64,000 nucleotides of DNA. Source: Holothuria leucospilota. Taxonomy: Eukaryota. Below the pieces are notes generated by a model that saw only the letters and a program-made list of their open reading frames with translations, made no database searches and was not told the DNA's origin. Below are positions 1 through 64,000 of this stretch, one piece after another. The stretch covers positions 6,720,493 through 6,784,492 of the forward strand of contig CM055976.1 of NCBI GenBank assembly GCA_029531755.1. The letters are read 5' to 3'. Position numbers and translations under genes: made by a program. Position 1 is the stretch's first letter. Each line of letters starts with the position of its first letter.

Positions 1-1430
1 TCCCCCAAAATCAGTAGTACTAAATTACTGTGGGCAGTGACCGGGGTAAGTTTTTACACCGAACTAGTTTTAAAATAGTTGGGGATTTTCATTATCAGGC
101 ATTGCTTGAATAGCTAGTTTGTAAAGGAAGGGTGGAAATTTCTTGAAACTTTAAAATTTATTCCAGGACTAACAGGACCCCTTTCTGCCCTTTGTTTAAA
201 AAGGGGTTTAAAATTTCCTTCAATAAAAAGGTTAAACTATTTTAAAAAAATTTGGGGAGGCCCCCCCTTTGGGTTTCAAAACTAACCCCCACAAAAATTC
301 CTAAAATCCCAAACTTTTCCCTTTTTGGTTTTTTTAAAAAACCCCGGACTTCACCTTTAATTAGTCCAACCTTTTTAATGGTACGGGATTAAAAAAATTT
401 TTTATAAAAAAATCCTTTTCTTTATTCTGAACTAGGGACTGGGAAAATTTCTTTAAAGGTTGGGGGAAAGTTTTCCCGAAAATCCCCCCAACAAACCCAT
501 GAGCTTCAAATGTCCATTCAAAAAAAAAAAATTTTTAAACTTTAAATGGAAAATTTTTTAAATTTTTAAAAAGGAAAAAATCAAAAAGGGTTTATTTAAC
601 GTTTTAAAAGAAAATAATTAAACAAAAATTCAACAAAAACTTTTTCCTGGGGTTTTCCCCTTTTGAAAATTTTTGGGGGGTTTTGTGTCATTACCGTTAA
701 AAAATACCAAAGAATTTTTTTTTGTTGGTCCATCCTTTTCCCCTTTGTTGGAAATTTTGGCCAAAAATTTTAAGCGAAAAATACTTTTTAAATAGAAAAG
801 GATTTAATATTTAAAAATTTCTTGTATGCCTTTTTATTTTGGGTTTTGAAACTGCTGGGAAACTTTAAAAAAGGGGTCCCCATTACCAATTAAAAAATCC
901 TTAATTAAAGAGTTTTTTTTGTTTTTAAAAAACCCAAAGAGCTTGCCCAAATTGTAAAAACTTTCAAAGGGTGGGTTTAAAAAGGGAAAAAGGGTGGTTG
1001 GATGGTTAAAAAAAAAAAAAATTGTGTTGGTTTTTGGGGCCCCAAAAACCGTTTAAACACAAAAAACCCCCAAAAACCCTTGGAGTAGTGGAAATTTCCC
1101 GACAAAAGGGTTGGAACCTTTTTAAGTTTTTTTAAACGAATTAAAAATTATTCCATAAAAAGGTTTTTATTTTAAATTTTTTGAAAAATTTTAAAGGAAA
1201 AAGTTGGGGGTAAAAGGGGGGGAAAGATTTTTAATTTTTTTTGACATTTCGGGAAACTAAATTTTTTTTAGTCAACAGCCCCAATTTCTTTAAAATTGGG
1301 GAAAAGTTTTCCTTTAACAAAATTAATTAAAAAAAAAGGGTTTTTTATAAATTTTTTTTTGTACCAATTTTAAAAAATTGGGTTCCTTTTGGGGGTAAAA
1401 TTTTCCAGTTCAAAAAAATAAAACCGGGAA
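1..1430. repeat. homopolymer-stuttered low-complexity sequence (probable low-quality or unpolished assembly region); patches continue to about 3300
   Basis: Nearly every base occurs in runs of 2-6 (ccccc aaaa tttt gggg) with no coherent coding frame. The ORF-track ORFs here are poly-K/F/G artefacts. Confidence 0.4.
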
Positions 1431-2793
1431 ATGTAGGATTCACATTTCATTAGTTGCTGCGTGGAAATCAACGTTCTTTAAAGGCGTACACAATGATGGT
1501 CCCTTTATATGCTATTGCTTTTCGCAAGGGGGCCCCATAATGAAAAATTGTATGTTCTTCATAAAGTTTAATTTTTTTTGAAACTGGGGAGTCCCCCTTG
1601 AAATTTTTGCTTTAAAACCGAGATTTTTGGGTTAAAACCGTTTTAAAGGAGCCCCTTTTTGTTTTGGGGGGAATTTTAGGTGGTTAGATTGGATTTAAAA
1701 AAATGTAATAAAAAAAATAAAATATTTTTCCCAGTATTTTGGAGAAAGAATTTTTTGGATTTTTGGAAAATTTAAAGGGTTAGTTTTTGTGTTTTTTGTT
1801 TTTTTTATTTCTTTATTAATTTTGAGTAAAGGGAGTTATATTTGTGTATCATTGGTTTGGGAATAAAAAAAAAAAAATTTTGTAAGATACAGAGTCCCAC
1901 CACTTTTGAGGGATTTTTAATCTTTTTTGAACTGTGTAGATATCCCCAAATTTGCAGAATGTGTATTGCCGTAGAGCATTTTTTCACAACCCATATTCTA
2001 TTGTTTAATGGGATTTGTTTTTTAAACTCTAGCCCAAGAGCCCACTGTTTCGCTCGCATGTTCCCCCAAATTGGGATTAAACGAGGACATTTAGGTGCTT
2101 TCCACCAAAACCGAAATCTGTGCTTTTTGCGGCGGAGCGGTTTTTTTCCCCAGGAAAATAGGGGAAAATTTTTTTTGATGAAAAAAAAAAAATACGCCCC
2201 ATCTTTCTGGGTAACAAATTTCGCGTCCCCCCGCAAAAGCAGGATTTGGGTTTTTGGGTGAACGCCCCTTTAAAAATGCGGTGAAAAAAATACCCTAAAA
2301 ATAACCTGTCAATTTTTCTAGGGGTACGCAAAGGTGTGAAAAATAGTGTCAGCATAAGTACCCAATTTTTGTTTTTCCCAACACCGAAACATATAGTCAT
2401 GATTTGTTTACAGTTTCTTTTGTTTACTCGTGCTCAAAATGTCCAAAATTTTTTCCTTTGGAAACAAGAAATCACAGTGCGTACTCAGATTTTTGGTCAA
2501 TTTTTCTATCTAAATTTACCGGGCCTGAGAAAGAACTGTCCGTTTAAGTCAAAGCTAAATCATTTTCTGAAGTGGACCGAGGAGAGATCGCAAGAAAAGG
2601 TATTGAGACGTTTAAGAGGGGTTGCTCCTGACGTCTAAAAAGGTAGCCCTCGAGATGTTTTTGGGTCATTGCAGCTCAGCGTTTTTTGGAAAATTTAAAT
2701 TTTTTTTTCCTTTTTCGCCCACCTGTGGATTTGGGCATTACGGTAGAAAAGAGACATTTTGAAAAGAACTGGGGAGATTGCCTTGCTGCCTAT

Positions 2794-2810
2794 GGGGGGG
2801 GGGGGGGGGG
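2794..2810. repeat. (G)17 homopolymer
   Basis: An uninterrupted G run is read directly in the sequence. Confidence 0.9.
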
Positions 2811-3474
2811 AAAAGGGTATGTTTTGAAATGAACTTATATATCGAGGAATTAAGCCCCCATTTTAGTAACTAGTAGCACAAAAGGGGCATTGAATCTGGG
2901 ATAATCCTCCCGAAATTCGTTTATGCTCCCCCCTTTTTTTTTACAGAAAATGGGTTTAGTGACTATATTAAGTTGGTTTAGGGAAAAGTTCCCCCAAAAT
3001 ACTGACCCCCTTAAACACACTCTGTCACCCCAGAAATGACAAGGGGAGGGCAGGCCTTTAGAGGGCGGGACACCTTTCCCCCCTTGGTTTACAGGCGGTT
3101 ACTTGCAAAGCCCCTAGGTGTTTAAAAAGGGGGCCCCCTCCCTGCGGCCAGTGGGGGAAAATCACCAGGGGGGATTTTAGGTAAAGGGGAAGGGGAGGGA
3201 AGGGGAGCAGAGAGGGGTTTTGAAGAGAAAGCAGCAACAAAATAAAAACATCTAACCGAGCATATTATTTTGTGTAACTGTTAAAATTTTCCCGGGCCCG
3301 CATGGCAAGTAAATTTCCCCGTCCCTCCCGTAAATTAGTCAGTTTGATTTGGCCGTGATTAAAGTATTAGGCCTACGGGACAATTTTTTTTCGGCTTTCA
3401 CGGTTTTGGTAGCCGGTAATGGCCCGGGTTTTGGACCCGGGAATGCGGTTTTGGTAGCGGAATGGCAGGTAGGT

Positions 3475-3616
3475 CCCCCCCCCCCCCACCCCCCCCCCCC
3501 CCCACCCCCCCCCCCCCCCACCCCCCCCCCCCCCCACCCCCCCCCCCCCCCACCCCCCCCCCCCCCCACCCCCCCCCCCCCCCACCCCCCCCCCCCCCCA
3601 CCCCCCCCCCCCCCCA
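3475..3616. repeat. (C15A)9 tandem array, 16-bp period
   Basis: The A residues recur every 16 nt (3488, 3504, ... 3616), each separated by 15 C. This produces the poly-Pro and poly-Gly ORFs in the track. Confidence 0.85.
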
Positions 3617-4655
3617 CAATTATCTGGAGGGAGTATGCTCAGAGTCTATGGCATTGAAATGCCAAATGTTTGATACAGACCTGTTATTAACTGTCCCGAT
3701 TTCGGCAGAACAGTCCCGATTTTCGAACTTAGCCTAAAAACCTCAGAAAAAGTTGGACGTCCCGATTTAATCAAATTTGATGATAATATGAAAGGGAAAA
3801 AGGGTAGAAAATAGTGCATGACAGAATTTCATAATAATAATCGTAGCTTGCGCAAATCGGCGCCTTCCACTTCCAAGTGGTACTTCTCTGTGCAAATCTC
3901 GTTCGCGATGACTTCAGTATCTTGCTGTGAGGCATTAGGGTAAATACTAAAATAGGTCTGTGAAACGTGAGATCACACCAAGGTAGTTGTAACCTGCATG
4001 CAGTGAAGTATTATTATGTTTGCATTACAGTTTACACGTTACTTAGCGACACGTACTGTCTACAGCTGTAGCCTGTAGTAAACAAGTTACTGCAGTGCAG
4101 ACTGTGTATCACAAGTTATTTTCACTAAAAACACCAGCCAGCCAAAGCCTAGTTTGCCGATGAACGTTTGCACAACGTTTAGCAAGTAACGTTATTAGTG
4201 AAGTCCTAACTTAGGCCTAGGCTACTTATTAAAAGTTCCAATTTGAACTAGCCAGGCCTAGGCCTAACTTAATGTTAGGCTAGCCCTAAGTTCAACATGG
4301 TCCAGCATTAGCCTTGCCAACGTCCTAAACGCTAGGCCTACACTTGTAGTTAGGAGCGGATTATACGGTCACGTTCAGTGACTTAGGCCTAGGCGAGTCT
4401 AGTCCATAGTCTTAAGTAGGCCTATCTTAGGTTGCTTTGGTGCTTCCCATACTAACGTTAGGGAACAAAATATAGGGCCTACATGTGAGAACTAGGGTAG
4501 ATACTGTACCCTAGCCCCCTGTAGGCTGGAGTTGTTGTAGAATATGCACATGGTATTTCCTGCCTGTCGAAAGAGCGACAAAAGGGAAGGACTTGCACCA
4601 TATTTGAACTGTATTTAAAACCTCGAACCATATTTGAAATCGTTTTTAAACTTAA

Positions 4656-4954
4656 AGAGGGATTTGCATCACCCCAAGTATGACTTTTATACTTGGTGGT
4701 AAGCCCCGCCCATAATTGTCTTTACTGCTTTTCCTTGTGCAGACACAAACATAGTTCACTGCTAAAGGCCTCATCCTGGTGAGTATAAAAGACCCCATGT
4801 GTAATCAAAACATTCTCTGTGCGTGCTGTGTAATATGAGTTGCTCTGAATCTTTTGAATTTTGTAACTCTGATGTCAATCAAAGAGTTTTCACCAATTGA
4901 GACTTTTGCTTACCCCTTTGTAAAAGTCATACTTGGGGTGATGCAAATCTGTCT
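4656..4954. mobile_element. MITE with ~35-bp terminal inverted repeats (TIRs), flanked by TTAA on both sides
   Basis: Left end is agagggatttgcatcaccccaagtatgacttttatac. Right end is gtaaaagtcatacttggggtgatgcaaatctgtct, its inverted complement. TTAA sits at 4652-4655 and 4955-4958. Confidence 0.5.
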
Positions 4955-5382
4955 TTAAGGCCTTTTATCTACGGTAGTTGACATTTATAGGCCTAGGCTA
5001 TGTACAACACATTTGTGGTCATTAAATCTTATCAAGGTCCAGGCCTAACTAACATAATGCTAAGGCTCATACTGTACCCATACAGAAAAGTTAGTCTAAC
5101 AGTTTTCACACAGATTTGTGGCATATGAAAGTGTGCGCCAGACTTTTGGGCATGTGGCGTGATTGTAAAATTCGATTAACTTTGCCGTACTGACGTGGCC
5201 CACAATGATATGATATCGTGGCATAATCCTAACACCATACTCCAGTTGTGGCTCACTGGCTAGTAGACTACTGTAGGATTATAAACAATTACTAAACTCC
5301 CCTGTGGAGTAAGCCTGATAACCATAGCCGGTAGCCCAACTGGACAGATAGTGGCCATGATCTGGCCTGTTTGCTTTCCAAT

Positions 5383-6101
5383 TAGGGCTGTGACCGTTTA
5401 GCGATTAATCGCTAAATAATCGCATGTGTAATAAACGTTTAGTACAAAGCTACCAGCGATTAATCGCAAAACTCGTTTTTCCGTACGAAATAAAAAAACA
5501 ATCTGCAGTCATTACAGAAAATTAGATGTTCATTTTAAAGGGGAATTTTCCTGATCCCAGACAGTTCCAATTCTCCCAACTATGCATCTTCTAGCTCCTC
5601 CCAAAACTGTATGAGGCTCTTCCTTGTGCAAGAATAAACCTGTTTTATTGCTTAAGGCCATGTCCTGGTGAGCATACAAGGCTATAAAATGTAATAAAAG
5701 TACTCTATCTGCCTTGTGTGGAATGTGAGATACTCTGCATTTTTCAAATTTTCAAACTTTGATGTCAATCAAAGAGCAGTCACCAACTGAGAATGTTGAT
5801 ATACATACACTAAAAATATACTTTGGGGTGATGACTGTCTGTCTTTAACTCTTTTTGAAAAAGTGAACACACACGTAAACATACGACATCAAAGTTGAGC
5901 TTCCATGAGGATCCGTGTTTGAGGTTCATGGAAACTATGTCCCCCCGACGTCACTAACGCATTTTACATATATTCATCATGTTCAAGAGCACGTTTAAAG
6001 TCTCTGTGTTGATGATCATAGGTACTCGCAATTAATCGCTAAACGATCGCAAAATTTTGCGATTAAACGTTTAGTAATTTTGCTAAACGTTCACAGCCCT
6101 A
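5383..6101. mobile_element. nonautonomous hAT-like element, 719 bp, with a perfect 8-bp TSD TTTCCAAT
   Basis: The 20-bp TIR TAGGGCTGTGA(C/A)CGTTTAGC is present at both ends and fits the hAT terminal consensus YARNG. The TSD TTTCCAAT sits at 5375-5382 and 6102-6109. There are internal gattaatcgc palindromes. Confidence 0.6.
5539..5844. mobile_element. diverged second copy of the 4656-4954 MITE family, nested inside the hAT-like element and also flanked by TTAA
   Basis: It shares internal blocks with the first copy (ccttgtgca...cctggtgag...ctctgatgtcaatcaaagag...tacttggggtgatg...tctgtctttaa). TTAA sits at 5535-5538 and 5845-5848. Confidence 0.4.
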
Positions 6102-6214
6102 TTTCCAATGTTGCCTACGTAGGCCTAGATCCAATTTGACATGTCTCATTCAGTGACAGTTGGTTGCAAATAAAATTTTTACTATGATTATATTTTTTGC
6201 TCTCTGTTTGATAG

Positions 6215-6325
6215 GTTGCTGGCAATGGAGATAGGACTTGTTCATCTAGGACTAGTTCAATTCCGAATGAGCCTGGTAACAACCCACCAGAAATCTCAGA
6301 GACCAGTTTAAACCATGACGTACAT
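6215..6325 (+). CDS. putative exon, 111 nt, phase 0 at both ends, encoding VAGNGDRTCSSRTSSIPNEPGNNPPEISETSLNHDVH
   Basis: The acceptor is ctctgtttgatag|G and the donor is CAT|gtgagt. Only one frame is open. The encoded peptide has the same Ser-rich acidic character as the downstream exons. Confidence 0.4.
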
Positions 6326-7581
6326 GTGAGTATGATGTCTTCATACATTTTGTCATTACTTGTTTTTAAAGGCAAATTTGCACTTTAGTCAGGGATTCCG
6401 CCAGAAATGCAAAAAAGGGGGTGATTAATTGCTCCTAAACCGCTAGTCCAAATTGATGCTGTCCCTGGCTAAAGTTACAAGTGGGTTCAGGGGGACAAAA
6501 GCTTGCTTCAAGACCCCTATAAGGTGCATTTTGAAGGGTTTTAAAGGCCATTTACTTATGAAAGTCCAAACATTGCTGCAAAGGTGCCCTCTTCTTAAGT
6601 AAGAAACCAAGATACGGACAATTTTTTTAATTTTTATGGAAATGAAAAGGGGGGGATTTTACCCACCTTCTTCTAAAGGGGGGGACAAATCCCCCCTTTC
6701 CCCCCTTTGGCGGAAACCCTGTTAGTATAGCCCTGTAAAGTTTGAAAGTAAACTAAGCTATGAATGTTGAACACTGTTTGAATGTGAGCTATGTCAGTGA
6801 TTGATCAGCAACTATTTTTTGTGAAAAACTCACAACTTGCTGTTTATACCACGTACAGTAGCCAGAATGAGATGCCATTGAAGGGCAGTAAATGGCTGTT
6901 GACAAGTGTTTTCTCATACAGGCATATTAGATGGATTGTCAAAGCAAAAGTTCCGTGTTGAGAATATATTGTCCCATTTTCAAATGTCACCAAGTTAGAA
7001 TTGTCCAGATGTTATCCAATCACCTTCCAACGTGTTTATTTACCAAAGTTGCACTTTAAATGAGACGCAGATCCAGAGGGGACTTTCCTGGCTGTAGCCC
7101 CTTTTTTGACACCACCTTTTTAGAAGGTCCAAAGGCTAGTTGACAGTATGTGGTGTTTATTTTAATTGCCAGATGTCAGAAGCTCCAGTTAACTTGAATC
7201 AAGTGCACAAATTTCAATTTTTTTCCATAGACCACCCCACTCCTTCTTTTGAGGCTTTGTACAATTGGCACTCCTAGGTGAAGAATTCACCCTTATAAAG
7301 TTAGTTCCCTCTTTTGGGCTTGAAATCCTGAATCTGCTGAAGTCGAAGTTTGCACCATTGGTGGTCTAGTTCAGAGTCACATCAGGATGGGCACGTTAAT
7401 GATGTAATAGAAGAAAAATATAACAACTTACCCTTTATATGCATGGAGGAAGTATTAAAATTTTTACCTTTTACAAGTGTTCAATTTAAGTCTGGTTGGT
7501 TAATCATCCACTGCATTTTAAAAACTATTTACATGAAATAGTGACAATGTCTGATGTATTTTTCATTTTCATGTACTGTAG

Positions 7582-7665
7582 AATGTCATCCGTGGAGGTG
7601 AGTCATGCACTTCTGAAGATGCCAGTTCATCCCAGGGTCTTTCAGAGTCAAGTCAGGATGCACAG
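7582..7665 (+). CDS. putative 84-nt phase-0 exon, acidic Ser-rich repeat copy 1 (NVIRGGESCTSEDASSSQGLSESSQDAQ)
   Basis: It is preceded by a polypyrimidine tract plus tag|, and followed by CAG|gtaca. It is a paralogue of the exons at 9111, 10117 and 11588, and the flanking intron ends are conserved across the copies. Confidence 0.5.
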
Positions 7666-8149
7666 GTACAGTGCAGTAAATGATAGTATAACACTGTAGA
7701 AAATGTTATTATAACTTTCCCTACATGTGTATAAAGCTTAATGAAAAGTTCCAAGGTCTATGTAAACCTTGCTGAACATTACTGTGTATGTGACCGATCA
7801 TTACTAATTTTATCTTATTGTAAGAAGTGGGATCATTACTGTATATTGCATAGTAACCACCTGTCAGGGAATGGGTTCCGCAATGTCATACCAACACTGT
7901 ACAGGGCTCGAAATAACCAGCATCACAGACAGCCATGGCTGTCAGGCCCTTACGAAGGCCGTGGTGCCCCTCAGTCAGTGTCCTATGAAATAACATAGAC
8001 CGACAGCCAATTTGCTCATTTTGGCTGTGCCCTTCTTCAAGCTTACTTGGAGCCCTGATTGTGGGTGGCATAGGTTATGGCATGATTTAAACTGACCAGA
8101 TGTTGCATTGTCTTGAATATTCACTAACAAACAACCAGTCTTAGGGCCA

Positions 8150-8705
8150 CACATTTCTATGAGTATCCCAAGAATTTGCTTCAGTGTTCACTTGGGCAGG
8201 CATATTGCTAATTTATCAGAATAACAAATGTTGAGTGGTTCAATGAATTTGAATGTGTTTTAGCTTTTTAAAGATATGAATATTCTGCATACAGTATATA
8301 CTGTACATTGGGAGCTTTCCAGTCTTACATGTTATCTACTTCAACATACTGTAAGTTGCACAAATGTTGAGGAGAGCAAATTACTCTCCTGAAAGACTCC
8401 AGGAGAGCAAAATAGTACTTGTGTTTAGTGACAGTTTTGTCCAGGAGAGCAATTTCAGAGTGTTGATGATCCCAGGAGAGTAACTTAGTGCGCTCCTTGA
8501 TTTTATATAAATGAAGGCCTGAGAAATTTTAAGCTTTCTAGCGCAGATATTGGTCTCGAAAAAATGAATGCAATTACACTTGTCCCAATATGCCAATTTG
8601 CTACAGTGTTCACTTGGGCAGGCATATTGCTAATTTATCAGAATAACAAATGTTGGGTGGTTCAATGAATTTGAATGTGTTTTAGCTTTTTAAAGATATG
8701 AATAA
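8150..8705. repeat. local direct duplication of ~105 bp (8180-8283 and 8600-8703) within an intron
   Basis: The two copies are near-identical (cagtgttcacttgggcaggcatattgctaatttatcagaataacaaatgttg.gtggttcaatgaatttgaatgtgttttagctttttaaagatatgaata). Confidence 0.8.
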
Positions 8706-9110
8706 TGGGGGGGGGGGGCAGGGCTACTTTTAAATAAGCCATAACTTAAAATGGTTTGGAGTTTTGGCTTAAAATTTTCTGTGTTCCTTTTAAAAGTAAA
8801 GGTATACTGAAAAAAGTTGTGAGCAAAATCTGAGTTGGTACCCGACTAACCCATTTGTTGATTTCACAGACAATGACGTTTTGCAAAAGGAACAAGGGCT
8901 CTCATCATCTCCCAAGACACACACTGTGTTAATGTCAAAATGTTGAGACAAGTGGAGTTTCCCTAAGATTAACAGCCAGTTTTAACCCAGTTTATATGAC
9001 AATTTAAGAAGAGGCTTTTTTGGAGGAAGTATTTGTACATCCATTGCATTTTAAGGAAACTATTTGTATGAAAAAGTGAAAATTCTAATGTATTTTTCAT
9101 GTTCATGTAG

Positions 9111-9194
9111 GATGTCAACTGTGGAGATGAGTCCCGCACTTTTGTAGATTCCAGTTCATTCCAGGGTCACTCAGACTTTAGTCAGGATGCACAG
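9111..9194 (+). CDS. putative 84-nt phase-0 exon, acidic repeat copy 2 (DVNCGDESRTFVDSSSFQGHSDFSQDAQ)
   Basis: The acceptor is tttttcatgttcatgtag|G and the donor is CAG|gtaaaa. A single frame is open. The ~70 nt of conserved upstream intron sequence is shared with copy 3. Confidence 0.5.
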
Positions 9195-10116
9195 GTAAAA
9201 TGATGTAATATTAGTAAGAAAAATGTAACAATAACTTAACCCTTTATATGGATGGTGAATTACAGTGTTCCAAGTTTTGAAGAAATCTGGCAGTGTCAAA
9301 CCCATTCTTGGTATTTTTTATTTTTTTTTTTTTTGGGGGGGGGGGAGGGAGTGAGAGGATATTAAAATTTGTTGCAAGAAGCTCATGTTTTTGGTACAAA
9401 ATTGTCATGATTATTGCAGGTTGGTAAGCATGTAGTGTCACCATGTCTTGCTCCCTGTTAGCAATCCAATAGTCATAATCTGTCATGACAACTACAAGCC
9501 AATCTGTGATGACAGTTATGGTAGTGTTAAACAATGGCCGATCCAGAAATGGGGTGGAGGGGGTTGGGGATCACAGACATCAAATAGGTGGCAGTCTTTT
9601 GGATGTTCAAGGTGACAATTTGCATTTGATGCTGGGTAGTTTGTGTGGCCCATAATTTTGATTTTATATGTATGGGTTTCACGTTCCAAAAATAAATTGC
9701 TTGAAGTTCGCCTCAAGTGAGTAAGCCCAGAGAGTGCAAAACATGTTTCATATTTTCCTCCTTCTCCTGATCGTTATCAGTTATGTAAAAATGTGAAAGA
9801 AAACAAGGTATTTTTTCCCATTAAAGACTATGATTTGTTGCACTTTTAAGAAGGAACAGGGGCTGTTGCCTCCTCCCAGTACACACACTGTGCCCATGTG
9901 AAAATGATGAAGCGTCTGGATGATCCCTAAGATTTACAGCCAGTTGATACTGTATGATAATGTAGGAAATGATTTTTTTGGAGGAAGTATTTAAATGTTA
10001 ATTATTTTCAAATGATCAGTTTAAGTAAGAGATTGGTATATTATACATCCATTGCATTTTAAGGAAACTGTATGAAAAAGTGACAATTCCTAATGCATTT
10101 TTTCATGTTCATGTAG

Positions 10117-10200
10117 GATGTCATCCATGGAGATGAGTCCAGCACTTTTGTAGATGCCAGTTCATCCTACAGTCACTCAGACTCAAGTCAGGATACACAG
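10117..10200 (+). CDS. putative 84-nt phase-0 exon, acidic repeat copy 3 (DVIHGDESSTFVDASSSYSHSDSSQDTQ)
   Basis: The acceptor is ttttttcatgttcatgtag|G and the donor is CAG|gtaaat. The other two frames contain stops. Confidence 0.5.
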
Positions 10201-10289
10201 GTAAATGATGTAATATAAGTAAAAATAAATGTAACAAGAACGTACCCTTTATATGCGTTGTCAATTACAAAGTTCCAAGTTTTGTAGAA

Positions 10290-11200
10290 ATCTTTTCATT
10301 TGGTATATAGATTTGTCATGTTGAGAGCAAGGATGCTAATGTTTAGTGGATATCAAAGGTCATTTGAGGTCACCAGAGGTAAAAAGGCTAAAAGCTTGTA
10401 AACATGATATATCAAGATAGAAATGTTGGACACTTTTCATATTTGGTAAATAGATTTGTCATGATGGAAGGTCAAACCCTATTGTCTTTGGTGGTGGTCA
10501 GAGGTCATCTTAGGTCACGGAAGGTAAAACGGCGAAAACCTTGTAAATGGCTTGTAAACACGATATCTCAAAATATCAATGACAAGACACTTCATATTTG
10601 GTATGTAGTTTTGTCATGTTGAGAGGAAGGACCTTTTGGTTTTGGTGGAGGCCAGAGGTTCTCTGGGGTCACCTAGGGTCAAACACTGAAAACTTCCTTA
10701 ATATATCAAGGTAGGAAGCTTGGATAGATCTCATACTTGGTATGTGCATGCTTTATGGTGAGAAGAAGAACCATATTGTCTTTGGTTGAGGTCAAAGGTT
10801 ATCTGGGGTCAAACTCTGAGAACCTTCTTAACACGATTTTTCAAGTTAGGAGGCTTGGAAAGGTTTCATACTTGATATGTGGATGCCTTGTGGTCCAAGG
10901 AAGAATCCTTGTGTTTTTGGTGGAGATCAAAGGTCATCTGGGGTCACCAGAGGTCAGAAGCAAGAATTCCCAAGATCATCATCTGGGGTCTCTAAAGGTC
11001 AGAAAGCAAAATTTTCTAAGAATTCCCAGGAACGTCATCAGGGGTCACCAGGGGTCAAAAGCAAAATTTTTCAAGAATTTTCAAGATGCAAGATGCATTG
11101 GAAGTCAAGTCCCTTTTAAGACACTTCCGGCTCTTTTCTTTTTTGTTATATTTGGTGGGGTTCAAAAGTCATGTGAGGAGAGCAGAGGTCAAATTGTTTA
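10290..11200. repeat. intronic minisatellite of about 7 copies of a 125-130-bp unit, rich in AGGTCA half-sites in DR1-like spacing
   Basis: Examples are gaggtcaaaggttatctggggtcaaac, agatcaaaggtcatctggggtcaccagaggtcag and tcaaaggtcatttgaggtcacc, repeating with a ~128-bp period. It generates the spurious ORF 10737..11201. Confidence 0.7.
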
Positions 11201-11587
11201 AACATCGTAAAATGATGGAGTCAAAGATAAATTTGAGGGATAAACCTCAGTGTAACAAAGTATCCCCATTTGGCAAGGAATCACTAAGCCTTTTGGCTTT
11301 CTGGTTAGAAAAACCATTTATGTGAAATAGTGACAACTTCTGACAGGGCTTAACAAATAAGTCTGCTAGCCCTGGGTTAGCTCAAACCCTACAGTGGGTA
11401 GTGACAGTTGTGAAAACTCCATGGCTAGTGCAAAATGTACAGGTGTGTAGTTTTACTGAAGCCTTTACCCTTCAAGGCTCATGTAAATCCTTCAGGCTAT
11501 TGAAATAAATTTGTTAAGTGCTAGTAGTAAAGCTGCAGAAATTTTTAGCCCTGATCTTGAGGTATTTTTTTTTTTATGTTCATATAG

Positions 11588-11677
11588 AATGTCACCCTTG
11601 GACTTGGAGATGAGTCAAGCCCTTCTGAAGATGCCAGTTCATCCCAGTATCAATCAGGCTCAAGTGAGGATTTACAG
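11588..11677 (+). CDS. putative 90-nt phase-0 exon, acidic repeat copy 4 (NVTLGLGDESSPSEDASSSQYQSGSSEDLQ)
   Basis: The acceptor is tttttttttatgttcatatag|A and the donor is CAG|gtaaat. The same downstream intron start (gtaaatg..taataa..aaaatgt.acaa.aacttaccctttat) follows as in copies 1-3. Confidence 0.5.
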
Positions 11678-12633
11678 GTAAATGGAGTAATAATAGAAAA
11701 TGTTACAATAACTTACCCTTTATGTGTGAGTCAAATTAAGTCTGAAGTTATGTGTCTGGCAATGTCAGCACTGTCATATGAAACTGTATGCAAGGCAGTC
11801 AAACTCCTTTGTGGTAATGGTCAGGGTATTGCACTTGACAAACAACATTGTTGTTAGTATGTTACAGGGGTTGATACCTCATAGCATTGCAGTATGTGAA
11901 ATAAAATGTAGTTTTATGGTAGTTTTTTCCATGAGCATACAACTTACTGAGAAGGTGAAATCAGTAATGTTTATTGGGGGCATATCATCCTTGGAATGGA
12001 AAGGGGTTGGGATAGGTCATAGAACTACACAACTGACACACATGGCTGGAAACAAACCATGAAATATTGAAAAGCCCTGTTAGATACCAGCTTTTCAGTC
12101 TAATACAAACTTTACATTAAGCAAGTTTTATGTAAATTCATTTTTTCATACCATGATGCCTTTGACATCTATATTGTTAAAATATTCTATAATTGTTGAA
12201 GATTAACTTATACTGGCCACATATAACTGAACTTTATCGTCAATGTTGTTGGACATTCCTTAGTTTTCTGAAATGGAGTCAACCATGGCTTGGCGGGAGA
12301 CCTAATAATCTATTTCTATACTTACATTAAACATTTTCATCTTGTTATTAGCCTATCTATGCCAATTTTTTGCAGACATGATGATTTCCTAAAAGTTCTT
12401 GTGGCTGAAAAAAAAATTCCAATAGAGGAAGAATTATTAAGTTTGGCCACTCCCTTAAAACAAGGGACTGAAAACTAAGCTAGATTTTTGGGATTTGTGT
12501 AAAAGTAAGTTATGGAGATAGTACTGCAATGACTGTCATATTCCAAGTGCTGTAGTGCATATTGTTTAGATCTTAGCCTAAGTCTCTTGAGGTTATCAAA
12601 ATATTTAACCATGTTTTTTCTGCCTCATTCTAG

Positions 12634-14859
12634 CATCAACTTTTCAACAATGATGACCAGACCTCTATATCCCCTGAATCTCATGTCACAAAAAGTCAAC
12701 TCCTGCTGTTAGTCATGGCCTTTGTCATAAAACATCAGCTGACTGGCACCTGCCTTGAAGATTTACTGTCGCTTCTTAATCTTATTGTTCCTGGCAGCAT
12801 TTTAATGACCAAATATCTTTTTAACAAGCAATTCAGTAGTATAACTGAAATAGTTCAAAAACATTTTTATTGCAGCAATTGCTCGTTGTATCTAGGTATT
12901 CAGCCAGTGTTGGATGAATGTCCTGGTTGTAATTCTTTCTTCAGTTGTAGGGAAAATGAAAAAACAGGTTCATTTTTTCTTTACGTACCAATTGCAAATC
13001 AGCTTAAATCCCTTTTGGAAAAGCAAGGGATGTCAGACTTTTTTTATGAGGACCAATCACCTGCCGAAAGTTACCAGGACATTCATCAAGGCATTAAATA
13101 TAAAGATATGTTTCAACAAAGGTCTACATTTGATCTTTCTCTAGTGTTAAATTGTGATGGAGTGCCATTGTTTAAATCTTCTAAAACCTCTATTTGGCCT
13201 ATTCAAATCATGGTTAATGAACTTCCAAAAGAAAAACGATCCAAACACATCATTCTGTGTGGTATTTGGGTGGGAAATTCAAAGCCAGATATTGAAGTGT
13301 TTTTTCGTCCTATGGTAGATGAATTAAAGAAATTGGGGAGTGAAGGCTTTGAATGGCAAGATGATCAGGGGACTCATCTCAGTAGAGTTTTTTCTGCAGT
13401 ATTTTCATGTGATGCAGTAGCAAGATGTCTGTTGCAAAATTTTCATCAATACAATGGTTCATTTGGTTGTGGGACATGTTTTCATGAAGGAGAAACTGTT
13501 GAAAAGGGTATGGGGTTTACACGGGTTTATCCTGTGAGGGGGGTGGTGGAATGTCGCACAGCCCAAAATACTTTGGAAAGAGCAGTAGATGCTGTGAGAC
13601 TTAACATGGTCATTCAAGGAGTAAAAGGCCCTACAATTCTTTCTTTACTTCCAAAGTTTGACTTAATAGATGGCTTTGTTCCAGAGTATATGCATTCTGT
13701 TATTTTAGGTGTTGTCAGACAGTTTGCAACGCTATGGCTGGATTCTGAAAATCATGAAAAACCTTTTTACATCGGAAAATTCACATCTACATTATCAAAC
13801 CTTTTGCAGGCAATTAAACCTTGCAGTGAAGGGGATAGACTGCCACGTTGCATTTCTGAAAGAAAGTTTTGGAAAGCAACAGAGTGGCGTAATTTTTTAT
13901 TCTATTCACCTATATTATTGATTGGAATTTTACCAAATGTTTATTTGTCACATTGGTGGCTCTTAGTTTTTGCAATTAACAACTTAACTTCGTCAAGTGT
14001 ATCATCATTGATGATAAATGAAAGCAGAGCAGCTCTTCTGAAATTTGTAATTAAAATAGAAAGCCTGTATGGATTAGAACATGTTTCATATAATGTTCAT
14101 CAGTTAACTCATCTTTCACAGTATGTAACCAATTGGGGCCCATTATGGGCAACCTCAGCGTTTGCCTTTGAAAACAATAACCAGTTACTGAAAAAGTCTT
14201 ATCATGGAACAAAAGGCATAGCATCTCAGATTGTTAAAAATTCATTAATATGGAGTGAGCTTGATTCATTGTCTGAACTTTGTATTACCTCTGCAGAAGA
14301 GAGTGTGCAGTCATTTTACAATCAATTATCTCTAAGGGGTTGCAAGTTTATACATAAAGCCTACTATGTGTGTGAAGGTTGCACAGGACTGGGAAATCCA
14401 ACTGTAAGGTTTTTACATGATTGGGAAAAGGCTGCCTTGTGTGAAGTTACATCTATTACCGCCTTAAACTCGAAGGCATATTGTTTCAATCGTTTTGTAT
14501 TAATGAAGAAGCTGATTCATTCACAGGAATATAGCACCAATGTTAGACAAAATGACTCTGTTTTATCACTTTACAATGGAAAGTTTCTAGCAGTTCATAA
14601 CTTAGTTATTGTTAAGGAATCATTTCAGAACCCAGCTGATGTTGGCACTCCCTTCATTCTGGGGCAAGAACTGAAACCATCAAACTTTTCTGTTCGTGAT
14701 GCTGATGTCAATACTAATCTTGCTAGGTCTTACAGAAAAGTGTTATTTTCCGATGCATTGGTATGCAAACCAGGGGAATTCAAATGTAAGTGTTTAATGA
14801 TACCACATGAAAGAGGGAACTTCATCTTGGAGTGGCCAGGAAATGATTTGTCTGATTAA
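12634..14859 (+). CDS. En/Spm (CACTA)-superfamily Tnp2/Transposase_21-like transposase ORF, including the stop codon. It is 741 codons if entered at the candidate splice acceptor at 12633|12634, and 714 aa from the first Met at 12715.
   Basis: The ORF track gives 12715..14859. The reading frame stays open upstream to 12634, where the in-frame TAG is preceded by the strong acceptor tgttttttctgcctcattctag|C. The protein has an N-terminal Cys-rich finger (CSNCS...CPGCN). It also has the Tnp2 signature block LNCDGVPLFKSSKTSIWPIQIMVNELPKEKRSKHIILCGIWVGNSKPDIEVFFRPMVDELKKLGSEGFEW, recalled from the Transposase_21 family (compare DGFNPF..S.WPV..YNLPP...GP..PGNDIDV.L.PL.DEL..LW..G), followed by SCDAVARCLLQNF..YNGSFGCGTC (compare DAPAR....GH.G..GC..C). 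The C-terminal region resembles DUF4218. Confidence 0.65.
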   Translation, partial: HQLFNNDDQTSISPESHVTKSQLLLLVMAFVIKHQLTGTCLEDLLSLLNLIVPGSILMTKYLFNKQFSSITEIVQKHFYCSNCSLYLGIQPVLDECPGCNSFFSCRENEKTGSFFLYVPIANQLKSLLEKQGMSDFFYEDQSPAESYQDIHQGIKYKDMFQQRSTFDLSLVLNCDGVPLFKSSKTSIWPIQIMVNELPKEKRSKHIILCGIWVGNSKPDIEVFFRPMVDELKKLGSEGFEWQDDQGTHLSRVFSAVFSCDAVARCLLQNFHQYNGSFGCGTCFHEGETVEKGMGFTRVYPVRGVVECRTAQNTLERAVDAVRLNMVIQGVKGPTILSLLPKFDLIDGFVPEYMHSVILGVVRQFATLWLDSENHEKPFYIGKFTSTLSNLLQAIKPCSEGDRLPRCISERKFWKATEWRNFLFYSPILLIGILPNVYLSHWWLLVFAINNLTSSSVSSLMINESRAALLKFVIKIESLYGLEHVSYNVHQLTHLSQYVTNWGPLWATSAFAFENNNQLLKKSYHGTKGIASQIVKNSLIWSELDSLSELCITSAEESVQSFYNQLSLRGCKFIHKAYYVCEGCTGLGNPTVRFLHDWEKAALCEVTSITALNSKAYCFNRFVLMKKLIHSQEYSTNVRQNDSVLSLYNGKFLAVHNLVIVKESFQNPADVGTPFILGQELKPSNFSVRDADVNTNLARSYRKVLFSDALVCKPGEFKCKCLMIPHERGNFILEWPGNDLSD

Positions 14860-15666
14860 CTTAACTTCATAGCACTTCTGAAATGTAGTAACAAATAACT
14901 GGTACCAAAAGTACAATCTTGCTTCAGGCCAAGTAAAGTTTATAACAGTTCTTTTTTAAAACAAATTTCAGTACATGAGCTTTGAAAGCATGCAGTCTCT
15001 CTCCAAACGTATTTAGGGATGTGATCGTATCTATCTTCTCTTAATACATTGGGTGACTGCACCCTGATTGACCTTAATTCAAACAATAGCTTCTCTGGTT
15101 GGTCAATGATGAGTTATGCAGTCAGTAATGTCCCCAATTGCTTGCACACAGTATTGTGTGTATATGACCTTAAATTCAGTGCAAGTTACTGCAGTTTGTC
15201 TTGAAAATGTACTAGACAGGTGTTTCTTGTAGAAAGCAGAAGAGTGCTAGAAGTATACTTTATGGTAAGGAGAATTTTTCTGACTGGGTGTCAGATTGTA
15301 GGGCCTTCAGTTACATATTTTTGGGAGGTATGAGCTGTTTGGAGGTCTGTAGAGTTTGTACAGACTTTCCAGTACATATAACTGCAACAGAGAAATGATG
15401 TATCCTTTCCTTACTCATGTCATGAGATAATACATTATAAGAACAGTAATGTTAGCTCACATGGGTACATATGAGGTCAAGGAATACCTGGTTTAGCATA
15501 GCAAAATGCTCCTCAAATGAGTTTGATTGCTGTACAATTTATGAAATGAATAGCAGTTTTTGTGCACAAAACGCCATGAAGAATTCCATTTGGCCAAAAC
15601 AACAATTTTATTAATTTTTGTGCAATTTTATTTGGAAGCTGATTTTTAAGCCCATTTTATTGCTTT

Positions 15667-15720
15667 TTCAACACACAGTTGTGTGTGTGTGTAAGTGTAT
15701 GTGTGTGTGTGTGGGGGGGG
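15667..15720. repeat. (GT)n and (TG)n microsatellite ending in a (G)12 run
   Basis: Seen directly: gtgtgtgtgtgtaagtgtatgtgtgtgtgtgtgggggggggggg. Confidence 0.9.
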
Positions 15721-18639
15721 GGGGTACAGTAAAATAGGAGCTGCAAACAGAGATATTGGTAAAATTGGCTGATGGGATACAACCTTAGTAAAAAGAAATT
15801 TTCCTTTTATGTGGAGTTTTTAGTCAACTGGTGATTTTGAAAGCTATTGTACAGCATTCCATAAGTTAAAGATTGTCTTTGAAAAAGGACTGCCACTTGA
15901 GGCACTACAATGGGTCCATCGTCAAGGATCCAGTCACAGTATGTAACATTCAGACTAGTGCACCCGTGAAAGGGAACCTTTGAACCCCCCCCAGCAAAGT
16001 CTTCATTTGACAACGATACGACGTCAAATCTTTGACAAACAAAATGACCTGAAATGTGAACTCTTCGACGAACAAAAATAAGGCTGCAGTGAATCTGCAA
16101 CAAACAATTGCAGCTAAAGGGTGAATCAATGTCGAATCAACATTGAAAAATAGTCAGCAGACAATCACAACATGTGCAGTACTGCGGAAGGCATGGCCAA
16201 ATTGGTGAATCTTCGACTTATAAAAATTGATGAAAAGTGAAAACTCAGTGAATTTTTTTGCCTTTAACTTCTCTTCATGCAGTATTGTGAATCAGGGGTG
16301 AATCTGCTTAAAAATTTTCATAAAAAAGTGAATACCTGTGATTGCTTGTGGTTAGGTGAGGTGAGGGGGTTGCACGTTCTTTTTGACGGTTGCATGAAAG
16401 CAAAAGTTAAAAATAGGCCTTTCTGTAATTGTACGCCTTGATAGTACATTCATGGTTGTTTCTGGAAACTGATTTAATTGCCTAAGGTATTGAAAATCTA
16501 GAATACATTCATGAAAGTTTATTATCTAACAATGTACAGAGCTAACTGTTAATAAACCCGTTAAACTTGTTTGTCAAGTGCCTGTTGAATGTTGTAGATG
16601 TCAGAAAATTTGCAGTAAATGCCACTATTTTCATTGCTTTCTGTGTAAAAATTAAGCTATTTAACATTTTCATTCGAGCAAATGTTTGAGTATCCAGTGT
16701 ATCTTAACACTTAACGCCTATGTATGGATCTGTAAGTAGCATTGTAAGGTGAAGTTTTCTCACTTGTTAAGTTGTTTTCAAATATGCCAATATAAAAGAT
16801 GGCCCACTAGCAATTGGGACAGTTTTGAGTGCTATTGAGTGCCAAATATTCAGCCTTATTTTCAGCAGATGGTTTCATGTAGATATGCAGAAAAATGGGA
16901 CAGATTTTGAAAACTGTAACTTTTGGATAATAATGCATGAGGAGATCCAAAGCCAAACTAGAATAACTGTATTTGTTTGTAAACACATTTCATTGTGGTA
17001 AGCAGTACAAGTGGTGGTTTCTTGTTACTGTAGAATTTAAAAGGAAAGTTCTACAATTAGTGAACAAGTTGCAAAGTGGAAGCCGAGACTAGTTGACTTG
17101 TAAAGGGCAAACTGGTAGGTTTTTGGGGGCGAACTGGTAGTGAGGCAAAATGACTGTAAACCATCTAGTGGGTGGTCAGGACCTTGATCGATGTTCCTGA
17201 CATTCACTGGGTTTTAAACAACTCCTCGTGTACTTTACCTCCGTGGCTGGTCCTTGGACATGAGGATTTTGTCTTCGTCATTTAACATTACTCCCAGTAG
17301 TTGACAACACATGGCAGATGCAAACTGTAATAACAGTGACCTTCTATTGTAGAGTGTGCTTCTTCTTTGAAATGTAGGACATTGCAGAGATGTGGCTGCA
17401 GTGGCCAGTGTTGGCCGGCTATAAACCCCAAGCCTGTAGCTATGGGAGGGTGGGCTAGGGGCTTGTGGTACCCTCAACAAATTTTGCCTCCTAGATAATT
17501 AAATCTTGTGTGCAAAGATACTATGCTTAAAAACCACATTATTTAAAAAGTTGCAGGTACATTTTTGAACAGCAAATGTTGTGATGAATCACATAAAAAC
17601 CCCATGTTATAATAATGGTCACAGTGTGATTGTCTACCAAGGCTTGTGACAATGGCCGAAATGTAAATGCAATGATGTGCCATGAAAAAACATGTAACTT
17701 GATTGAAGATAGATCTAATGTTGCATTGACCTTACTTCACATGGGACAGTTGTGAAAATGTTTAGCCCCACTTGCTTGTAAGGGAAACTAGCCCTTCTTT
17801 GGAATATCTGTTTGTCATCCTTGGACCCCATCGTGTTATTGCGTGAATGGTGGATGTAAATTAATTGTTGATGGGAGAACTGAACCATTTTGGGGTTTAG
17901 AAATAGGATCTTTTAAGGCCAGGGAGAATGAAGTACTTTCATGATGCTAAGTGAGAACTATAATCCTTATTCTTCTGACGTTACAGAACAGAAAATGCTT
18001 CCTCTAATGGAGTCAAGCGGTATCATTACAACCTACACCAACAAATGCGGGCAGCTAATTTTTGTACTGATCATATGCGTGTGCGAAGTTTACGTCGTGT
18101 GTACCGTATTCTTCACAGTTTACCCTCGAAATGAAATGTGTGATGTCGGTGAATAAAGTGCATTAATTGTATACATGCATATGCTCAGCTCAAGCATCTT
18201 GCTTTACGAACTCCTCGCAATGACCTCTTTCATAATTAAATGTGGTTTTATTTTTGTTTTGAAAATGTAAGAGCCAAGAACTCAAATAAATCATAGTCTT
18301 TTGATGTGATCCAGAAAGCTATGTATGTTGAATCTTTCTGTAGATGTTACTTGAATAAATGTAGCAAAACAGAATTTGTATGGTTTTCTCCATTTTTTTT
18401 TTTTTTTTTGTTTGTATTATGCATGTTTACCAGGGCACTGATCTTTTGTGAATAAGCTGCTTTCCCTGGCTATAAAATTCCTTCCACTGTTTTCTTTACA
18501 TGAATGGTTAAGGGCAACATTTTCTCCCATTGAAATCTTTTGCACCTTCATTTGTCTATTATCAAACCATTATGCAGCTTTTATACATCCCTATCCCCAT
18601 TTACCCCCTTCCACTCAAGTGATGTAACAAAGGATAAAA

Positions 18640-18960
18640 CTTTACTTTCCTACCATCTCATCATGGTAAAACTGTAGTAAGGATGCTGGATTTTTACCAT
18701 GGTAAAACCATGGTAAAAAGGGGGTAAATTTACCATGGTCTGTTTAACTACATATTTACCATCATTTTACCATAGTAAAGTCCATGAAAACTTCTAATCT
18801 AAAATTTACCACATTTTTACCACATATTTACCATAGTAAAACCATGGTAAATAGAGGGTAAAATCTGTCAGATCATTTTTACTACACATTTACCACCATT
18901 TACTACATTTACTATACTTTTACCATGGTAAACCATGGTAAAAGTATAGTAAATTTTTAG
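18640..18960. repeat. cluster of TTTACCATGGTAAA-type palindromic short repeats
   Basis: The motifs taccatggtaaa, accatagtaaa and ttaccatgg occur more than 15 times within 320 bp, on both strands because the motif is palindromic. Confidence 0.7.
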
Positions 18961-19405
18961 CTGGGAGTACTGGTGGGTGTTGCTTTCCAGTCCTGCACCC
19001 ATAGCCTGACCATGAACAAAACTGGCCTCATTATGCTAGGCCTAAAGTATAGTGGGTGGTTTAAAGTTTACACAGGGTCCAAGTTCAAACACCTCTTACA
19101 AATGCCCCATTATTCACTGAGTAAAAGTGAAGTAGGACTTATATAGCCAATTTGCAGGAAAATAAAAAGCAACTAACATTAGGCCTAGGCCTAGAGTAAT
19201 ATTTAACAGTGAAATTAACTTGTAGGCCTAGGCCTATTTGACCATATATGGGGCCCAGGTCTACTACAAATTTAATTAGGGCCTACAAATTTACTGGTTG
19301 ATAAGCAACATAAAATTGGCTGCAATTCAATTTTTATGTGTTCCAGTTTTGCTTGGAGCCTAGTCTAGGGCGGCCTACCACCATATCCAATCGTCTTTTC
19401 CCACG

Positions 19406-20141
19406 GTCCTTGTCCTGTCTACACAAAATTTCCGTTCATTAGCCGGTCTGCCAGCAGACCGGCATTCCTCACAGCTTCAAATATTCACCTATAATTACCT
19501 TACTTTCCATGAACGTTCTTTGTCATTGCATCTATGCTTCTTGACCAGTTTTTCTTGAAATAGAGGGGAGCAAGAAGATGAAATTTGGAGGAAAAAACTG
19601 ACCTTAACACTAAGTCAGTTACAAGCTTTTAGAGTGTCCGTGCAGTCACATGACTGACTTCCCTGTAAAAAGTTGTAACCAGGGTAGTATGCAAATGGAT
19701 ATAGTATGTCGTATAGATGCACATTTTTCGACTTTGGAGAAAATATTTGCATATTAGAAATGGATCTTCACCTCAGACCGGTAGATATTGACTTTAAAAT
19801 CTGAAATCAAGAAAATGTAACAAAATTTAAGGAAATCCTGCAAATAATTTTAGGAAATTGGACATCAAAATGTGGAAGCGCTACCATGGGCCATTCTGAC
19901 AATATGGCTGCCATTTTTTGACGAACGTCGAAGCGAGTTTTGTGAGTTTTGGCCTTAGAACACACCTTTGAGCTGTGTGAATGCATATTTTTCTACAATA
20001 TAATGGTAATAAACAGAGTTGCATGGTTTTAGAATCGGAGAAATGACAATTAGTGTAGGAACGATCAATTTCTGATAAATTTTCCTCTCAAACCTGAACT
20101 GCGGGGTTTTTTGTGTAGGCAGGACAAGGACTCTAGTGCGG
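19406..20141. mobile_element. putative MITE with ~27-bp TIRs and no clear TSD
   Basis: The left end ggtccttgtcctgtctacacaaaa (19406-) matches the inverted complement of ttttgtgtaggcaggacaaggac (20113-20141). Confidence 0.35.
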
Positions 20142-20451
20142 AGTAAAACAAAGTGTACGTAGCATAGAGACCTGTTCAAGGACTAATCTAGCCTAGCCTA
20201 GGCCTAGGCTAACAATAACTTATAGGCCTAACGTTAGGTCCTACCCCTACCCTAGTAGTCATTAAGATCTTCACCGAAGCCCCATGACTCACACGGGTAG
20301 GATATAACATGGGGGCCTGGCTACATTCCATTCAGATGGGCCAAAATGAATATTACTACATTACTAGTCTTTACGAGTATTTGTTTGGGCCTTATGTTAA
20401 GGTTAGTGTGTAGGCCTAGGCTATACTACTACACTATGTGGCCTAACAATA

Positions 20452-21085
20452 GCGACTTTTCGATTTCAGGACGGTAGACAAAGAGGACGGAACGCGCAGC
20501 AAAAAACTGGACTGCGCATGAGCAGAAGCGAGCATCACTCCGTCCTGTTGATTTTCAGGACGGTCGTTGACCGATTTAACGTTCGTTCTAGAAACAGGAC
20601 GGTGCAGGGGTTGTCATGGTAATTTCCCTCGTCCATAACCTATGTGTTTCTGTGACGTTAACTTTGAAGTTAGCTGTATGCAAACGTGCATCATTTGTTC
20701 ATGTGACACGCAAGCTTCTGACAAAAGTGAACATGACAAACAACAACAGTGCATATCTGTTAAAGCCATTTTAACGGATGATTCCGTGTTAAGCTAAGGA
20801 AAGCTATCTTGAGGTAGAAACTTTCACAATTTTATAAAATACCCAGTAACGATGGCGTCTCTAATCCCTGTGTAGTTTCGTCATTGTTACAACTTAGCGA
20901 TGAGTGTGGATGCTGACAAAGCACTGCAACTTAGTTAATAGATGGGCGTGTCATTGTTTTGTTGTCATTCTACAACACCGTCGTCTTTAAAATCGAAACG
21001 CCTTAAACGTCAGGACAGAACGCCGGGCGTGCGTGCGTTTAACTCTCCGTCCTCTTGCTCTACCGTCCTGAAATCGAAAAGTCGC
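20452..21085. mobile_element. putative Tc1/mariner-like nonautonomous element with a 26-bp TIR, flanked by TA on both sides
   Basis: The TIR is GCGACTTTTCGATTTCAGGACGGTAG, matching CTACCGTCCTGAAATCGAAAAGTCGC at the other end. TA sits at 20450-20451 and 21086-21087. There are subterminal caggacgg repeats. Confidence 0.4.
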
Positions 21086-21450
21086 TAATAACACTTGTGC
21101 TACTCCGACTCCGAGCTGTTTTCTGATCTTGATGTCCCATCAGCACCTTCAAATTTAGCTTTTACTGATTTTCTTCCACAAAAGATCTAGCGAATATGGC
21201 ACCCACGATTTTTCGGCCGTTATACAACAACCTCCGTTACTACACCAACGTATTTTCATTAAAATAAACTGTTTATTCTGAATCCTAAGTGGCAAAAGGT
21301 ACGATGTACATCGTTCGACGATGACTCGCTTGTTTGTGCGCGTGCTGCAATTGGACCTAAAATGGCGCCCTGTGAGGTGTGTCAGCAATTGACCAATCAG
21401 AATTGGTCCCCCATTGGCCAAACTCTCTAAATATACGGCTCTGGTTCCTA

Positions 21451-22121
21451 CAAAGATATTATAAGCATAGATTCCAAACTCCTATACCTACACTGTTACG
21501 CTCAGTGACTCCTCATGGAGACGTATATATCGGGGCGGAAATGTAAATTTGACATACGCGTCGTTCTATTCCGTCATCTGCGTACAAAAATAAGAACGCG
21601 TCACAGAAAATTTCATTGTTAAAAGAGTTTAGCGTGCGTGCACGTTTACAACGCGTTCTATAGGCGCAGAATACATTTCTCTGTGTATTATCCGGAATAC
21701 TTGACGCACAGTTCTGCGCGCTCTGGAAACAAACGCGCTAGTTGCTTTCCCGTTATGAGCGCGTAAGTATATGAGCGCGCATATAAAAGTGCGTCACTTG
21801 AAGATACCATAGAAACTGACCAATGAATGTCGATGAACTTGAAAAACCAGTCATTGTGCGTTCATGTTCAAGTGTAAATACGTAGATGCCGCGTTGAAGA
21901 AATAAGTTATTCTTGTTTAAGTGGAATTTATTGAGGGGTAGTACTTCTCCAGTCAACAACATTCCGAAATAACAAGTATTAATACTTTTGTAAGCCATTC
22001 ATTTGCTTGTATGTTTTCAAAACGACTGAGCAGTGATCAGCACTTCCGCCCCGATATATTGGCCTCCATGGGGAGTCAACGCGCCATTTTAAGTTTGGAA
22101 TCTATGCTTGTAATATCTTTG
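21451..22121. mobile_element. nonautonomous hAT-like element, 671 bp, with a perfect 8-bp TSD GGTTCCTA
   Basis: The ~30-bp TIR CAAAGATATTA(T/C)AAGCATAGATTCCAAACT, which fits the hAT terminal consensus YARNG, is followed by a subterminal block of matching ends catggag.c..atatatcggggcggaa. The TSD sits at 21443-21450 and 22122-22129. A paralogue at 48905-49759 has a different 8-bp TSD. Confidence 0.6.
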
Positions 22122-22185
22122 GGTTCCTACTAGAGTCCTTTTATACGATATACTATATAGGAACCCTAGTTCTCACAAAGATATT

Positions 22186-22760
22186 ACAAAAATAGATCAC
22201 CCAATCCGGACAGTATATCATGTAAAAAAAGTTATATTATGCATGAGATGCAAGTCTCGAGAGGTGAATGTGATAAAGAACGGAACAAAACGTAAGGATT
22301 TGGTGCATAGATACCCCTAAACTCCTATACCTACACTGTAAGACGCGCTGACTCTGCATGAAGGCTCAATTACTGGGGAGATTTGATATGTGCGTCGTTC
22401 TATTCGATGATCGCGTACAAAACTAAGGATGCGTTACAGAAAATTCCATTGTTAAAAGAGTTGACGTGTGTGCACATTAACAACGCGTTCTATACGCGCA
22501 TAATACATTTCTCTGTGAATTGTCCGGAATAATTGACTCACACTACTGCGCTTTTGGAAAACGAACGCTTTGGTTGCTTTTCCGTTGTTTAAATGCATTC
22601 ATTATAAAGTGCGCTAGTGAAGATACCATAGAAACAGACCGATCAGTAGGTAGGTCTACATGAACTTCAAAGTCACTGTGCGTTAATTCAAAAGTACTTA
22701 TGTGGAAATCCTGGAAGACTGAGGAGAAAAGTGTTCCATGTAAGTGGAATTTATTGAGGA
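22186..22760. mobile_element. diverged partial copy of the same hAT-like MITE family, immediately adjacent
   Basis: It is collinear with 21451-22121 (acaaagatattacaaaaatagat..., taaactcctatacctacactgt..gacgcg.tgactc, gaagataccatagaaac.gacc) at roughly 80% similarity. Confidence 0.35.
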
Positions 22761-24592
22761 ATGATGCTTCTTAGTACAACTACTGGGCTATATAGCCGAG
22801 CGACCTATCTTTGACTCGGGCTGTAGTGAGTTGGCTACTAGGGCGCTACTAATAGGTCCATATTAGGGATGTAGCCTTCTTTTCTTCTGGGTATGTTAAC
22901 ACTCTTGATAATTATCCTTTGTTTACCCTTGGGTACTGCCAGGAACAATATGCTTTGCGGTGTACTAAAACCGGGGAGCTCTTTAATATTTAGCTTCAAC
23001 AGCAACTTATGAGATAGCATGTAGGCCTAGACGTAATAAGCGATGTTTTGTTTACAAACTTCGCGGTCGCGCTTACGTTTCGCGCAACTGGTAGGAACCA
23101 TATGAGAGCGCCCTCTGTTAATTTTTACTCGGCTGGGCAGCCCCATTGTCCTTGAATGACTTACTTGAATGCTACGCATTACGCATTCAGGAGAATAGAC
23201 ATAGTCGGTTACGCAAGCAGCTCTGTGGGTGTATGAGACTTATACTTGAACAATACAATTATATTCCCGTTGAACGTGACCCTTCACTGCGCGCTGCATT
23301 TTGTTACTGTGGTACGCTCCTTCCAGCTAAAGCTTAGGATTTCTCTGGTTCAGGGCAGTTTGTTTTAGCACTGGTCGTTGCTATGACTTGCCCGCGTCAT
23401 TACCTTAGTTACTGAATGATAGGTAAAACTGTTTGCAGACAATTCGACGGCCAATACAAAGGCGTCAGGTAAGGTACAAAATTGCAATGTAATTCTACCT
23501 CGTTATTACATTCCTTCACAAGTAGACCTTATGCATATGATGTCACACGCAGAAAGTGCTCCCTCGTTTGGAGGAAAATGGCGTATCATTGCAAGTTGCA
23601 CTCCAACAAATGCAGACAGCTGATATGTCAACCAATCGTATACGCGCGTAAGTCTACTACACGTGCGGTGAAATCTACGCCGTGAGTGCACGTGTTCTTC
23701 ATTGTTTTCCTCCAAAATGACGTCAGTGTGACGTCAATGCATACGGTCTATTTGAGATCAGCAGAGGTTAGTGCATCATGTTTTCAGGTAACGATCGATG
23801 GTGTCAATCAGCCCATGCGAGGACGATCTTTCGACCCAAGTGTCAAATCAGCTGAATCTAACTTTTCATGTAGTGCTCTGACAAGTGCAAATAATGCGAC
23901 TAGCCGTTTGGATATTTTTCCCAAATGGAAACTGAAACAATGAAAAGAAAAAAAAATGAATTAAACGAAATAACAGAGACAGTTTGGAAAGAAACCACAA
24001 AACGAATCTGAAGTGCATCTGCTTGTATGCGACATGTTTTATGAACAGGGAAAACATGGAAATTATCATTTAAAGTTTCAGTGACTTAAAGTCCCAATAC
24101 GACTTTGTATAAAGAAATACTTAAACCGCCAAAGATCGTCATAGCACGAGAGCCAGATAATGAAGTTGGTAACAGTTTAAGAGGTTCTAACATACGTAGA
24201 AGAACAGTCTTAGCTTCTTTCGGGAGTAATCCTTGTCCGCAATGCAGATGTTGAATCCGGATTGCCAATTGAAATTCGAGTTCTCTGCTCGTAATGAGCC
24301 TATCAGTCAGGAGTATGAACCAATGAAAGTCAGTTTGTTTATGAATATTCATGAATAAACAATTATAGGTGCCTTGCCTACATGCTTAACTGTAGTGAAA
24401 TGTACGCACGTAAACAGTGCAGAGCATTTGCTTGTATATTCGATGGACTATACAAACTGCCTAGGACTATACTCAGGTTAGTGTAGGCTTAGAATTAAAT
24501 TGTAGTTAGAAATAATTACCCACGCCAACAAAATTGCTGCACAACTAACATGAAAAAGGAGGAAAACCTCACCTGAAATCCTAAGCAAGTTT

Positions 24593-24775
24593 GTTTCAAC
24601 CGATAATGTTAAAGTAATTTACCGACAATGTAAAAACAGCCGATAATGTGAAAAAAATTACCGATAATGTAAAAAAGTCTTTGAACCGTTAATGTAAAAA
24701 AAATTACCGATAATGTAAAAACGCTCGTCTACCGAATCTGTAATAAAGAAAAAATTACCGATAATGTAAAAACTG
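24593..24775. repeat. minisatellite (ACCGATAATGTAAAAA-type unit, 22-30 bp) of about 7 copies
   Basis: The motif accgataatgt(a/g)aaaa recurs seven times. An inverted copy of the same minisatellite sits at 34318-34425. Confidence 0.8.
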
Positions 24776-25296
24776 TTCTGACGACGATTCCATATGGTCC
24801 TAAGTACGTACAAGGGTGTATGTCTGTGTGTACGTAGGTAGGTAGGCGTGTATGCAGGTAGGTAACAAACTTTTTAACGATAATGCGAAAGTTCCTCTAA
24901 CACCAATATCTTACGGTCCCACGTACTTGTGTGTATGAATGTGTGTATGTAGGTAGGTAGGTCGGCAGGCCTGCCGCCCTACAGGCGGACAGGCGGGGGT
25001 AGATAGGTAGGTTTGTGCGTGTTTGCGTATGAGCGCATGCCGCCTATGTGAGTTCTTGAGTGTATTTAAATGGGGCACAAAAGTAACAGTGTATTTGTGA
25101 TTGTAAAACAACAAAATAAAAAAGTGGGGTTCCTAACCCACTATACTCAACATACATAGCTAATGCGTTTTGTGTAAGTGAGTAGCCTACGTGGTTTATA
25201 ACTGGGTATCGGAATTCTTTCTTGTTTGAGAAAGAGAATGGATGAAACGCCAGTAAAGCATTGTCTGATCGGACAGGTTACTCGTTATATGAGTGG

Positions 25297-25916
<620 letters not shown>

Positions 25917-26056
25917 CGCAGCAACTCCTGCATTTTTTTGACTTGTGGTAACCACTTAACACTGTCTGTTTTCCTAGCCGAGGTTTACCGTGCCCAATTT
26001 TATTGTGTATTTTTTAAATTGTACGTTTGGCCGTGTCAACGATCAGTTGCATTTTT

Positions 26057-26093
26057 GCCACCTGATGAAGGGTTTAAACCCGAAACGTCGTGG
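26057..26093 (+). ncRNA. minimal type-I hammerhead ribozyme (PLE-type) in the 3' region of the truncated PLE2 copy
   Basis: Helix I 5' strand ccac, then CUGAUGA (26062-68). Helix II is the GGGUUUAAACCC hairpin. GAAAC (26082-86) is followed by the palindromic dimerizing helix III ACGU and GUC|, with cleavage after 26089. Helix I 3' strand gugg pairs with ccac. Confidence 0.7.
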
Positions 26094-26174
26094 AATTTTT
26101 CACAAACTTTTAGCACTATTTACTACTTTATTTTTACCTACCTACTTCATAAGTGCTACGCAGTACTTTGACCC

Positions 26175-26323
<149 letters not shown>

Positions 26324-26383
26324 AGTATAAGCAAAAATAATAGCAAGAAACACAACTTTTGCTGCTCCACTATAATAAGTATA

Positions 26384-26423
26384 ATTCAATACGTTTCGGT
26401 CATTCGACCTTCCTCAGTTGAAC
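26384..26423 (-). ncRNA. hammerhead ribozyme of PLE1, minus-strand copy
   Basis: It is the reverse complement of the 30137-30176 motif (uugaac CUGAGGA a GGUCgaauGACC GAAAC GUA| uugaau). Confidence 0.65.
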
Positions 26424-26461
26424 AAACACAGTACACTGGTGATAAACACACAACAGAGGGC

Positions 26462-28477
26462 CTACGGGGCAAAATTGATACGCTTTTTGGAATTAAGTTC
26501 ATTTCTTTTGTTAAGGCCATAGGGGAAAATAGTACGCAATTGGGCAGTCCAGTAGATTTCACGGCTGAGGAGTTTCTTGTTGGTTTCTATGGTATCGGTG
26601 ATGCGTTCAATCGGGAGAAAAGCTAAGTCAGTTAATTCATGGGGAGTGTGGTTGAAATGGGTAGCTACAACGCAAGTTTTCTTATTAGTAAGCATGTGGG
26701 ATTTGTGATTACGAAATCTAACTTTAAATTCAGTAGAGGTAGAACCAATATACTGGACATTACATTTCGAACAAGTTAACAGATAAATAACATTCTTAGT
26801 GGTACAAGTGATGTACTGCTTAATGTAGTATGAGCGACCTGTGGCGGCACAGTAGAAAATACGAGAAGAAGATGAGTAGTTTTGACAGAGGTCGCATTTG
26901 TTGTTACAAGTAAAAAAACCGGGGGAGGTAAAATCAGGAAGGGGGCACTTATTCTTAAATTTTGAGGGCGCCACTAATTCTTTCAAATTTTTAGTCCTTC
27001 TGTAGGCAGGTATGATGGAACCCTCTGGGAAAATTTCTTTGAGGGTGGGAAGGGTGTAAAGCAACTTAATGTGTTTCTTAAGTATTTTGGAAATATTGGG
27101 GAGGATTGGGTTAAAGTCAAGTACAAGGGGATAAACCTTTTTTGTGATTTGGGATTTAGGTTTGAGTAAGTCATCCTGAGATAGACTAGTGGCTCGGTGA
27201 AATTGTTTATCAATAAGCTTAGGATTATAACCTTGCTGTAAAAGGTAATGTTTATATTCTTGACAACGTTTCATATAGGTATCATCCACGGAACATATTC
27301 TACGTAAACGTAATCCAACGCTATAAGGTATTGCATTTTTTGTGTGGATCGGATGAGAACTACTATGCGGGAGGTATAAATGACTGTCAGTAGGTTTAGA
27401 ATAAATATCAGTAGTTAAATATCCATCTTTTAAGTGAATAGAAACATCTAACACATTAAGTTTAGTGGTAGAATAGACCAATTCGAACTTAATAGTAGGA
27501 TACAAAGAATTAATGAAATTGGTAAATTCATGAAGTTTGGTTAAGCCATGCGTCCAAATATCGACAATATCATCCCTGTAACGCCACCAGTATCTTGGAG
27601 TGGCAGGACCTTGGGTCTTAGCCTTTTCGTCAATTATACCCATAGCTAGGTCTGCATAACTGCAGGCGTTTTTTGGGCCCATTGCAGTTCCATGTTTTTG
27701 GACATAGTTAACGTCATTAAATTGGCTGTTATTGGACGTTAAGCAAATGGTAACAGCTTCTACAATGCAGTCAGTGGAGGGAATTTGGTTTTCTCGGGTG
27801 TTAAGATATTTAGAAACAGCGGATATGCCTAATTTATTGTCGATATTGGGGAACATGGCCACAACGTCCCATGATACAAGAATGGTATTTGCAGGCAAGG
27901 GTCCTGAGTTATTGACTGCCTTAATTTTATTAAGGAGGTCAGAGGTATCCTTCAAGAATGATGGTAAGTTTTGGGCGAGTGGTTTGAGGTAAAATTCAGT
28001 GAAAGCAGATAGGCGTTCAATGGCAGTTCCGCAACAAGAGGTTATCAGCCTAACTGGATTACCGTCTTTGTGAGTTTTCACATTACCGTAAGCAACGCCT
28101 GGTTTTGGTACCACTTCGGTTATCCAATTAAAAATTTCTTCACTTATTTGTTGTCTCCTTAACCACTTATAAGCCCAATGGGTCACCTCCTGGTGGAATT
28201 TGTTAGAAGGATCTTCTGTCATAATGTTGTAATGCAAGGGGTTGGTGAGTTGTTGTTCCATCTTAGTTTGGTAGTCATTTTTGTCCATGATGACAAATCG
28301 GGAGCCCTTATCTTGGATTCTAATAACTCTGTCATCCTCTTTAAGCTTATGAATTGCCTTTCTCTCCTCTCTGCTAAGGTTATCTTTTGGGGCTCTTGTG
28401 TTTTCGGGATTTAGAATGTCAGCACGTAAGTTCTTAAGAAAGACTTCAACTTCAGGGATAGAAGATTTAGGAGGCAT
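26462..28477 (-). CDS. PLE1 reverse transcriptase plus GIY-YIG endonuclease ORF (671 aa), possibly N-terminally incomplete
   Basis: Taken from the ORF track. The YxDD-type RT core (YRDDIVDIW) and the GIY-YIG motifs were identified by eye. Confidence 0.75.
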
Positions 28478-28605
28478 CCAAGTACACTCACAAAGACGGT
28501 AATCCAGTTAGGCTGATAACCTCTTGTTGCGGAACTGCCATTGAACGCCTATCTGCTTTCACTGAATTTTACCTCAAACCACTCGCCCAAAACTTACCAT
28601 CATTC

Positions 28606-30098
28606 TTGAAGGATACCTCTGACCTCCTTAATAAAATTAAGGCAGTCAATAACTCAGGACCCTTGCCTGCAAATACCATTCTTGTATCATGGGACGTTGT
28701 GGCCATGTTCCCCAATATCGACAATAAATTAGGCATATCCGCTGTTTCTAAATATCTTAACACCCGAGAAAACCAAATTCCCTCCACTGACTGCATTGTA
28801 GAAGCTGTTACCATTTGCTTAACGTCCAATAACAGCCAATTTAATGACGTTAACTATGTCCAAAAACATGGAACTGCAATGGGCCCAAAAAACGCCTGCA
28901 GTTATGCAGACCTAGCTATGGGTATAATTGACGAAAAGGCTAAGACCCAAGGTCCTGCCACTCCAAGATACTGGTGGCGTTACAGGGATGATATTGTCGA
29001 TATTTGGACGCATGGCTTAACCAAACTTCATGAATTTACCAATTTCATTAATTCTTTGTATCCTACTATTAAGTTCGAATTGGTCTATTCTACCACTAAA
29101 CTTAATGTGTTAGATGTTTCTATTCACTTAAAAGATGGATATTTAACTACTGATATTTATTCTAAACCTACTGACAGTCATTTATACCTCCCGCATAGTA
29201 GTTCTCATCCGATCCACACAAAAAATGCAATACCTTATAGCGTTGGATTACGTTTACGTAGAATATGTTCCGTGGATGATACCTATATGAAACGTTGTCA
29301 AGAATATAAACATTACCTTTTACAGCAAGGTTATAATCCTAAGCTTATTGATAAACAATTTCACCGAGCCACTAGTCTATCTCAGGATGACTTAATCAAA
29401 CCTAAATCCCAAATCACAAAAAGGTTTATCCCCTTGTACTTGACTTTAACCCAATCCTCCCCAATATTTCCAAAATACTTAAGAAACACATTAAGTTGCT
29501 TTACACCCTTCCCACCCTCAAAGAAATTTTCCCAGAGGGTTCCATCATACCTGCCTACAGAAGGACTAAAAATTTGAAAGAATTAGTGGCGCCCTCAAAA
29601 TTTAAGAATAAGTGCCCCCTTCCTGATTTTACCTCCCCCGGTTTTTTTACTTGTAACAACAAATGCGACCTCTGTCAAAACTACTCATCTTCTTCTCGTA
29701 TTTTCTACTGTGCCGCCACAGGTCGCTCATACTACATTAAGCAGTACATCACTTGTACCACTAAGAATGTTATTTATCTGTTAACTTGTTCGAAATGTAA
29801 TGTCCAGTATATTGGTTCTACCTCTACTGAATTTAAAGTTAGATTTCGTAATCACAAATCCCACATGCTTACTAATAAGAAAACTTGCGTTGTAGCTACC
29901 CATTTCAACCACACTCCCCATGAATTAACTGACTTAGCTTTTCTCCCGATTGAACGCATCACCGATACCATAGAAACCAACAAGAAACTCCTCAGCCGTG
30001 AAATCTACTGGACTGCCCAATTGCGTACTATTTTCCCCTATGGCCTTAACAAAAGAAATGAACTTAATTCCAAAAAGCGTATCAATTTTGCCCCGTAG
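28606..30098 (+). pseudogene. frameshifted PLE1 RT-EN ORF, the plus-strand copy
   Basis: Two overlapping ORFs in different frames have amino-acid sequences identical to the minus-strand ORF except at the frameshift region. Confidence 0.7.
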
Positions 30099-30136
30099 GC
30101 CCTCTGTTGTGTGTTTATCACCAGTGTACTGTGTTT

Positions 30137-30176
30137 GTTCAACTGAGGAAGGTCGAATGACCGAAACGTATTGAAT
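30137..30176 (+). ncRNA. minimal type-I hammerhead ribozyme of PLE1, with CUGAGGA and a GUA cleavage triplet
   Basis: Helix I 5' strand guucaa, then CUGAGGA (30143-49). Helix II is GGUC-gaau-GACC. GAAAC (30163-67) is followed by the palindromic ACGU and A17, with cleavage after 30170. Helix I 3' strand uugaau gives six base pairs including one G-U. Confidence 0.65.
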
Positions 30177-30330
30177 TATACTTATTATAGTGGAGCAGCA
30201 AAAGTTGTGTTTCTTGCTATTATTTTTGCTTATACTTTCTATATTATCATGAGAGAAACACCCTGGCATCCTATTTGGATCCTTTTGTTGGGAGTACATT
30301 GTTTGGGTATGTTGAACTTTCTTATTCTCG

Positions 30331-30362
<32 letters not shown>

Positions 30363-30367
<5 letters not shown>

Positions 30368-32294
30368 TGCCGATTTAGAACGTCTCCTTCCTCCCAAAGT
30401 AACTCCCTTTCGTAACATTTCTTTGGACGAGCAGAAGGCCATTCTGTCCCTCAAGAAGAACAAGAATTTGATTATTAAGCCTGCTGACAAGGGCGGTGCC
30501 ACTGTTGTTTGGCGTCGAGATCTTTATGTTTCTGAAGCTGAGAAACAACTCTCAGACCAAACAGCATACACCGAACTGCCGATAGACCCCACTTCTGAAA
30601 TCCAAACCTTGGTCAAGAAAACCTTAGCTACCCTTGTAAGTCAAAAACATCTTCCTGAATCGGCTAAAGCCCTTCTGCACCCTTGCCCACAAATCTCCAA
30701 TTTCTATCTACTGCCCAAAATTCACAAGGCCAATAATCCTGGTCGTCCCATTGTGTCTTCCCACAGCTGCCCCACGGTTCTGATTTCACAGTACGTAGAT
30801 TCTGTACTTTCCCCATTAGTTTCAACCCTACCTTCGTTTATCCAGGATACTCCTCACTTCCTTAGGTTAATTCAAAATTTTGAGTTTCCTGAGAATCCCA
30901 GTGAACGTACTTTATTCACCATGGATGTCAGCAGCCTCTATACTTCAATCCCCCATCACGCTGCTTTAGCAGCCATACGCCATTACCTTGATCAACGCCA
31001 GGACCCTAGCATCCCTACCACCACCTTTCTTCGCTTAACTGAACTAGTCCTGACACAAAATTGCTTTCAGTTCAATGGTCGTTTTTTCCGCCAAATTAAA
31101 GGAGTAGCTATGGGCACTAAACTGGGACCTTCTGTGGCCTGCCTCACCATGGGCCACTTTGAGGAGCAGTTGTTCTCACGATACACCGGGATCAAGCCCA
31201 TACTTTATAAAAGGTACATTGACGATATTGTTGGGGTCGCAGTGGGTCCTCGAAACGATTTGGAAAAGTTCATTAACTTTGCTGAAACGTTCTGCCCGTT
31301 TTTGAAATTCACTCACTGTATTTCCAACTCCTCAGTAGTGTTTTTAGACACGGAACTATCCATCTCCGACCGTCAAATCAAGTCCAATCTCCACTTTAAG
31401 CCTACTGACTCTCACAACTACCTCATGTACCCTTCCAACCACCCCAGATCTTGTACCAATTCGATTCCTTTCTCACAACTTTTACGGGCCAGACGGATTT
31501 GTTCCGACGACCAGGATTTCGCTAAAGTTTCCAAACAGATTATTTCTTTCTTTGAACAACGCCAGTATCCACAAAGAGTGCTCTCTAATGCCCTGAAACG
31601 CATACAAGGAATTGATAGAGCCTCTGCCCTTGCCCCCAAAACTGACCATACACCCACCAGACGTATCCCGTTGGTCCTATCCTTTCACCCATCTGTAACC
31701 CCCATTGTACGTGCCATTTACAGGAATGTAGAGACCCTCCGTCATGACCCATCCACCCGTGACCATTTCCCTGATCCCCCCATCACGGCATTCAGAATTG
31801 AAAAGAACATATCTAAGCACTTGGTCCGTGCCTCTCAACCTCAAGCAGTAGTGCCTGACACCCCAGGAACTTTTCCTTGCAACCGTGGGAGATGCAATAC
31901 TTGCCCGGTGGTCAGTTATGACATAAACCTTTCCATTGTAGGTCCCAACAACAACCGGTTTAACGTTCATCAGCATTTTACCTGTACTTCAGCCAATGTT
32001 GTTTACGTTCTCGTATGTAAACGCTGTAATATACTGTACGTGGGAGAAACAAAACGTCGTCTTGCTGACCGAGTCACCGAGCACCTGAGATCAATCAAAC
32101 AGAACCTCCCAGGGTTCCCGGTAGCCACCCACTTCAATCCCCCGTCAACATGCTCGATCCGTGACTTGATGGTTTCGGCGGCCATCTCGTGTCGAGGTTC
32201 CGATCATGACCGCCTAGCTGCCGAAAACCGCCTAATCATGAAACTTGGAACCCTGTCCCCACATGGTCTGAACGTTAGACTTGAACTGTTATAA
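30363..32294 (+). CDS. PLE2 reverse transcriptase plus GIY-YIG endonuclease ORF, about 643 aa after the (TA)n, with no Met start in the element
   Basis: The ORF-track ORF is trimmed to the part downstream of (TA)n. The region from KPADKGG onward is homologous to the Penelope/Poseidon RT, as recognised from memory. Confidence 0.7.
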
Positions 32295-32439
32295 CGCAGC
32301 AATTCCTGCATTATTTTGACTTGTGGTAACCACTTAACACTGTCTGTTTTCCTAGCCGAGGTTTACCGTGCCCAATTTTATTGTGTATTTTTTTTTTTAA
32401 ATTGTACGTTTGGCCGTGTCAACGATCAGTTGCATTTTT

Positions 32440-32476
32440 GCCACCTGATGAAGGGTTTAAACCCGAAACGTCGTGG
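32440..32476 (+). ncRNA. minimal type-I hammerhead ribozyme in the PLE2 3' UTR
   Basis: ccac CUGAUGA (32445-51) ag GGGUUUAAACCC GAAAC (32465-69) GUC| gugg, identical to the 26057-26093 copy. Confidence 0.7.
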
Positions 32477-32519
32477 AATTTTTCACAAACTTTTAGCACT
32501 ATTTACTACTTCATTTTTA

Positions 32520-32522
<3 letters not shown>

Positions 32523-32612
<90 letters not shown>
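32523..32612. repeat. (TA)45 microsatellite at the 3' end of PLE2; further (TA)n blocks lie at 30338-30362, 32750-32772, 32965-33036 and 33187-33290
   Basis: Read directly. Confidence 0.95.
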
Positions 32613-32616
<4 letters not shown>

Positions 32617-32760
32617 CGAGAATAAGAAAGTTCAACATACCCAAACAATGTACTCCCAACAAAAGGATCCAAATAGGATGCCAGGGTGTTTCTCTCATGA
32701 TAATATAGAAAGTATAAGCAATAAGTATTGCTATTATTTTTGCTTATACTTTCTATATAT
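32613..32760 (-). repeat. inverted copy of the ~120-bp terminal segment of PLE1 (matching 30225-30345)
   Basis: The reverse complement of 32613-32760 matches ...ctttctatattatcatgagagaaacaccctggcatcctatttggatccttttgttgggagtacattgtttgggtatgttgaactttcttattctcgtt. Confidence 0.7.
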
Positions 32761-32963
32761 ATATATATATATATGTATAGGCCTTCTCACTGGTGTTCGG
32801 TTTCAACGAAAGGGTCACCTACCGCACCCTCATTTTGCCCCAATAGTGATTTGCATAACGCCGATTATGAAAAGAATATTGTCACGATTCTAAATGTCGG
32901 GGAGAGAAATTCATACCTCCGTTAGTAGGGGTGAGGATGGAAAAATCAAGCAGGATAGCTATT

Positions 32964-33037
<74 letters not shown>

Positions 33038-33237
33038 GGTGATGGAATCCACGTGTGCTCACACACGTGTGTTCACACGTGTGGAACACAGGTGTGTTCG
33101 AAAATTTCGTATCACCATATATTGTACATATTTGCTATATATTTGCAATAGATCGAATACGTGCTTCAAAATGTCAACCGGCCTGTTATATATATATATA
33201 TATATATACATATATATATACATACAAACATATATAC

Positions 33238-33269
<32 letters not shown>

Positions 33270-34317
33270 TATATATCCATATGTATATATATTAAGTATG
33301 TATGAATATGTACTTAATTATGTACTTTCACGGTCCTTAAAGACAGATCACCTTCGGACCATGATGTAGGTCAATATGTAGTGCATGACCTTTTGACGGA
33401 GTAATCCCCTTCCTACTATCATCTCGGAGATAGGAGCCTTCTCCGGAGGTAAGGCGCAACTGGCCCACGTATTAGTGAAGCCAAACATGGAAGGGAAAAC
33501 TTTCACTCCACATTTTTAACAAGTGCAATCGAAATCATATTCCTAAATTTTAATTGGTAACCATCTAGTATGAAAACTGGGTGTTTTGAAATGCCTAGAA
33601 TCTACTCTGGGGGACACTGACTCTGAAGTGGGCCTTTTAAAGGCCCGCACATCCCACTACGACCGAGAGACGGGATGACTGACTTCAGATCTGTTTTCAG
33701 CATGGTCGATAACCTCTAGGACGCAATTCTTATCAAGCGTGAGTAACTTCCATTTCATCCCCTTCTTCCCCTGGGGTTGTCAACGGGTGAGAGGGAATAA
33801 CCTTCCTTCAGCTTCAGAATAACGATAATAACACGCCTGGGTTTTCGGACGACTGCTCATTTCAAAAATATAATTTTTAGTCCTTTAGATTTTGAAATAT
33901 TTGGTTTCCATTAGAGGGCGCCCTGTATAGGCCATAGACCTGTGCAAGTAAGCTGTGCCATAAATATGACCCACCTTTATGTAATAAAATATGTTGCAGT
34001 CCTTCATATTTTTTATCGTAGATACTGTATGTTCTTTTTGGTGAGCTTGCGGATCAACAGAGGAGTGAGGGCGCTTTAAGTATATGAAGGAAAAATATGA
34101 TAGTATTATGTATTTGGCCCAGACAATTGGAAAAGGTGACCTTTAATTTTTCTGCTGTCTTTCAGTGTACCTTTTTAAGGGAAATATACCTTCAAGAGAA
34201 CGATGTAAAATAGGGGTGGAGCCCCTTCCCCTGGGGTATGACCTACGACCTTTCTGAATTAACGTATGAATTTTTGATAAAATTCCACGTTTCCATTTCA
34301 TATGAAAACGTCATTAG

Positions 34318-34425
34318 AACAGTTTTTACATTATCGGTTCTTTTACATTATCGGTTGTTTTTACATTATCGGTAATTTTTTTTACATTATCTGTCGTTTT
34401 GACATTATCGGTTGTAACAAAGGTA
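34318..34425. repeat. inverted copy of the ACCGATAATGTAAAA minisatellite (ttttacattatcggt units, 5 copies)
   Basis: It is the reverse complement of the 24593-24775 array. The match extends 7 bp past the array (tttgtt.caaccgataatg on the left, cattatcggttg.aacaaa on the right). Confidence 0.8.
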
Positions 34426-35074
34426 ACCTTGCCTGGCACAGCGAGGAAAAATACAGGCAGGCTATACGAACATGCACAGCCGCAGTGTGGCCGCCAATTT
34501 CACGCAAGTTGACTGCTTGTGTGTTACTGCCCTATAGCTACATTCTTCGTGCGTCAAGCACATCGTAGCCTATCATTCGTCGTTGATTAGTGCCAGGGCT
34601 GTAACCGAGTCCACCTAATCCGAGTCCGAGCCAATTCCGATTCCAGTGATCCCAATTCCGAGTCCGGTACCCCGCGAGTCCAAGCCGAGTCGGAGTCCAG
34701 AGGACCCAAGTCCGAGCCGAGTCCGAATCCATCCCCATAAGTAAATGTGCTGTAAAATTCTTGGAAACTGGCAGCGCCGTATGTGAATACAGGAGCATGA
34801 GTGCGGGTACGGGTACCAAGTCATGGGTGTGGGTACGGATATGGGGGCTGGTACAGGTACGGGTAACAGGTCATGAGCCCGGACACGGGTACTGGTCATG
34901 AGTACGTGGTTTTGAGTTTGGGTATGGTATGTGTGCCAGGTCGTGAGAAGCTGGTACAGGTGCAAGTCCCGGGTCACGAACTTGAGCACAGACCGGGGGT
35001 ACCACAACATGAGTATGGATACCAGGTCATGATCAAGGGACTTTCATACCCAACCCCTACTCCAAATCCAGATA

Positions 35075-35600
35075 TGGGTTGATATCTGGATATATCTGGT
35101 TAAATACAGCCTTTATATGGCCATATCAAGCCCGATATAACTTGATACAATGCAATTCCAGATATGCAAATAAAGTTTTATATGGCCATATCAAGCCAGA
35201 TATAATTTGATAAAATGCCAACCCATATATGCAAATAAAGTTTTATATGGCCATATCAAGCCACATATAAATTGATACAATGCAATTCCAGATATACAAA
35301 TAAAGTTTTATATGGCCATATCAAGCCAGATATAATGGATGAAATGCCTTTCCAGATATGTAAATAAAGTTTTATATGGCCATATCAAGCCAGATATAAA
35401 CTGAAGAATTGTCTGTCCAGATATGTAAATACAGTTTTATATGGCCATATCAAGCCATATATAAACTGATACAACGCAATTCCAGATATGCAAATAAAGT
35501 TTTATATGGTCATATAAAGCCAGATGTAATGGATGAAATGCCTTTCCAGATATGTAAATAAAGTTTTATATGCATGGCCATATCAAGCCAGATATAAGTT
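35075..35600. repeat. satellite family 1: unit of ~57-60 bp (ccagatatgcaaataaagttttatatggccatatcaagccagatataa.ttgat.aaatgc), about 9 copies; a second array lies at 36425-36900
   Basis: Tandem periodicity is read directly. Both arrays are followed by a similar ~440-bp tail (tagatatgcaaatgagcattttgttagtttgttttatt...). This implies a ~1.3-kb segmental duplication covering 35070-36050 and 36420-37330. Confidence 0.8.
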
Positions 35601-36212
35601 GATATGCTAGATATGCAAATGAGCATTTTGTTAGTTTGTTTTATTTTTTATTTGATTTGATTCTTGGATTATACTTGTTACAAATTAAGACATGTTTTGG
35701 ATACAGCATCACCTTCCCAGACATTGCAGTTATTTAGTGGCCACACTTTTTTAATACTGCAGTATACTAAGTGAACTTATGCAAATGATTTCCATATTTG
35801 GGCAGAGCTTGTATCTAAACCTACATTTTTCATGATTTAGGAAGTTGAAAGTAAAATATGCACTTTGCAGTAAACAAAATTTAGAGTCAAATACTTAATA
35901 AAGTTTAAAATAAGAAGCCCATATCACTGTGATTACATAAAATAGGAAATTTCAAGGCGTTTTTCTGTTCACTGTTATGAAATAAGTTGAATTTATGCAC
36001 CTAACTCAATTCAACTCAATTCTTACATAAAATTCTTTATGGAGCTTTTAAACATTTTCTGCATACTAACCTGAGTATTAAAAAAGACTCTTTTGTTCCC
36101 TGTTGTATGGTGTGTATAGTTTGTTTGGCATTGTGTTTGTGATCAGACGGATTTTGTTTGGGTTTGGGGTTCTTTAGTTTCTCAGTGCCTGTTTCTACGT
36201 ACTTAAAAAGCT

Positions 36213-36412
36213 CCACTTACCTGGCCAGGAGTATCCGTGATCACGACGCGGAGCTCCCAGTGGGACCTGTTCTATTCAGCCAGTCTAGAACGGGACCACT
36301 GTCGGGTGGTTTAGTTTGTCCCTTGGGGACGTTGTTACTCCTTCGGGAGCAGAACTCCTTCCGGAGTATTGTTTGGTTTTCGCCCCTGGCTCTTCGCCAG
36401 AGAGTTGAGGGG
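36213..36412 (+). ncRNA. U1 snRNA-like sequence, copy A, ~200 nt
   Basis: The 5' end is ACUUACCUGGC, the 5' splice-site pairing sequence. The stem-loop I loop GUGAUCACGACG matches the U1-70K binding loop consensus GAUCACGAAGG. There are UUCGG tetraloop hairpins. An Sm-like site AUUGUUUGG is followed by the terminal stem-loop CCCCUGGCUCUUCGCCAGAGAGUUGAGGGG. Confidence 0.6.
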
Positions 36413-37377
36413 AATTTCCTTACTCCAAATCCAGAAATGGATTGATATCTGGATATATCTGGCTAAATACAGTCTTTATATAGCCATATCAAGCCAGATA
36501 TACAGCCAGACTTAGATGCCTTGATACATTATATCAAGTTTTATATGGCCATATCAAGCCAGATATAACTTGATGAAATGCCAGTCCAGATATGTAAATA
36601 CAGTTTTATATGGCCATATCAAGCCAGATATAACTTGATGAAATGCCAATCCAGATATGTAAATACAGTTTTATATGACCATATCAAGCCAGATATAACT
36701 TGATACAATGCAATTCCAGATATGCAAATAAAGTTTTATATGGCCATATCAAGCCAGATATAACTTGATGAAATGCCAGTCCAGATATGTTAATAAAGTT
36801 TTATATGGCCATATCAAGCCAGATATAACTTGATACAATGCAATTCCAGATATGTAAATAAAGTTTTATATGGCCATATCAAGCCAGATATAACTTGATA
36901 TGCTAGATATGCAAATGAGCATTTTGTTAGTTTGTTTTATTATTGATTTGATTTGATTCTTGGATTATGCTTGTTACAAACTAAGACATGTTTTGGATAC
37001 AGCATCACATTCCCAGACATTGCAGTTATTTAGTGGCCACACTTTTGTTAATAGTGTTAATAGTGCACAGTGTACTAAGTGAACTTAGGTAAATGATTTG
37101 CATATTTGGGCGGAGCTTGTATCTAAACCTACATTTTTCATGATTTAGGAAGTTGAAAGTAAAATATGCACTACGCAGTAAACAAAATTTAGAGTCAAAT
37201 ACGTAATAAAGTTTAAAATAAGAAGCCCATATCACTGTGATTACATAAAAGAGGAAATTTCAAGGCATTTTTCTGTTCACTGTTATGAAATAAGTTGAAT
37301 TTATGTACTTAAGTCAATTCAGCCTAATACGTACGTTAAATTCTAATTCATGGAGCACTTAAACATTGTTTGCTGGT

Positions 37378-37472
37378 GTCCCTTGGGGACGTTGTTACTC
37401 CTTCGGGGAGCAGAACTCCTTCGGGAGTATTGTTTGGTTTTCGCCCCTGGCTCTTCGCCAGAGAGTCAGGGG
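37378..37472 (+). ncRNA. U1 snRNA-like 3' fragment (Sm site plus terminal stem-loop)
   Basis: It is identical to the 3' half of the full copy at 38062-38280. Confidence 0.5.
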
Positions 37473-37867
37473 ACTTTTGGAAAAAAAAAAGGTGTTCAAT
37501 ACCACCGAAATGGTTTTTGAGTCTAATTTCATGTCAAACGGTTCGTTATTAAGATTTATTAAATGTGACATAACAACACGCGTGGAAGCGGATTTTTCGA
37601 GACTTGGCAGGGAAAAGTTCCTTGACTTGTGGGTCAAGGGGGTCTCCTTTGTCTCGGTTTGTGGGAACAAACTAGCTTTTAAGTCATATATGGTGTAACT
37701 TGAGAAGTCACCTTTGTTTCTTTTGTTAGTTTAAAAATGTCATTTTTTTTGTTTAAGTCCATTTATGTAAACATTTTTCTTGTACATACATACTTTGTAA
37801 ATATTTCTGTATGCATATGTGTATGGTAACAGTTATTGTGAATAAACTTGAAAGAACGGTGTTCAGT

Positions 37868-38038
37868 ACCAGGGTGGGACCTGTTCTATTCAGCCAGTCT
37901 AGAACGGGACCACTGTCAGGTGGTGTCAGTTAAGTCAAAGTTTGTCCCTTGGGGACGTTGTTACTCCTTCGGGGAGCAGAACTCCTTCGGGAGTATTGTT
38001 TGGTTTTCGCCCCTGGCTCTTCGCCAGAGAGTCAGGGG
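37868..38038 (+). ncRNA. 5'-truncated U1 snRNA-like copy, lacking the 5' splice-site sequence and most of stem-loop I
   Basis: It begins at ccagggtgggaccug and is collinear with 38100-38276 of the full copy. Confidence 0.5.
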
Positions 38039-38061
38039 ACTTTTGGAAAAAAAGGTGTTCA

Positions 38062-38280
38062 ATACTTACCTGGCGCAGGAGTATCCGTGATCACGACGGC
38101 GGAGCTCCCAGGTGGGACCTGTTCTATTCAGCCAGTCCAGAACGGGACCACTGTCAGGTGGTGTCAGTTAAGTCAAAGTTTGTCCCTTGGGGACGTTGTT
38201 ACTCCTTCGGGGAGCAGAACTCCTTCGGGAGTATTGTTTGGTTTTCGCCCCTGGCTCTTCGCCAGAGAGTCAGGGGACTT
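38062..38280 (+). ncRNA. U1 snRNA-like sequence, full-length copy D, ~219 nt, with a ~20-nt insertion relative to copy A
   Basis: It reads AUACUUACCUGGCGCAGGAGUAUCCGUGAUCACGACGG...AUUGUUUGG...CCCCUGGCUCUUCGCCAGAGAGUCAGGGG. It directly follows copy C head-to-tail through the shared 3' flank cttttggaaaaaaaggtgttcaa. Confidence 0.6.
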
Positions 38281-38329
38281 TTGGAAAAAAAAAAGGTGTT
38301 CAAAGTCTCCATGAGGAGAGTGGACTATA

Positions 38330-39300
38330 AGTCCTAACTATGATTCATAACTAGAGCAGATAAGGTCCGGATACAATTTTATCTGTGCCATATATAGGCT
38401 TGATCCAGATAGAACTTTATCTGGCCATATATGATTTAGATCTGGTTCTGGTTTAGATTTGTGTTATATCTGCCTAACTTTTTATTTGATCTGATATAAA
38501 TTCCATATCTGGTGCAGATATGGGCCATATATGGAAATACATTCTGCTTATATAAGGACCATATCTGGTCCAGATAAAATTTTATCTGTTCCATATAAAG
38601 ACTTGATCCAGATAAAACTTTATCTGGCCATATATGGCTTAGATCTGGTTCTGGCGTAGATCTGGGTTATATCTGCCCAATTTTTTATCTGGCCCAGATA
38701 TAAATCCCATATCTGCAGCAGATATGGGCCAGATATGAAATCCATATCTGGCCCATATCTGTATTTCGAGTAAGGGTTTAGAAAAAGGGGAAAAAAGGTG
38801 TTCAGTGTCTCCAAGAGGAGTGTGGACTATAAGTCCTAACTATGATTCATAACTACAGCTGATATGGTCTGGATACAATTTTATCTGTGCCATATAAAGA
38901 CTTGATACAGATAGAACTTTATCTGGCCATATATGGTTTAGATCTGGTTCTGGTTTAGATCTGTGTTATATCTACCCAAGTTTTCATCTGATCTGATAGT
39001 AAATTCCATATCTGGTGCAGATATGGGCCATATATGGAAATATATTCTGCTCATATAAGGACCATATCTGGTCCAGATAAAATTTTATCTGTTCCATATA
39101 AAGACTTGATGCAGATAAAACTTTATCTGGCCATATGTGGCTAAGATCTGGTTCTGGCATAGATCTGGGTTATATCTGCCCAATTTTTTATCTGGCCCAG
39201 ATGTAAATCCTATATCTGCAGCAGATATGGGCCAGATATGAAATCCATATCTGGTCCATATATGGAATTTCATATCTGGCCCATATCTGGATTTCGAGTA
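38330..39300. repeat. satellite family 2: two tandem ~490-bp higher-order units built from ccatatctgg and ccagatat palindromic cores
   Basis: Units at 38318-38810 and 38810-39300 are collinear and about 90% identical. Each begins with aaaaaaggtgttca, the same motif that flanks the U1-like 3' ends. Confidence 0.75.
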
Positions 39301-41019
39301 AGGGTTAAGTGTGGGTATGAAAGTTCAAACTTGAAGAAATTTAATAAGCATGGGTACAGGATCTGACCAGGTGGTATGGGTGCAGGTACATGGTCATTAG
39401 TAATTATAAGCATCACCAGCTACTATCATGAGTACAAGAATAATTAGGTATACTGTACTTACTATACTTACTATACTTACTTACTTACTTACTATACTCT
39501 ATATGAGTATCATATGGTATCTGGAATATGTACAAAGTTCTAAAACACAACCACTGCAATGTCTGGTACTCAGGGGCCCTCCTCTGGGGGGCACCCCAAA
39601 TTTTTGCTAGCCACTCAAAAAATGCACAAATGTCATAAAGGCTAGTAGTGAAGACATAGATATCCCCAGAAATATTAGCTTAAAACATAGTAAAGCCCAG
39701 TTACAAATTATATCTACATATTGTAGCCCCACCCTCACCCACCTCCCCCCCCCCAAAAAAAAATATGTCCCTACATCCTTACAGTTGCGCCTGCTGATGC
39801 CTGTACTGACATGTCATCATCTCTATGGTTTGAAGAAAAGTGCAATTTTCATACCTGTTACACTACTTGATTTCAAGTACACAAAACTTACTCATAACTT
39901 TGGGAAATTAGTATTATTTTCTGATCCCTATAAACATAGCTAATTCACTGCCATTTTGTGTGATTGGACTTCACACCTTGTCATCCTAAAGGTTGATGGT
40001 CATGCAATGCTTGAATAGGTTAATCAACTTGAACCACGGGCTTGTTGTATGAACAAAGGATGTGTTGGAGCAACTACCTGTTTACAGCACAATCAAAGCC
40101 AATTAACAGTTTTTACAACAAAAGCAGTCAGATTTGCTGGGTCTGAGAGTTTAAGAGGAGACTATACATATCTCCAAAGCACTGGAAAGTTCAAAGAAAA
40201 TGCAAACTACACTAGCTGTATGGTACCTAATAATACCTTGAGTTGAGCCTAATCCATTCACTGGTACAATATGTGCCTATTGACTGTTTCACACCTTGCA
40301 CAATGCAAACAATGAACATAGGTCTGTGCCTTGCCTTGCAGTATGTGGTCAGTGAATCTCCTAAAATCCTCCTATTCAAACCATAAAGTTATTGGCTCTG
40401 AAGGAGGTGATACTTTTTTGCATCCTGCCTCTTTAACAAATCTTACAAAAAGGATATACTAAGGAAGGCTTAGTATTAAACTGCTACAAAGGAGGTGCTT
40501 CTTGCATTTGTAAGTTTTATCCAGATAAGATGTAAACAAACTGTCTATAACAGCATAGGCCTAGGTCAATAGCTTCTGCTGATGTTTAGATGAATTTTGC
40601 AGTAGTAACTGTACAGATCAGTCATGTACATAAATGGAGCTTAAATTTCGTAAACTTAGTTCAAGGACTTTTGCACTATAATTTGATAAGGATATATGAG
40701 GGAAGGTGGTGGGTGGGGATCAACTGGGAGAGTAGGCTGTAGGCCAGAAGGCCTATGTGATATTGCCAACATCACAAATCCTGGTTACAATTAAAGGCAG
40801 TCCTCAGATTTGACCCCAGTTGCACAATAGACCCACATGTTCTGAAGTATTAACCACAGTGTATGTTGCATCACACAGTATTAGTAGAATACACCTGTAG
40901 TAAGTCAAGACTAGATTTGTACATGCGGTACCAGTTCTGCTAGAAAGTTCAGCGTTACATTAAGTTACGTAGTCGTTCCTTGCTACCTTTAGTATACTAT
41001 AGCCTTACCTGAGTTAGTT

Positions 41020-41200
41020 AGATGAAATTTAACGACACACCAACACAAAGGTGTTATATAGTGTGTTAAGCAAAGTTTAAATACGGCGCAAGTCCTTCCC
41101 TTTAGTCGCCTCTTACGACAGGCGGGAAATACCGTGGGCATATTCTACAACCCACAGTCATGTACACACATGACAGCCCACATGGGGCGCCTTTACCTGG
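41020..41200 (+). repeat. ~170-bp interspersed repeat (SINE-like?); a second copy lies at 52960-53160
   Basis: Both copies share gatga..tttaacgacaca..aacaca...gtgttatatagtgt...tttagtcgcct.ttacgacag.cgg.aataccgtgggcatattc.acaaccc.cag. The second copy ends in (T)18. Confidence 0.4.
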
Positions 41201-44200
41201 GGAAAACAGTTCATTGACTGGTACGGTTTTATGGTTCAGTTCTAATGAGTTCATCATCATACTGCAGTATTAACAACTCACCTCCCCCATGGACGACACA
41301 CGGTGCAGACACAGTATGAGTAAGAGGCTTCTTAAAAACTTTTAGGTTAAGTCTATCTAGCAAGCGCTAAGAATGCTTGTAACCACTTGCCAGCTGCTGC
41401 ACTTGCACAAGACCAGCTGCTGATATACTGGACACGTACGGTAGAACTTTCATGCAGCCAGCCAGCATAAGAGCTTTGAACAGTATATTGTTGGGCCTAT
41501 CCCTAACAGTTAGAATCATGGGCGTAGATCCCGGGGGGATGGGGGGATATATCCCCCCAACATTTGACTAGGGGGGATGGCCCATGCAATCATCCCCCCC
41601 CCCCCAATGTTTCAGTCTACAGATACGTTTATGGTGGAAAGTATATTTTATTCTTCATTTTCGTAAGAATTTTTTTCAATCTCGCTTCACTTTCTATCAC
41701 AAATCAAACTCAAACTATCAGAATTTTAGCAAATCGTTGGCAATCTATCGAAATTTTCGCGCGCTCCGCGCGCTTCCAACCTTACGTCAGTGTCACTTAT
41801 ATTATCAATATCTTCCGATAGCAACATTCGGAAAAGCACAGCAGCAAAAAGTTGAAGTTTACGAATTAACAGGTTAAAGACTGGCTTATGGGAGTGGCAT
41901 ATAGGTTGTTGGGCAATTGAAAGTGTCTCAATGTAGAGTCTGAATGCAGGTTTTGTAATGGGAATATTATTCGTCACTGTTTACACTCCATGTTATGACC
42001 ATTATTTAGGTAATAATACACGAAACTGTTCTGATCACGGCACTTTCCGAAGAACAGAGATGCATCCCCAAACATCTGTGGGGACCTCGCATCAATATGG
42101 GATCTGTCAATCTAATATGTAGCATGATGTAGAAGGTTGAAAGTACGTATCTGCCGTTAAACACTTTCCCAAAAATTTTTAACAGAGCTTCGCCAGTTCG
42201 CGCTGAGCCATTATCGGTATAGATGGTGATTGTTAATACACTTATGACGAAAACAGCACTCTTTAACGCTCTTATTAGTCCTTCACCCCTTTTGCTACAC
42301 AAATCAGGGAGGTCTAATATCACCTCTCTGCACCTATACTCTCCCTCCCTCTCATTTTCAATTGCTGGCAGCTGTTCGCCCGGATTTTAGTTCAAAAGTA
42401 GTAAAAATACGATATAGTTGTAAAGTGTTCGGCGGCGTACTCTATTATCATTTGGATGTCAGGTAGTATACGCATTATGTCATTCCCCCCCCCCCCCCGC
42501 CCCAATTATTATGATTAATGCAGAGCTTCCAGGAGGTCCTATTCAGGTATCTGCTAGCCTTATGTGCCCTTTCATAATGCACAATGAAGGAAAGGACATA
42601 TTTCGTTATAACTCAAGAATGTTTTTGTGAACTCCACGCACACATTTTTGTGTAAAAACTTTCCCGAAATAGAAGGCAGTAAAATAGACATAAGGGAGGG
42701 GGCTTCAGGAGATTTGTTGACAACGTATCTCTCTCTTAATAGACAACATATTCTCTTTTACCTAACCAAAAATTAGCATTCACTAAATTATGGACATTTT
42801 CCGGCCATATATGATCAGTTCCAAAACATCCCAAAGATAGCACCATTTTGCATCTAAAAGTCCTTAAATTAATAAAAAAAAATCTTAAAGGGGAGGGGGA
42901 ACCTCTTCCCCAGGACGACACCTTTTGGTAGTGACAAACGAAAGATCAAAACTGCTGCATGCAAATGCAGGAACGCATAAAAAACAAAGGTGTAATTTAC
43001 GCAGACTTGGGGGAACTGAGCTATTATTACGACATCATCTATGGTGCTCCCAATCACAAAAAACCTGGCGACGCCACTGATCTCAAGCCAACTTGCAGGT
43101 CTTGTAATGATCTCCGAACTCAAAATACAGTTGTCTGGGATGACCCTATATGTTGATCCCTGCCTTTTTGAGCTTAGCAGGACATTGTTGCTCTTGTACA
43201 ATTCCAATCCGGTGCAGCTTATCGACGAGTGCTCAAAATAGCAGTTCCTAAATGTATGAATATACCAATAGCCTACCAAAGAACATTACCACTGAAATTA
43301 ACCCCTTAAAACAGTCTTCCTGGCACTTCTGAGACATTAAAACCAAGGAGCTTCCGGGGGCTTCGCCCCCTGGACCCCCACCGGGGCTTTGCCCCTGGAC
43401 CCTACCAGGGGCCCTAAGGCGGGCCCCTGGACCCCACCCGTCGTGGGCTCGCGCTTCGCGCTCGCCGTGCACGCTTCGCGTGCACATGTTCCACGGTTGC
43501 GATGGTTCACCCCATCCCCCCCAAAGTTGAAAAGAAATCTATGCCCCTGGTTAGAATTCTGTTCAAGCTGCAACTTAACTATGTGTGCTGTATACGATTC
43601 ATTGGTTCAATATATACACTGCACATGCATGAAGACATATATGACTGCAGCTGGTTTTGCATGGGCATTGACAAACATTGTCCTGTTGGCTTTTCTAGTA
43701 GACTAACGTGTCCGTACAACCTGAAGCCTGCAGTAGCTGCAGATAGCATGCCATATATATTAAAGAGCCTGGAATATAACCAGAGACACTGGAGCCTGCA
43801 TGCATTTTAGCCTTCAAGCCCTTTCACTTTACCATGATGACGTTGATAAAAATTTACCTCTGAAGGCCAGAAATCAAGCCCTAGGTGATGCCTGTATTAC
43901 TTATATTTGATGTGCTTACACAACCTTCCCCATTGTCAGGTTTTTAGGTTGCTTCCCCTTCCCCCCACCAGGGCACCTTGCCCTCCACAGGCAGTCCTGG
44001 CATAATCATAGCCTATTGCACTATTCTCAGACTGCTTTGTAAGTAAACACTATAAGTCTCAGCTAGTTAGTTAGAGGTCAGTGAGCACCCCCACTACCCA
44101 TACCTGCCAACTCTCACGGTTTCACCGTGAGTCTCACAGTTTGGGGCATCATCTCACGGCAAAATTTTCAAATCTCAAGGTAAAATAAAATTATTCAAAC

Positions 44201-44867
44201 AGATGTAAGCCGTAAACTACACAGCAAATAACAGCTCCAACTCGGAAAAAACGGGTTGGTTTCCCATCGTTGGGAAAAAAATCGCATATTTTGGCAGAAA
44301 AATATCCCACCGGAAAATACTGAAATGCAGGCTAGCCTAGTCAGGCTACTGTTTCATATATAGTTAATTCAATTTTGCCTTGCACTCTGATCAGATCTGG
44401 CAACGATTACGAAATTTGAGACCAATATTCGTAAGCCAAACACGTAGGGCAATAGGCCAGGCTACATAGTGTTGCCTGGCATACCTAACCTGGCCTGCCC
44501 ATGCAACTCCTGATTGCTATCTTATCTATCATGTATAAAAAAATGAGGTGCGTAATCACTCGCTCAACGCATGGTACATCGTCGCCGTCCCGATGGACAG
44601 ATGGAAATTCGTATAAACTACAGTAAAAACAAAAAAACCCCGACGACTTCTTTAACCCAAACTGCATGGGCGTTTGAGAGCGAAAGCTGCAGCCCCCTAA
44701 AATATAATTGTGAAAATTTGGGTAATATGAAAAGAACTTTTGTGAGACGTCACTAGAGAATTACAAACTGTGGTAACAAAGTTTCGTTTCGTTAAATCAG
44801 TAATTTAGACTAACATTCTATGATTGTCTACGAAGCTCTAGATAGGACATGGTAAAAATTTTTTTTA

Positions 44868-45010
44868 TTACGTACGTACGTAATAATTATTACGTACGTA
44901 CGTAATAAATATTACGTACGTACGTAGTATTATTACGTACGTACGTGATAATTATCACGTACGTACGTAATAATTATTACGTACGTACGTAATAATTATC
45001 ACGTACGTAG
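44868..45010. repeat. palindromic minisatellite (TTATTACGTACGTACGTAATAA-type unit, ~23 bp); further arrays lie at 47835-47948 and 52085-52262
   Basis: Tandem units are read directly. All three arrays share flanking sequence and so belong to one interspersed repeat family. Confidence 0.85.
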
Positions 45011-45092
45011 GTCGTGGTACTTTCTATGTACGAACGCAGATACAGCCCTATGGTAATCAGCCCATTTATTATGAAGGGTTTTAAAGGATTAA

Positions 45093-45508
45093 AGCCGCGG
45101 TCACACTACAACGAATTCGGATCGGATTCTGATCCGATTTTTGTGAGTTTTTGTTAAAATCTTCTCCATTTCGGGTCAGAAAGAGCCCAAAATTTTCAAA
45201 CCAGTGTAAATATATAATTTGCATCAGAGGTCTAGGAAAATGAAATTTTAACTGATTTTTTCGTGACGTCACACCGACAGACACTTTTTATCGGACACGC
45301 GTAGTTCGATGAAAGCTGTCTATCGATGTGACGTCACGAAATAATTCGTATAAATTTAATTTTCGCAGTCCTGCGATAAAAATCATACATTTACATAGGT
45401 TGGCAAATCATTGGGTTCTTTCCGACCCAAAATGGAGAAGATTTTAATAAAAACTCACAAAAATCGGATCGGAATCCGATCCGAATTCGTTGTAGTGTGA
45501 CCGCGGCT
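45093..45508. mobile_element. PIF/Harbinger-like (Tourist-type) MITE, 416 bp, with ~85-bp TIRs and a 3-bp TSD TAA
   Basis: The TIR AGCCGCGGTCACACTACAACGAATTCGGATCGGATTCTGATCCGATTTTTGTGAG... is matched by ...GTGTGACCGCGGCT at the other end. TAA sits at 45090-45092 and 45509-45511. The paralogous empty site in the inverted copy reads ggattaacttggac with a single TAA. Confidence 0.6.
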
Positions 45509-48500
45509 TAACTTGGACACTTCAATTGTATACTACAGGCCTACATACAACAACAAATGGTGAACCGCAGGAAATTACTGGGGTGTCAAATACTGTCCAT
45601 GTAGATTGGCGGTACTAGTATATGCTGTCAAAGTGCTTGCAGTTACTATACGCACCCTTGCCCAGCCTATACTCAGTACGGAGCGCCTGTGCACGAAACT
45701 CTCTTGAAGGTCCATTTAAGTTAAGCCAGTGACTAACAAAAAAAGGGCCCTTTGAGTCATCAGTCCCTAAAAAATGAAGTGGTCAGGTACCTTCAGCTCA
45801 GAGGCGTCGCCAAACTTTTTGAAGTGGGGGCACTGGGTGGCATAATGTTCCACCAAAGGGACACACTAACATGAGGGACTGAGCCGCCTTGAAGGAGTTG
45901 TGGTAACACAAAGTGGTTCCTTCCTCTGAAGGCGTTGGGGCCCAGGGCCCTTCGTATGGTCCTGGTGGGATCCAAGGAGAAGACCCCGGTGAGGGTACAA
46001 GGGGAAAGTCCCCCGAGTCCCCCTTCTTATTTTGTTATCTGCAAATAGCATTACATGGAAAGTAAGCAGACCACAAAATAAAATTCACAACTTTACCTAA
46101 TTTGGACTGACAATAGACTGATTCGGGCTGGGGGTCAGTGTATCTGCCGGATTATGTTATGGTTTGCATTGGGCTACATAAATCCACTTATCTGCCCAGT
46201 AGGAGTTAATGTTGGAAATAACCCTTACAATTAGCGAAGTGATTCTCAATCTTCCTGAGGGTGAGGGCTAAACTGCGTTACAATGGGCTGAGGCCGAGGG
46301 CTGCAAGGGATGATCTCAGGATTAGAGAGAGGACACTCTCGCCAAGGCGAAATTCATACGTAGGAGGTCGCTCAGCTGTATCTGTGGCAAATAGGGGCAG
46401 AGTTTTAAAGGAACGAAATTTTCTTAAGAAAGTTTTTTTAAGAGGGCAACCTGCAACCTTACAGCATCCTACGGGACCCGCCAGACCTCAGCCCGACCAT
46501 GGCTTTCCAGACGCCCTAGATGGCTGGAACTCGCACTTTGAACCACAAATTTGTGTCAACAATTTCGTGTGGCGAAAGGATTTTCCCGAGAGGGTGTCTT
46601 ATCTCCCCAACGGGAGGGTAAAATGGAAACCCCAGAAAAAAAAAGTGACGGGTTGCCGAAAGGATGGGCAGTGCGAAAATTTTGGGCATTCCCTTTGAAA
46701 ACAAATTGAAAATTTAGGTTTTCATTAAGAGTCTGCCCTTCTTTAGAGCCAATTGAAGAAACTCGTCGGTCGGCTGGTCCTTGTTGGGGGATTACTTACT
46801 TTATCATAAATTTTACGCCCCCAACGAAACTGGCATTTCCCTGAGAGGAAGTCTTCCCGAAGGAGGGTCATTTCTCTCGCCCTTATCCCTGTCTAAAATT
46901 CTGTTTCTAGCATGCTTGAGTGACCAGTTTGATCATTTCGATGTTTTCATGCAGAGGTCTGCGATACACGACGATACACAATTGCCATCCCACGAAGTAG
47001 GTTGCGACAAACCAGACCCTTTTCACGGAAGATACGGGTCGCACTTATCCTACGCTAGTGGCTAGTAAGCTCTCGATCAGTTGTTCTCGATTACAGATTT
47101 TCTGGTCAGACAGAGAAGATGGGATGAGGCCAAGGGCCGCATTCCAGAATTTCGAAAAGAAACCCTTAAAGTTGATGAAACGACTCTATTTCATGTATCA
47201 GAGTTGTGGAAAGAGGGAGCGCGTGTAAAACCGTCACAAAAACATTGTTAGGTGATGCCAGGCAGCGTTTACATTTGATCAGTTGATTTAGTTTCCACAA
47301 GACTTATTAAAAGGTAACTTGCAGAGATTCTAATTTCAGGGATCAATCAACACACGTTTAACAAGATACGTTCAGGAATTGTACAATTACTCCACGCAGC
47401 AATTAAGGCGTATACTCTTGCTTCAAACTACAAATACCACACTCCGTAATTCACCACTGCACAGGCTAAATGTCACCATTATATTTATATAGACATAACT
47501 ATGATGCCACCGTGTATAAAATATGACTGTCACCAACACGGGACACGAAACAAAATACCCAATCTTGGGTAGGTATGGCTAAACAAGAAATATATGCCCT
47601 ACAGCCTGACACGTAAGGGCAGCACACACTGCACTGACCCGACTGCGACCCGACTGAAAGCCAGTCTGGTTGCAGTCAGGTTGGGTCAAGGTGCGCAAAA
47701 TATTGTTTCCAACCCGTTTGCCATTCGACAGTAGGTCCTCGTCTTTACCGAATAGGGCATATCAAACATGCTTGATATTCATCGGGTGGGGGGGGGGGAC
47801 TTCGTACAAAGCTCTTGATAGGAAAGGTAAAAAAAATTATTACGTACGTACGTACGTAATAATTATTACGTACGTACGTGATATTATTACATACGTACGT
47901 AATAATTATTACGTACGTACGTGATATTATTACGTACGTACGTGATAATTATCACTTTAGTACGTGACTCTAATACGAATGTAGATACAGTGCTATGATA
48001 ATAAGCCCATTTATTATGAAAGGATTCATCTTAGGGTAGATTATTCTGGACACTTTAATTGTGCATTAATTGACCTTCATACAATCACAAGGTGGTTGAC
48101 CGCAGGAATTACTAGGTGTTAGATACTGTCCTTTTAACTCAGGGGTGGGGAACCTCCGGCCCGCGGGCCGTATGCGGCCCGCGAGACCATTTCATCCGGC
48201 CCTCGAGGCAATTCACAAATGACAATTCAAAATCACTTAAACTAATTGATAATAATCTCTTAGCCTACCGTACGCACAGTTTATCCTGCTTATGCAGTAC
48301 CACTTCTCGTGTATTCACGTAAATCTGTTGTGGAACACTACCAGTATATTAAATCCCTGTATGCTCGATGTAACATGCCAACCGTTTCGTTACACGTAAA
48401 TCGGGTGCCGAATCCCTGTACTTCAGTAGGCCTAGGTAATGGAAGCTTTGCGTGACACTTTAGGCTTCATAACATTGTACAGAATCACACTATCATTTGT

Positions 48501-48904
48501 GTAGTAGATTCGAAAGGGGTTGTGGGACTTAAGAACTGTCACTTCGAAGAGTGAATTTAAAGTCAGAAAGTGGACAATTTTTCAATGTAAATGAGGAAAA
48601 AATAAAGTCAGTTCAAAAATACGCATTTTTTTTCGGCGTGCTTCGCGCGCACCTTTTACTTACGCTCATTCATTATTCCTTCACGCGTAGGTAAAAAGAC
48701 AAACGATCATATTGTGATACTTCTGGCTTGTTTATCCTTGCACATTCTGTGTCATTTAATAATGGTGAATGAGCATTCTATTGTCCACAAATTAGAACAA
48801 ATCCCTGATCTTTTCGGGGCTGCGTCCCAGTTCTTGCCTAGACTTTTCCCCTAGACCCAACCAGGGCCTGTTTGGGGCCCCTTGGCTTGTCCCCTTGGTG
48901 AGAA

Positions 48905-49759
48905 CAAAGATATTATAAGCATAGATTCCAAACTCCTATACCTACACTGTTACGCTCAGTGACTCCTCATGGAGACGTATATATCGGGGCGGAAGTGTTT
49001 ATTTGACATGCGCGTCGTTCTGTTCCGCGATCTGCGTTCAAAAATAAGAACGCGTTACAGAAAATTCTATTGTTCAAAAAGGTTAGCGCGGGTGCACTTT
49101 TACAGCGCGTTCTATACGCGCAGAATACATTTCTCTGTGTATTATCCGGAATACTTGACGCACAGTTCTGCTCGCTCGGGAAACAAACGCGCTAGTTGCT
49201 TTCCCGTTGTGATTGCGTAAGTAGCTGAACGCGCATATAAAAGTGCGTCACTTGAAGATACCATAGCAGTGCCGGATCCAGAACCTAATTCTAGGGGGGG
49301 CAAAGCATGATCCAGAACCTAATTCTAGGGGGGGCAAAGCATGCGCAAGAAGTATGGATCTTTGGGGCTGATTTTAATTTTTCCCTTGCTCATAAAATTC
49401 TAGGGGGGGCAATTGCCCCCTTTGCCCCCCCTTGGATCCGGCACTGCATAGAAACTGACCAATGAATGTCCATGAACTTGCAAAACCAGTCATTGTGCGT
49501 TCATGTTCAAGTGTAAATACGTGGAATACCGCGTTGAAGAAATCAGTTATTGTTGTTCAAGTGGAATTTATTGAGGCGTAGTAGTTCTTCAGTCAACAAC
49601 ATTCCGAAATAACAAGTACTAACTTTTGTAAAACGTTCATTTGCCTGTTTGTTTTCAAAACGACTGAACAGTGATCAGCACTTCCGCCCCAATATATTGG
49701 CCTCCATGAGGAGTCAACGCGCCATTTTAAGTTTGGAATCTATGCTTGTAATATCTTTG
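48905..49759. mobile_element. second copy of the hAT-like MITE family seen at 21451, with a perfect 8-bp TSD GGTGAGAA and a nested 180-bp MITE
   Basis: It has the same TIRs and internal sequence as 21451-22121. The TSD sits at 48897-48904 and 49760-49767. Confidence 0.6.
49267..49446. mobile_element. 180-bp MITE with a 13-bp TIR CAGTGCCGGATCC and a 5-bp TSD CATAG, nested in the hAT-like MITE
   Basis: The TIRs are cagtgccggatcc on the left and ggatccggcactg on the right. CATAG sits at 49262-49266 and 49447-49451. The uninterrupted paralogous site at 21806-21818 reads gaagataccatagaaactgacc. There is an internal 36-bp direct duplication. Confidence 0.55.
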
Positions 49760-51554
49760 GGTGAGAAAGCTTATTGCGCCCTCTCTATGTGCTGCGCGCG
49801 AGTAGATTATGACCTTCAAAACGGCCCGCCAGAGAAAAAAGGTTCCCCACCCGTTTTAGGTTGTCTAACTCACAGGCACTCGGTACTAGTATAGGCTGGT
49901 CAAGAGTGTAGGCTATGCGGTTACTGTATACCCTTGGCCAGCCTATACTAGTATCGAGCGCTAGTAAGTGTCTGCCAAGAGTGTACGCTATCTAATACCA
50001 CCAGCCTGCTAGTACCGAGAGCCTGTGGTCAAAATATCTTAAAGTTTCAATCAAGTTAAGCCAATGGCTAAGAAAAAAGACAATCAGAGACAGCAGTCAT
50101 TAACAAATTTAGTAGTCACGTTTCTCCTGCGCAGTGGTGTCGCCAGATTTTTCGAAATGGGGGGGGGGGGACTCGGTGGCAAAATGTTCCAATGAAGGGG
50201 CACATCGATATGAAGAACTGATAACCTCGCTAAAGAAGTCGTGCTGGCACAAAGTGATATCATGAAAGCGTCTTGGCGCAGGGACCTTTCAAAGGGCCCC
50301 TGGTGGGGTCCAAAGACAATCCCCAGTGCGGTTTCAAAAGGGAATGTCCCCAGAGGCTCTGGGTTATCAAATTATTTGTAAATGGCATTGCATGGACACT
50401 AAGCAGACCACAGAAATAAAAATCACAATTTTACCCAACTCGGACTGACAATATACTGATTCGGGTGTAAGGGTGTCAGCTTGTCCGTCGGATTTAGTTA
50501 TGGTTTGCATTGGGCTAAATGAAACAACCCATGCTCCTCAGCAGGAATAAATGTCGATACAACTACCTTCCAGTCATGTCACTTAGGCCTACTTTTGTGC
50601 GCGCTTCGCTCGTGCACAAAGCCGAGGTAGTCTCAATGGGCATCAGCCACCAATTTTTCTCGGTTTACTACAGATTAAAATGCAGGAAAATGTTCATTCT
50701 ACAATTTTAAGACACCCCAAAGCCAAAGCCTACTACATTACATACAAGACTTCTTTTTTTCAAATTTCCCAGGCGAGGCCTTGTATCCGCCGCTGTGCAT
50801 GCACTTTCGATGCGCTAATACAGTGATTCTCAAACGCGGCCCCTGGACACTGTCGGTGCGGCCCCTGAATTGATTTTACGTTTTGGAAAAGAATCATATT
50901 CGACAAGTAAAAAACCTGGCAAATTTGAAATAAGGAGCAATAATCCACGCTGACATGCATGTAAAATCGTTTATTTTGAAGTCACTACTTGACTCATTTT
51001 AAATTTGTTCTCCAGAAGTGGTGCTAGATTGCTCAGGGCCGGTGCACACTGCACCGACCCGACTGCGATCAGATGCAACAGAACTCGACTTCTCGTCGAG
51101 TTGCATGCAGTTGTGACCAGTTGCGTCGGGTTGCAGTCGGATCTAGCCGCACGTACACTATACACGAACCCGACTGCCACCTGCAAACTCATGATTGTTC
51201 GATCTCGCGTCTCGCAAAAAATGGCAGGTATCACAAACAAATCGTTGCGTATACGTCGGCGTTTATTGTTGCTTTAGACTTTGACAGTGAAATTAAGCCG
51301 AAAAGAGTGGTAGGGCAGTATAAAGAGGCGTCATGAAGATATGGTACTGACTGTCAAAGCTCCAGTAATTTCATCTCTTGTTCTTCTGTCCACATGAGAG
51401 CTGCCATTTTGTTTTCTGCTCTGTCACTTGATTCACAATGTTTTTTCATTGACTATACACTAAAATCGCGTCGCTGTCGGGTCGGTAACAGCCGCACAGT
51501 GTCACGACCCGGCTCATCTACGAAGCAACCCCCCCCCCCCACACACACACACAC

Positions 51555-52310
51555 ACACAGATACAGCTGAGGGACCTCTTACGTATGAATTTCACCTTGG
51601 CGAGAGTGTCCTCTCTCTAATCCTGAGATCATCCCTTGCAGCCCTCGGCCTCAGCCCATTGTAACGCATTTTAGCCCTCACCCTCAGAAAGATTGAGAAT
51701 CACTTCGCTAATTGTAAGGGTTGATTCCAACATTAAGTCCTACTGGGCAGATGAGTGGATTTATGAAACCCAATGCAAACCATAACATAATCCTTCACTG
51801 GCTTAACTTAAATGGACCTTCAAGAGAGTGTGATGCACAGGCGCTCCGTACTGAGTATAGCCTGGGCAAGGGTGCGCACAGTAAGTGCAAGCACTTCGAC
51901 AGCATGTACTAGTACCACCAATCTACATGGACAGTTTTTGACACCCCAGTAATTTCCTGCGGTTCACCATTTGTTGTTGTATGTAGGCCTTTAGAACACA
52001 ATGGAAGTGTCCAAGTTAATCCCTTAAAACCCTTCATAATAGGTGGGCTGATTACCACAGTGCTGTATCTGCGTTCGTACGTAGTAAGTACCACGACCTA
52101 CGAACGTGATAATTATAACGTACGTACGTAATAATTATTACGAACGTACGTAATAATTATTACGTACGTACGTGATAATTATCACGTACGTACGTAATAA
52201 TATCACGTACGTACGTAATAATACTACGTACGTACGTAATAATTATTACGTACGTACGTAATAAAAAAAAAATTACCATGTCCTATCTAGAGCTTCGTAG
52301 TTGTCCGCCT
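51555..52310 (-). repeat. inverted copy of the 44790-46390 repeat, lacking the MITE and the 410-bp block
   Basis: It is the reverse complement of the 44790-46390 copy, and it provides the empty-site reference for the MITE at 45093. Confidence 0.7.
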
Positions 52311-55300
52311 CCTGCCGGACAAAAAACTTTTGGATAATGAAGTGCAGTTTTATAACTGTGCTCTGGCTATGTATATCTTTCATCTGCCTTGGACGTGTCC
52401 GCCTTTCATTATTTACGTTGGCACAATAGAGCCCAATTTTTGCAACTTTTGTCATGGAAATAAATAATTTTTCGGCACGCCCTGTCTGTTTTCGTCACTG
52501 TTCGCACAGTATGTCTTATAACTATTATTTAGAAGGGAAATAAAATAACATGGAAGCTCCTAACGACTCCCCTGGTCCAAGATAACTTTCCGTAAATCAA
52601 ATATACATCTTTTCCATTCTCTATCTGCAGGGGTTTACGCAATGAGGTATAGTTTGAGCGAATAATGGATGTATTTTAATCTTTTTCGATCAATTTTTTC
52701 CCAAATTGTCAAAAGGTCCGTGCGCCTCCTGCACTTCTATCTGCAGTGCTACTGCCATCCTTCTTTGATATCGGGGACTGGGTGCGCGTGTCCCCTTATA
52801 CTCCACAAAGGCATTTAAGCTATACCCCTGTAGAGTTTAAGAGATGTGTTTTTGACCGAGTCATGGTAACTATTTCGTGCGCTTTGCGTGCTTCAGACTT
52901 AAATGTTTTCCTTCAATTACATCAATATTTTCTGATAACAGCTCCAGGTAGATAGGTAGGTATAGGTAGATGACGTTTAACGACACATTAACACATGCGT
53001 GTTATATAGTGTCTTTCACGTTGTAGAATTAATGATCCAAGTCCCCCATTTAGTCGCCTTTTACGACAGACGGGGAATACCGTGGGCATATTCAACAACC
53101 CCCAGCCCACAGGGGATACAGGAGGGGCTTATTCGTTTTTTTTTTTTTTTTTTTGCGCCAACCAACCCGCCAGTTGTAGGGTGAGTAGTAACGTTGACAT
53201 GTGTGCATTTTATAGGCGATAGTTGGGGACAAACTAATCACCACACATGACCTTCTCCCCACCTGGATGCAGTTTAATGTCATACCCAGAACCAGATAAC
53301 CGCTCCAGGAGAAGCGTACCGGCAGAAGTTGAAAGTTTGTATAAAGGCCCCTAATATGATACACGCTGGTCCTTTTAAAATCTTTCCTCGCGACGGAAGC
53401 ACTCGAAAAGTTTTTGGATAACGCTTCTCAGGTTTCTGTGCCCCCTCCCCCCACTCCCACAATCAAATAAGGCTTCTACGCCGACGGCTTAGCTATGCTT
53501 GAACTTGGTACAGTGGTACAGTGCATGTGGACAAATTTCAAATCTCCAGGTTTGAGGTACCAATCTCCAGGTTTTTTCATGAAAATCTCAAGGTTTGCTT
53601 TTTTGGAGGTTGGCAGGTCTGACTATATACACCCCATTAAAAGAGATGTTCAGAAATGCTGCCAGCTAGACTCTGACTCGGATCCTGGTTTGACTAGGAC
53701 ACAGCTTGGTCTCGAGGCCTTCTGGAATCTGCTTGACTCGGATTCTGACCATCGACTCAGACTTTGCTCAGACTTGGGACAGCTGGACTTGACTCCAACC
53801 CTGCCCACCAGTAACCTTCACTTTTGTTGTATTTAACTTCACATCTTGCAGGCTGGTGTTCACTGCTTGAATAGGTAAATCAGTGTAAGTTGAATAACCT
53901 GAAAGGACATGTCAGTTCTTCAATCAAAGGATTTCTGTAGCTGGGTAATGGCAATGGTTGTCACTGTTGCCATTACAGGAACTAGGCATGATACAAGCTT
54001 CAACCAGGCATGTATCATGTAGCACTTTTCCAACTAACTTAGAGGACCATCTTTGTTAAAACCTTCTCTTCTTTATTTCATACATTCTTGAATAGTTCAT
54101 CGGTTACAAGACCAGTCCAATTAATTTCCCCATGTACCCCTGGCTGGCCTGGAGCCCCAGGAGGACTTAGGAAATCCTTTCCCCAAGAAAAAGCCCTTAC
54201 CCCACTTACAAAATTCCAACCTGGATAAGTTTCAACCCCAGCTGATTCTCAATAAACAAATCCCATGCTCCCACTGTTGCAAACATGCCCAGGCCTCTTT
54301 TCCCAGACAATAGGCTGACAGCCCAGTGGTAAATATGTGCTAAAATGCTAGGGAAGCATCAAATTTTCATTTAAGTGGACTCGGCTGGACTCGGCTCCGA
54401 GTCCAGTTGCAGCCCATTCCGGGCCAATTCCGATTCCAGGACCTCCCATTCCGGGCCAATTCCGATTCCGGGAAAAATCGGACTGGAGTCCGGAATTGAG
54501 TCCGAGTCCGGACTCGGGCGTTACAGCCCTGCACAATGAAAATACGGTAAGCGAGCGCGTATGCAGTAGATGCACACTGACTGCATCGTACTGGACAGTC
54601 GTCGACATGATGTGATCTCGAAGCAGCTGAGTAATGAATATTCATAATGATCTAGAACTTCCCACCGTGATGAAAATTGTGCATATTGAAACAGCCGTTA
54701 CATTTATAGTCACGATTTGTTTAAAACAACCTTTCACTTTCGTAAAAGTCTTTTTTCTCCACCAAATCATTTTCTGGTTATGTTTGGGTTTAAGTAACCA
54801 TAAGCACCACTCATTTCTCTTATCCAAATTCGTATACAAAGTCGTATTGGGACTCTAATTCGGTTTACAACCAACTGTGGTAGAAAATCTATGATGAGCA
54901 GAGAAGAGTTCACTACGGTAAAATTTATTGAGGGTGGGTGCCTTTGGACTACGGAATGTACGTACAATTGCACAGGAGCATCCCTAATCTCAGAGATGGA
55001 GCTTGCTTCTCGGGCATTGCAATTCTCCCACCCGTCACTCTGGTGTTAAATCTATGGGAGCGGAGGACCGCGTCTGCCCTATCCTCCTAAATTTCCTACC
55101 CAATGCTTGCGAAAAGGAAGGAACATTCAAATTCGGACTTTACATGTTTAGAACTCAATGTATGTGGAAAGAGAGACTGACTCTAACTTTGCCTGTATGT
55201 GCAAGAGAGGTCTAAAAGTTGATTATATGATCTGCTTCAGTATCGGTTCTTTCAAGTTGATATGGGACCCCGAACTTTCAGGGATGAAGGTAGGCAACCT

Positions 55301-56389
55301 TTCAGCCATACCGGTTAGTTAAAAGAAAATCCCCACGGCCACTTTATGGAATATTGTAGTGATCGTGAAACTAAAACCTAGTGGGGCTGTTGTTTTGGCC
55401 ACGGGGAAAATCTGGTTCAGGTGATACAAGGGCATACGAAATGACTTAAGAAAAGTTTACAGCACCCAGTATTGCCAGTATTCTCTCTCTTACACTGTCC
55501 AAAGCGTTCAAAACTCTTGTGAAATTCCATGTAAGGGTTCCTTTTCCTAAATTTTCCAGAGGAGGTCCCCGGACACCAGCCGTGGATGCGTTTTTATGCG
55601 GTTTCTCCTCCTGACGAATGAACCATCTTTCTCTTACAAGATACACCTGCATATACGCTGGTTAAAGATAAAATAGCAATTGATTACCTATAATTAGTAA
55701 CTAAACTCAATAAGCTGGTCATGTGGGGCCGACAGGATTTTGTGATTAGGGGGCACCACAGATGTGGTCGTAATGCCACCTCATTTCACTCTGCATAAAT
55801 TGTACCTTTTTATGCGTCCCTGCTACTGTACACAGCAGTGGGGGGTCCGAAAATGGATTGCGAAAGCAACCTTTTTAGCGCAAAGCGCCACATTTTTGGG
55901 AATCCATTGGAATAAATCTGGGGTTAGAAAGTTTTAAGACTTGAGTTTTTAATGAGGAAAACTGGAAAAGTTTGGGGTTTTATCAAAGAATCTTATGAAA
56001 CTGAAAAATCGGTCGGACGAGTTTTTTTTTTTTTTTTTTTTATATATATATATATATATATATAAAAGCATTAGGGATAATGTTTTCAATGGAACTTTCA
56101 ATGGAGCTTTCACCGCAGCAGATATACACGTCGTTCTAATCAAAACACACTTCTGGTTCAAAAACAAAGTTGTAAAAATCTGTTCCAAGCTGCGTTTCCT
56201 TTCCCCTAAGTTTCTTCTATTGGTTATTCTCTTGAGACTCTTGTATTTTTCATGTTTACCTTTTCTCTTCTTCTCCTTACAGCAAATATTCTAATATACA
56301 TTTTTGGTGCAATATGAATGAGGCATTTGAAATAGTTCATTTATATCGTTGTGCAATATGAAAGTTACCGTTGAATTGTATGTATTTTT

Positions 56390-57307
56390 ATGTGCTTTAC
56401 ATATTTATGCATTACAACCAATTCATATGCGATGGATTTAGAAAAGCTAGTCGGTATTGGTAAATCATTTGGATTAAGTGGTGATGCCTTGCATAAATTC
56501 GTTCAAGGGGAGCAAGATAAGGTACTACCGGCGAAGAAACTTGAAGATGATAGAGCTAGGGATGAAAGGGCACATCAACTAGAACTTAAGAAACTGTCAT
56601 TAGAGCTGGACAAAGTAAGACAATCTTTAGGTGATACGAAAAGTAGCCATGGCAGTATCGGAAAAGGCAAGTCTCCCGAACTACCACATTTTAATGATTC
56701 CGTGGATGATTTAGATGCGTATTTACAGCGTTTTGAGCGCTACGCAACTTCTCAGAACTGGGACAAGGACACGGAATGGGCAGTTAATTTGAGCGCCTTG
56801 TTGAAAGGGAAGGCTCTTGACGTATATTCTAGACTTCCTCTCAAAGAATCATGCGATTATGATACACTTAAGAAGGCCTTGTTTCGCAAATACATTGGCA
56901 ACCTTACAGAGCAAGGGTTTCGTCAAAAATTCAGATGGGCTAGACCAGAAAAAGGTGAGGATCCCTTTCAATTTACTGTTAGATTAGGTAATCTCCTGAC
57001 AAGATGGGTAGAAATGGCCGAAATTAAGCCAACGTACTCAGAATTAAGAGGCCTACTGATCCGTGAACAATTTCTGAATGCATGCTCGAAAGAACTTGCT
57101 ATATTTATTAGAGAAAGAAAACCAGGCAGCATAGACTATGTGACAAAATTAGCAGAGCAGTATCTTGATGCTCACGGTGGCGATTTGTATGCTCATTCTG
57201 CAAGTTCTAGGCAAAAACAACAAAATCAGAGATTCACGAAACAAATTCCTGGTAAGAAAGGAGATCAAGTAGAACTGTTGTCTTTATTTGAACCGTGCCC
57301 AGTTTAA
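56390..57307 (+). CDS. gag-like capsid protein, 305 aa
   Basis: It is the ORF-track ORF directly upstream of the CCHC zinc knuckle and protease. No domain call beyond its position and composition is possible by eye. Confidence 0.5.
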   Translation: MCFTYLCITTNSYAMDLEKLVGIGKSFGLSGDALHKFVQGEQDKVLPAKKLEDDRARDERAHQLELKKLSLELDKVRQSLGDTKSSHGSIGKGKSPELPHFNDSVDDLDAYLQRFERYATSQNWDKDTEWAVNLSALLKGKALDVYSRLPLKESCDYDTLKKALFRKYIGNLTEQGFRQKFRWARPEKGEDPFQFTVRLGNLLTRWVEMAEIKPTYSELRGLLIREQFLNACSKELAIFIRERKPGSIDYVTKLAEQYLDAHGGDLYAHSASSRQKQQNQRFTKQIPGKKGDQVELLSLFEPCPV

Positions 57308-57810
57308 ACTGGGCAAGGTTCAAATAAAGACAACAGTTCTACTTTAGTGCGTAATGAACGCCGGCCATTTTGCGATATATGTAAGAGGCCAGGTCATTCA
57401 ACTAATGATTGTTGGTTCCGTCCAAATCAAGAACGAACAAAAGTAGCCAGTGCAGAATTTCAAGCAATACATGATGAAGATAGTACTGCAAATGAATGTT
57501 ATGTACAGGATTCAAATTTCGTAGAAAATAATGACTTCGCTAATTCATCTGAAACGGTAGTATGTGTATTTATACCTACGCAAAGTCACTTAAAACCATG
57601 TTGTTCAGAAAACGGTGTTGCTAAAATGACATGAGGTCATACTTTACCTATTATGAGTGCCGCTTGTGATAATTCTAAAACATTTCAAATGCCTGTCACA
57701 ATTGGTAATTTAAATGGTGAACATGTGAAAGTTTTAAGAGACAGTGGATGCAGTAGAGTGGTTGTTAGACACAGTTTGGGCAATTTACAGGAAAAGAAAG
57801 GTCTTGTATT

Positions 57811-59385
57811 TTGGTAGATGGTACGGTCAGTAAAGTGCCAGTAGCTATTGTTCACACAGAAACACCGTATTTTACTGGTACTGTTGAAGCGTTTTGTATG
57901 CGTAATCCGATTTACGATCTCATAGTTGGTAATATTGCAGGAGCACGAGATCCAAAAGATCCTGACTTAGAAATTTATTCCAAACTTACAAAGGAAAAGG
58001 ATCAAGTCAATGTAGTCCAAACGAGGAGTCAAAAGCTAGCTGCAGGTAAACCGCTTCCTAAACTAAAGGTTGTTAAAGGTGTACCTCAAGTTAATGAGAA
58101 AGATATAAAGCAGGCTCAGAGAAATGATCCTACTCTGCACAGAATTCTTAATTTAGCAGATAGTTCAGAAGACACAAAACCACTCGAGCAAGGTCATGGT
58201 AGATTTGTATTGGGTAATAACCTGTTATACCGAGAATTTAAGTGTCGAGATGGTGAAATTTCTTCACAGCTCGTCGTACCAAAACCTTATAGGGAACAAG
58301 TAATGAAGTTGGCACATGATTCCATATTAGGTGGACACCAAGGGTCACGAAAGACAAAGCAAGAGGTGCTATCAGACTTCTACTGGCCAGGTTGCCAATC
58401 TGATATATCAAGGTTTTGCAAAAGTTGCGATATTTGTCAAAGAGCAACTCCAAAAGGGCGTGTTATGAAATTACCGTTAGGGTCAATGCTCCTCATTGAC
58501 ACCCCTTTTCATAGAATTGCAGTGAATATTGTGGGACCAATTCACCCCAAAACTGATGCAGGTAATCGTTGTATTCTTACTGTGGTAGATTATGCGACCC
58601 GCTTCCCAGAAGCAGTCCCCCTCCCAAGCATAGAAACAACTAGAGTAGCTGAAGCACTAGTGGGAATTTTTACAAGAGTGGGTGTACCACGCGAGGTGTT
58701 AACGGATCGTGGTTCACAATTTACCTCCGAACTCATGAAAGAAGTAGGACGGCTCTTGTCAGTCAAACAGTTAACTACTACCCCATATCACCCAGCCTGC
58801 AATGGTCTAGTAGAAAGATTTAACGGAACGCTCAAACTAATGCTTAAACGTATGTGTATAGAAAGACCTCGTGACTGGGATCGTTATATTAATCCGTTAT
58901 TATTTGCGTACAGGGAAACACCCAATGAGAGTACGGGATTTTCCCCGTTTGAATTAATTTACGGACACAAAGTTAGAGGACCTATGAGTATTCTTAAAGA
59001 GTTATGGTCAGGAGAAGTCAAAGATCAGGACGTAGCTACTTCATATGAATATGTAATTAACTTACGCAACAGACTTGAACAAACATGTAAATTGGCAAGT
59101 GAATCTTTATTGAAGTCCGCTCAAAGGTACAAAAGAAATTATGACCGTAAAAGCAAGAAAAGAATGTTTAAGGTTGATGACCTAGTTCTTGTGTTGTTGC
59201 CAACTGACAATAACAAGCTAATGACTCAATGGAAAGGACCTTACAAGGTTGTACAGAAGATGAGTCCTCTTGATTATCGTATTGATGTTGATGGTACCAT
59301 TAAGACATATCATGCTAATCTTCTCAAAAAGTACTTACCTAGAATTGAGGAAAACACCTCTGAGTTCATTCATGTGGCATTATGA
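57811..59385 (+). CDS. pol remnant: protease C-terminus fused directly to the integrase, 524 aa
   Basis: See the integrase motifs above. Its N-terminal ~50 aa belong to the protease fold (IVGNI), then the RH-IN linker follows with no RT or RNase H. Confidence 0.65.
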   Translation: MVDGTVSKVPVAIVHTETPYFTGTVEAFCMRNPIYDLIVGNIAGARDPKDPDLEIYSKLTKEKDQVNVVQTRSQKLAAGKPLPKLKVVKGVPQVNEKDIKQAQRNDPTLHRILNLADSSEDTKPLEQGHGRFVLGNNLLYREFKCRDGEISSQLVVPKPYREQVMKLAHDSILGGHQGSRKTKQEVLSDFYWPGCQSDISRFCKSCDICQRATPKGRVMKLPLGSMLLIDTPFHRIAVNIVGPIHPKTDAGNRCILTVVDYATRFPEAVPLPSIETTRVAEALVGIFTRVGVPREVLTDRGSQFTSELMKEVGRLLSVKQLTTTPYHPACNGLVERFNGTLKLMLKRMCIERPRDWDRYINPLLFAYRETPNESTGFSPFELIYGHKVRGPMSILKELWSGEVKDQDVATSYEYVINLRNRLEQTCKLASESLLKSAQRYKRNYDRKSKKRMFKVDDLVLVLLPTDNNKLMTQWKGPYKVVQKMSPLDYRIDVDGTIKTYHANLLKKYLPRIEENTSEFIHVAL

Positions 59386-59552
59386 ATATTTCATTTCATT
59401 TCATTTCATTTCATTTATTTTTTGTTTCTTCACAATGTGTCAATGATATTACAGGTTAATACTATACAGATTTAAATCTTTAATAACAATGTGAAAGGAA
59501 GTGCTCTAAGAAACCTTTGTAGGCTTGACTAGTAGTAACACTCCCTGGGTAT

Positions 59553-60990
59553 ATAGAAAGAAAGAAAGAAAAAAGAAAGAAGAAAATACAAAGAACAAGA
59601 AAACATAGCAGCATTCAAGAAGTTCATTAATGTAAGAAGTTAATAAGTATTTAAATAGTAATTAGTTAAGTTACGTTTGAAGGACTTCATAGTAGGTAAA
59701 TATCTGATTTCCAGGGGCAATTTGTTCCAGGTCATGCTTGTTCGGTACACTAAGCTGTTCTTAGCAAAGGATGTATTGCAACGTGGGATATGGATATTAC
59801 TAGCTTCTCTCGTATTATGTGTGTGGATATCTAAATTATAATTGAATACATTATCAAGACTAACAGGAACAATATGGTGAATGGAACTGTACGTTAATAA
59901 CGCAACTTTCAAGTTAATTATATCATGGAGCTTTAGCAGATGCAGTGATGAGAAGAGCTCACTAGTATGGTCATTATAACTAGCAGAAGAAATGTGACGA
60001 ATAGTTCGTTTTTGAAGAACCGTTAACTTACTTAAATATTTTTACTTGTACCAGACCATATGGCGAGACAATATGTAAGATGAGGGTAGATTAACGTAAG
60101 GTACAATGTGCGAAGTATATTCCTAGGAAGCATGCGTTTTAACTTCGAAAGAATTCCTATCCCTTTAGCAATTGTAGTAGCAACAAAGTGAATGTGATTA
60201 TTCCAACTTAAGTTCGAGTCAATGTAAACACCTAAAAACTTAACATGGTCAGCTTTCTGTAAATATCTCCTGTTCATTAAAATATGGCAACTATCATGTT
60301 TTACATTTCGTCTATTATTAAAAACTACATAATTGGTCTTTTCTATATTGAGCGACAACTTGTTGGAGGAAAATCAGTTATGAAAATTATCAAGTTCATT
60401 TGAGATTAACGTCCGTAATTCATACATATCGTGGCCAGTATAAAATATATTTGTATCATCAGCAAACAGAATAACAGAGCAATTTTTTTGTAACGTTACC
60501 TATATCATTTACATAAAGAATGAAAAGTAGAGGGCCTAGAATGGAACCTTGGGGTAAGCCACATTGATTTTGTGAAAAGTCGGAGTTAACATCATTAAAC
60601 GAAATAAATTGTTTCCTATTAGACAGATAACTGCTGATCCAATCCAGAGCATTCCCCCTTATACCATAGAAATAAAGTTTGTGTAATAAAATTTGATGAT
60701 CGAGTGTGTCGAAAGCTTTTGACAGGTCTAAAAAATTCCAACAGAAGTTTGTTTATTATCAAGTGCCTTATATAAATTGTGAACAACATGCGTTAGGGCA
60801 TGTTCAGTAGAATGACCGGGACGAAAACCATATTGACCTTGGTAAATGACATTACACTTATTAACAAAACCATATATACGATTATAAACAATGCGCTGAA
60901 TAATTTTTGAAAAACATGATAAGACTGAAACTGGTCGATAATTATGGCACGCCAAAAGGCTCACCACATATGATGATGTACTAAAAATAC
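59553..60990 (-). pseudogene. 5'-truncated, frameshifted CR1/L2-like non-LTR retrotransposon (LINE) fragment: RT domain plus ORF2 C-terminal tail
   Basis: The minus-strand ORFs carry NYRPVSVLSCFSKIIQRIV and QYGFRPGHSTEHAL (RT motifs 1-2), KFLGVYIDSNLSWNNHI (the RT thumb region), and the tail RTSMTWNKLPLEIRYLPTMKSFKRNLTNYYL. The 3' end runs into a (TTTC)n-like tract, seen as gaaagaaag on the + strand at 59555-59600. The ORFs are broken by frameshifts. Confidence 0.6.
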
Positions 60991-61400
60991 ACGTACATGT
61001 ACTAAAATTACACGTTCATGTACCAAAAATACACGATGATGTACTAACTTCATACGATCATGATGTAAATTTACACCATCATATACTAAATATATATGTT
61101 CATCATGTTAAATGTTACGATGTATATGTAAAACCCAACGTTGTACATATAAAAACACACGTTGTACATGTAAACACTTACGATCATCATGTTATTATTG
61201 TCCTCCCCGCATGCTATACTGAGTGAGCCTTTCGGCGTTCACGAAGTCCGCCGAAAGGCTCACCGACATACGTTCATCATCTAAACTCATGCGATGTACT
61301 AAAAATACACCGTTCATGTACTAACTGCTTACGATCATGTACTGAATGCATACGTCCATGTACTGAATGCATACGTTCATGTACTGAAAAGTCAAAACTC
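60990..61400. repeat. degenerate ~24-bp minisatellite (ACACGTTCATGTACTAAAAAT-like); an inverted repeat pairs 61300-61395 with 61850-61935
   Basis: The motifs gtactaaaa.tacacg.tcatgta recur more than 12 times. The block gtactgaatgcatacgttcatgtactgaatgcatacg has an exact inverted partner at 61860-61930. Confidence 0.6.
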
Positions 61401-64000
61401 ACGATCAGCATGTAAAATACACAATATCACAACTACGTGACAGGTGTGCATGTGGGAACATTTCTGTGAAAAGTAATTTTAATTTATGCAAATTTCCTGA
61501 AAACACAGAATAACAACGGGGATAGCACCTCTTGCAATAGTCCGGTAATGCCGTCTCGATAAGCTCCGCGGACGGCCGGACACATCCAGTACTGACACAT
61601 ACAGTGCACGTAGGCCTACACATTAAAACACCTGAGACGTAGGCCTAGGCTAGGCTTGTTACTGTTGCGTAATACTGATGATGCCATGTATACACGCGCA
61701 TTATAAACGGTCTGTACTAGCGTGGCCTACCCAATATGTGCAGAAAACTAAAAAGTACTTACCCCGGTGATGATTCCACTAACACATTGGATTCAATCAA
61801 CTGGATGACCGATCATAAACACGTGAGTTACACATGTACATCGTATAAATTGACAATGCACTTAGTACATGAACGTATGCATTCAGTACATGAACGTATG
61901 CATTCAGTACATGATCGTAAGCAGTTAGTACATGAACTTGTCAGGGCTGAACATTAACGATTGCCCGATTGCCCAGGGCAAGTAAAAATTACGTCGGGCA
62001 AGTCATTTCTTACCTCTGCTTGCCCGACTGGGCAAGTCCCAGATCGTGGGTAGGCCTAGTTCACATGCACACACCTGTACAAGAAAGTGTAACACACTGA
62101 AAACACAACAGACGACTGTTAAATATTATCACATTGCCACAGAGTGATTTAGCCAGCCCCGTTTCTAAATGCGACAGAAAATAAACCACGACAGTTAAAA
62201 AAGTTTAAAACTATTACTGAACGAAAAAGGTTTCATTTTGCAACTCCGAAAACAATCGCACTGTTGATTTAGCTTTAGTGCACCGGTTCCACGAAACTCG
62301 GTGAAATCGTTCGAAGAACGTTACTTCGACGATCGTTTTTACGAGCGAATGCGAAGTATAGCAGTCGCATTATGGACTTGTCACAGTGTTTTCATTCTGT
62401 GTCTTGTTGGTTTTGTTAATCTATAGGTGTTTGTAGATTAATAGATGTTAGTAATAAATAGAGTAAATTTATTTAGGGTGTCTCTAGCTTTACTACACTT
62501 TGAGGCATTTTCCGTGACAGATATTTTAATTTTACGGTTCCTGGAACGATTGTATCACGTTCTTAAACGGCCTTTCTATGGTTTTTGTCAACAGCTGTTA
62601 ATTTAGAAAGGACGCACACCCTTATCTGCTCATACTTTGAAACGTTTGAGCGATCTGTTGAAGTAAAAGTTTATGTGTTATTGTGGGCAACAAATTGTAC
62701 GAGTGAACTCTCCTTACAATAGATCAAACATACTTGGAAAAAGAACGACAAACTACAGAGTTACGTTTTATTTTCTTTGGAACTGAAGACTTCCAGTAGG
62801 TTATGACACAGTGAACGGATAAGATAACGAAGTGTCCCGGATGTAAAAAATTGCGCAATACTAACTGCGTAGTTATCTTCTGGCACAGGAGTTTCTTCTG
62901 AAACTTGAATTTCCCTTGCAAATAGGTGCTTGCTTTGCCGGTTCCCACGTGACCCGACATTTGATACAGTTAATTGTGGACTTGGAGTAATGATAGTCTA
63001 TTATTGCGAGCGAATAGCGAAGTATATCTGTCGTGTTTTTGACTTGCAGCAGTCGTTAGGTCCAATATGGTGACATTTCTCTTGTCTTGTTATGTCCTGC
63101 ACTTCTTGTACAATATTGTCATTTTTATAAACTTCAATTTATTCACAGTACTTAGGCCTTCAGTGTCGTTCATCGCCAGCAAAGGGTGATTGCTGAACTG
63201 TTGAACGATCCCCAGTTAACCTTCCTCCTTTCGAGTGAGCACTTCCCATCGTTAAAGACAATAACATAAAAGACAATCCTCCACTAGATGCATAACTTCA
63301 TCACATTTGTTAGCATTTATTCTCGCAAGGTGCTCTAAAGAGTTTATATATTATTAAAATATTTGGAGATTCAGTTGTTCCTGTTGGCGCATTGGATAGG
63401 GCTTAGACTCACACACTGGTGGTACGTTGTTCGCTACCCATTGCTACGTGAATCTGTCGAGTACTTTTTTTCCCCTTTCAGTTTTACATTCGCGAGTGTG
63501 AATGCCTCGCATTCCGGTTCACTATTGCATACAAGTCAATTACATGATATGTGTGTGCATATACGGAGCTTTATTGTACTGTACATACTAAATTTACAGT
63601 GTAGTAAGGATTAGTTACGCACTACATCTGAGAACTTTCTACTTCGCTACTGCGTAATGACCCATCTACATGTGTGTACATATTACTGTGAGGGAGAACG
63701 AACTGCGTACCGGAATAGACAGATTGAATGATACAGTAGCATCATAGCGTAATTGTGCACTGCATGTACAACTCAATGATATATTAACCGCACATGACCT
63801 CGTGTTCAAAATGAAAACTAAGCTCCGCCGCGCCAGCTAGTTACGCTGCAATTGTACTAGCATTTAAGTTTTAACTGGACCATAGATAGGGCCAGGCCTA
63901 TGTGTAGTGAAAAACATGGCGAAACAAATATCATTACTGAACTTCGGATTTACGAATGCTGCAGCGCAAAACAAAGCTCCACCAAAGGGAAAAGCAGCAA

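Follow-up and report, generated by a model that had tools for sequence, protein, structure and literature searches.

An inverted, 5′-truncated copy lying beside the 5′ end of another copy, together with a tail at one end only, is typical of PLEs (PMC8557442; PMC3846280). The locus described here shares with such inverted pseudo-LTR PLEs (Evgen'ev & Arkhipova 2005; Arkhipova 2006; PMC3846280; Craig et al. 2021, PMC8557442) the inverted 5′-truncated copy set against the 5′ end of a longer one, an optional one-ended tail, an AT-rich microsatellite target and frequent 5′ truncation. It departs from them in four respects: in place of a short pLTR there is an inverted arm of 1760 nt that spans most of the ORF; 5′ truncation affects the longer copy too, which is not preceded by a direct pLTR; the tail measures about 88 nt, as against the 30–40 nt usually quoted; and the junction contains no palindrome. 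With the Neptune clade it has in common a C-terminal GIY-YIG endonuclease with CCHH, a CX2-5CxxC linker upstream of it, the DKG motif, insertion into (TA)n and a minimal hammerhead near the 3′ end, although the nearest proteins are just 62–68% identical at best. The predicted hammerheads resemble the minimal (dimeric) ones of metazoan PLEs (Cervera & de la Pena 2014, PMC4209133) in their CUGANGA and GAAA cores, the G10.1–C11.1 pair, the palindromic 15.2–16.2 (ACGU), the lack of helix III and the occurrence of paired copies on opposite strands, whereas the predicted helix II has 4 bp here and 7–8 bp in schistosome PLEs, and no Rfam model reports the motif. As to integration, in vitro work with purified PAc PLE protein has shown cleavage and extension of both strands of the target, with initiation at two internal sites, the interval between which corresponds to the tail (PMC11167929).

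The window, a stretch of 64,000 nt from contig CM055976.1 of Holothuria leucospilota, contains two families of such elements, PLE-A and PLE-B (Table 1). In the assembled sequence two PLE-A copies abut head to head with a spacer of zero at 28485|28486, a position corrected from the 28486/28487 given in a preliminary description that had rightly located the inverted pair. A repeat search delimits the inverted arms as 26316–28075 and 28486–30244, in two 100% blocks with a 1-nt offset, and BLAST aligns them over 1760 nt with 1 mismatch and 1 gap, that is, at 99.9% identity where about 98% had been estimated. The pair is far beyond chance. The arms differ by C/A at 27166 versus 29395 and by A6 versus A5 at 27143 versus 29417, and by nothing else; the latter indel causes the frameshift of the plus copy, so that the A-run frameshift noticed earlier is real while the 'few substitutions' reduce to one. 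The plus copy, which had been placed at about codon 134, begins at codon T135 of the 671-aa ORF. It does continue through the 3′ end, as had been proposed, but it is extended past 30244 by the tail. The description of the junction as a zero-spacer palindrome holds only in that the copies touch: the arms lie 410 nt apart, the stretch 28380–28620, read directly, is not symmetric about the junction and holds no palindrome across it, and no microhomology was found at 28485|28486. The outer flanks are unlike each other, with (TA)n beyond the long arm and tail plus (TA)n beyond the short one. Both outer ends coincide with two alternative 3′ termini of PLE-A, each of which recurs once more in the miniature pair at 32703–32758.

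Table 1. Positions of the PLE-derived features and (TA)n tracts in the window
Feature	Position	Strand	Remarks
PLE-B 5′-truncated copy	25412..26174	+	97.4% identical to PLE-B long copy; own 36-nt tail at 26139-26174, then (TA)n
(TA)n tract	26175..26320		beside tail-less 3′ end of long arm; target microsatellite
PLE-A long arm	26316..28485	-	2170 nt; 5′-truncated within ORF; tail-less 3′ end straight into (TA)n
Minimal hammerhead core (predicted), long-arm 3′ UTR	26393..26417	-	CUGAGGA-A-GGUC..GACC-GAAAC; pattern search
Open 671-aa ORF of long arm	26462..28477	-	translation; RT motifs, linker, CCHH, GIY-YIG; lacks conserved N-terminal region of the family
Long-arm-only segment	28076..28485	-	410 nt, element nt 1-410; lies between the two inverted arms
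PLE-A short arm	28486..30244	+	element nt 411-2170; begins at codon T135; frameshift in A5/A6 run at 29417
Minimal hammerhead core (predicted), short arm	30143..30167	+	same core as long arm
Tail X	30245..30332	+	88 nt; on short arm only; then (TA)n
(TA)n tract	30332..30366		directly past short-arm tail
PLE-B long copy	30367..32525	+	between the two PLE-A pairs; (TA)n on either side
Tail copy X′	32615..32702	-	100% identical to X, opposite orientation
Miniature head-to-head pair of PLE-A 3′ tips	32703..32758		19-nt minus tip + 6-nt filler + 31-nt plus tip

The protein encoded by the long arm has the organization of EN+ PLEs, a single ORF with RT followed by a C-terminal GIY-YIG domain. The latter lies at residues 562–649 (E 3.7e-5, above the Pfam cut-off); the RT motifs DKG and YRDD can be read in the PLE-A translation (26 residues), and the RVT_1 profile is significant for PLE-B only. 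Between RT and endonuclease, PLE-A carries a CX3CxxC linker (14 residues read), whose C524, C528 and C531 are invariant in homologues, and PLE-B the sequence CNRGRCNTC, that is, CX4CxxC. The CCHH motif of PLE-A was read directly (18 residues and, further on, RNHKSH), with C569, C572 and H591 invariant in 12 homologues. Other traits of EN+ PLEs found here are a predicted hammerhead motif in the 3′ region and, in the window as in its relatives, a complex tandem or inverted insertion structure that is often 5′-truncated and may bear a tail on one side. The CX2-5CxxC linker and the preference for (TA)n microsatellites are those of Neptune. Judged by these motifs, PLE-A and PLE-B are both Neptune-like EN+ PLEs, although the linker is also present in Nematis, and placement there or in another linker-bearing lineage is conceivable; they are separate families, with 30% protein identity over 638 aa. 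The Hydra clade was considered as well, given the aquatic-invertebrate host, the (TA)n targeting and the short length. It was rejected: members of that clade have no CCHH, have DKT in place of DKG and a linker of the form CxCX5C (PMC8557442), whereas PLE-A has CCHH, DKG (IQDKGS) and CX3CxxC. Exact matching against protein records found neither the PLE-A ORF nor two Holothuria PLE-B proteins.

The 671-aa ORF, previously regarded as complete, is uninterrupted, yet it lacks a conserved N-terminus: in the alignment, homologues bear a conserved extension beyond its start. The 8 nt upstream of the ATG encode T-W in frame, and this W is invariant in the homologues covering the position. Both PLE-A copies are therefore 5′-truncated, and the ORF is not to be scored as an intact element.

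At the 3′ side, (TA)n follows every PLE-A and PLE-B end in the window as well as those of eight related pairs. Tail X is kept, at about 85–100 nt, across related families that share only about 60% protein identity, and its GGATCCT and CGTT.GG motifs are invariant. The possibility that X represents a host flank or the terminal repeat of a MITE was rejected, since a motif-bearing tail ends one arm in every related pair examined. No support was obtained for the tail being the 5′ end of a full-length unit: the one in locus L008 is part of a miniature copy lying upstream, and in L002 and L006 the long copies begin with other sequence. The hammerhead core pattern is present in all four PLE copies (five hits in the window against 0.5 expected), and the predicted stems I and II covary across seven families. 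Rfam returned no hammerhead match in 24–34 kb (E<=1) or in 30095–30340 (E<=10), and MFE folding of the 3′ UTR and tail was uninformative (z-scores −1.1 to +0.1). The only Rfam hits were low-complexity ones, in which (TA)n matched miRNA and other models.

The immediate neighbourhood repeats the same theme on a smaller scale. In the miniature pair, 2.4 kb from the large one, the minus tip is joined to X′ and the plus tip enters (TA)n, so that one tip alone is tailed, as in the large pair. Within 8 kb, copies of PLE-A and PLE-B lie nested, and PLE-B is framed by X and X′ in a wider mirror-image layout.

Nine related loci from six ENA samples, belonging to other assemblies, were retrieved via homologous proteins. 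Spacer-less head-to-head pairs occur in 7/9 of them, eight pairs in total (two in L001 and one each in L002, L004, L006, L007, L008 and L009b), with arms of 620–3124 nt that are 95.3–99.96% identical. The tail count leaves out the second pair of L001 (about 620 nt, 95.3%), a member of a different family; in the other pairs the identity of the arms is 98.5–99.96%. The early reading of the locus as a PLE inverted-tandem arrangement is borne out by this recurrence, by the hammerhead motif and by the (TA)n flanks. The tail count covers eight large pairs, the one in the window and seven in relatives, together with the miniature pair, and exactly one arm is tailed in all nine. If tails assorted independently, such an outcome would have a probability of at most 0.5^9 = 0.002. 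The tail is on the shorter arm in four pairs (those of the window, L001 and L007, and the miniature pair) and on the longer arm in five. A possible exception is a perfect 120-nt palindrome made up of two tails, at 7786–7905 of L009. Across the related families the inner ends vary widely in position, from upstream of aa 2 to aa 636. Four of them (window, L002, P0041 and P0052) fall near aa 134–151, a cluster that we do not regard as a demonstrated hotspot because the proteins concerned were selected by length.

We consider it likely that the pair is a genuine insertion product of an EN+ Neptune-like PLE in (TA)n, most probably generated in one retrotransposition event. The GIY-YIG endonuclease of the element would cleave both strands of the (TA)n target, and each freed 3′-OH would prime reverse transcription of the element RNA, so that two antisense cDNAs would extend from opposite sides of the break. 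Both would halt before the 5′ end of the RNA, after 2170 and 1760 nt, and their 3′ ends would be fused without homology, by template jump or end joining, producing the spacer-less junction. The arm with the 88-nt tail would result from initiation at the extreme 3′ end of a template produced by read-through, the tail-less arm from initiation at an internal site. As (TA)n reveals no legible target-site duplication, the single event is unproven, and the high identity of the arms could alternatively stem from gene conversion between inverted repeats. A partial parallel is offered by twin priming of L1 (Ostertag & Kazazian 2001), in which a second primer reportedly anneals internally on the same RNA, resulting in an inversion with little or no duplication. 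In both cases the second target strand would also act as primer, and an inverted segment is joined to a 5′-truncated copy without long homology; in contrast to L1, both arms here begin at the 3′ end of the element and 1760 nt are duplicated.

Alternatively, a cDNA or antisense template might fold back and copy itself (Arkhipova et al. 2013, PMC3846280). Such self-priming has been proposed for PLE inverted repeats since their junctions often hold palindromes (PMC3846280), and it would explain why the arms are nearly identical and why no spacer is present. We nevertheless find it unlikely here. A fold-back copy cannot hold 3′ sequence that is missing from its template, whereas it is precisely the short arm that is tailed in four cases (window, L001, L007 and miniature pair). 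Moreover, the junction is spanned by no palindrome, and pairing at the site where the fold would have to occur is possible for only two of the four terminal bases.

It is also conceivable that two independent PLE-A insertions came to lie head to head by chance. (TA)n draws repeated PLE insertions, as illustrated by the nesting of PLE-A and PLE-B, and recognition of the element's own tail sequence has been reported for PLE endonucleases (PMC11167929). This would require, however, that the second insertion struck the exact 5′ end of the first, where there is neither a spacer nor (TA)n. Besides, the arms differ at just 2/1760 positions, and the same spacer-less arrangement recurs in the related loci, with one tail each wherever the tail was examined. 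Coincidence of this kind is very improbable.

Slightly less credible still is a fold-back, chimeric-read or assembly artefact, in which case the inverted copy would be absent from the genome. Missed adapters or strand-switch chimeras can yield inverted duplications, the region is rich in (TA)n and hard to assemble, and the pair is known here from assembled sequence alone. The preliminary description had called the structure exactly what a fold-back long read produces. Reverse-complement symmetry starting from the junction itself, as expected of a fold-back, is not seen: the 410 nt lying left of the junction are without a counterpart on its right side, and this unique sequence between the arms excludes a simple fold-back read. 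Furthermore, the arms end exactly at two natural 3′ termini of the element, with unlike flanks outside, and are distinguished by a base substitution. The miniature pair shows the same asymmetry, the related loci share the architecture in other assemblies, and the head-to-head arrangement is a published hallmark of PLEs (PMC8557442; PMC3846280). Least probable of all is an inverted duplication at the DNA level after insertion, for instance through replication template switching or a hairpin-capped break at a (TA)n cruciform: long (TA)n tracts readily form cruciforms and X and X′ do mirror each other around PLE-B, but such a process would neither stop at the element termini nor generate the tail asymmetry, and it would have copied flanking DNA too, while the outer flanks are not mirrored and no inverted duplication of non-element DNA adjoins the arms.

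Within the two-strand priming that we favour, the distribution of tails calls for comment. As the tail is on the shorter arm in some pairs and on the longer arm in others, a simple model of a leading and a trailing enzyme on one RNA does not fit. The PAc enzyme uses similar reverse-transcription start sites on both strands in vitro (PMC11167929), and a strict one-tail rule is thus not predicted by published data. It is tempting to speculate, albeit with considerable reservation, that the rule, which holds whichever arm is longer, reflects a deterministic asymmetry of a dimeric PLE ribonucleoprotein and not chance. If so, the cut (TA)n ends would prime at two fixed sites of the template, a terminal one downstream of the tail and an internal one upstream of it, and inverted pairs would document both initiation sites of a single event. 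The palindromic GGAUCC in the tail, together with a hammerhead acting only as a dimer, could then unite two templates or sites.

The inverted head-to-head arrangement as such is an already known hallmark of PLEs, and in this sense the finding is an ordinary one. In annotation, this 4-kb inverted structure can be treated as a usual PLE insertion scar, with no need for a misassembly flag. For PLE biology the gain is modest: it consists of clean, young pairs in which the 3′ ends, the truncation points and the junction are legible to the base. Any model of PLE integration will have to accommodate the conserved motifs of the tail and the regular presence of one tail per pair, both of which agree with the two start sites and the cleavage of both strands that were described in vitro in 2024.

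The preliminary description reported an inverted pair of PLE-A (there PLE1), a Penelope-like element family, with a spacer-less junction, and this was borne out by three comparisons. A repeat search of the 24–33 kb interval returned two adjoining inverted blocks (27134–28075/28486–29427 and 26316–27142/29418–30244), both reported as 100% complementary and mutually offset by one base, and a BLAST comparison of the minus-strand copy with the window aligned element nt 411–2170 to 28486–30244, with a single mismatch and a single gap in 1760 nt. Base-by-base comparison showed that the arms differ solely by C (27166) versus A (29395) and by an A6/A5 run at 27143/29417, the latter causing the frameshift in the plus copy. 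The arms are therefore 99.9% identical; the proposed frameshift stands, but the figure of about 98% and the 'few substitutions' do not. The copies abut at 28485/28486, one base from the junction first proposed (28486/28487), with zero extra bases and zero microhomology, and the plus copy starts at codon T135 of the minus-copy ORF, close to the estimated codon 134. To the left of the junction, 410 nt (28076–28485, element nt 1–410) have no counterpart on the right. Accordingly, the junction is not the centre of a palindrome, contrary to what had been claimed.

The 3′ end of the long arm (...GCTTATACTTTCTATAT) passes directly into (TA)n. In the short arm, 88 further nt, termed X, lie between the identical terminus and (TA)n. 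X′, an inverted and 100% identical copy of X, is joined to a 19-nt minus-strand PLE-A tip, a 6-nt filler and a 31-nt plus-strand tip, again followed by (TA)n; this miniature head-to-head pair repeats the one-tail asymmetry of the large pair. It is the mirror image of the latter, beyond the second family, PLE-B; an abortive insertion is a possible origin, as is a palindrome from which the centre was lost. With X and X′ in opposing orientation on either side of (TA)n–PLE-B–(TA)n, the two PLE-A pairs flank PLE-B as a larger mirror-image structure. Related elements have a homologous stretch of 80–100 nt, with GGATCCT and CGTT.GG invariant, after the 3′ end of one arm, which rules out that X is host DNA. 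X corresponds to the published PLE 'tail', reported at one end only of an insertion (PMC8557442; PMC3846280).

Features of the window, and PLE-A-like head-to-head pairs at related loci (L numbers) in other assemblies
Feature	Position	Strand	Arm (nt)	Identity (%)	Loop (nt)	Remark
PLE-A long arm	26316–28485	-	2170			no tail
PLE-A ORF	26462–28477	-				671 aa, uninterrupted; translation of minus copy
PLE-A short arm	28486–30244	+	1760			tailed
X	30245–30332	+				tail of short arm
Miniature pair of PLE-A 3′ tips	32615–32776					includes X′ tail and (TA)n
X′	32615–32702	-				tail of miniature pair
PLE-B 5′-truncated copy	25412–26174	+
PLE-B long copy	30367–32525	+
L001			734	98.5	2332	tail on short arm
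L002			1931	99.74	1538	tail on long arm
L004			2475	99.96	351	tail on long arm
L006			3124	99.94	308	tail on long arm
L007			1474	99.86	856	tail on short arm
L008			3051	99.9	646	tail on long arm
L009b (one pair at L009)			1150	98.5	1653	tail on long arm

Nine related loci were reached via homologous proteins, on long ENA contigs from six samples. Head-to-head pairs of the same design, eight in total, are present in seven of them, bearing out the earlier statement that inverted-tandem arrangements are a known PLE hallmark; L003 and L005 are solo copies. A second pair at L001 belongs to another family (~620 nt, 95.3%). All seven PLE-A-like pairs have (TA)n at both outer ends and a tail on exactly one arm. 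Counting these together with the large and miniature pairs of the window (both tailed on the short arm), and leaving out the second L001 pair, exactly one arm is tailed in 9/9 pairs, an outcome with a probability of at most 0.5^9 = 0.002 if tails assorted independently. One locus may break this rule: at L009 (7786–7905), a long PLE copy is immediately preceded by a perfect palindrome of 120 nt, in which two tail-like sequences (GGATCC motif) flank a TA-rich centre. At the L008 head-to-head junction, a tandem 137-nt fragment (7874–8008), comprising the terminal 45 nt of the unit and the tail, immediately precedes the long copy's 5′ UTR, a classic pseudo-LTR plus inverted partner. The short arms have inner ends anywhere from upstream of aa 2 to aa 636, so that the junction has no fixed position. 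The starts of four independent copies, truncated and belonging to different families (the proteins P0041 and P0052, L002 at 8740 and the window at 28486), fall within ~17 codons (KTHK...CCGTAIE; aa 134–151 of PLE-A); this clustering could reflect a preferred RT stop/jump site or a selection effect of protein choice.

A single retrotransposition event, with target-primed reverse transcription (TPRT) from both strands of a cut (TA)n, would explain the pair most economically; of this event we infer the steps after cleavage. Both strands would prime reverse transcription in one event, and two cDNAs would converge, each halting before the 5′ end of the RNA, to be joined without homology; one initiation would keep the tail, the other beginning at an internal site. 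Such two-strand priming is consistent with data on a purified PLE protein, which, unlike R2 and L1, cleaves and extends both strands and has two start sites, the interval between them being the tail (PMC11167929). Self-priming, by which the inverted arm would arise as a snap-back copy (PMC3846280), is disfavoured because such a copy cannot bear a tail missing from its template arm, as found in the window, L001, L007 and the miniature pair; a junction palindrome is also absent. It is very improbable that the pair stems from a fold-back read, as had been feared: there is no symmetry about the junction, the arms stop at the natural termini of the element and differ by one substitution, the outer flanks are unlike each other, and the architecture recurs 2.4 kb away and in other assemblies. 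We thus regard the head-to-head structure as real, with very slight residual doubt. Neither two independent PLE insertions nor a DNA-level inverted duplication explains zero spacer, exact termini and the tail rule jointly.

[quoted passage not shown] Judged from these motifs, PLE-A appears to be a Neptune/Nematis-type EN+ PLE. The combination, including CCHH and the linker, rules out the Hydra clade, which is without CCHH and has DKT and CxCX5C (PMC8557442). The closest database relatives are just 62–68% identical, the named ones being coral proteins, and no Holothuria protein was among the best 120 matches; PLE-A may have few copies, lack annotation or be a recent acquisition. A conserved N-terminal region (...LLxKGPxFCPxPKDVNW...DDLDxFExRxR...NW/MPPKS...) is common to the longer homologues, and the window ORF begins only at the MPPKS methionine, which is internal in them. 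Immediately 5′ of the ATG of this ORF, 8 nt (GTACTTGG) still encode T-W in frame, the W being invariant in homologues. The long arm is therefore 5′-truncated within the coding region, and the ORF, previously taken as complete, is open but lacks this N-terminal region. Apparently full-length relatives measure ~3.4–3.5 kb, and both PLE-A arms are dead-on-arrival copies.

A CUGANGA...GAAAC core lies in the 3′ UTR of all four PLE-A and PLE-B copies; the window holds five matches to this pattern (0.5 expected), four of them inside PLE copies. Aligned with five related families, the core displays an extra A after position 9, a G10.1–C11.1 pair, a GUH cleavage triplet and invariant ACGU at 15.1–16.1, helix III being absent. 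Stems I and II show covariation, 78.6% of their cells being paired, with a score of 0.595 versus 0.236 in shuffles, 0/500 of which reach 0.595, and at most 0.19 with partners slid. Rfam models did not report the hammerhead motif. Metazoan PLEs are known to have minimal, dimer-dependent hammerheads with these very traits (PMC4209133), and the core is a putative ribozyme.

PLE-B, with ~30% protein identity to PLE-A, repeats the one-tail pattern in a direct arrangement: the tail, 36 nt long (26139–26174), follows the truncated upstream copy, and the downstream copy has none. At 97.4% mutual identity, the two copies predate the PLE-A arms. Even the 'long' copy is truncated at its 5′ end (641 aa versus 730–879 aa in homologues), its apparent 707-aa ORF crossing (TA)n by chance (IYIYIY stretch). 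Several annotated 'hypothetical' proteins of Holothuria leucospilota share 94–99% identity with the PLE-B ORF (30369–32294), so the window probably comes from a sea cucumber of this genus. Among these hits, a gene model annotated as GH3.8-like shares 80% identity with PLE-B across 35% of the query, so that PLE-derived sequence may be included in that model. The 25.3–33.3 kb region, which contains 11 of the window's 12 (TA)n tracts of at least 10 units, is a nest of 5′-truncated PLE insertions. Elsewhere, tandem or dispersed direct repeats of ~130–480 nt (35055–37367 and 38289–39271; 84–94% identity) are unrelated to PLEs, and a dispersed direct repeat of ~680 nt (21450–22124 and 48904–49762; 92–93% identity, 27 kb apart) probably represents a further transposable element.

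The head-to-head pair is a genuine and well-preserved case of a known hallmark of Penelope-like elements; only two points, the regular presence of one tail per pair and the conserved motifs of the tail, go slightly past published statements (PMC8557442; PMC3846280; PMC11167929; PMC4209133).
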